Part shown: positions 1 through 64,000 of the stretch, piece after piece | Numbering within the stretch: position 1 is the stretch's first letter | Layout: every line of letters begins with the position of its first letter | NCBI RefSeq assembly: GCF_000143415.4 | Contig: NW_003314262.1 | Coordinates: 2,400,998-2,464,997 of the forward strand | DNA: 64,000 nucleotides | Reading direction: 5' to 3' | From: Selaginella moellendorffii | Lineage: Eukaryota > Plantae > Lycopodiophyta | Position numbers and translations under genes: made by a program | Notes under the pieces: generated by a model | Database searches by the model: none | Told to the model about the DNA's origin: nothing | Seen by the model: only the letters and a program-made list of their open reading frames with translations

Positions 1-2599
1 AGCGAAGGTATGGAGTAAAATGTGACAAACCAGCAGCAGTTCAGCTTGATGTTGCTCAGTATGAACTCCAATAAACAGAACTCTGGCCCATCTGTCAGCA
101 ATCTCCCGCCAAGAGTCGATATCACCTTCGGTGATAGTATATGACTGCTCTTTACTATCAGGACATTTTAGAAATGCCACGAGTTGAGATTGGAGCCCAT
201 TAAATATATGCTCTGGTCCCTTCTCTCCGGAGTGCTTTAGCCAGTGATCAAAACTGGAACGAAGTGGTCCTATAGAATTATGAATATTTAATTATGATGA
301 GCTATAAAGAATCAAAATTGGTATACCACCTGCCGAGGCGAGAAATTCACGAGGGAATGACCCCAGAAAAATTGATAGCAAGCCAAAATCCAGCTCCGTA
401 ATGGAGAATAGACTGCTTAGCGCTTTGAGAGCATAACTACATACTGCACCAACGTAAGTCCAACACAAACTATAAACACAAAGTGTACCTTGGCAACGGT
501 ATCGTGGATTGAAATGATGCTTGGAGCTTTCGACTATGAATCTTAAAGAATCCAGCAACCGTGTACTCTCGCAGGAGTCATGTAGCAAAGCATTGTCAAA
601 ACCCGTGGCAGCCACAACTTCTACACATGAAGTGAGGGTCATTAATCCGGCTCGACACAAAGGCTCCTTAATCATTGTGTCACAAAAATTGATAACAAAG
701 TTGACTCGAGTGCTGAAAAGAAAATTAGAATTGTAAAATTCATCTAGTTGTAAGAAAATGACATACTTAAAATTCATCGAAGAGGTAAAGAATCTAAAAA
801 ATTGGTTCGCTAGCTTTCCAGTGTTTGATATATAAATACCATTTACACCTGCAATATATAATAGTAAAATCAAGAAAAAATTTAAAGAATTATGTTTACC
901 AAAATCTTTGTGGTGCACCGGATCGTTTAGTGCACACAGTAAAGGCCCAAGAACAAACTCACGAGAAATGCTGATTTTCGTGCCCCATTCTATTTTGAAA
1001 AAGGATTGAAAAACATGCCGTCTCACTACAAAAGCCAAAAGATTATCCCCAAGAAACATGTATGTAAGATTTCACCTTGCGGGTTTCCATGCTTAAATCC
1101 ACGCTCGAAAAGCAGTAAAATCCATGGTGAATCCAAACGTTTAACAAGAGTTTTCTCCTCGATAGAAACACTTTGTACGAGCGCAATTATCTAGAACACT
1201 CAAAATTACCACAGAGAACTGGATCAAAGCATGATAAAATTACCTGCTTTTCCCATGCAGCCTCGACAAGATGAATACCATACTCTTCAAGTGTGTCATA
1301 CAGGAGAAGGAAGGATGTCCATTGTTGACATTCACTCATGAGCAACACTTCTGAGCTCCAGGACTCCACTCCTAAAGATTTCGCTTCTTCATTGGCCCAT
1401 TGTTCACGTTTTGAGCCATTTTTTCGGGATGCTTCCACAGACTCTGCAGTGCTATTGTTGCCCATCAGAACCTCAACGGACTTCAAGAAATGCTTCAGCA
1501 CGTGTAGTGCTCTTTTCCTTGTCAGAGAATCGCCATCTACCTGAAGAATGCCAAAGGGTTGAATCATAATACGAAAGCTCGTTATTACGTACAAGTCCAG
1601 CGCGAAGTTCGTCCCAAATTTGTGGTTCCCTTATTCCCAAGTCTCCGAAGTCATCAATCATGCTAAGAATTCTGTATGCGTCCCGGCGCTGGGACTTGTT
1701 CGAAGAGAGCAAAACCTGACAGCATTGCCAAACATTGTCCAGGCCACTGCAGAAGAATAACCTTGTAAGTGATGAAGGAGAAAACAAAACAGATACCTTT
1801 TCAGCTGACAGAGTTTGCAGGCTCTCAAAAGAGAAGGCAGTAATGTTTGCAAGACCAAGCTTCGGAGTGAGTCGTCCATAGACTCCGACAATAACCGGAG
1901 ACATGGAGACCAAAACTGATCCATCATGCTCGCACAAAAATCGTTGACCATCACGTCGCTCGCAACGAGGAGCAGCTGACTCACGACCTGGCAAGTGGCT
2001 GGCAAAGATAGAACAACCTGGGCACCATTCACCACGGCTTCTTTTCCATCTAGAGCAGCGGACATAGCTCGTGAGCAACTTGGAACCAATGTAGCTAAGG
2101 CATAGTCCCAGTTACACTTTATAGCAATCGCTTCAGCGAAAAGTCGAGATCCCTGAAGAAAAAAAAAACGAGGGAGTGAACAACCAGTGAAAACACTAAA
2201 CAATGAGAACCTTTGTAGAATCTGTGGAAAGCAATGGAAGACACACGGCACGAACCAATTCATCGAGAACGTCTGAAGCATCTTCTGGATAGTAAGAAAC
2301 ACATGAACAAAGAAATATTTCCAGAATACGATCAATCGTACCTGACAACAACAAGAGATGTAGCGCCGCTGCCTTGAAAGCTTCGAAGAGCTCTATAATT
2401 TCCTGCCCAAGAAACAAAGAGATTTAGCCCAAAAATCAACCTGAATTACCTGGAGCTCGAGAATCCTCAGGAGATCGCGAAACACCACCGATGACGACGC
2501 TCCAGTCACCAGCAGCAAGGCATCGATCACTCCAGGCATCGCAGGCGCTGGCATTGTCCTCATGGCGCTCGCGAGCGCCACTGGGACGCTCGTCGACAT
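1..2599 (-). CDS. tRNA (guanosine-2'-O)-methyltransferase Trm3/TARBP1-like (SpoU family), 5' part of a multi-exon gene that runs off the window start
   Basis: ATG at 2599 (MSTSVPVALASAMRTMPAPAMPGVIDALLLVTG). The internal segment KREQWANEEAKSLGV...QWTSFLLLYDTLEEYGIHLVEAAW resembles the N-terminal region of plant TARBP1/Trm3-type SpoU proteins. Many short GT-AG introns. The catalytic domain is not in the window. Confidence 0.8.
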
Positions 2600-2653
2600 A
2601 GCTCCGAGCTCCAAAACCCTTATTTTCTTTATTTTAGGGTTCTTAAGAGAGCC

Positions 2654-5155
2654 ATGCAAGCTTTGCCGCTGGGCGGCAATTCCTGGAGCTTCTACGCGCA
2701 GCTAATCAAGCGCTGCGGAGCATCGGAAGATTGCGCCGCTGGAAGAGCGGCTCACAGAGAGCTCCAGCGCCTCGGCATCGATCAAGACACATATCTAGGT
2801 AATCTCCTCGTCCAGATGTATGGAAAATGCGGGTATGTGGAAGAGGCCATGGCGGTGTTCCAGAGAATAAAGGACAGGAACGTCTTCTCGTGGACGATCC
2901 TCATGGACGCGTGCACAGAGAATGGATTGAGCGAGCTCACGCTGGAGCTGTTTAGAAGAATGCTGCTAGAAGGCATCCGTCCGGATAGAGTGGCGTATCT
3001 GGGCGTTCTGAAGGCTTGTTCCGAGCTGAGATATCTGGAAGAAGGCCGAGAAGTGGAGAACCTTTTGGTAAGCGGTTCTTGTTTTCCTTCTTCTCTCGAT
3101 CCAGCCGTGCTCACTTCTTTGCTCAATCTGTATGCCAGCTGTGGCAGCTTGGAAAATGCGAGAAGGGTGTTCGAGAGTTTCCATGAGAAAGATTTGGTTT
3201 GCTGGAACTCGATGCTAGCAGCTTACGCTAAACACGAGAAAACTGGCCGGCAAACTCTGGAGTTCTTTCAAAAGATGCTACTGGAAGGTGTGGCAGCCAA
3301 TGTAGTGAGCTTTACCTGCGTAGTGGGAGCTTGCTCGAGGCCAGAGCTTTCAGAACAGGGCACTGTGGTCCACGAACAGATAACTTGCAGTGGATTGGTT
3401 GCGGATAGCTTCTTGGCTGCTGCACTCGTCAACATGTACAGCAAATGTGGACGTCTTGGCTCTGCCTGGGAACTTTTCCAAAGAGTTGATGTGAAGATGA
3501 GTTTGGTTTCGTGGAACTCCATTCTAGCAGCGCATGCTCAACGAGCTGATCTCACGAAAGTTCTGGAGATTTTTGGGATGCTTCAACTTGAAGGCTTGAA
3601 ACCGTCTGGAGTAACTCTGATCAGTGTCCTTGGAGCTTGCTGTTCTACGCAAGCGCTTCGAATCGTGGAGCATATTTACGAGCGGGTAGCACAAGTGGGT
3701 GAGCTTTCTCATGATTTATTCCTAGGTACTGCTTTGATGACCTCCTTTTGTGATTGTGGAAAGCTGGCTGATGCTGAGTCTCTTTTTTACAGGTTAAACC
3801 GTTGGAACGCTGCGTCCTGGAACACGATGATAGCAGGCTACGTTCAACATGGTTTTGACCTTCAGGCCCTTCACTTGCTTTATGAAATGGACTTGGAAGG
3901 CATCAAGCCCAACGTCGTAACTTTCCTGGGTATTGTTGATGCGTGCTCTTCTTTGGCTGTTCTTGGGAATGCTAAAGCTGTGCACGAACGTATTTCAGCT
4001 TCCAAGGTCGGCCTAGACACCGTTTTAGGAACCGCCATCGTGAGTATGTACGCAAATTGTGATAGCTTGGAGGACTCAAGGCGAGTATTTGAATCATTGG
4101 ATTTAAGAGACACCGTTTCATGGAATGCTGTGATTGCGTGCCACAGTGATTTGGAGGCAGCTTCCTGGTTCGTCAAAATGGATCTTGAAGGTGTCAAACC
4201 AGACAAGAACACATTCACTGCCATGTTTGCTGCATCCACAACTCTGCAACAAGGTGAGATGTTCTTACAGCGATTTATGAACGTTGGTTATGAGCTCGAT
4301 GATGTTGCAGTGTTGTCTCTGATCGAACTCTATGGCAGATTTGGAAATGTAACTGCTGCTACAGACGTATTCAACGCCCTGAAGAATAAGAATGTGGTGT
4401 CCTGGACTGCAATGGTAACGGCGTGCATGAACAACGAGACTGGAGTTGAAGAGGCCTGGCTTCTCTTTCAAAGGATGCAGTTGGAAGGCATCAAGCCCAA
4501 CAGTGTAACTTTCATCAGCTTGCTTGGATGCAATTGTAGCTTCATACAAGGCAAGAGGCTTCACGAGCTTATTTCAACCTCAGCTGAACTGACGTTAGAT
4601 CCTCTCATTGCGGCAGCGCTGATGAACACGTATGCAAGGACTGGCAACCTGCATCGCACAAGAGATGTGTTCGAAGAACTTCAATGGAGCGAACTTTGCT
4701 GGAACTCCCTGCTCAGGGCTTACGCAGAACAAGGACACGCCTATCAGGTACTGGAGTCTTTTCGGTGCATGATTCACCAAGGCCTCAAGCCAGACAACGA
4801 CACATTTATCTTTGTTCTTCATGCCTGCAGCCATGCCGGGAGCGTCGAGCAAGCTTGCGACTTGTTCAACTCAATCACCAGAGATCACAACTTGCATCCC
4901 GCAATCCAGCACTACGTCTGCGTCATTGACCTTCTGGGCCGAGCGGGCTGGCTAGAAAATGCTCACGAGCTTATCAACAGGATGCCGTACCAGCCAAACT
5001 CTTTGGCATGGAGCACGCTGCTTGGTGCGTGTGGAATGTATGGGGATACGGACAGAGGTACCCATGCCGCCGGACAAGTGACTACGATTGAGCAAGGTCA
5101 GCATGGAGCTTCTTACGTATTGCTTTCCAACATTCTCAGCGGTAGGCAAGTCTAG
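2654..5155 (+). CDS. PLS-class pentatricopeptide repeat protein with C-terminal E motif and no DYW domain
   Basis: Intronless 833-aa ORF with repeated P-L-S triplets (LVQMYGKCG, VSWNSIL, FVLHACSHAG). It ends HYVCVIDLLGRAG...AWSTLLGAC...SYVLLSNI. Confidence 0.95.
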   Translation: MQALPLGGNSWSFYAQLIKRCGASEDCAAGRAAHRELQRLGIDQDTYLGNLLVQMYGKCGYVEEAMAVFQRIKDRNVFSWTILMDACTENGLSELTLELFRRMLLEGIRPDRVAYLGVLKACSELRYLEEGREVENLLVSGSCFPSSLDPAVLTSLLNLYASCGSLENARRVFESFHEKDLVCWNSMLAAYAKHEKTGRQTLEFFQKMLLEGVAANVVSFTCVVGACSRPELSEQGTVVHEQITCSGLVADSFLAAALVNMYSKCGRLGSAWELFQRVDVKMSLVSWNSILAAHAQRADLTKVLEIFGMLQLEGLKPSGVTLISVLGACCSTQALRIVEHIYERVAQVGELSHDLFLGTALMTSFCDCGKLADAESLFYRLNRWNAASWNTMIAGYVQHGFDLQALHLLYEMDLEGIKPNVVTFLGIVDACSSLAVLGNAKAVHERISASKVGLDTVLGTAIVSMYANCDSLEDSRRVFESLDLRDTVSWNAVIACHSDLEAASWFVKMDLEGVKPDKNTFTAMFAASTTLQQGEMFLQRFMNVGYELDDVAVLSLIELYGRFGNVTAATDVFNALKNKNVVSWTAMVTACMNNETGVEEAWLLFQRMQLEGIKPNSVTFISLLGCNCSFIQGKRLHELISTSAELTLDPLIAAALMNTYARTGNLHRTRDVFEELQWSELCWNSLLRAYAEQGHAYQVLESFRCMIHQGLKPDNDTFIFVLHACSHAGSVEQACDLFNSITRDHNLHPAIQHYVCVIDLLGRAGWLENAHELINRMPYQPNSLAWSTLLGACGMYGDTDRGTHAAGQVTTIEQGQHGASYVLLSNILSGRQV

Positions 5156-5258
5156 AGGTCGAGCTTCTTGAATCAAGAAAGCACCGTGATCAGGTACTTG
5201 TTTACCTTTGTTATTCTAATAGTTATTCTAGAAAGCGGGGCGTTCCTCCGCGACAACT

Positions 5259-7164
5259 TTAGTAGAAGACGGTCCAGTTGGTGATGGTGAGGAAGAAGAC
5301 GTCCTGGTCCAGAGGGAACGACTCGTTCGAATAGAGTGTAGTGGTGCGGGACATGAGCATCGGTCGCATCATCTCGTTGTCTTCGTGCTCCAGAAGGTGG
5401 CAGTGGTGAGTGTAGCCGGGATAAGCAGTGGGATCGATCCGGTACTGCGGCAAAAGGTTGGGAGCAAACTTGACAAAGATCCGGGTGACGTAAAACGGCA
5501 GCGACACGGTGGTGTCCTTGAATCCCACTTGGTCCGCGTCCGGCCCCGTTGGGTAGGCCGTGTAGCAGCTCTCCGGACGTCCGAACGGCGAGCCGAAGGT
5601 ACAGGACCCGTTCGCCACACGGTCGGGATCAAACGGCTGCTGCTCCAGGACGAAGAAGTTGACGAGGTGGAGATGCATGAAGTGAGCCACCGGGACGAAG
5701 TTGATGAAGGACCAGACCTCGGTGGAGTAGAGCCGGATGATCTCGCGGACCTGATCGTCGAAGAGGAGGTGGTCGTCCTGGGACAAGGCCAGATCGGTCA
5801 TGCGCTGCTCCAGGCCCCGGCTGTAGATGGCGGCCCACGGCACGAAGGAGAGGTTGACGCCGGTGGTGGCTCCGATGAGATCCACCGGAGCCATGTAGCG
5901 GAAGCGCGATGGATCCAGCGGCGTTGGGATGAGATGAGAGCCGGAGGACCCCCGGTCCGGGGCTCGTGAGACGACGCGGAAGAGCATGACGGACTGGTTG
6001 GCCGGGGGTCCGATTGGAAACGGTGCCTGACCGACGTTCCAGAGCTCGATCTCGTCGCCCGGCTCGAAGCTGCTAAAGTCGAAGAGCCAGTCCACTCGCT
6101 CCGCGGGGCCGACTCGCATTTGCTGCTGCTGGACCGGCTGGTGCAGCATTGCACCATCGGTTCCAATCTTGATGAAGCTCATGCGCTGGCCCCGTGTCTC
6201 CAAGACAAAGGTCCGCGCGTTCGCAGCGTTCACGAGCCGGAAGCGATAGATGGCTGGCTCAACCTCCATGAACGGCCAGACGACACCATTGACGAGGACA
6301 ACGTCTCCGAGGTACTCGACGCACCACTGCGGATGGACGTCCGGGTCCAAGCCCACGGTGGGATACTTGATGGAGCCATCGTCGTAGAAGGCCTTGTCCT
6401 GGACGACTAGGACGCGGTAGTCTCTCGGCACCCACGACGGCTCCGCCATCTCTGATGAAGGCTCGATCACGTAAGCTCCGGCCAGACCAGCGGCGACGTT
6501 GAGCCTGGTGATGCCCAAGGTGTGATCGTGGTACCACAGCATGGTTGGACGCTGGTCGTTCGGGTAGACGTAGTCCTGCGTCACGTAGGTGTCACCGTGC
6601 TCGCCGGCGACGGTGAACCAGGCCTCGGGGTGACCGTCCGACCATCCTTCGGTCTCTTGGCCGTGGTTGTGGACGACGACCGGGACGAAGCCGTGGCGGG
6701 GATTGGCCCAGTGCAGCGTTCTGTCCACTGGAAGCATGTGTTCGTAGTCGCGGATGTGGTTCTCCCAGCGGACAGTCGCGGTGACGCCTTGGCGAGCTAC
6801 GAGCGTTGGACCGGGATAGGATGCCGTGCTCTGGCTCGTTCCAAACGCGTACAAGGGAGTCGCAGGTAAGTCCCTGTGGAGTTTCTGGAAGAAAACTCAT
6901 CACGGTTTGAAGAAGTTACAGGAAGACACAGACTACCTGGTAGATCTTGTAAGCTCCCATAGTGAGGCGGGGATACCGGACCAAGGATATGGTGGGCAGT
7001 CTCGGCAGGCGATCGACGAACTTTTCCAGAGTTGGAGATGGCGTTAAGTTGAGGCAGACTTCCGGAGGTCGTGAATTGGAGGAGAAGACATGCTGCTGCT
7101 GCTGCTGCGTTGCTTGCACAGCATGCGAGAGGAGCAGAACCAGCAGCTGGATTGCGAGGATCAT
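5259..7164 (-). CDS. Secreted multicopper oxidase, LPR1/CotA-bilirubin oxidase-like
   Basis: Signal peptide MILAIQLLVLLLSHAVQA and LEKFVDRLP. Removing intron 6885-6936 restores IYQ|KLHRDLPATPLYAFG. Cu motifs HNHG, WYHDH, HFMHLH and HCHLLEHEDNEMMRP are present. Confidence 0.92.
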
Positions 7165-7760
7165 GACGAGCAAAGAAGACGAGTTTGAGAGAGAAAACGC
7201 AGGAGATAGTCAGTTGGAGCGAAAGAACTTTAAAAGGAGTGAAAATTCTTACGTACACTTCGCTTGGAGCACAGCAAGAGTGTCCTGAAAAGCAGCCATA
7301 TGTTGGAGTCGATTAGGTGCGGTGCTGATTATCGTAGTTTTTGCTTTGACGAAGATCCTGTGATCCACGAAGACCCTCACTCTCAGTCATGGCCAGTTGC
7401 CTTCGAAAACAACACAAGGAACATGTTGACAAGCTCGTAGACCACAAGATCAATGATGTTAGTGCTAGATTTTGGAAACTAAGTTGTGACTGATTATGGA
7501 AGCTTTCAAGATAAGAGAGTAAGGTACTTTCAGGAAAAATAAGTCTTTCTCTTCCCCATGGATGAAGGTTTGAACGTGTGAAAATACTATCTATGTGAAA
7601 TTGGAGGACTCGTGAATTTTGTATGGTTACGTGGAGATGCCAGGAATGTCAGTGTTTGCTATAATGAGCCAATCGTGCAAGCAAACAGGCCTTCAATTCC
7701 TATCCCCGCTTGTTTGTATCTATAAAGCCTCCACACGGAATCATTGGATGCGTCTAAGTG

Positions 7761-8042
7761 ATGAGCTTCACCAAATTTATTTTAATGGTTTGTTTTATGC
7801 CTTTCTATGTTACTAAAGCAGGAAAATGCGGGTATTTCTGCGATGCGTATAACGATTGTAATGGTAAACTTGCATGTGTAGATCGTATATGCGATGACGA
7901 TCCAGATCTAGGCACTCATTTTTGCACGGTTGGGAAGTGTAATGCTAAATGTGTAACTGATATTGATGCTTTGGGAGATTTGGGATATATTCCACAATTT
8001 GGAACTTCTTATTGTCCTGGTAGTGGTAATCAAGGCCAATAA
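7761..8042 (+). CDS. Small secreted Cys-rich protein, kissper-like domain (copy 1; second domain degenerate)
   Basis: TATAAA at 7721 and a signal peptide. CGYFCDAYNDCNGKLACVDRICDDDPDLGTHFC matches the six-Cys DDPxxGTHxC pattern of the kiwellin N-terminal kissper domain. Confidence 0.75.
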   Translation: MSFTKFILMVCFMPFYVTKAGKCGYFCDAYNDCNGKLACVDRICDDDPDLGTHFCTVGKCNAKCVTDIDALGDLGYIPQFGTSYCPGSGNQGQ

Positions 8043-8374
8043 GGATGCCAATGCTTTGGCTGCAAAGGAGAGCAGGCCATGGAACTAAACAAAAGGATCA
8101 CTTGTTTACTAAATATGCCCATTAATAAATACATTTTTAGATTAACTTCACAAGTTACGGCCATGATGTGTGGATTGGGCTGGCTCTTGAAAGATCTTTT
8201 GTGACTCAAAGCCTTAACTCATGCTATCTTGGAATTTGATCTTGTGGAGCGCCTTCTTTTCTTGCTCTAAGCTTAGCTCAAACGAAGTTAAGCCCATTGA
8301 ACTTCCGGAATAACGAAGAATCTGGAGAGGCATATTCACGCGGACACGTGGAGCCATGGGGGTTTCTTGTGGCC

Positions 8375-9158
8375 ATGGCAGCAACGGCAGCATTGGTGCC
8401 CTGTTTGGCGGCACTTCCACGTCTTGCATCGTCGCCCTCGTCTCCACTCCGGCACCGTGATCGAGCGGGCATCTTGGGGGATTCGGCTCGGGTTCTTCAG
8501 CCGCAGCTCATCATTTGGGGCCAGAGAGCTTCCCAAGGAATTGTGGAGAGCAGCGGCAGGTGTTTTTGCGGCACCAGAAGCCCCATTGATGAATCATTCA
8601 CGAAACAGGGAAATGTTGTGCTCTTTGATGAACAAGGTGAGTTTTCTCTAGTTGATATTGTTTTTACCTTTGGTGATTGTAGCCTCCGAGCTCGAGGAGT
8701 TCATCAGGAATGTGCGAGATAAGCTTGTAAGTTCATGTTCTTACTCCTACTACTACTCTCTCTCTCTCTCTCCCTCTCTCTCTCTTATTTATCACAAGCT
8801 TTCGATCATGATTGCTCCTAGGTTGTTCTTGATATCTCAACCAAGACTTGTGGACCTTGCAAGTTCATATTTCCCAAGCTTGTCAAGATGAGTGAGGATT
8901 ATCCTGATGCTGTGTTCTTGAAGATAAATGGGGACTATGACAGTGAAACACGAGTAAGACTTTCTACTTACGTTTTCTAATTGCTAGAACGATGCGTATA
9001 CTAAACAGGCTTTGATGAGGAAATGGAAGATTCGTGCTGTGCCAACATTTAGATTCTTTAAAAATGGTGAAATGGTTCACTCTCATTCTGGAGCCAAGGA
9101 AGATGACTTGAGAGGTCACTTTATAGCACACTACCATTCAGAAACGGTGTCTATTTAA
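8375..9158 (+). CDS. Plastid-targeted thioredoxin-like protein (TCGPC active site)
   Basis: Exons 8375-8636, 8683-8726, 8822-8953 and 9009-9158 join in frame: a transit-peptide-like N-terminus, then ELEEFIRNVRDKLVVLDISTKTCGPCKFIFPKL...AVPTFRFFKNGEMVHSHSGA. Confidence 0.88.
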
Positions 9159-9372
9159 CTATGTACATTGCTTTATTAAAAATTAATTAATCATAGGACG
9201 TATCTAAAGCTAGTTCACAGCCAGCTAGAATTTAGTTTTGGATACTGCCAAACTTTACAGCTGGGATTGTTGTCGAATTTGTAAAAAACAGAATAAAATG
9301 TTATATATAAGGCTGATTTTAGAAGTGTTTGCTCATCCCCTCTTTCTTTCAATAGTTTCTAATAGTAAAATT

Positions 9373-9900
9373 ATGAGTTTTAGTAAATTTATTTGCATGG
9401 TCTTTCTTATGTATTTCTCTGCTATAGAAGCAAAAACATGTGGGCAGTCTTGCAAAAAGAATGAAGATTGTGATGGTAAAATTGCATGTATGCATCATAA
9501 ATGTGCTGATGACCCAGACCTACGAACTCATATTTGTGGTGGAACTCGAAAGGATGGACCACCAAAAGATGATGATGGTGGTGATGGCAAGCTTGGAAAT
9601 TGTAATGATAGTTGTTCCAATAACGATCAATGCTTGGGAAAACTAGCTTGTATGGGTACTACTTGTGGAGATGATCCAGATGTGGGAACTTCTATTTGTG
9701 GTGGTGGTGGTGGTGGCAGTGGTGGTGGTGGCACAGCTGAACCACCAAGTGAAGATTTACCAGGCACTCCAAGTGATTCTTCACCATTCCCTGATGCTCC
9801 AGGATCCCCTATTCCATCACCAAAACCAAATGCCCCTCCATCGGGGAAGAAAAAAAGTCCTCCCCCTCCCAGGAAAAAATCACCTCCTCCAGCTGAGTGA
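9373..9900 (+). CDS. Secreted protein with two tandem kissper-like domains and a Gly/Pro-rich tail (copy 2)
   Basis: TATA at about 9302, signal peptide, two six-Cys units ending CADDPDLRTHIC and CGDDPDVGTSIC, then a poly-Gly linker and an SPPPP-containing tail. Confidence 0.85.
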   Translation: MSFSKFICMVFLMYFSAIEAKTCGQSCKKNEDCDGKIACMHHKCADDPDLRTHICGGTRKDGPPKDDDGGDGKLGNCNDSCSNNDQCLGKLACMGTTCGDDPDVGTSICGGGGGGSGGGGTAEPPSEDLPGTPSDSSPFPDAPGSPIPSPKPNAPPSGKKKSPPPPRKKSPPPAE

Positions 9901-12900
9901 GTTTTATTAATTCTTTCTTAATAAAAAGAATCTTAAGTTTAATTTGTAATAAATTTCTCTTGAAATTTTTTAAATAAAAAAGTAAAAATTACAATTTTAA
10001 AAGAAATAGACTACAAATTAAGTTAATATTATTTTGTGACTTTTCACATGAAAATATATCAATTGAAACACCATATCACATCCAATCAAATTGCCTGCTC
10101 AAGGGCAGGGTGAATCACTGCACTGTTCCACAGCTCATTCACTTCAATAGCTAGAAGGGTTCCAATTGTCAACTTCTCATATACATAGATGACTCTTAGA
10201 TGGGTATCCATAATGGAAACCATGAGTTAAGTTATATAATGTATGCATAGATGCCACATGTGTATGTGAGATGCTAGGTGAGGAGGTAAATAACATTTTG
10301 TCCTCTTTCAGTTTTGCTTCCAAAAGTTTCTAGTGTGGAAGAAGTGAAGACAATGTTACACCCATAAGAAAAAAATTTGAACATTCAAGACTTTTTGGTT
10401 TGCTTAAGCAAAATTTGTAGAGGTGGTAGTGGATATACCTAAGATACTTGGATATTCTAGGATATTCTACCATCTAACGATTGTTATTTATTTAGTATTC
10501 TTGTATTTATAATTTACAAACATGTTTATAATTTAAAAGCTTTCCACTTTCTAGTATATTCTTATTTATTCTAATGGTAGATATGCAATAATATTAATCT
10601 TGATTTATAAATTATAAACATATTTATAATTATCGATCAATTAAATTATGAATGACACTAAAACCAAGTGTTGCTACATGAAATGTGCAGCAAATTATTG
10701 TAAACAAGAGGATTTGCTAGTCTAGTCTCCACCTAATTACACCTCAAAATTCTTGAGATGAAAACTACAGGATATCTAACAATCTACCTCCAAATTATAA
10801 AGCAAACATTATTATTCAATGTGGTGGGGTGTATACAGAAAAGTACCAACAAAAGAGGTATTGAGTTAGGTTTGGAATAATGTAGTTATGAATTGTGTTA
10901 GCACAAACTAGAGTACCATTAACTCATGCTTCAATAGGATAAAAATTCTGTTGATAGGAAGTTTGTGAAGCATTGGCAATGCATGATCTCACAAGGCTAT
11001 AGTAGAAGCATATGCTTATAATTCAAAGATGGATTTACACTAATGTAGAGCCTTACATACTATGCCATATGAACTATGAGTAAATTTTGTTGTAATTATC
11101 CAAGACTTAAACATTCCCTATGGTAGCATACTGCAACTTATATCATATGAATTTTACGTTCATGCTTTGATATATGGGGCAACTCATTATATAGTCATTT
11201 GTGAGTTGTCAACCACCAAACAAACACATGCAATTTTCAACATATACATGTGGGCTGTACATAAATTTGGTCAGCCTAGACACATTAGAAGTGACAATGC
11301 TCCTAAACATAATGTAATAGAGAATGCTATAGTATCTTGTTAGGGTCCTTAAGGTAGGAACTTTATTCATGGGATGTCGACAAGAAGCCAATTTTGCCCC
11401 TAATATTTTATTATGCATATTCATCACCACCAACCTCCCTATTTCCTAGCACATTGAGCACTTTTGGCATAAATTCTATAAGTGTGTGGTGTGATTCTAT
11501 AATATTCAAATGTATGGAGGATATTGGAATATTAAATATTTCTAACACGTGGCACAAGCAAAGTCTACAATGTGTTTTTGCACCATCTCTTACGAAAGAC
11601 ATATCTTGCTGGGTTGCCATGTGGAATTTACATGAGGTGCATCCATATCATTGAGTTCTTCAAGTTGTCTGATGATCTATTAAACTTGTTCAAGCCATGA
11701 TATGCATAAACATTATATAATCATTCTTTAAGATTTATAAATGTTGAAGGTATGACTCTTTTGGTCTATATTGACACTGCTCTTCCTTCTACAACATCAA
11801 TCAAGAGGCAAGCACTTTAGAAAGTGCAAGTAACATTGTTTCAAACAAACTAACAACTAAGCCTTTTTATTAATTAAGATTCTTTTTTTTTAGTTTCCAC
11901 ATGTTTGCTTGGCTGAAACACATGTCCAAATTGTACCCAACCAGGCCTTAATATTGATTCTCTTGGTTTTGAATTATAGGGATTGCAATTGCATGAGCTT
12001 GATGGATATCCCACCTGTGTGGATCATTGTATTGAAACTTTATTATGATTTTGAAAGAAACCTAGCATGGCCATTATTCTAGAGTTTACCAATCAAATCA
12101 ATTTTTCTCTAGTAGTGATTTAATGCATCTTGGAATTTGTGATCAATTGCAAAAATTATTAGGAAATAATTCCCTCCTGCCTCAACCAAAAATATTTCAG
12201 CTTTCTCTAGTGTTTGAATTATCATATATTTATTTTTATAAAGAAAGTGGAGCTTCAATCTTGCATTTCAATCACAACACTACATGATAAACTTTTTGCA
12301 CTTCCTCTCCTCTCCATAACAAGCCTACATAAATAAAGACCTAATGAGAATAAATGGAGGTAGAGGTAATTTGACTCTAAACAATGCCAAGAACAATATT
12401 TTAGATGATTCTAGCAATCCTCTCAATCTTCCCTCCATCTCCAATTTACAAATTACACATGCAGGCTTGGTTCTAATGGTCTTGTTTATATATGAGCATA
12501 TAGAGTGTAGTTTGCTGATGCATCAACTTAAACAGGTAATAACCTTCCACCAAGTCTCTCTTTCAATCAAATCATAAGTCGCTCTCCACAGGATCTGGAT
12601 GTAAGTTCCAAGGATTGAGCACTCTACTAACCCAATGAACTCAATAATTTTTTAGTGGCACTTGTAGCACCCCAACACAATTGCTAGATATGCAATAAAT
12701 GCCACCACTGGCAAGTATAGATAACCCCAACATGACTGTTACAAATGCAATGAATACCACCACTAGGTTAACAAGGCCATATTGCACTAGGTAGTAGCAA
12801 TTCCTTTGTAGTCTGGATGACTCAATCTGTGTTGGTAGGAGCTTGGAATTACCATGCCATCCTCTTGGTATTCCAGATGCCTGATTTTATTTGCTCCCAA

Positions 12901-15785
12901 TCTGGCTTAAGTGGAGAACCAACTTTATGGTGTCTCAAAGAGGATTCAAACTATATTCTTCCTTAAAGAGAGTTGCTAATGTAAATGTTTTCCAATTTTT
13001 TTGGATTTTTAATTCTTAATTGCATCTTGGTTTGCAAGAACCTTTGGCCATCCCACCCCAACTATTAGTACAAAAAGATATTGTTTGCTCAATACATATA
13101 ATTATTTTTTTTATATTTATTAAGTGTTATCTTCTTTAGTTCTTGCCATGTAGACATATGCATGGGAGGTCTAAATACCTATCCAAGTTCTTGGGAGTTT
13201 ATAATGGTGTCAAGTGCACTAATTTCTCGTCCTGTGAAAATGAATCTTATAGAGGAAAATGTTGTTATTTCTACGGCCTAGACTTTGCAACTCTATGGGA
13301 AACAAAGGTAGCCAATAAAGAAAATTTTGAAACTCAAATATTAAAGCATTTGTCTAGCAATTAAAAAAATTTAGTAGGCCATTTAGATGCAATAAAATAT
13401 GGGTTTACCTCATACAAGCTATGATATTTGTCTCCATTTGCAACTTGATCATTGATTTGCAACAAGTCAAGCCACCACAAATCCACTAATAACATTAGAT
13501 TGCTTACTAAAAGTAAACACGTTCTCTAATGAAGAAGGAAAAACAACTAAAAGATAAGAATCAAAATCAAAATTATTTATATTATTTATCACCCATTGCA
13601 ATGCATGTTTTTTTAGGGGTTAAGAGCCCATGATAAATATTAAGCCCCCACCACTAACTCCTAAAGAGCAATTACCACTAATGGACATAATCAAAGCACT
13701 AGTAGTGGAGAGGCTCAAGTTTATTGTTGCCAATGATAAAGATAATGAGCAAAAGGAAAAAAAAATAGATTATATAAAACATAAATACACAAAGAGCATG
13801 ATGAAACAAAATTTTCCTATCTCAAACATTCCCACCTTCAGAAGCTAATATCAGTAAGTTTTTCTTTCCTTCCTCACCCAAGTCCTCACTAAAAGCATTT
13901 TTTACTCTTGTGGTGGTCTTGAATAGTGATGACTATTTTGTATTAGAAAATCTTACACCACCTTTTGGCAATGAAAACCACTAAACATCATTCCCACTAC
14001 CAAAAATGTTTCACTCAATAACAACTTAAGTATAAGTAGTTTAGTTATGGAGCACTTAATATGTAATGTTGTTAATTCATGTAGTTTTGAGTCGATAAAC
14101 ACTACCATGGGTTGCAACAACACATTAGAGCTTGCCATACAACCTGAGGCTATTGACAACATGGGTAATTTCCAAGAAACGTGAGTTATAGATTATGCAC
14201 TGTCAATTTGGAGCTTGTAGTAGTGAATGATTTTGACTTCATGGCACGTATATGTTAGCTGAAGCACAATGTGCTTGAAACATATTGCATGTCAACACAA
14301 GAAAGCGAAGATCAGTTGGAAATACTAAGAGACCATAAAGAGTTCAAGTGGCTTGGTGGGGGAATAATTCCTCTAATGTATTGTTAATACCAATTCTATG
14401 CTATATTAGCAAGAATGGAAATTGGTTCTCAATTGGCTTAGAGTGGATGAGGGTAAGTTTGAAGACTTGTTTTACTCATGAGTTATAAAGCTACTTTTAC
14501 CTCAAACTAGACACAATATTATGACTTCAATATTGGAGATGAGTGCTATATAATTCTATGAGTGAAGGTAAACCATTACTTTTTTGCCTTATTATGATAG
14601 TTAGTTTATATATTTATAGGCTCCACCATTGCAATAAGGACAAGGTTGATAAGTTTTGAGAACTATATAAAAATACTGACACTCTATACTACTAATTCTC
14701 AAGGTTTTTAATGCAAAACGTGATGAGCATAGACCATATAAAAGAGCATAGGGAAAATTAAAATCTACAGATCTATTGATGAGATTTACAAATAAAAAAT
14801 GGAAACTAGCCTCATACAATTCAAATTTGTAGATAGCTCCCTAGAATGAGTTTAAATATTTCCAATTTGCCTTTAAGTCAAAATTGCAAAGTCTCAACTC
14901 AAAGGTGGTATATGCTTATAAACTTTATGGAGCCTTGGTTTGGGAAATGATAACTATCAAAGCAAGGGGGCCATAAAAGAATGTTGTTTGTGAAGTAATG
15001 CTATAAAAATGAAAATGCATTGCTCATGGCTTTGCTGCCACCCTCTTCCCACAAGTTGGTTACCTACTTAAAATGAAGTCATAATTTGGGACATTTGAAG
15101 CTATAAGTAGTCTAACCATAAAATTTAGGCATAACTAAAGTTATAGCATCAATAATCACAATCAATCTTTACAATTAAACCGAGATATAAAGGTTTAAAA
15201 GATATATTCTATTTAAAGTATCTTTAAATAAATATATGGGAGAAAAACATTATTAGTAAATTAAATTTTTCTCTTTTTAAGTTATAATAGTTTAATTTAA
15301 AGGAAGAGTTTCCCACAAAAAACTAAGACTATGAAAATGAATTAAACTAATAAAAATTACTTCACAATGTTGTGCTGGTGCCAAAGTTTCTCTGCTTGAC
15401 ATTGTTATAACATGATTGAGTGGTGAGAGTCACTACTTATTAAAGGCACTAAATATAATAAATTCATACATTTAGCTAATAATATAGAAACTGAATTTTT
15501 TTAAATGATCCATTTAGCACTAATTTAAAAGACTCTTGCATTAACTAAAGCCATTAATTAGCTGTGAAGTGTAATTTATCTGTGTGAAGTGCCCAATATT
15601 GTATATTATAAATGTCCAAATTAGGCTTCTTTAATTCTGGTCAAAGTCAATAGTCATATCTAAAAGGTATTCAAACATGGAAGCTAATGCAGAATTTGGC
15701 ATGATTGCAAATATAAAATAAATTAACTCTATATAAAAGGCTATGTATGAGGGCTCTAAACAAGTCTTCAAACATAACATTTGCA

Positions 15786-16316
15786 ATGAGATATACAATC
15801 TTGGTTGCATCTTTTCTTCTCACCTGTCTCTACACTGTTGTGGATGCTAAAAAATGTGGAGCTTCATGTAACAAAGATGATGATTGCGATGGTAAGATTG
15901 CATGCATGGATAATGTTTGTGCAGATGACCCAAATATGAACACTCACATATGTGGTGGTAGTCGCAAAGAAGGGCCAGCAAAAAGTGGTAGTGGTGGCAA
16001 TGGTGCTAGCCTTGGCAAATGTGGCACATCATGTTCCAGTAACGACGAATGTTCTGGAAAACTAGCATGCATGAGCAGCTTTTGTGGGGATGATCCTGAT
16101 GTGGGAACTTCCATCTGTGGCAGCAATGGCAATGATAATAGTGGCAGTAACACTGGCAATAAGAACCCAACTCCTCCAGACACTCCATTCCCTAATATTC
16201 CTGATCCAGATATGCCACTCCCCAGTTCTCCCAATGAAGGTCCATCTACTAGTGACTCTCCATCTCTTCCAAAGAAACCCCCTCCAGGGAAACCCAAGTA
16301 TCCAGTGCCATATTAG
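15786..16316 (+). CDS. Secreted protein with two tandem kissper-like domains and a Pro-rich tail (copy 3)
   Basis: TATA at about 15730, signal peptide, units ending CADDPNMNTHIC and CGDDPDVGTSIC. It is a clear paralogue of 9373-9900. Confidence 0.85.
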   Translation: MRYTILVASFLLTCLYTVVDAKKCGASCNKDDDCDGKIACMDNVCADDPNMNTHICGGSRKEGPAKSGSGGNGASLGKCGTSCSSNDECSGKLACMSSFCGDDPDVGTSICGSNGNDNSGSNTGNKNPTPPDTPFPNIPDPDMPLPSSPNEGPSTSDSPSLPKKPPPGKPKYPVPY

Positions 16317-16401
16317 TTTTGATCTGTTCCTATTGAAATAAAAAAAAGAGTGGGGTTTTGATTAAAAATATGTTGTTGTGAAATGCTAATAAACACACCT
16401 G

Positions 16402-18348
16402 TTACATGCCAAGCCGGGCTAGCGCATCACTAATGGTACTCATGTCCCAAATCACCACCTTCCCATCCATGCCTGCATAAAACAAATGCCAGGGGTTACA
16501 TTAGCAACGCTTTGAGCTTGATCTACAGTTGCTTCGTACCAGAAGTGCTAAATTTTCGTATCTCCTGCTCTCCAGGTGGAGCTAGTGGATTAAGAAGTCT
16601 GCACATGAAACAACACTCGGTACCAGTAACTACAAAAGCCGAGTGATACTCACGTAATGCAATTGTTGTGATAAGTTCCTGGAGCACTCGAGGGAGATTC
16701 AGCGGCAACACCACGCTTAGCTTGCCCATAGAATTTCCCAAACGCTTCAGAAAACTGCCAAAATCAATCCGTCGGTTTACAATAAACCAAAACTGACCCG
16801 TCTTACTTGTGTCGAAGCTTTAACGTCTGATGCGGGTGTCTTCCCTTCATCCAGAAAACGAACAAAGTTCCTAAAAAATATGTAGCTTCAAAATTGTATC
16901 AAATTCTCTCAATACTAACCATGTTCCTGTATCATCAGACGCAAAAAGCATTGGGTTGCAATCAAAACCACCAGCGACTAGACGTTTCTCTGATAGAAAC
17001 AAAACCTGAAAGAAAAATGGAAAGAGAGAGTTAGAAACAAAAACGCTTCAGACATAAACCCGCATACATCACGTAGAGGTAGGTCCCTGAGTGCTAATGT
17101 CTGAGCGATTGGTGAAGGACCAACGTCATCTATAAAATGAATAGTTGAATCGTGGCCTAGAACATAAAAATTAGAAGAGGCATTCAAAGCTAGAAGCATG
17201 CTTCTCCTTACCAACATATGCCAAACTCCTCCCACTGGGTGACCATTTAACTCCGAAAGCCCACCCCAATGCCAAATCCAGCTGCACCAATTGCTGCAAT
17301 AAAACCGCAAAGAATAAACTTCTAAACACCTTTATCCTGAATAAAGCTCCTACCTCCCCAAACCGAATCTCTCCAAACGTTGTAGTTGCAGCGCTCCTAC
17401 AGTTGATAGAGTCATTACAAAAGAAAACAAAGCGAAACGGAGAGCGGACCTGGAATCAACACCCTTGATGTACGCAGAAAAAATCCTGCACTTGCAGTCA
17501 GTAGATGTCGTAGCTAGTAGCACCTGCAATCTAAACGAACGTTTGGCATAAGGTTCTTACAGCTGAAAACAAAAGAAAACAACATTATTGGGATGCCATG
17601 CGACACCAGTCACTGTGGAGCCGTGCTTCTTCCTGATTATCTTGCTCACCCACCTGGGAAAAGTTGTGTTACAAAACTAGAATTCAAAACAGACAAAGAC
17701 AGCAGACCAGTTATTATCTTCCTCGTAGTAGCAAACGCAGACGCTCTTCGCACCACTAGCAACAGCAAATTTGTTCTCTGGGAACATCGAACCCCGTTTA
17801 AGTAACGAAAACTAGCAAAGCCTCTTACCTCTGGGGCTCCACTTCACAGATATAGCAGCACGATTTATCCGCAATATAACCAGCGTGGGCTGCCATACAT
17901 TCTCTTCTAGCTTCCAGACGTAGCTGCAGAAGAGGTGAAAAACATCAGAAAAAGGGACAAAGAAAAACCCGAAGTACGCATCAACTTACGAATTCCTATC
18001 GTGAGAAACAGTGACAATGTAGTTCGAGACAGGTGCCCAATCAACTCCTGAAACGAGCTGATCGTGCTAAAGCCACAAAAGAGAATGAGATAGCAAGAGC
18101 GAGATTTCCACCTCGTTACTTACCTTTTGAAGGACGTGGAGTCGCTGCCACACAGCGCTTGGAGCTGGCGAGGCATTGTAAATGTGGACTTCGTTATTCG
18201 TGCAAACCGCGATCACTGCGAAGAACACACATTGTTTGATGTAAAATTAAAACGCGCAAGAGGAGGAAGAATTCTTACTTGTCAGATCCACATTCCAGGC
18301 GTGGCCGCTGATGCATTGCGCCAATTGATGCGACGCCACAGCAACCAT
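16402..18348 (-). CDS. ARPC1: Arp2/3 complex subunit 1 (WD40), multi-exon
   Basis: The spliced reading gives [36 protein letters not shown]...[19 protein letters not shown]...VTVSHDRNS...[17 protein letters not shown] at 16402-16404. Confidence 0.93.
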
Positions 18349-18667
18349 ATCTGCAGAGCGCAAAATCTCACCCATTGTGATCACGCGCGTTGAGCAGAGA
18401 AAGAATTGAGAGAAGGAATGCCGAGACCTAAGAGATCTAACACTATTTCCTGGCAAGTTCTAGAGCAATATTTTATCAGCGCGAAGCAAGCGATCTTCCC
18501 ACTAAACAAATGCGCTAGCTAGCTAGCGATCATACCTGACAGCGATCAGCAATCTTCCAGATCGAGACAAAATCCGTGCGTGCGCGCTGTCGCCTTGCGC
18601 TGTCCCAGCCCTATCTAGAACCAAAAACCCTAGCAAAGTACTTGGAGAGTTCCTAATAGAAAGACCT

Positions 18668-19989
18668 TTAGTATTCTTCCAGATCGTCATCCTCGAAAAC
18701 CGGCCTTCCCCACACGATTAATTCCGGGCGAAGGCGGCGAAAGAACTCCTCGTCTTCTTCGTCGCGAAAGAATTCCTCGACCTCCTCCTCTTCTTTCTCT
18801 TCTTCTATCGGTTTCGAGAGGCTCTTGAGCACGAAGCTTTTGGGATCTTTGATCTCGAAGTCGTACCGCTGGAGCGATCTGCCTTGCGCCGATACGTGAC
18901 AGATGCTGCCACGAAGAGGAGAAGATCAGATCATCAGCGTGACACGAAACGAGAAACGGAGAAAGGACGAGAAAAAAGAAATGCTAGAGCTTACCAGATG
19001 TAATAGAGCTGATCCGTGGATTGTTTTTGGACACGCCCGATGAGCTCCACCTGGAAGATTCCACCGATGCACACGACCGGCCTTGGAAGACGAAATGTCT
19101 GCAGTGAATCAGCCTGTTCACGCAAAAACAAGAGAGAAGCTTAAAACCTTCTATATATCACAACACTAGTCCATACCTGTTCCACGGGATACATCGGCGA
19201 AACATACTTCCAAACGTAGTTCCCATCGGGGTGAGGATTGCTCCAAGAGTGTCCACCAGGAGCACGGCAAGCCTGGTATCCAAAGTAGAATCGAACGAAT
19301 TTCGGCGAGTAGATTGGGCTGCCGTATTGAAAGAAAGCTGCAGCGCATATTGCAAAGTTAGAACTTTGAAAAGAGAAAGAAAGGAAGTACAAGCACACCT
19401 TCAAAAGGTCTCAACTTTATCTCCTCCACGACACACAGAGGTGTGACCATCCGGTAAGTCAAGAACTCTGGAACAGTTTCCAATTTCTGGCCTGTGCTAG
19501 ACCAGTACGACGGCGAGCCTGACGAGAGCCGCTTCGGGTGTGGATAGAGCGTCTGAATTACCTCCTCATTGGGATTGTCGGTGCTCGAAGCATGCAGTGC
19601 ATTCCAGATGTAGCTGCTCCTCGTCGACGATGTCCTCATCAGGGAGTAGTAGAAGTCACAGAACACCTTGTGCTCGCGTCTCAGAATGTCCTCCTCAGAC
19701 CGCGATTTAGAAAGCTCTACAGTAGTACAGTCGACACCGCTGGATTGCTCAGCCACCTCCCGAAACACTTCCAGCTCTGGAAATCGGATCATGCACAGCC
19801 GCCTCCAAAGTCGGCCATCAACAACTGCGGCACGACAATTAGCCAAAACTCGAGCGCCTCAAGGGACAAGATCCTACCGAGTCTGTGCCACGAGCGGCAC
19901 ACTGCACCGGCACGGGCGACATCCTCGTCGGTATCCAAGCACCCAAGAATCTGTAACATCGTGTCGTCATCCAGCCGCTTCACATCCAT
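18668..19989 (-). CDS. F-box protein (At4g00755-like type), multi-exon
   Basis: N-terminal F-box (LDDDTMLQILGCL..VARAGAVCRSW), conserved ASSTDN, SYWSSTG, FFQYGSPIYS and GRVQKQ motifs, and an acidic tail. TAA at 18668-18670. Confidence 0.88.
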
Positions 19990-20095
19990 AGCTCAATGCC
20001 CTGGAAAGCTGAATTCTAAATTCCGAGCCCCGAAAGGCGAGAAAACCTCATACCTGTAGCGTACGACGATTTTATTGTCGCAAACCGACCAGCGT

Positions 20096-21340
20096 CTACG
20101 TACGGATCTCCTTCTTTGGGTTCCTCAGTGCTGCGAGCATGTACAAAGCACCCGCGAGATTCACAACTCCAACCTAAAGACGAAAGAAAAATAAAAAACC
20201 CTTTTGTGATTGTACGTAATGGTAAAAGACTTACAATGAGAAGAGGCGGTGGACAGGCACCGCGGCTGACAAGCCACGAAAAGCTGAGGAAGAGGAACTG
20301 CGAGAGGCATACCAAGTTGGTTAGTCAGTTACTTTGAGAATAACTTCCTTTTCATCTTTCGAGGTCGAGAAAAACTCACGATGCGTCCGGCGACAGTGGA
20401 AGCATAAAAGGCCGAGGATCCATGGAAGCCAAGGCTGTCACCAAGCGAAGTTCCCAAGTAATAGATACCAAAAACCTTGAAAGTCACAAATTGTAAGCGG
20501 CACATACCATTCCTTGTTTGCTTACCACTGCCAGAATTCCTGTTGCTTGAATCCATCCCCGTGCTACAGGTTCCAGCCTGAAAAGAAGACCTGCATGTAG
20601 CATGATCAAAATCACGACACGAGATTGATATACTTGTCTCACCAAAGAGCGTCTCTGGGAAAACGAAGAAACAAATCCCAGCTATGGAGATGTAGATCCC
20701 GGTGAAAAAAGCAGCTCGGGCAGGCCTCGACAAGCGAGCAAAGATACTTTTAACGTGATCCCGTTCTACGCTGCACAGGCACAAGGTTTTCTCAAAAGCA
20801 AAAAATCTGCACAAACTTTGAGACCTTGTCGAAGCCATCGCTATGAATGCCTCTCCACCGCCGGGCTTACGCACACAAACGTCTGGATTGTTGGCGATCT
20901 CGATCGCAGAAGAAAATCCCCGGCCAAGAGAGAAAACAATCGACTCCTTGCCATTTCGTCCAGCTTGGCAAATCCCTTCCAAGCTTCCCAGAACGATCAC
21001 ATCCCCGTCCGCACGAACAGCGCCTCCTCTTTCGATGTTTCCAAACACCTGAAGTCCAGCCAAGAACAAGAAGAGAAAATTCCAACTTAGCCAAGAACAA
21101 GAAGAGAAAGAAAATCCATACCACCACACCACCCGAATGCTCGACGATCTCGCCGCGATTCACCGATCTCCTGACGAACAGGCAATGCTCCAGCGAAGAA
21201 TCGAGCAAGGAGCTGCCGCCGGCAGCCGCAGCACAAGAAATCCGCGAAAAATCTCGAGAATTCGTCCCCTTATGCGATAATCCATGCCAGAAGCTCGATC
21301 GCGGCGGAGCGCAGCACGGCCGCCCCAAGAGAAGCGCCAT
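20096..21340 (-). CDS. Putative plastid protein: MinC C-terminal-like beta-helix fused to a multi-pass membrane domain (7 exons, about 290 aa)
   Basis: Transit-peptide-like start. RRSVNRGEIVEHSGGVVVFGNIERGGAVRADGDVIVLGSLEGICQAGRNG matches the MinC_C pattern. Later exons encode about 4 hydrophobic helices. All GT-AG junctions keep frame to TAG at 20096-20098. Confidence 0.75.
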
Positions 21341-21609
21341 AGCCCTAGATTCAAAAACATGGTTCATGGATCGATCATACGAGTCTAGACGCATCCAGGC
21401 CGTCCGTTGGGCCTTAGGGTAGAGAGGGCTGTTTCGTCGCCGCGAGGGTTTTGGCGAGGGTTTTCAAGGCGCCTCCGCGCGGATCGCTCGATCACGGCAC
21501 TGCTGAGGTGAGTAGAATCGACAGCGCAATGTGTGGATGATCGCAAATTTTGGCTGCTTTTCTCCACGGCTTTCTCAGATCTGGCGGTTTTCTTGATTCT
21601 AGGGGTGAA

Positions 21610-23381
21610 ATGGCGACAGCGAATGCTACTCCAGCGTCTGCTAATCTGGTAAGCACCATAGCTTCTCGAAACTTGGAAGATACTGATTTTTCTTTTTTCT
21701 TTCCCTCTTTGTGCCAAGGTCGGGAATGCATTCATCAATCAGTACTACAACGTCCTACATCAATCTCCAGCGGTGGTTCATCGCTTCTACACCGATCAAA
21801 GCCAGCTTACGCGAGACTCTGGTGGCGCAGATGGTCCTGTGGAGACGGTCTCCACTCAACAGGTAAATTCTCGTGTTTTTTCTTTTTCTTGTGTGCTACT
21901 TGTTGATCTACTCTGCTCCAGGATATCCACGCGAAGATCATGTCGATGGATCTCACCGACTTTAAGGCCGAAATTAAGTCTGTGGTCTCTCAGAACTCTC
22001 TCGGAGGTGGAGTTCTTGTCATGGTGACTGGCTCCCTCTCGTGTAAGTCGACCGGGAAACGCAACTTTGTGCAGACGTTCTTCCTCGCTCCACAAGAGAA
22101 GGGATACTTTGTCCTGAACGACGTGCTGCGCTACGTTGACGAAGCACCAGCGGCGAAGACACTGCCATACAGCATGGCCAATGGGGTCGCCGAGTCCACA
22201 GTCTCCTCGATCCCAGAGCCAGGTCAGTGTCATTACGCTTTGAGATCAGTGACTGACTCGCGTGTCTCTCTCTGAATCAGACGAGCAGCTGGAAGGCGAA
22301 GGACTCGTGCCAGAGGAAACTTTCCAATCCGAAGAGTATGTGGTGCTGGAGAAGCCCGAGGACAAGGCACCCGATGAGCCTGAAGTAGAGGCTGTGGAGG
22401 AGCCCGCGGTGGTGGAGGTGGAGACGATCACCCAAGAGACAACTGTGACTCAAACTCAACCTGAGGAGTTTCAAGAGCAGGTGAAGACGACTACGGTGAA
22501 GATGTCGTATGCTTCCATTCTCGCTCAGAGTAGGGCCGCTCAACCAAGGCCTGTGGCTCCGAGACCAGCGCCAGTGAGCGCCCCTCCGCAGCCTGCCACT
22601 GTGGTTCCTCCTCCGGCTGCCAGCACAGTAGAAGAGCCTCCCAGCGACAAGGACAAGGAGGGTATGTTCTTCGTTTTTCTCTCTACTGTGTAATAACCAT
22701 TGTTTGTCTCAGGTGTCTACATTTCCAACTTGCCTTTGAACGCTACCGAGCAAGAGATTGAATCCAAGTTTGAGAAGTTTGGACCAGTCAAGCCTGGCTC
22801 CGTTCAGGTCCGGTCTATGAAGGTAAACGTTCCTTTTCTTCGATCCAGCTCGCAGCGATGGTGACCATCTCTCTGCAGGCACAAGGATATTGCTTCGCTT
22901 TCCTGGATTTCGAAGACCAACTGTCCGCGTCCAGCGCTGTGGAGGTAAAGAAACGTTTAGAATTATGCTTTGCATCTTCTGATCCTTATCCCTTGCTTTT
23001 CGAAGGCATCCAATAGCATTGAGATTGGTGGCCGGTTTGTAAAGGTGGAGTACAAGAGGGCCCATGGTACGTCCTTAATGAGCATTTCTTCTGTCACTTC
23101 CTAACAAGCATTTCGTTTCTTTGCCAAAAGGCTCTGGTCGAGGACGTGGACGGGACTTCCGCGGTGAAGGACGAGGCTATGGTGATCGAGAGGGTGGAGC
23201 AAGGGGAGGCTACGGCGACCGTGAAAGAGGCGGCGGCTATGGCGATCGCGATGGTGGTGGTCGAGGATACAACCGACGAGTGGAGAGCACTGACGAGGCA
23301 GGCTTTCGCCGCTACGACTCTCAAAGATCAAACAGGCGTGGTGGTGGCAACAGAGGTGGTCGTAGCAACGCCGCGGAATAG
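21610..23381 (+). CDS. NTF2 domain + RRM + RGG protein (G3BP-like), multi-exon
   Basis: VGNAFINQYYNVLHQSP..VHRFY and FVQTFFLAPQEKGYFVLND (NTF2), an acidic/Pro linker with SYASIL, an RRM (VYISNLP, GYCFAFLDF) and an RGG tail. Confidence 0.93.
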
Positions 23382-23610
23382 CATAGCGCAGTCCATAGCC
23401 TAGCATAGCTAGCGAGAGCTTCTTCTAACAGATTGAAAGGAAAGAAAGGTATTAATGGATGAAGAATTTTTGTGAGCTACTACTATTCGCAGAAACTTAC
23501 ATTGTATCTTCGTGTTCTTCACAGCTTATCAAAATCTCGAGAAGAAAGTGGTGTACGAAGTTCTCCACTGTGGTCTACGACCTTCCACGATGGATGATCT
23601 TCACAGTGGT

Positions 23611-25122
23611 CTACGAAGGCTCGGGAGCTTCCGCTTTCGTGCTTTGTCGAACAGTAGCAAGCTGAGATCTCACAAACTTGCCGTAGGCTTGGAGAGCTTC
23701 GTCCCCGCCGAGAAATCTCCTCGTGAACCTTTCCGACGAGAGCATGATCATGTAAGGCTGCGAGAACTCCTTCCTGGCCAGGCCGCTCATGTAGAGCCAG
23801 TGCTGGAACGTCGTCCGCGGCACCACCTTTGCCTCCATGCTGAACGTGAGATACGACGAGAAGTGGCAAAGGCTGCTGAGCGGCTGCTTCATCACCCGGG
23901 TGTAGTACGCCAGCTTCTTGCTCAGGAGCTCGTCCCCGAGGTTGAAGATGCTGGGCTTCTTGCGCAGCAGCAGCGAGCACTCGTCGCGCGACAATCCATG
24001 GCGGAGGAGGAGATTGAGCCGGCCTTCCATCGCCTGGCTGTTTCTCGTCAACACTCCCGAGTGCGCGGACAGGAGGTAGTCGAGATCGTCGCCTTTGAAG
24101 TCGAGGCTGGCCAGGAACTCGAGCTTCGGTTTCACTCCTCGCTCGATGTTGAGCCCGACCATGGATGGATTCTTCCGCAGCATCAGCCGGACCTTGCTCC
24201 TTTGCATGCCCAAGCTCACGAAGTAGTCCACTTTCCCGGAGATCACCTTGAGCTTGCTGGTGGAGAAGCGAGGGAAGATGGTGATCACCCGGCACGCCTG
24301 ATCGCTGGAGAAGCCCAGCTCCTCGGTGAGATAGCCCACCACTGCGGTGAGACGCTCCGGGGTGACGGTGAGGATCTTTGGGAACTGGTAGATGATCTTG
24401 GTGATTTGCTCGCGGGAGAATCCCAAGCTCTCCATCGTCGTGATCCGGGGCTGGAGGTGTTTCTCCACGTCGTACTGGAGCACCATGGGAACGCACTGGA
24501 CGACCTTGCAGAAGGCCTTCTCGCTGCCGGCCTGCTCGAGCAAGAAGTTCGTCGTCTCCTCGAGAGTTTCCTTGTCGCTGGGACGCATCTGGACGATCCA
24601 CTTGCTGAGATCCACCTTGAATCGCTGGAAGGATAGCACCAGCGAGCAGAGGTTGGCGAGATTCTGCTGGAACTCGCTGGCATCCACTGCGAAGATCCAG
24701 CGCTTGTGCTGGCTCACAATCGTCGCCCAGATCTCCCTGTCCACGCGCAGCGCTGCCAGCGCCGCCGTGAGCTCCTGGAGGCGCTGCTCCACGTCCACGG
24801 CACTGCCGGCATTCGCGATTGGGCCCCAGAAGAGCATGCCCTTGAGATCATCGCCCTGGTAGCCGATTCTTTCCAGCGCGTCCAATCGCCGTGCGGCCTG
24901 CTCGCCGCTAAGCGCTGAGAGCTTGCCCGCGGTTGCGATGGGGATTCCCCGCGCTTGCAAGGCTCTGCAAAGCTCTGGATCTGGCGCCGGCGATGGCGCT
25001 GCTGCTGCTGTTGCAGCTCCCAGTGACGATGATTTTTCCGCGCATTTCGCGAGCTGGCCTACCGTCGACGAGGATCGCTTCTTCGTTCTGGCCACGGACA
25101 AGACGATCCGGCGGATCACCAT
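23611..25122 (-). CDS. mTERF family protein (organelle-targeted)
   Basis: Intronless ORF of about 500 aa with repeated mTERF units (LQYDVEKHLQPRI, LNIERGVKPKLEFL, LTFSMEAKVVPR). Confidence 0.9.
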   Translation of the reverse strand: MVIRRIVLSVARTKKRSSSTVGQLAKCAEKSSSLGAATAAAAPSPAPDPELCRALQARGIPIATAGKLSALSGEQAARRLDALERIGYQGDDLKGMLFWGPIANAGSAVDVEQRLQELTAALAALRVDREIWATIVSQHKRWIFAVDASEFQQNLANLCSLVLSFQRFKVDLSKWIVQMRPSDKETLEETTNFLLEQAGSEKAFCKVVQCVPMVLQYDVEKHLQPRITTMESLGFSREQITKIIYQFPKILTVTPERLTAVVGYLTEELGFSSDQACRVITIFPRFSTSKLKVISGKVDYFVSLGMQRSKVRLMLRKNPSMVGLNIERGVKPKLEFLASLDFKGDDLDYLLSAHSGVLTRNSQAMEGRLNLLLRHGLSRDECSLLLRKKPSIFNLGDELLSKKLAYYTRVMKQPLSSLCHFSSYLTFSMEAKVVPRTTFQHWLYMSGLARKEFSQPYMIMLSSERFTRRFLGGDEALQAYGKFVRSQLATVRQSTKAEAPEPS

Positions 25123-28077
25123 TCCATTCTTCACAAACCCTAAATGTGAATTTAGGGTTTCGACTCCGCATGCATTTCATGGCAATTTTGATTAATTTTT
25201 CAGATTCCAAGGAAATCAATATACCAATTATACTCTCTACGTGATTGCACAAAAAAATCTCTTGATGTAGCCAAGCACTAGAAGCTACAGGTTTATCATT
25301 CACTTGTTTGCATCCCTCCATTCACTAGGCATGATTGATCTTGTGGACAGTCGATATATGAACTAAATGTCTTAGTAGACATTATCCATTACATGGGCAT
25401 ATTTTTTTTCCTGTTATATAAATAATAAAAAAAATTGTTAAAAATACACTTGAGAGTATTTTTTTGCAATATTAACCATAATATTTGTGTGTTTTCATTT
25501 TTATCTTTACCATCTTGAAAAGTACTTGATGTTGCACTGTTGTATAAAAGTATATATCATTATACTGATTATTGCCCTTATTTCAGCCAAAAAACAAATA
25601 TAAGGTAATTCACAGTCTAAAAACTTTCAATATGAAAAAAACTTTTATGAAAGTTCATAATATTAAAATTTTCTAAGACAAACAAAAGGGCATTTTCTCC
25701 ATTATATTTTTCTCTACCATTAAGTTAACTGTATTACTTGTGTGGTGTATCAAATTAGTTCTAACATTTGAATCTTGACATATATGTAATAAATGTTTTC
25801 TTAATTATTAACTTGATCAACTAGTTTATATGCTTAGAGTGGGGGGACTTGAGAAAATTCCCAAGTTCTCTTATGTTGTATATATGTAGTTGAGGCTTAG
25901 AATTCATGTGGGTTGACCAAGGAGCACCTTGGGCACCAATTTTAAGCCTGGAATCCTTCAAGACGAGCCTTGGCCATACATGTAGCAACCTAAAATAATT
26001 TTTTTAGGTTTGGCAGGAAATGAAGCAATAATACAATTAGCGTGCCTAATAAAATTTAGAGGATATGGATTCACTACATTAACCTTTAAAGGGACAATCA
26101 AGTAGATCAAAAGTACTTACAGTAACATTAAAGGTGTAACCACAAGCTACAAATCAAGTAAAAGTTTGAAAATTTTGCATTTATATTTATAGTGGATTTC
26201 TAGGAAAATTTGACATTTTTAGCATCATTTTCCACTTTAAATTCTCATTTATTTGCAAAATAGAGTCTTGGGGATACTATGGTGAGCTAAAATCTTCATT
26301 TCATTCAAGCTAAAAAAAATATTTTTAGGAAATTTAAATGGATTTAGAACTTATGAAAACTCTAGAGGTAAGTGTTTGAAGTGTAATTTATGCAATATTT
26401 ATTTGCTCAATAAAGTGTTTTCACCACCAGGACTTCTCTAAGTCCACAAGATTTATTAAATGTGAGTTTTTCAAATTTAAACTTTTAGTTGTTTAAAGTT
26501 TATTTTCCTTTTACATTCCAGTTGACTTTGGTTCTTTCTTCATCCATAACTCTATTTCAATAGTAAAGAATACATTTATAAATAGTTTTGATACTTTAAC
26601 TGTCAAACTTTTAAATCCAAAATAGTGGAAGTGATTCAAATGATTTCAAACGAAAGATTAAAGCTAAAAAATGAAAGACATGGACATTAAAGGAGATAAC
26701 TAATTACACTAAGTGTTTAAATAATGCAAAGTATAGAAATAGGTTTATAGACATATCTAAAAGGAAAGATAATAGGTGAAAGTGGATTCAATAGTATTGT
26801 TGTGAGAATAAATATTGTTATAACTATTTTTAATGCAAGAAAAAATATGAGGACATAAAGAATGTTTACTTCAACATTCAGAAATGAGATCTTGATATTT
26901 CAAATAAGAAATCAAGCTATTGAAATATATCAAGTGACTAACGCATTGCTCAGAAATTACATCTTGATTTTCCAAAAAAGCTCTACAATGAAATGGATTA
27001 ACATGTTTTAGAAAGTGGTATTACACATTTATGTGGCCTTGTTTCTAACATATCAAGACAAAGAATTGTTGCTTCCAATAAGCATAATACACTATAGACT
27101 CAATTGTTGTAATCAAGTGAACCCTTATAATCAGTTATACTATATAGTTTACAAGCTTAAATCTAAGTCAAGAGCTAAGATTAGCTTTGAAGAGAGTAAG
27201 GGACAACACTCTAGAAATTGATTTGAAGAGACAGAGGGTGCCGAAAGGTGGTGAAGGGATGGTAAAGATGATGGAAAAAAGTCAAGAAGCACAAATAAAG
27301 CTTGTATAGAATCTTCACAAGCAAGCTATAATAAAGCAGCAAACAATGATTAACACTTTGACTTTGGAATCATAGCAAACACAAGAATGTTCAATCTACA
27401 AGATATGAAGGAGTAATTTACTTATCAAAGTGACTTATTTAAGATGTGGATTAGGAAGAGAATATAGCTTTTTCATTGGTGCAAACTCAATACATAATCC
27501 ATTACAATCGTTCTAAATCTAAATCCAAAAGTACTTCCAGCAACATTATTTTCTTTAGTATTATAATCTGGATTATAACTAAATTATATATACTAATGAT
27601 GGGCATAGCAATAGTTATAGGCCACTAATGCCTTAATACAACTTTTTATGTCAAGTTAACTTTACACTACTGATTTGGGCAAGGAACAACACAAACTTCT
27701 AAATTTCTCAATAGCAACTTAGCAAGATGACAGCTTAATGCTAATTGTTAATTCTCCCTTCTCCTTAATTCAATCTAGTGTTTAAGTTTAAATATAATTT
27801 AGAGAAAAATAATGATTAAGAAGAGGGAGAGGAAAATAGATCATGCTCAAGCTAAGGAAGATCTTGTCTTCCACACTCAAAGCACCTGAATCACAAGAAA
27901 ATAATGAGAATCCAAAATCCAAAACATCAAAATTCACTTTGCTCCATTTTATTTCAAAACCTAAAACTTTAACTTTTTGGGGAAAGTTTTAAATGAAGGA
28001 GGCATGGTTACAAGGAGAAAAGGTAAATGTGTATCAAAGAGGAAAGGTACAACTTTATTAACATCTCCACCACAACN

Positions 28078-31000
28078 NNNNNNNNNNNNNNNNNNNNNNN
28101 NNNNNNNNNNNNNNNNNNNNNNNNNNNNNNNNNNNNNNNNNNNNNNNNNNNNNNNNNNNNNNNNNNNNNNNNNNNNNNNNNNNNNNNNNNNNNNNNNNNN
28201 NNNNNNNNNNNNNNNNNNNNNNNNNNNNNNNNNNNNNNNNNNNNNNNNNNCCAAAAAAAAAAAAAAAAAAGGTTTACCCCCCCCCCGGGGTTCCCAAATT
28301 TCCCCCAATCCCCCCTTTGGGGGTAGGCCGGAACTAAAGGGGGGGCCCCCCTCCCCAAAGGGAAAAAAGCCAAGGCCCCCAAGCCCCCGGGTTTTTAACC
28401 CCCCAAAAGACCACAAAGTTTTTTTCGGGGGCCCTTAAAAACCTGGGGGGCAACCCTTGTTTGGGGGACCCGGGGCCAAAAGGCCCCATTGGGGTTCCTT
28501 TAAACCCCCCCCCCCCCCCCCCCCCCCCCACTTCCATCCCAAAGGGAAGGCCCAAGCCCCTGGGAAGGGCGAGGACCAATGAGCCGCAAGGTACTTAAGT
28601 GGGGCACTACTCCACATGAGCCGAGAGCACTGCAATCGGTTTCCCTTTTGGGAGTGGGAGCTGCTCTTGAGCACTTCCTTGGGTGGCCCCTCCGGTACCA
28701 CCCAAGTCCATGCTCACTCCCACCCAAGGCCCTTTGGCCTCAGTCTCAACATCAAATCAGTTTGGAAGCACCATTAGAGAGTTCCTTCAAGATTAGTTCC
28801 TAGATCTCACTATCCCTATTATACTTTTGGAACCTCCTGCAGCCCCACCCCCCCGGGAGACACACGCTTTGGGCTTTCACCCCTTGACCTGTATTAGTAT
28901 TCGGACTCGGTCTCGGACTCGATCTCGGGCCTGACTTTGGACTCAGTCTCGAACTCGATCTTCGACCCGATCTCAGACCTAATCTCGGACCTAATCTCGG
29001 ACATGATCTCGGACCTGATCTCGGACTCGATCTTGGACTTGATCTCAGACTCAATCTCGGATGCGATCTCGGATCTCGAACTCTGTCTCGAACTCGGCCT
29101 CGGACTCGATCCCGGACTCTATCTTGAACTTGGTCTCAGAGTCGGATCTTGACTCGATCTCAGACTTGGTCCCATCCGATGAACTCTTTGTCATTTTGGT
29201 CATCCTTTTGGGGATCCTTTATCCTATGACCCTCGGGGAATTAGTTCCTTACAACTCCACCACCCATAGAAGAAGTTCGATGCCCACATCGAACATTTCT
29301 TTTTATCCTACGACTTGTTGACCATGTCTCCAAGGGATCCCCCCACTTAGCAGTGTGCTTAAGTTAGCCTCCCCAGCCAAGAGCCCATAACAATGGAATA
29401 TAAGTGTCCCTATACCCCTCACCTCACCACACCCTAGTATGGGGTCGGGATTTGAACCTAGCTTTGCTTTACTAGGGGGTTGGGACTCAAACCCAACCTC
29501 CGTAGAATATGCCTACGGATTCAACATCCCCGCGGGGAGTCGGGTGTAGTGCCCTATGCGTGGTCGACCTAGCTAACCTATGCTAATTAGCTTACCTTCA
29601 ATGTGCCTTCGGGTCCCAACATATGCCATTGCTCAACTTCATAAATTGATACTTTAATTGAACTTTGCATAAGTACATAGAGTTCTGCCTTGCAGAAATT
29701 CCTCCACTAGATTTCATGTGTTCACTAGGTTCTCCTCCAGTTCCCATGTTACTTCGCAGTGTGGAAATCCTTTCCACTTCACATGGAACTCTCTCACCTC
29801 GCGTCCTTGTCACTTGCTCTTGTGCGCATTGAGGATGGCCTCGACTTCGTATTCCTCTTCCTCTTGGATAACCTCAGGTAAAGGTCTTACTTGGTCCTTG
29901 CGAAGCGGATCCTCAAAGTACGGCTCGAGTAAGTTCACGTGGAACATTGGGTGCATCTTCCCCATCTCTCGAGGAAGTCAGAGGTAGTAAGCCACTTTAC
30001 CGATTCGTGCCTCAATCTCGTAAGGCCCCATGAACCTGCTGAAGGAACTCAAGATTAATTCATTTACAGGAATACATGCATTTTTACCTTTAGGTCAACT
30101 TCCGATTGATCCCACTTGGTAGCTTAAGGTTCTTAGTGTTCAGCCACACCTTCTCCCCAACTTGGAACTTTACATCTCGACGCTTTTGATTCGCGTACTT
30201 GGTTGTCCTTTGTTGAGCCCATTCCAAGGAATCCCTCACTAGATTCCAAATGTTGAGCATTTCCGCCGTGAATGCCTCCGTTGCGGGTAACTCTCCATGA
30301 TACTCGGCCATGCTGAGTTCCACAGGACCTTTAATAGCTCGCCCATTGATGACTTCCCATGGACTCACCCCGATACTCGAGTGTGGTGAGTTGTTATAGC
30401 ACATTTCCGCAAATCTCAAATGACTTACCCAACAGGTCTAGTCTCCCGAGACATAGCATCACAAATAATCCTCCAGCTACCTATTCACCCTTTCTGTTTG
30501 TCCATCTGTCAAGAAGTGTTAGTGCCATCAAACTTGACTTAATACCCAATACCTGTCTGTGGGTGATAGGCTATGCTGAATTTCAACTTGGTGCAATACT
30601 GTTCCAGAAGAGTTCTCCAAAACCTACTAGTGAAGATCTTATCTTGATCTAAGATGATCTCTTCTGGCCTTCCCTACACTCGAACTACTTATTCGAAGAA
30701 TAATGTTGCCACACCTTCCGGATCCACTTCCGTTGTGGTGGGTATGAAATGTGCCATATTCGAAAATCGGTCCACCACTACGAATATCGCATCAAAGCCC
30801 TCACTTGGGGGGAGTCCCGTGATGAAGTCCATCGTAAGACATTTCCATGGATTATCTGGAATTAGGATGCTTTGTAACAGGCCCCCACTAGCTTTAGTGA
30901 CCTGTCGACATGTTTGACCTGTCTACATATTAGACATGTCTTTATATAGTCTTAGACGTCCTTAGCCATATCTGGCCAGTGGTACTTGCTCTTGAGTAAG

Positions 31001-34000
31001 CCCATTGTCTTGGGCACTCTGCCATGTCCCACAAAAAGTCTGTCATGATACTCTTCTAAGGCTACCTTCCTTAGTACCCCTTCTAGAACATACACCCTCG
31101 TTTGCTTGTAATAGATGAATCTATTGTGTTCTGCATAGCCCATTTTCTCTTCCGTTGGCAACTCACTTCTCTGGTGAGCTTTCTATTTTGCTCTCTTTAG
31201 CATACAGCTAGTGTTCTCTTAGTTTCTCAAACACCTTCGTCAAATGTTCGGCATGCTCCTCTAGCGATTCGCTATAGATCAGGATGTCATCAACATAAAC
31301 GACCATAAAGTGATCTAGATAGAGTACAAAGATGTGGTTCATCAATGCCGAAAACATTGCCAGTGCATTGCATAGCCCGAAGGGCATCACCAGAAACTCA
31401 AAGCTCCCATACCTTGTTTGACAGATTGTCTTCTTGACATCTTCCTCTGCTACCTTGATCTGGTAATATCTTGACTTTAAGTCAATCCTCGAGAAGTAAT
31501 TTGCCTATCCCAACCTATCAAACAAGTCCTCAATCCTTGGCAAAGGGTATTTGTTCTTCTTTGTATATTTGTTGAGTAACCAGTAGTCTATACACATGCG
31601 CATAGATCCATCTTTCTTTTTCACAAATAACACCGACACCCCATATGGCAACTTGCTCAACCTAACATACCCTTTGTCCACCAACTCCTCTAGTTGGTGC
31701 TTGAGCTCCTCGAGTTCTGTTTCGTTCAAAAGATAGGGGGGATAAACCACTGCCTCAACACCCTCAACTAGCTCAATCTTATATTCTATCAGTTGTGCAG
31801 GGGGCAACCTCGGCGGTAGCCCCTCAAGCATGGTATCCTGGAATTGGTCCAACACCCACTGGATCATTAAAGGTATTTCTTCTGTTCCTGTCTTTTTGTC
31901 ACTCTTCACCGAGAGTAAACACAAAAATGCTACCTCAGTTCCTTTAGTGAGTTATCCTCTCGTGGACACCAAGTTTAGGCAAGAATCTTTGGCCTTGCAT
32001 TGCCCTACCTTTAGATCCTGGGCCTCCACCCTGGATCTTCTTCCTTGGGCATTCGCTAGTACCACAAGGTTCCTACCTTGCCCATACAGGGTTATCACGA
32101 ACTGATTGAATCAATCCATCCCGAAGATCACATCAAATCCTGCTATGTCCAACACGGTGAAATCCATGTCTACTTTCCATGTCCCTACTTCGACTCTCAC
32201 TTGTCGAAATACCTCATCGGTGCTTTGGCTACTTTGAACAAACTCTATAGTCCTTGGTTCACCCAGCCGTTGCACTATTAATGCAGCTTGCCAGACTATG
32301 TCTGCGGCCACAAAATTATCTAAAGCACCCGTGTCAATAGGGATCTTAACAAAGCTACCTCCGAGCTTCCCTCGAAGGGTTAGTAGATGTCACAAATGAC
32401 TCTTTACCAAAGTTGCTCATGTAATGAGTAACTTTGAGCTAGGGACTAGATCATATACCTCAATTTGGATTTCACTCGACTTAATGGCCATATTGGCTCT
32501 GGCTTTCTTCGGGTAGGGACATTCCCTCGAAAAGTGTCCCGCTTTACTACAGTTGTAGCATACATTATTTCCCACGCCACTAACTAACTTGACCTTCTTA
32601 TCTGTGGGTTTGTCTCTTTTTGCTTGACTCCCCCACGTACTTGTTCGCTGGCCACCAGATTTGCCTTTTCGGAACCCTGAGGATTCATTCTTAGAGAAAC
32701 TCTTCTTGAATTTCCTTTTGCAATACATTCCCCTTGGTTTGGCCCCTTTGCTAAATATGGACCCTGACCCCATCGTGTTCCCCTTTCGCAGGTTATTGTT
32801 AAAATGCACCTTGATGGCCGCATCCAACACTTTTTTATAATTGGTCGGGTTCCAATACATCACCTCACAAAGAACTCAAGTTTGCAAGCCTAATATGAAG
32901 GCATGGAATACATCCATATCCCCCATGTCCGTGACCAATATCCTCTTTGCCATAAACCCATTCACATACTCCTGAATGGTTCTGGTCTGCTTCAGCGTAC
33001 TCAACTTGTCTCTTAGATGCAGAGTAACATTCGGAGGAATGTAAGTCATACGGATCCTTGCCTTCATCATTTCCCAAGTGGCCACCGGCATTGGCCTCTG
33101 TCGTTTTTCATCATTTCCCAAGTGGCCACCGGTCCTTCGTTGGCCTCTGTCATTTTCCACCAAGACTTGGCATTATCTGCCAAGTATGATTTTGCACATG
33201 AGACCTTCTCTGAGCTTGGTAACCGCAACGCTCAGAAGTAGTCCTCCATATCATAAAACTAATCCTCCACCACCTTATAATCATTCACTCCCATAAAGAC
33301 TGATGGGGGCTTTGGTTTGTACTTGGGAACTCCTTGAGGGACTGATTCCACTTCAGTCTGTTCGACCTTGTTTGGTTTTGCCTCAGTCCCTGCCGAAGGG
33401 TCCGCACCTTTTGTGCTGCCAGCATCTGCAGTCTTTTGCTTTTTCTTCCACTTCTCGTCACGCTTTAGCTTGTGTACAAGAGTCTCTAGCAAGGCATTGG
33501 TCTGTGCCAATTGTCCTTCTAAAATGTCCAATTGAGTATTGGACGACCGAACCTCGCCACCGGACTCCTGTTTGGAAGTTTCCTCACTGGAATCCTCCTC
33601 ATGCAAGGATTCCTCATCTATAGCCTCTTGTTCGACTGGAGGCTCCAGCTCTGGCAGAGGTTCTATCTCCACCTTGGTTCATATCTGCCCTGCCTTTGCC
33701 ATATCCCAGCAATCCACCTCTATCCTTCGCTAGAACTGAGGAAAAGGCTCCAATACCAAATTGTAAGCCACAAATTTTTCCTTTTCAATTTGCCAGCTTA
33801 CCTCATCTATCCGATCAACACTACTTTGGCTTTTGTTAAGTTCCCTCGCCAAGGTTCCTGCTTATTGTACCAGCTTCTACTTGGTCCTACTTGGTTTCAA
33901 CTACTCACTACACGAGCAACAAAGCGTTAGCCATCCATCCATGGATTCCCAAATCTCCCCCAATCCCCCTCTCTGGGTTAGACTGNNNNNNNNNNNNNNN

Positions 34001-35004
34001 NNNNNNNNNNNNNNNNNNNNNNNNNNNNNNNNNNNNNNNNNNNNNNNNNNNNNNNNNNNNNNNNNNNNNNNNNNNNNNNNNNNNNNNNNNNNNNNNNNNN
34101 NNNNNNNNNNNNNNNNNNNNNNNNNNNNNNNNNNNNNNNNNNNNNNNNNNNNNNNNNNNNNNNNNNNNNNNNNNNNNNNNNNNNNNNNNNNNNNNNNNNN
34201 NNNNNNNNNNNNNNNNNNNNNNNNNNNNNNNNNNNNNNNNNNNNNNNNNNNNNNNNNNNNNNNNNNNNNNNNNNNNNNNNNNNNNNNNNNNNNNNNNNNN
34301 NNNNNNNNNNNNNNNNNNNNNNNNNNNNNNNNNNNNNNNNNNNNNNNNNNNNNNNNNNNNNNNNNNNNNNNNNNNNNNNNNNNNNNNNNNNNNNNNNNNN
34401 NNNNNNNNNNNNNNNNNNNNNNNNNNNNNNNNNNNNNNNNNNNNNNNNNNNNNNNNNNNNNNNNNNNNNNNNNNNNNNNNNNGTTGATCCGGAATTGGGT
34501 TGGGAAACCCCACGGGAGAGTTCCCTTAAGTTATGTTTCTGGCCCGCCGACACCTTGGAAATACTTTGGGAACCCCCTGCAGCCCCCCCCCCCCCCCCCC
34601 TTCTGGGAGATGCATGTTTTGGGCTTTCACCCCTTGACCTATATTGGGATTCGGACTTGGTCTTGGACTTGATCTTGGACTTGATCTCGGACCCGATCTC
34701 GAACTCAATCTCGAACGCGATCTCGGACTCGATCTCAAACCCAATCTCGAACTCAACTTCGGACTCGACCTCGGACTCGGTCTCGGACCCGATCTCGGAT
34801 CTCAGACTCTGTCTCAAACTCGGTCTCCGAGTCGGCCTCGGACTCAATCCCAGACTCAATCCCAGACTCTATCTCGAACTCAGTCTCAGAGTCGGTTTTG
34901 AACTCGATCTCAGACTCAGTCCTATCCAATGAACACTTTTTTCATTTCGGTCATGCTTTCGGGGATCCTTTAGCCTATGACCCTTGGGGAGTTGGTTCCT
35001 TACA
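28078..35004 (-). mobile_element. Chromoviral Ty3/gypsy LTR retrotransposon, copy A (decayed, RNase H deleted)
   Basis: 5' LTR 33762-35004 (TG...CA), tRNA-iMet PBS about 33747-33758, gag with CCHC knuckle, protease, RT (YVDD), integrase and chromodomain remnants, PPT about 29255-29265, and a 3' LTR from 29253 into the gap. The right flank CAACA and left flank CAAC(N) fit a 5-bp TSD. Confidence 0.92.
28900..29170. repeat. Degenerate CpG-rich 6/12-bp tandem array inside the LTR (also at about 34640-34920, 57005-57290 and 63605-63890)
   Basis: Reiterated CTCGGA/CTCGAT/CTCGAA units at the same position in all four LTRs. Confidence 0.9.
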
Positions 35005-35229
35005 CAACACTTCCAGGTTTTTATAAGTAAATACTTATTAAGAGAGGAAACACTATAGAACTTACTATGCTTTTATAGTTTACTTTATAAGAAAACAGTA
35101 ATAAAGTGTATAGACAAACTAAGATCTTGAAAGGACATTGAAGAATTTGAACAGGATGGGCTAAGTGAGAGGGTTGCATCCAAAAAGTATAACATTTTGA
35201 GGTTGTTGTTATCAATCTGGAGAAATGGA

Positions 35230-36150
35230 GTTTAAATAAAAAAAACCAAAGGACCTAAAATTGTGCTTACACTTGAGGAAGAGGAGATCCTTAAGAAATT
35301 CCTCATAACTCATCAAGAATCAAACATTTAATGTAGAAAGTCGATGTTATAGAATTAATAACTTTCTTTACCTTTTGCAAAGAAACAAACCTATTCTCTT
35401 ATATAACTCTTGGATAATCCTAGTGGAATGAATTTTTGAAATGCCACCCAAAGATCATATATAGAACTAGAAAACCATTAAAAGTTAACTACACAAACTT
35501 CATGAGTAAACCTATTATAAATGCATTTTACCAAAACTTGAGGATACACACTAAAGTAAATATGAAACTATAATGAAGTTGAAATATTTACTAGTCAAAC
35601 TCAAGGTGTAAAGGTGTTAGCTCTACAAGGTTCAAAATCAGTCTATATAATCATTCCAAACAACACTGAACATCTCACTGTGTTGACATATTGCAATGCA
35701 GCTGGACAAATGATTCTAAATATGTATATTTTCCAATCAAAAAAAAGAATGTCTAACTGGACAACATGTTGCAAGTCAAGATATGCATTAGCAATCAGTA
35801 AAAACACATGAATCAACAGTGTTTTATATCTTGGCTAGCTTCTTTGCAAGATCTACAGACCATACATCTAAACACCATCACCTTCTTATAACAAATGGTC
35901 ACAAGAGCCATTGCAACTTCGTAGCTTTGGTGAAAGCAATGTCCTTAAGCATCGACATAACACTAATCCCACCTTATAGATCACATAAATTACAACCACT
36001 TAACCTTAATCTCTTTAGGCTATTCAAAACTAACTTTAAGAAGCTTGTTAACTGAATGGCAAGAATAACAACCACAAAGGATATTGTTTAGTTGGTTTCA
36101 AAAGTATCACTTCATGCATGCTCAAAGAGTAACATTAAAGTTGAATTCAA
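35230..36150 (+). mobile_element. Degenerate pogo/Fot1-like (DDE_1) DNA transposase remnant
   Basis: Broken frames with HLTVLTYCNAAGQMIL, LLITNGHKSH and LIPPYRSHKLQPLNLNLF, typical of pogo-type DDE_1 domains. Confidence 0.75.
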
Positions 36151-36362
36151 ACACTACAGCTATTGAACAACACAAAAATGGATAATGAGTATGGAGCAAA
36201 TGTATTATATATAACTATTTTGGAAGAAGTTCAAGTAACAAAGGAATTAGTGTGTAAGCAACCAAAGTTAACGATTTGAAAAACGATTCATAGGGTTCAA
36301 ATATAAAGGGAAAGGGCCCGTAAACAAAAGTGCACCCAATTATAAATTTTGGGATATTTAGG

Positions 36363-36417
36363 GTTAAACGTCTTTAGGTTAGAATAGTACTGGGTTGGGT
36401 GACTTCGTGGGAAGTCC
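36363..36417 (+). other. 5S rRNA-derived internal control region fragment (Cassandra-TRIM-like or 5S pseudogene)
   Basis: Ungapped match of about 44/55 nt to the recalled plant 5S segment GTTAAGCGTG...GGGTGACCTCCTGGGAAGTCC. The 5S 5' and 3' ends are absent. Confidence 0.65.
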
Positions 36418-48958: not shown

Positions 48959-51599
48959 CATGTGTCGAGCCTCAAGGAGGTGGAGCGCCAAGAGATCTCT
49001 GTCAAGAGCCAGGTTTAAGTCTCCGTGGGCTTGTGAAATCTTTGCTGAACTTGCAATTAATTCTCATAACCCTGCAATATTTGCCACCTCTACTTAAGTT
49101 GAAACTATCTATCTCTTGTTTCCCACAACTAGTGAAGCATACATTTAGCTTGGTGTTTATAATCTTTTTCATCAACATAAATCAAATAAGGCATATGCCC
49201 CTCAAAAAAATTTATATTTCCCAATCTATTTTTATAATTTGCTACAGGTTGCATGTAATATGTTATTTAATTCAATAGATCACACATTTATATAGATAAA
49301 CCACAATTTTCTTTAATGATTATATACCAAAATGAAGTTTGGTGAGAGTTCCAAGTTTACATTTGATTAGTTACTTTATATAATTGTATTTCCTTTAAGT
49401 AATTGATGTCTTTCTTGTAATAATCATATTGTGAGTGTTCACAGCTCTCATTTTCCTTTTATAAAACCAAGTCATGACTTTTTGTTGGATCATATGTAAG
49501 GGTGGTCATGTCTCTTGCTTCTAACAACTAAGAATTTAGAGCCTCAGCAATATTAGACGTTAAGTAAAACATTAACCTTGAAAGAAAGAAGTTATTTAAT
49601 GCTCAAGCAATGACCTTCTAATTCAATCTGTTGCAAAGGCAATTTAAAACCTAAACTCTTTTGCTACTTCTGTAAATGCCATCTCCTTTCTTTGTCTCTT
49701 TCGAATTCTTTTCTAAAATTCTTTGTAAAATATCTTAACCATGGGATATATTTCCAAACACAGCATGGAAAACTTTCAAGATGAATGTCAATCTAGCAAG
49801 TATATCCCTTAGCAAACACTTTTGGAGAAACCATTTTTAATTATTGCAATTTTCATTATCACATAAGCCATTTACATTAACGCCTGTAGCTGTCACCAAA
49901 GTGCCTTTGTAATTGCCTTTCAAATGAGTCCCACTCATAGCATTCAGCTTTTGCCAAAAGCAAAACCCCATCAAACAAGTAACATAATTTTCCACAACCT
50001 TATCATAAAAGTTTCTAAGCGTATCATTGTAGTTTACACTAAGAACCTTTGCATATTGAGTTTAATTTCTCAATATTGCTACATAATAGCTTATTATATC
50101 TGCAAAACACATACTTTATATGTTGGTCCTATTCTAGTTCTATGGCTCAAACGGCATATTTACGAAATGTAGAAAGTGTTTTCCTTGGTGTATATCCTGA
50201 TTTGTAGTATAGCTCTCTACTTGCATGCATATCTTAGTTTTGTGTCCGATTTGTGTTTAAGCCCAAGTTCTATACCATGTTAATTGATGGAATACTCATA
50301 TTTTTGCATTATACCACTAGTATATTGAAATTACATTAGACTCCATCTAGCTCTATTTTGCATATTAGTCTTAGTATTAAGATGTTAAATGCTTTAGAAT
50401 AGTCCCCACTTGCTCCCCCCCCTTTAAAGAACTTTCACCCCAAGCCTCTTTTAGTACTAGGAGTGACTCTCTGGGACTAACTTGAATTTAAACATAGAAC
50501 AAACATCATTGTGTTTAGGGCATGATAGCTAAGGTGTCTAATAGACACAGTAAACTACCATATAATGATATTGAGGGACTAGACTCAATATTATAAAGGT
50601 TCTTAATATTAGCAAGTGTAAGCCAATGACAAAAGTTTCTCAAACTAGGTTGAGTTTACTTAGCAAGAAATATATAGGAGTTTCTACCCTTATATTTATC
50701 AAATTTAAATACATGGCCATTGACCGGTTTCTCAACTAGCTCAAGTGGGAACTATAAAAGGAACTAATTATACCAACCTCCTGTTGTCATGGCAATAAAA
50801 AAAGAGTGTTTGTAAGGACTAGCTAATAAATATTTTTCAATACTTGAAGTTACATTTGCAACGAAGATTAACGTCTTCGTTGATGCATACCCGAGTTTAA
50901 TAAATCATCAAAGAAACAACTCCGAAAGTTAATAGAAAGCACACTATGTGGGAAACACACCGACTTAAATAAGTTATGGAATGACCTCTCCTCTATATCC
51001 AAAGATGTTAAGACTCAGACACCTTTTGGCCATCACCGACAAGGAAATGACTAACAGAGTTAACCACCCTTGTTACTCCAAGTACCACTCAACTTACAAA
51101 GGAATGATACATCTTTACCTACAGGGACATAGGGAGAGGGCTAGAGGCCCAACTTCCCTTGAGTAAGAAATCAACTTTATCAGAAAGATTTAGACAACTA
51201 TTATAAATTGGCAGATGAAGTTATTTACATGACCACACCCTTTTTAAAAAATGAGTTATCAAGAGAGAGGTGGGGACTTGTGATCAATCTATAATAATTA
51301 TCCCTATAATTATAGATTGAACCCATGCACCGAAGTGCCAAAATCAACCTGCCAAAACTGACCCAAGTACTAATGAATGAAAGAAACAAAACTTTGATTT
51401 ACAAAAATACACAAAGCCATTTGCCATTTTAGCAAGTCAAAGTTTTTGTGATAAGTTTTAAACTCTAAGCATCAGAATCACAAAAATACTGTGTGCCATT
51501 TCTTGCAAACATATTTCACTCAAAACTATGTCAGAGTAACTCTTAGATGCAAGAGTTGCATTTGCAAAGAACCATAAATATCTAGTGCTATCAATCACA

Positions 51600-51810
51600 C
51601 TGCCATGAAGAGCTTTGTGGCCGGGGAGTGCTGCTCAAGGCGGGGCTGGCAGCACTGCTTGTGAAGGGAGGTCTGGTGCTCCATTACTACTGGATCGTGA
51701 TGATGGAGAGCCTGGGATTCTCCCAGGAGCAAATCATGAAGATCACCCAAAAAGGATCGCAGCTGGTCATGGTCTCCAGCGATCAGGCATGTCAGGTAGC
51801 AAGCCCAAGT
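51600..51810 (+). pseudogene. mTERF gene fragment
   Basis: MESLGFSQEQIMKI and SSDQACQV match the mTERF at 23611-25122. Confidence 0.75.
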
Positions 51811-51993
51811 TGATCTCCCACTCCTCTGTCGTTTTTTGAAGCTGACCATCTTTCGGACCTTGCATCCCCATAACTTCCTGGCCAGAAAGAGGAATGTTGT
51901 GGTCATTGATGCTTGATGCTCTTAGGATCGTGATGAAATTTGAGAGTAAGGACTGACTCTGGAAAACGTTCTATGCAGTAAGAAAAACATGAA

Positions 51994-53405
51994 TTATTTT
52001 ATATAGTTTGGTGAAGCATGAATTTTAGATTGGTGTTGATAATCTTCCTCAAGATCATTATAAATATAATAACTTGATTGAGAGGATGTTGCTTCACCAA
52101 CCTGTAATATTCTGGATGGCATAAACACAGAGATTCCTTTAAAATTTTCTGAGTTGTCCACATTTGGCTTGATCCATTCCCATGTAGCCAAATTAAATGC
52201 AACTGGCAACCAATTCTTAGAAATCCTTATGATGCAAACCAAATCCCCAATCCAGTAGTAACGAAAGCCAGGATCAGGGCAATCTCTAGACATTTCACCT
52301 TGGCTATCCCAGCCTTCTCCATACAGATGCTTGACATCCACTTCAGTTACAAACTCCCATGCTTCTTCAGATTTATAAGAGACCATTGCATTTGCAATCT
52401 CTGCATTGTCCAGCTTGTCAAGGTAGAGCTTGTAGATGACAAATCCCATAACTAGTTTAGGTTCCTGCCGTTTCCGCTTTGTAGCAACCCACAGAACATA
52501 ATCCATATCACTGCTACCACAGCAGTTTTTCAAAACTTTGCCAGCCCAATAGTAAAACTCAACTGGTGACAGGGGATCTGATGTTGCCCAAGGCATGTCT
52601 GGATCTACTCCACCTATTGGTGGCAGCAAAAATCTCCAATAGCGGCACCCATGCATCACCTCTAGCAATAAATACCATGTTGTATGAAATGTGTGCCCCA
52701 GTGATAGAAACCTCTGCCATCTTTCTGCCTGGGGGCCCTCCTTTGGGAACAAACGGTCCCAACAATCTGTTCTTGAGTCATATTCTAGTGCATCATCCCA
52801 GAATGCAATTATGCCAGTATCTGGAATAGCTAGAACCCTGTAGTGGCCATCACTGTCCACCTGTATTTCCACCTCGAATGCGTCGCTTGAAAACTTACAG
52901 TCAGAACTGGGATCATTGGATCTTGCCATCACAATTGGAAGCTGTTTCCATTCGTTTGTAATGGGGTTCCCAACCACGAGAGCTAGAAGTGTCTCAACTT
53001 CATGGTAGAGTCGATTGCACACTAGGCCCTTGTAAGAAGCCACAATGCTAGAGAATTTGCTCAAGTGGAGATCATTACTAGAGACTTTTTCTTGGCTCCC
53101 AAATAAAGGGAACCAAACAATGGCCTCAGAACCTGATTTTTTTTTAAAAAAAAAAGAAATTTCCATGAACAAAGCATTTCTCTTACCTTCAGTGTTAGCC
53201 ATGAGCACCCATGGACCATAAGCTTGTAAATATTGTTCCAAATTGGCTAGAATTAAGGTGTGCCATTTCTTGCAAACATATTGCGCACGAAACAAGTCTG
53301 CAATCCCCAGATGCAGAAAAATTAAGAGTAGGAGTTCGTCGCTTAAATCCTCCCTGTAAGAACCAGAAGATTCATTGCTAACGATTACAGATGTAGAACT
53401 CACAT
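51994..53405 (-). CDS. F-box protein, lineage-specific type; the start codon is split by an intron
   Basis: EDLSDELLLLIFLHLGIADLFRAQYVCKKWH (F-box), ASYKGLVC and VVGNPITNEWKQLP. Intron 53354-53403 joins AT|G. Confidence 0.85.
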
Positions 53406-53544
53406 ATAGGCGCACGCCCTAGGTTTGAAGAATGAACGAAACCCTAAATTTCAACTAAGCCCTAAAGCCCTGGCGACTTCCTGCAGAATCTCGCCAATCT
53501 TTGCGCGCTGGTGCGATTCCAGGGATGCCCAGATGCGTCCCCGT

Positions 53545-53680
53545 TCTTCATGGATTCTTTCGAAACATCAGCCGGACCTCGCTCCTTTGCATCCCGAAGC
53601 TGACGAAGTAGTCCACCTTCCTGGTCAGCCTAACTTCAGAGGCGACGATCTGGGGAATGCTGGGAAGGATCGGCACCTCG
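53545..53680 (-). pseudogene. mTERF gene fragment
   Basis: KVDYFVSFGMQRSEVRLMFRKNP matches KVDYFVSLGMQRSKVRLMLRKNP in the intact gene. Confidence 0.8.
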
Positions 53681-53959
53681 TAACGGTAGTTGGATCGTTT
53701 CGAGCTACACCAGACATGGATCCAATTGTGAGGAAGATTGTTTCGCTTTACTTTTGTTTCGTTTTGCAGATTACCATGGCAGGTGAAAAGCATCATGGAG
53801 CTTCGTCGAAGCAACTTCAGAGCAGAATAACTCTGCAATATCCTTAGCTGATTTTGGGAATAAAACGACCAACTTTGGAGAAGCGATCCGAACCAATGGC
53901 AATCCCATGAAGAAATCCATACTAATGCTGTCAAATGGGCCATTAGCGACTAGAAGGGA

Positions 53960-56924
53960 TGAAGCAACCCTGGAGTTGGAACCGTCTCATGCTTTGTCTG
54001 CTGACACACCAAGCATTCACAAACCCATTACTTCACCTCCTTCTGCATCCCCTTCCAATAAAACCTGGTTTTGATCACCGAGATGCATTCACGAAAAACT
54101 TGACTTTGGATACGGGTTGCCAGCAGATAACGTCTGACAAGCAGAGGCAAGAGTTGGATCCTCAAGATATCTTCCCGAATTGCCTGCAGAAACTCAGGTT
54201 GCTGGCGGGAAACATCATACATTGCAGATCCTTTTGGTTTTGCAGGAATGATGTTGGAATTACCTGGCTTATACTCAATGGTATAGTCAAGTGATTGGAG
54301 CTCCTCAATCCAATGACGTTGCTTCTTGTTGAGATGATTCTAGTCCAAAAGAAAACATAGACTAAGATGATCAACACGTAGGCAAAAGTGACAAAAAGAA
54401 AGATAGTGGTGCTGCTTTCGAATAGCATGAAGCACTGTTGTCATCTCTTGTTCATAGACGGCCATGCGGGATTCCACAAGAGAAAATCAGTGACTCTCAA
54501 AGGCAATAAACTGTCGGTGTTAGGAAGTGTCTCATTGTCTTTCTTGGATGGTTTTGGCCTGGACAGTTTAGACTTGGTGAGCAAGGTATAGCAAGGATTC
54601 CTCATAAAAGGAAGGAGAACACAGTACGGAAGGTATGTTATATTTTTTGGGGTTTTCTTTTCTTCTCTCCCCTCTTCCGATTTCTCTCTTTTCCTCCTCA
54701 GCAAGGATCGATAATCCAGCAATTGGAATCGACCATGCAAGCATTAACCGAGCAGAATCTTCTGCACCAGCAGCAGGTCACAGCTACAATCTGGGATATG
54801 CAAGTTTCAGTCTAGTCATTAGTGGATCGATAGGATGAGAGCATAGCAGCGATGTGTCTTTTAGTGGAGAAGCAGCAGACCTTGGAATCTCGGCTTGAGG
54901 AGCTCCAGGTTACTTCTTCGCACAAGAGGCTAAGCGGGGAATTGCCAGTGATACCGCCACAATGGGGAGAGAGAACTTGCCCCTTTCCAGAGCGTCATGT
55001 GAGGCCATGGTATGAGGAATTACGGGAGAAGATGAAGATGGAAGATCCAAGGGTGGTGAGTACAATCCTACAACCATCTTTCTTGTCCAGGAGTCACGGG
55101 TTGTTGGGGAGAATGCCGTTCTCTTCCTCGGCGGCAAAATGGGATAAGGACAAATTTCAGTTGCCAACTTATGGAGGTGAGAACGATTGACATAAGCTTT
55201 TGGAATGGATTTGTTGCCATGAGAGAAACTTCATGATGCGTGAACCTTGGGAGGTGGAAAAAGTACCCTTGGTGGCCAATTATTTCACAGATTTGGCTTT
55301 TAAGTGGTATAACAGCTTGGAGTGGGCAAGAGTGTTTCTGGATTGGGAAACATTCAAAACCATGCTTACTAAGGAATTTCTGCTCTTTTCAGTCCAGGAC
55401 CTTCCGTTCAACAAACTTTGTGATCTACAGTACCATCCACGAACACAGACTTTACAGGCTTTTAATAGGGAATGGCTACAAGCAAAGTTTGGTGTGGATG
55501 ATATTCCTAGTTCAATGCTATGTAGCTGCTTTACCCACGTCAATGGGAGCTGACATAGCTCAAATGTCCCCTTCATCCATTTGTCAAGCCATACAACTGG
55601 CTTTGAATGCAGATCTCAAATATAAGGAGTGGGAGTCAACAAGTAAACCACATCCTGATTGGCCTCATCTACAACCTCGGAGCATGGTGGAAATCAGCAA
55701 GCCATCAAGCAATGGATTATCATCAACTGCAGGGAAACAGGTGCCATTTTCATCCACGTCACTTTACAATGTAATCCTACTTTCTTCACACCCGGGTCTG
55801 AAAGATGCAACTCAGCTGTCTTTTTTTTCTTGAAGGTACAAAAGAAAGGAAAGTTCGGGCTCCTTCCAAAAAGCTCTCTACCATCTCTAGCAACCCTTTG
55901 TGTCTATGATAGATCAAGCACTCATTACCACCTCATAAAAGTCTCCGACACTGGGATGTGGTTACATGCTGAATTTGTTGCTTTGGTGGCACCCCTAACC
56001 ATTCAACATGTTGTCCCTCAAAGGTGAAGGCTAATTGTTGAGTAGCAAAGTTTATGGTGATATCACCAAAACGTTCAAGAGTCTGAACTCCCAAAATGAA
56101 GTCAATGGCCCCCATGTGCATGACATAAAAGTGCTCCACTAGCATGAAGTTGTCACCACCAAGTGACAAGATACAATCTCATTCACTCGGATAACTCCCC
56201 TATTGGCAATCTCCACATCCAATGGAATTGGAGCTGGTTTGGTTGTCAAGCGAAGTTTGGTCAGTGAACAAGTCTTCACAAAGGAATGTGAAGCTCCTGA
56301 GTCTACTAACGCAAATGCTTGATGACCTGAAACTGTTCCTATTACCCAAATGCACTATGGTCCTGTCTTCCCCAAGAAAGATGGTAGTGAAATGGTAGCT
56401 CCTAATGTGGCTTCTTCTCTTGGAATTTGAGATAACACTTCCCCCTCCCAAAAAAAATCTCTTGTCCTAAGTCCAAGTCCTCAAAAGCCACAGGAATGAG
56501 ATCTCCCTTGCCGTTCTGTTGGAACTGAATACTTGTCAACCTGCCCCTACTTGCTCCTGGTTGCTGACCTGTTCGAGCCTTACAAACCTGTCTATATCCC
56601 TGTTCCCATTTTGCTCCACAATCAAAATACTTGCCCAACTTCATATCTTCCAATCATTTGAGCCACTCTTGTGGGGGAAGTGTCGCGAATGTGATTTCGG
56701 GTATCGAAAGTTATCTGTCGGCTAATCCTTTCGGATATTATTTCCTTACTGTTACAATGGTAGGAGGTCGGTATTGCTAGAACCATTATCAGTTCCCACT
56801 TGAGCTAGTTGAGAAATTGGATAAACATAAGATACGAACCCTATATATTTCTTGCTAAGCATACTCGGTTTGGTTTGAAAAACTTATGTCATTGGCTTGC
56901 ACTTGTTAGTATCAAAAACCCTTG
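53960..56924. mobile_element. Scrambled remnants of older Ty3/gypsy elements in both orientations (related piece at about 50594-50755)
   Basis: An integrase piece FYWKGMQKEVK (-), a gag-like piece at 54850-55830 (+) and gag/protease pieces at 55930-56700 (-). The segment 56790-56924 is an inverted homologue of 50594-50755. Confidence 0.75.
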
Positions 56925-59900
56925 TGTAAGGAACCGACTTCCCGAGATGTCGTAGGCTAAAGGATCCCCAAAAGCTTGACCGAAATGACAAAGAGTTCAT
57001 CGGATGGGACCAAGTCGAGGATCGAGTCCAAGACCGACTCTAGGACCGAGTTCGAGATAGAGTCTGGAATCGAGTCCGAGACTGACTCGGGGACCGAGTT
57101 CGAGTCCGAGTTCGAGACCGAGTTCGAGACGGAGTCCGAGATCTGAAATCGGGTCTGAGACCAAGTCCGAGGTCGAGTCCGAGGTCGAGTCCGAGATCGG
57201 GTCCGAGATCGAGTCCGAGATTGAGTTCGAGACCGAATCCGAAGTCGGATCTGAAATCGGGTCCGAGATCGAGCCAGAGACTAAGTCCAAATACTAATAC
57301 GGGTCAAGGGGTGAAAGCCCAAAGCGTGCGTCTCCCAGGGGGGGGGGGGGGGGGGGGCTGTAGGGGGTTCCAAAAGTATAGTAGGGATAGTGAGGTCTAG
57401 GTGCAACACTTGCTTTAAGACGCCAAGGTGAAACACCATGGCCTAACGGCCCGATATAGGTACCTCTACCCCCCATTTCCATCCCGAAGGGAAGGCTTAA
57501 GCCCCTAAGAAGGGCGAGGTCNNNNNNNNNNNNNNNNNNNNNNNNNNNNNNNNNNNNNNNNNNNNNNNNNNNNNNNNNNNNNNNNNNNNNNNNNNNNNNN
57601 NNNNNNNNNNNNNNNNNNNNNACAGTTTCGTATCGACACTTGACTCGAGGTTGAGACTGGGGCCGAGGGGCCTTGGGTGGGAGTGAGCATGGGCTTGAGT
57701 GGTGCCGGAGGGGCCACCTAGGGAAGTGCTCAAGAGCAGCTCCCACTCCCGAAAGGGAAACCAACTGCGGTGCTCCCGGCTCAGGTGGAGTGGTGCCCCA
57801 CTTGAGTACCTTGTGGCTCATTGGTCCTCGCCCTTCCTAGGGGCTTGGGCCTTCCCTTCGGGATGGAAGAGGGGGGGTAGAGGTACCCATATTGGGCCGT
57901 TAGGCCATGGTGTTTCGCCCCGACGTCCCAAAGCAAGTGCTGCACCCAAGACTTGGGATTTAGAGGGTCCCATGATCAAGTCTTGTGGTACCAAGGGGTG
58001 TTAGGAATCTGGAGGCTTGGTGTGCTTGGCTGCTTGTGCCTGCAGGGAGTGTAGCCGAACCTTAAGTCCAGTCTAACCCGGGGAGGGGGATTGGGAGAGA
58101 TTTGGGAATCCGTAGATGGATGGCTAACACTCCGTTGCTCGTGTAGTGAGTAGCTGAAACCAAGTAGGACCAAGTAGGAGCTGGTACCATAGGCAGGAAC
58201 CTTGGCGAGGGAACTTAGCACAAGCCAAGGCAGAGTTGGTCGGATAGACGAGGTAAGCTGGCAAATTGGAAAGGAAAAATTTGTGGCTTACAATTTGGTA
58301 TCGGAGCCTCTTCCTCAGTTTTAGCGAAGGATAGAGGCGGATTGCTGGGAGATGGCAAGGGCAGGACGTAAGCTAACCCAGGTAGAGACGGAACCTCCTC
58401 AAGAGCTGGAGCCTCCGATCGAACAGGAGGCTATGGATGAGGAATCCTTGCATGAGGAGGACTCCAGTGAGGCAACCTCCAAACAGGAGTCTGGTGGTGA
58501 GGTTCGGTCATCCAAGGCTCGATTGGATGTTTTAGAAGGACAATTGGCACAGACCAATGCCCTGCTAGAGACTCTCGTACGCAAGCTAAAGCGTGACGAG
58601 AAGCGGAAGAAAAAGCGAAAGACTGCGGATGCTGGCAGCGCAGAAGGTGCGGACCCTTCGGCAGGGACTGAGGCAAAACCAGACAAGGTCGAATAGACCG
58701 AAGTGGAATCAGTCCCTCAGGCAGTTCCCAAGTACAAACCAAAGCCCCCACCAGTCTTCAAGGGAGTGAACGACTATAAGGTGGTGGAGGATTGGTTTTA
58801 CGATATGGAGGACTACTTCCGAGCGTTGCGATTACCGAGCTCGGAGAAGGTCCCATGTGCAAAACCATACTTGGCAGATAATGCCAAGTTTTGGTGGAGA
58901 ATGACAGAGGCCAACGAAGGACCAGTGGCCACTTGGGAAATGATGAAGGCGAGGATCCGCGCAACTTACGTTCCTCCGAATGCTACTCTGCATCTAAGGG
59001 ACGAGCTGAGTAGGCTGAAGCAGACCGGAACCATTCAGGAGTATGTGAATGGGTTTATGGCAAAGAGGATACTTGTCGCGGACATGGGGGATATAGATGC
59101 GTTCCATGCTTTCATATCAGGTTTGCAAACCTAGGCTCGCGGCGAAGTAATGCAGTGGAACCCGACCAACTACAAGGAAGCGTTGGATGCGGCCATAAAG
59201 GTGCATTTCAATGATAACCTGCGAAAGGGGAACACGACGGGGTCAGGATCCACATTTAGCAAAGGGGCCAAACCAAGGGGAACGTTTAGCAGAGGGAAAT
59301 TCAAGAGGAGTTTCTCTAAGAATGAGTCCTCGGGGTTCCGGAAAGGCAAATCCGGTGGCCAGCGAGCGAGTACGTGGGGGAGTCAAGCGAAAAGAGACAA
59401 ACCCACAGATAAGAAGGTCAAGTCATATAGCAGCGTGGGAAACAACGTATGCTACAACTGCGGTGAAGCGGGACATTTCTCGAGGGAATGTCCCTACCCG
59501 AAGGAGGCCAGAGCCAATATGGCCATCAAGTCGGGTGAAGTCCAAACTGAGGTATGTGATCCAGTCCCTAACTCAAAGTTACTCATTACACGAGCAACTT
59601 TGGTAGAGAGTCATTCGCGACATCTACTAGCCCTCCGAGGGAAGCTCGGAGGTAGCTTTGTTAAGATCCTTATTGACACGGGTGCTTCGGATAATTTTAT
59701 GGCTGCAGACATAGTCCGGCAAGCCGGACTAACAGTGCAGCGGCTAAGCGAACCAAGGACTATAGAGTTTGTTCAAGGTAGCCAAAGCACCGATGAGGTA
59801 CTTCGACAAGCGAGAGTCGAAGTGGGGACTTGGAAGGTGGACATGGATTTCACCGTGTTGGACATGGCGGGATTTGACATGATCTTTGGAATGGACTGGT

Positions 59901-62900
59901 TCAATCGATTCGTGGTAGCCCTGCATGGACAAGGTAGAAACCTTGTGGTGTTGGCGAATGCCCAAGGAAGAAGATCTAGGGTGGAGGCCCAAGATCTAAA
60001 GGTAGGGCAAAGCAAGGCCAAAGATTCCTGTTTAAACCTAGTGTCCACGAGAGGACAACTCACTAAAGGAACTAAGGCGGCCTTTTTGTGCTTACTCTCG
60101 GTGAAGAGTGACAAAAAGACAGGAATGGAAGAAGTACCTTTAGTGATCCAGCGGGTGTTAGACCAATTCCAGGATACCATACCGGAGGAGCTACCGGTGG
60201 GGTTGCCCCCAACACGACCAATAGAACATAAGATTGAGCTGGTCGAGGGTGCTGAGGCGGTGGTTCGTCCCCCTTATCGTTTGAACGAAAAAGAACTCAA
60301 GGAGCTCAAGTGTTAACTAGAGGAGTTGGTGGACAAAGGGTATGTTAGGTTGAGCAAGTCGCCGTATGGGGCGCCGATGTTATTTGTGAAAAAGAAAGAT
60401 GGATCTATGCGCATGTGCATAGACTACTGGTTGCTCAACAAGTATACAAAGAAGAACAAGTACCCTTTGCCAAGGATTGAGGACCTGTTCGATAGGTTGG
60501 GAAAGGCAAAATACTTCTCGAGAATTGACCTAAGGTCAGGATACTACCAGATCAGGGTAGCCGAGGAAGATGTCGAGAAGACAACCTGTCGAACAAGGTA
60601 TGGGAGCTTTGAGTTTCTGGTGATGCCCTTCGGGCTATGTAATGCGCCAGCAACATTTTCGGCGCTAATGAACCACATCTTTGTACCCTATTTGGATCAC
60701 TTCATGGTCGTCTATATCGACGACATCCTGATCTATAGCGAGACGCTAGAGGAGCATGCCGAACACTTGGCGAAGGTGTTTGAGAAACTAAGGGAACACA
60801 AACTGTATGCTAAAGAGAGCAAATGTGACTTTGCTCAACAAGAGGTAAAGTTTCTCGGGCATGTGGTGGGCCAGGACAGGCTCAAGGTGGACCCGGAGAA
60901 GGTCCAAGCGATCCAGGAATGGGAGCGACCATCGAATGTACACGAGTTGAGGGCATTCCTGGGGCTATGCAACTACTATCGAAAGTTTATCAGACACTAT
61001 TCGAGAGTAGCCCTGCCCTAAACGGACCAAACAGGAAAAGGGAAGATGGTGTGGACAGCGGAATGCGAGGCGGCATTCGTCCACCTCAAATGGAAGTTGA
61101 GGAAGGCTCTCGTATTGGCATTACCAGACTTTGGTAAGGACTTTGAGGTAGAAACGGATGCTTCAGACTTTGCGTTGGGCGCAGTTTTGAAGCAAAACAA
61201 CCATCCGGTAGTGTTCTTCTTGAAGAAATTGGACAAGGCTCAACGGAAGTGGCCTGCCCACGAGAAGGAATTGTTTGCGGTGGTCAAGGCGCTCAAGGAG
61301 TGGCGACACTACCTTGGGAGACACTTCAAGGTTTACACGGACAATGTGGCAACGAAACACTTCTTGTCACAGCCCAACCTGAGAGGGAAACAAGGTCGGT
61401 GGGCCAATGCCTTGGCCGAGTTTGATTGCGAGATCCTGTACAAGCCTGGGAAGAGCAACATCGTGGCGGATGCGCTAAGTCGAAAAGCGAGCTTGAGGTT
61501 GGCAATATCCAGCACAACAGCAACCTTCTGGGACGATGTGCGGACAGCATATGAGAATGATGGTCTAGCACAAGAAGTGTTGCTGAGGAATCTAGAGGCG
61601 CGGAAGCTCACCAGAGAGGTGAGCTGCCAACAGAAGAGAAAACGGGCTATGCGGAATGCAACGGACTCATCTATTACAAGCAAATGAGGGTGTATGTTCC
61701 AGAAGGGGAACTAAGGAAGGTGGCCTTAGAAGAGTGTCATGATGGACCTCTTGCGGGACACGGCGGAGTGCCCAAGACGATGGGCTTACTCAAGAGGAAG
61801 TACCATTGGCCAGATATGGCTAAGAACGTCCAAGACTATGTAAAGACATGTCCAACATGTCAGCAGGTAAAAGCCGTGACTAAGGCTGGTGGGGGCTTGT
61901 TGCAAAGCATCCCAATTCTAGATTGTCCGTGGAAATGTCTTACGATGGACTTCATCACGGGACTCTCCACAAGCGAGGGGTTTGATGCGATATTTGTGGT
62001 GGTGGACCGATTTTCGAAAATGGCACATTTTATACCCACCACAACAGAGGTGGATGCGGAAGGTGTGGCGAAGCTGTTCTTCAAACAAGTGGTTCGAGTG
62101 CAGGGAAGACCGGAAGAGATCATCTCGGATCGAGATAAGATCTTCACCAGTAGGTTCTAGAGGACTCTCCTAGAACAGTATCGCACCAAGTTGAAATTCA
62201 GCACAGCCTATCACCCACAGACAGGTATGGGGTATTAAGTCAAGTTGTTGGCACTAACACTTCTTGACAAACGGACAAACGGAAAGGGTGAATAGGCAGC
62301 TGGAGGATTATTTGCGATGCTATGTCTCGGGAGACCAGACCGATTGGGTAAGTCATTTGGGACTTGCGGAAATGTGTTATAACAACTCACCACATTCGAG
62401 TATCGGGGTGAGTCCATGGGAAGTCATCAATGGGCGAGCTATTGAAGGTCCTGTGGAACTTGGCGTGGCCGAGTATCATGGAGAGTTGCCCGCAGTGGAG
62501 GCATTCACGGCGGAAAGACTCAGCATTTGGAATCTAGTGAGGGATTCCTTGGAACGGGCTCAACAAAGGCAAACCAAATACGTGAACCAGAAGCGTCGGG
62601 ATGTAGAGTTCCAAGCTGGGGAGAAGGTGTGGCTGAACACCAAGAACCTCAGACTACCAAGTGGGATCAGCCGAAAGTTGACCCAAAGGTAAAGATGCAT
62701 GTATTCCTGTAAATGAATTGATCTTGAGTTCCTTAAGCAGGTTCGCGGGGCCTTACGAGATTGAGGCACGAATCGGTAAAGTGGCTTACCGACTCCGACT
62801 TCCTCGAGAGATGGGGAAGATGCACCCAGTGTTCCACGTGAACTTACTCAAGCCGTACTTTGAGGATCCACTTCGCAAGGACCAAGTGAGACCTTTACCT

Positions 62901-63944
62901 GAGGTTATCCAAGGGGAAGAGGAATACGAAGTCGAGGCCATCCTCAATGCGCGCAAGAGCAAGCGACAAGGATGCGAGGTGAGAGAGTTCCATGTGAAGT
63001 GGAAAGGATTTCCACACTGCGAAGCAACATGGGAATCGGAGGAGAACCTAGCGAACGCGCGAGATCTAGTGGAGGAATTTCTGCAAGGCAGAACTCTATG
63101 TACTTATGCAAAATTCAATTAAAAATATCAATTTGCAAAGTTGAGCAAGTGGCATATGTTGGGACCCGGAGGCGCGCCGAAGGTAAGCTAATTAGCATGG
63201 GTTGGATAGGTCGACCAGGCGTAGGGCACTACGCCCGACTCCCCGTGGGGATGTCGAATCCGTAGACGTATTCTACGGAGGTTGGGTTCGAATCCCAACC
63301 CCCTAGTAAAGCAAGGCTGGGTTCAAGTCCCCACCCCATACTAGGGCATGGTGAGGTGAGGAGTATAGGGACACTTATATTCCGTTGTCATGGGCTCTTG
63401 GCTGAGGAGGCTAACTTAGGCACACCACTAAGTGGGGGGATGCCCCCGGAGACATGGTCAACAAGTTGTAGGATAAAACGAGACGTTCGATGTGGGCATC
63501 GAACTTCTTCTATGGGTGGTGGAGTTGTAAGGAACTGACTCCCCGAGATGTCGTAGGCTAAAGGATCCCCAAAAGCTTGACCGAAATGACAAAGAGTTCA
63601 TCGGATGGGACCAAGTTGAGGATCGAGTCCAAGACCGACTCTAGGACCGAGTTCGAGATAGAGTCCGGAATCGAGTCCAAGACTGACTCGGGGACCGAGT
63701 TCGAGTCCGAGTTCGAGACCAAGTTTGAGACGGAGTCCGAGATCCGAAATCGGGTCCGAGACCGAGTCCGAGGTCGAGTCCAAGGTCGGGTCCGAGATCG
63801 GGTCCGAGATCGAGTCCGAGATTGAGTCCGAGACTGAATCCGAAGTCGGATATGAAATCGGGTCCGAGATCGAGCCAGAGACTAAGTCCAAATACTAATA
63901 CGGGTCAAGGGGTGAAAGCCCAAAGCGTGCGTCTCCCAGGGGGG
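56925..63944 (+). mobile_element. Chromoviral Ty3/gypsy LTR retrotransposon, copy B (near full length, decayed)
   Basis: 5' LTR 56925-58292 (TGTAAG...TTACA), PBS TGGTATCGGAGC 58296-58307, gag-PR-RT-RH-INT-chromodomain, PPT about 63514-63524, and a 3' LTR from 63526 whose similarity to the 5' LTR ends at about 63944. Confidence 0.95.
58352..63122 (+). pseudogene. gag-pol polyprotein of copy B, interrupted by stops, frameshifts and two intron-like inserts
   Basis: CYNCGEAGHFSREC, LIDTGAS, YIDD, ETDASD, HHCC zinc finger, DDE core, GPY motif and the chromodomain YEVEAIL...VKWKGF..EATWE. Confidence 0.92.
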
Positions 63945-64000
63945 AAAGCTTCTGCAGAAGTTGAGGGGCAGCAGCTGACTGCCGCGTGGCCGCTGCGGGG

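Follow-up and report, generated by a model that had tools for sequence, protein, structure and literature searches.

Does a nuclear gene of the lycophyte Selaginella moellendorffii that joins a MinC-like domain to a predicted membrane domain encode a surviving part of the plastid Min system and, if so, what could it do there? According to plastid-division reviews, bacterial MinC gets to the membrane through MinD while plants use ARC3; the reviews up to 2026 state that MinC was lost in plants and that ARC3 assumed its role, and a moss MinC-like gene receives a passing mention in reviews as possibly compensating for a missing ARC3. The original prediction for this locus, whose background on MinC and ARC3 agrees with these reviews, had proposed an envelope-anchored relic or a repurposed part of the plastid Min division system. 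The gene is located on the minus strand of the window (the whole 64,000-nucleotide stretch of DNA that was analysed), at 20096-21394, and its seven exons encode a protein of 308 amino acids.

A MinC C-terminal domain joined to a membrane domain

The MinC_C domain spans residues 73-143 (20893..21178, minus strand, split by intron 1). Exon 1 (21122..21394, or from the ATG at 21340, with the donor GTATGG) runs through the N-terminal extension into the first turns of the beta-helix, and exon 2 (20825..21048) encodes the beta-helix core. The Pfam MinC_C model (PF03775, gathering threshold 33.2) matched the full protein with 49.7 bits (E 3.9e-13) and exon 2 by itself with 35.6 bits (E 9.6e-9), and NCBIfam MinC models matched exon 2 at E 2.5e-7. 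A phmmer search against the PDB retrieved the MinC proteins of T. maritima (E 7.8e-9) and Aquifex (E 6e-8), and Foldseek placed the AlphaFold beta-helix (pLDDT ~90) on four solved MinC C-domains (4v02, 5xdm, 1hf2 and 6riq) with an rmsd of 0.5-1.7 A and a probability of 1.00, the superposed domains being 23-38% identical over 50-65 residues. These results confirmed the MinC_C-like beta-helix of the original prediction, which had named the Pfam search as a check. No match to the MinC N-terminal domain (MinC_N, PF05209) was found in the Selaginella protein at E values up to 10, as had been anticipated, or in 19 family members at E values up to 0.01; bacterial matches such as P0018 carry this domain. 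A tree of 145 MinC_C domains, in which the bacterial entries are without names, was poorly resolved.

The membrane domain occupies residues 181-308 (20099..20727, minus strand, split by introns 3-6). Exon 3 (20643..20770), which is present in NCBI isoform X1, encodes the last part of the linker followed by an amphipathic helix and then membrane helix 1; exon 4 (20526..20590) encodes loop 1 and the beginning of membrane helix 2; exon 5 (20380..20475) membrane helix 2, loop 2 and the beginning of helix 3; exon 6 (20235..20297) membrane helix 3 and loop 3; and exon 7 (20096..20173) membrane helix 4 followed by a C-terminal tail of basic character, with the TAG stop at 20096-20098. Four hydrophobic segments and four long predicted helices (residues 181-211, 219-244, 249-273 and 280-300, all with pLDDT >95) bear out the approximately four transmembrane helices read earlier from the letters. 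The N-flank has a charge of +1.6, loop 1 of -0.6 and the C-tail of +1.0, which fits a topology in which the two termini share the 'inside' (stromal) face.

Compared with bacterial MinC (1HF2, 4V02, 5XDM, 6RIQ), the Selaginella protein shares the C-terminal right-handed beta-helix but not the N-terminal FtsZ-inhibitory domain, and whereas bacterial MinC is soluble and recruited by MinD, the Selaginella protein carries a covalent, predicted four-helix membrane domain. Its gene also differs in being nuclear, containing introns and encoding a putative presequence, and no minD or minE genes were found as its neighbours.

To place the protein in a family we relied on an exhaustive search of 1.84 billion proteins, in which both domains were present in 35 of the best 153 representatives. 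The fusion extends from prasinophytes to ferns, with holders among lycophytes, a fern, a moss, liverworts, Chara, Mesostigma and chlorophytes (named members: Diphasiastrum, Physcomitrium, Riccia, Calypogeia, Marchantia, Ceratopteris, Chara, Mesostigma, Cymbomonas, Myrmecia and Bryopsis), and has so far been seen only in Viridiplantae and alga-like metagenome contigs. A word-index search with the whole-family alignment returned mostly marine picoalgal metagenome proteins and zero additional named taxa. With the family HMMs, full-length P0003 scored 98 bits in the MinC_C model and 173 bits in that of the membrane domain, and MinC_C was recognisable in 19/19 members, with a best E of 1.3e-27; the beta-solenoid of FapA was rejected as an identity for the domain, given its E of 6.5e-6 vs that value and the structural matches to MinC. 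The members share an order of variable N-extension, MinC_C, short linker and four-helix domain, to which the Selaginella protein conforms. At 308 aa vs 334-411 aa in other land-plant members, it is shorter because its distal beta-helix and linker are reduced; the region concerned, residues 135-166, has low model confidence.

The moss protein XP_024395735.1 belongs to the same family, which places the Selaginella gene among the MinC-like genes of non-seed plants, as the original prediction had it. The two proteins align over their full mature length and share the embryophyte clade, and both genes have seven exons in the same layout. A Physcomitrium transcript contig (L092), 100% identical to its genomic locus over 7 aligned blocks, carries the complete fusion, with both halves on a single transcript; blocks 4-6 measure 68/97/66 nt, overlapping ends included, vs 65/96/63 nt for the Selaginella exons (~96 vs 96 nt in the case of exon 5). 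The family is unnamed, and UniProt uses the label 'MinC C-terminal domain-containing protein'. A Chlamydomonas MinC homologue is entered in PMC4641359, and the reviews and tables consulted give the moss and algal genes only as MinC homologues, with neither the membrane domain nor the absent N-domain noted. In the literature searched, the membrane domain of green MinC-like proteins is unmentioned, to which Yang 2008, Miyagishima 2011 and Osteryoung & Pyke 2014 may add, and we found no localisation, topology, interaction or mutant data for family members.

Taken together, we propose, with a probability of roughly one half, that the Selaginella gene is a member of a green-lineage family in which MinC_C is permanently anchored in a membrane, and that it encodes a candidate plastid protein contacting FtsZ or MinD1. 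The four helices would span the membrane of the inner envelope (or of the thylakoid), both ends facing the stroma, and this anchor would hold the beta-helix, probably a dimer like that of bacterial MinC, on the membrane surface, where it could touch FtsZ filaments and/or MinD1 and help to restrict or remodel Z-ring assembly. Without the N-domain, it could do no more than the bacterial C-domain, whose activity is weaker and directed at the FtsZ tail and filament bundling; full MinC depolymerisation would be beyond it. In this proposed niche, that of a stromal-side negative regulator of plastid FtsZ assembly, it would be joined by ARC3, the functional analogue of MinC in plants, which is unrelated in sequence and domains, being a stromal protein with an FtsZ-like domain and a phosphatidylinositol-4-phosphate 5-kinase-like region (MORN repeats); neither the FtsZ-like domain nor the MORN repeats gave a Pfam match in the Selaginella protein at E values up to 10.

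Bacterial relatives of the four-helix domain

The membrane domain is the better conserved part of the family, with a mean column identity of 55% vs 25% for the whole protein. That of Selaginella is 31-57% identical to those of other fusion family members and has all the family-invariant residues (T189, G190, Y192, G197, P204, Y236, F253, R261, N288, A292 and M295). No Pfam family matched it above threshold, DUF2065 (E 0.01-0.05) and SLC3A2_N being discarded as sub-threshold noise, and a PDB fold search with the whole model and with the membrane domain by itself left the four-helix domain unmatched (best E 1.7).

A profile search identified bacterial homologues (e.g. P0175, P0176, P0179 and P0180) with E values from 2e-13 to 7e-8. 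Residues 181-308 align end to end with these free-standing proteins of 121-127 aa, nine columns (G, Y, G, P, L, W, L, F and R) being invariant across green and bacterial sequences, and the same four-helix fold was predicted for a bacterial homologue with a pLDDT of 94. A genome scan queried with three bacterial sequences located 102 bacterial loci that encode such relatives, which stand alone and occur across many bacterial phyla. At the level of sequence comparison, these results showed that the plant four-helix domain descends from a free-standing bacterial membrane protein, and its homology to a widespread bacterial protein of ~120 aa appears to be a new point. As for the distribution of the two halves, which had been suggested as a check, the fusion belongs to the green lineage and the membrane domain is also found by itself in bacteria.

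In the membrane-domain tree the bacterial sequences were separate from the green ones, which formed one clade (SH-aLRT 99) with the embryophytes as a nested clade (95); this arrangement of the green sequences is what vertical inheritance of the fusion would produce. The sole 'cyanobacterial' copy, from Synechococcus sp. CS-1332, falls inside Burkholderiales and probably reflects either a contaminating contig or recent transfer; because of this position, the donor of the membrane domain cannot be named. We also inspected the neighbourhoods of 80 bacterial loci (L007-L086), in which no neighbour recurred in more than five loci, no MinC_C gene lay within 4 kb and no min genes were nearby, so that gene context gives no functional hint.

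The higher conservation of the membrane domain and its independent life in many bacterial phyla, away from min genes, favour a different role, that of a plastid-membrane protein whose beta-helix was repurposed for dimerisation or docking of the four-helix domain and is unconnected with FtsZ or MinD. Such a protein might act in membrane biogenesis, in transport regulation or in some further role that came with the bacterial membrane protein, and the absence of the N-domain, together with the erosion in land plants of the motif described below, points the same way. However, MinC_C has stayed recognisable in every one of the 19 members, from prasinophytes to ferns, early-branching members still carry R-x-G-Q, and the bacterial homologue has no known function and thus offers nothing concrete to inherit. 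We consider this repurposing unlikely, although it is a serious contender.

The MinD-binding motif and the N-terminal extension

Whether an anchored MinC_C could still work with MinD depends in part on the RSGQ motif, which in bacterial MinC binds helix 7 of MinD (PMC6803595, PMC5548801). Its position in the Selaginella protein corresponds to N79-R80-G81-E82 (21149..21160, minus strand), where NRGE aligns with IRSGQ in the MinC of T. maritima and LRAGQ in that of Aquifex. In the family motif table, Mesostigma has RGGQ and Cymbomonas RAGQ, whereas the arginine is missing in 8/8 embryophyte sequences, Selaginella included. In these alignments, the motif is kept in early-branching algae and eroded in every land-plant member sampled, a pattern that also appears to be new, and its erosion makes a classical MinD-driven role doubtful in land plants.

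This pattern would be explained if the built-in anchor of the proposed membrane-held MinC_C protein had made recruitment by MinD no longer needed. On this basis we tentatively extend our proposal, at clearly less than even odds, to a history in which the common ancestor of green plants gave up soluble, MinD-driven MinC for an anchored MinC_C, made by joining the C-domain of MinC to a bacterial four-helix membrane protein unrelated to it. The outcome would have been a MinD-independent regulator of plastid FtsZ, at work together with ARC3 or earlier than it in algae, bryophytes, lycophytes and ferns, that disappeared in the line leading to seed plants. A role in division is nonetheless not guaranteed, since, with RSGQ eroded and the N-domain absent, the protein lacks the two parts of MinC whose functions are best understood.

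Retention of the fold and of most of the MinC_C sequence, along with R-x-G-Q in Mesostigma and Cymbomonas, would also be consistent with a classical MinC role, in which the protein inhibits FtsZ with MinD1 and MinE1, the anchor adds affinity and changes in MinD1 compensate for the altered motif; the suggestion in reviews that the moss gene might offset the missing ARC3 goes in the same direction. But in bacteria MinC has to bind to and leave the membrane in cycles together with MinD, as reviewed for the bacterial system, and a four-helix anchor forbids such cycling. The loss of the motif arginine from all embryophyte members and the lack of an N-domain add to this difficulty, and a classical role is in our judgement quite unlikely.

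The place where the protein acts would be set by the N-terminal extension (residues 1-70; 21185..21394, minus strand), which is presumed to be an organellar presequence. Residues 1-68 are predicted to be disordered (pLDDT <50 in the AlphaFold model), and the extension contains 20% Ser+Thr and is net basic, features in line with the transit-peptide-like N-terminus described in the original prediction. Its sequence varies across the green fusion family and holds 10/16 of the coding differences between the Selaginella haplotypes. We infer that it is a plastid transit peptide, but its composition is only generically organellar and would suit a mitochondrial presequence equally well. The extension could then direct the protein to mitochondria or other membranes, comparable to the MinC-/MinD-like proteins of some heterokonts, and mitochondrion-targeted MinC-like proteins have indeed been reported in Nannochloropsis. 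The Nannochloropsis paper itself, however, regards the green-lineage MinC-like proteins as presumably cyanobacterial and links them to plastid MinD. The confinement of the family, so far, to the green lineage and alga-like contigs likewise argues against a destination outside the plastid. Moreover, no mitochondrial FtsZ/Min system is known in green plants, and we hold a non-plastid location to be quite improbable.

Gene model, alleles and implications for the family

All exon junctions are GT..AG, the introns measure 50-82 nt and a single open frame continues to the TAG. The NCBI start at 21394 lies 54 nt upstream of a second in-frame ATG at 21340, the start taken in the original prediction, from which the coding span would match its 20096-21340 exactly and the product would have 290 aa; P0001 and P0003 both use the upstream ATG. 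The protein is collinear with XP_024531668.1, the 308 aa NCBI model on the other haplotype scaffold, with 299/308 residues identical, and the single spliced frame first reported for the locus is confirmed. The NCBI models at the window locus itself are shortened isoforms of 212 and 170 aa that use alternative acceptors: in exon 4, an AG located 10 nt downstream (start 20580) yields isoform X1, which has a premature stop. A word-index search with exon 2 matched only these two isoforms, and the full-length reference P0003 was obtained through a cluster look-up.

When the haplotypes were compared, 6/714 nt differed in the mature coding part, 8/372 nt in the introns and 10/210 nt in the presequence, with zero differences in exons 5-7 and an identical exon 4 acceptor region. 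The early ends of the NCBI models might suggest that separate genes or transcripts were joined by prediction, or that the allele yields only shortened products, but this is largely refuted and has a very small chance of being correct, as the seven exons all keep the reading frame and have canonical splice sites, NCBI gives the second haplotype at full length with the same disputed acceptor and no change in exons 5-7, the moss contig covers both halves and 35 representatives have the same architecture. The conservation of the fusion, together with a haplotype divergence far lower in the mature part than in the introns, suggests that the gene is maintained rather than decaying. The 'relic' of the original prediction is to be qualified accordingly.

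Moss and algal 'MinC-like' genes were already known from reviews, and the homology of the membrane domain and the pattern of motif erosion are what is added here. Judging from sequence, plants described as MinC-less keep a putative membrane-bound remnant of MinC, from green algae to ferns. The family is conserved and apparently selected, and it retains only the half of MinC that binds MinD and the FtsZ tail, tied covalently to the membrane, which raises the questions of whether a fixed MinC_C still regulates Z-rings, whether MinD1 is required and why seed plants apparently gave the protein up. An uncharacterised family of small membrane proteins, widespread in bacteria, gains with it a first eukaryotic context. 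If the reading as a MinD-independent regulator is true, the statement that plants lost MinC would hold only for seed plants, and the family would be an overlooked component of the plastid divisome, open to genetics through its orthologues in the transformable models Marchantia (AXG93_154s1830) and Physcomitrium (LOC112291939).

Domain architecture and green-lineage distribution

We examined the domain content of the predicted Selaginella moellendorffii protein by profile and structure comparison. Exon 2 alone matched Pfam MinC_C (35.6 bits against a threshold of 33.2) and seven NCBIfam MinC models, and the full-length protein covered positions 1-71 of the 102 in the Pfam profile with 49.7 bits (E 3.9e-13). 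Among PDB sequences, phmmer retrieved the MinC of T. maritima (E 7.8e-9) and that of Aquifex in the MinCD complex (E 6e-8). With the family alignment as input, AlphaFold2 predicted a disordered segment (residues 1-68), a beta-helix (70-132, pLDDT ~90), a low-confidence stretch (135-166), an amphipathic helix (167-178) and four long helices (181-211, 219-244, 249-273 and 280-300, pLDDT above 95). With Foldseek the beta-helix superposed on the MinC C-domains of Aquifex, E. coli, T. maritima and P. aeruginosa with an rmsd of 0.5-1.7 A and a probability of 1.00. The membrane domain matched no Pfam family and no solved structure, and no MinC_N domain was found in the Selaginella protein or in 19 relatives. 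The original prediction of a MinC_C-like beta-helix followed by about four transmembrane helices in one spliced frame, with no MinC N-terminal domain, was thus borne out in full, the helices at the level of a confident structural model. Compared with bacterial MinC, the Selaginella protein lacks three defining features, namely the N-domain, the RSGQ motif for MinD binding and, given its predicted membrane helices, solubility; it carries all the features examined of a green MinC_C-plus-membrane family.

To outline this family we searched 1.84 billion representative proteins exhaustively with HMMER, using as query P0001, a protein that starts at the upstream ATG. Of the 830 matches, the top-scoring ones measured 300-510 aa and aligned over the beta-helix as well as the first membrane helix. 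When each domain was given its own HMM, 35 of the top 153 representatives contained the two together; another 117 were MinC-only and mostly resemble ordinary bacterial MinC. Fusion members come from a lycophyte (Diphasiastrum complanatum), a fern (Ceratopteris richardii), a moss (Physcomitrium patens), liverworts (Marchantia, Riccia and Calypogeia), streptophyte algae (Chara braunii and Mesostigma viride) and chlorophytes (Cymbomonas, Myrmecia and Bryopsis), together with many marine metagenome proteins of picoalgal appearance. UniProt automatically names members "MinC C-terminal domain-containing protein". No seed plant appears among the retrieved names (15 of the 35 representatives carry none), in agreement with the literature. 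Mean column identity is 55% in the membrane half versus 25% in the whole protein, the membrane half being the better conserved. We also observed a GC-rich, alga-like protein of 264 aa (P0098) in which MinC_C precedes a linker rich in Ala and Gly and a hydrophobic tail that scores under the membrane-domain HMM threshold; it is a divergent relative and perhaps a family member in degenerate or truncated form.

Gene model, transcript and second copy

At 100% identity exon 2 matched two NCBI isoforms of LOC112348022, annotated as an "uncharacterized protein": X1 with 212 aa and X2 with 170 aa. We rebuilt the gene in this nuclear DNA manually from three-frame translation and splice signals, which gave seven exons on the minus strand (21394-21122, 21048-20825, 20770-20643, 20590-20526, 20475-20380, 20297-20235 and 20173-20096), separated by introns of 50-82 nt with GT..AG at every junction and read in an open frame to a TAG at 20096-20098. 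Translation starting at the 21394 ATG yields 308 aa, and starting at the 21340 ATG it yields 290 aa; because the latter ATG and the TAG bound it, the originally predicted span of 20096-21340 is the exact coding sequence from the second ATG.

A cluster look-up led to a second locus, LOC112346587, whose isoform X3 (XP_024531668.1) is a 308-aa NCBI model collinear with ours, 299 of its 308 residues being identical. This locus, on scaffold GL377581.1, has the gene order of the window (mTERF, NTF2+RRM, MinC-like gene, F-box-like) and 98.2% DNA identity across the MinC-like gene, so the two are assembly haplotypes or a very recent duplicate. Differences between them amount to 10 of 210 nt in the presequence, 8 of 372 nt and a single indel in the introns and 6 of 714 nt in the mature coding part, with none in exons 5-7, the pattern, in small counts, of a gene under constraint. 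Both truncated NCBI models of the window allele depend on acceptors that differ from ours. In X1 an acceptor AG 10 nt inside exon 4 (20580) brings a stop four codons later, leaving a truncated protein with only the first membrane helix. At the second haplotype, isoform X2 (P0004) retains the 54-nt in-frame intron 2 (20771-20824) and gains 18 residues. These models suggest alternative splicing. As the surroundings of the exon 4 acceptor are the same sequence in both copies, the isoform difference stems from modelling or alternative splicing and not from the DNA.

The two halves had also been open to the reading that they are separate transcripts. In moss this is refuted by a 1610-nt Physcomitrium contig from a public sequencing run, which spans both halves and encodes the whole 411-aa fusion as a single uninterrupted ORF; since it splits into seven blocks at 100% identity on the genomic locus, it is a spliced mRNA. 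In Selaginella itself the evidence against separate transcripts is the NCBI model of the second haplotype. Exon number is the same in both species, and moss blocks 4-6 measure 68, 97 and 66 nt, adjacent blocks overlapping by a few nt, where the Selaginella exons have 65, 96 and 63 nt, so the division of the membrane-domain region into exons and introns is ancient.

Several neighbouring features were recorded. An NTF2+RRM (G3BP-like) gene on the plus strand, with its ATG near 21612, stands head to head with the MinC-like gene across a gap of ~220 bp (21395-21611), an arrangement repeated at the second locus, and the two genes probably have a common bidirectional promoter. Directly downstream on the same strand as the MinC-like gene lies an F-box-like gene (~18900-19989, minus) whose first exon matches Pfam F-box-like at E 1.5e-7, and 23611-25134 (minus) holds an intronless 507-aa mTERF-family ORF (Pfam E 3e-39) whose product probably acts in organellar gene expression. 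At 15747-16316 (plus) an intronless ORF encodes a Cys-rich, secreted-looking protein of 189 aa with a Pro-rich tail and two copies of a CG-x-SC...C-x-GK-x-ACM...C-x-DDP...ICG module, its sole Pfam match being a weak EB-module (E 0.004). ARAGORN and Rfam agree on a nuclear tRNA-Pro (TGG) at 46921-46994 (plus). AT-rich blocks at ~10000-16000, 26000-28000 and 34000-36000 (GC 0.29-0.34 versus a background of ~0.45-0.55) may derive from transposons or be spacers with few genes.

Origin of the two halves

The membrane-domain profile found four proteins of 121-127 aa (P0175, P0176, P0179 and P0180; E 2e-13 to 7e-8) that align end to end with the plant domain and share nine invariant columns with it; the two that were looked up come from contigs that are gene-dense and of bacterial type. 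When one genome of every prokaryotic species was scanned, 102 loci were found to encode relatives, spread over Bacteroidota, Burkholderiales and other Pseudomonadota, Acidobacteriota, Gemmatimonadota, Chloroflexota and other phyla. This widespread four-helix family of ~120 aa was modelled at pLDDT 94, and we found for it no Pfam model, solved structure or conserved gene neighbourhood. In the membrane-domain tree the green domains are united in a single clade (SH-aLRT 99), within which the embryophytes are nested as a clade (SH-aLRT 95), and the bacterial proteins occupy the opposite side (SH-aLRT 99). The sole "cyanobacterial" copy (Synechococcus sp. CS-1332, NZ_JAHLYP010000052.1) groups with Roseateles and Burkholderiaceae, within the Burkholderiales, which suggests a contaminant contig or a recent transfer and makes the copy uninformative on a cyanobacterial source. 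Since no MinC_C gene lies within 4 kb of the bacterial four-helix genes, the fusion is, in the present sample, a green-lineage invention joining two unrelated bacterial modules. The fusion proteins also grouped on one side of a MinC_C tree, which at 107 columns had little resolution, and their MinC_C may have a single origin.

Erosion of the MinD motif and predicted membrane orientation

In bacteria, MinC is carried to the membrane by MinD and displaced by MinE; its C-domain dimerises, binds MinD via RSGQ and has its own FtsZ-inhibitory activity (PMC6803595, PMC5548801). At the RSGQ position the early-branching algae Mesostigma and Cymbomonas have RGGQ and RAGQ, and the motif is partly kept in Chara (ATGQ) and Myrmecia (RAGT). 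In all eight embryophyte sequences the Arg is lost and the Gln is replaced by Glu: NRGE in Selaginella, QSGE in Diphasiastrum, SSGE in Physcomitrium, GDAE in Riccia, HNGE in Calypogeia, and LPGE, LKGE and QRGE in Ceratopteris and two fern-like sequences. We infer that this erosion arose because a built-in membrane anchor would make recruitment by MinD unnecessary and so relax selection on the motif.

Net charge in 18 members was +1.6 in the flank before helix 1, -0.6 in loop 1 and +1.0 in the C-tail, which under the positive-inside rule predicts that both termini, and hence the beta-helix, face the side equivalent to the cytoplasm, here the stroma. Extensions at the N-terminus measure 39-229 aa, are unconserved, mostly contain 16-29% Ser+Thr and in every case have more basic than acidic residues; they are presequence-like, with a composition that fits plastid or mitochondrion alike.

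Recent reviews state that plants lost MinC and use ARC3; others propose that a moss MinC-like gene may compensate for the missing ARC3 of moss, and a Chlamydomonas MinC homologue is listed in a table (PMC4641359). In the literature on green MinC-like genes we found no mention that the proteins carry a membrane domain, that this domain has bacterial relatives, that the N-domain is missing or that the motif is eroded, an earlier description being possible. The originally proposed part in a plastid Min division system is a reasonable, partly supported interpretation: identity and fusion are solid, the plastid location and the role in division inferred. The Selaginella gene adds one member to its family, whose interest lies in the architecture and its evolutionary pattern, both open to direct tests in moss and liverwort.
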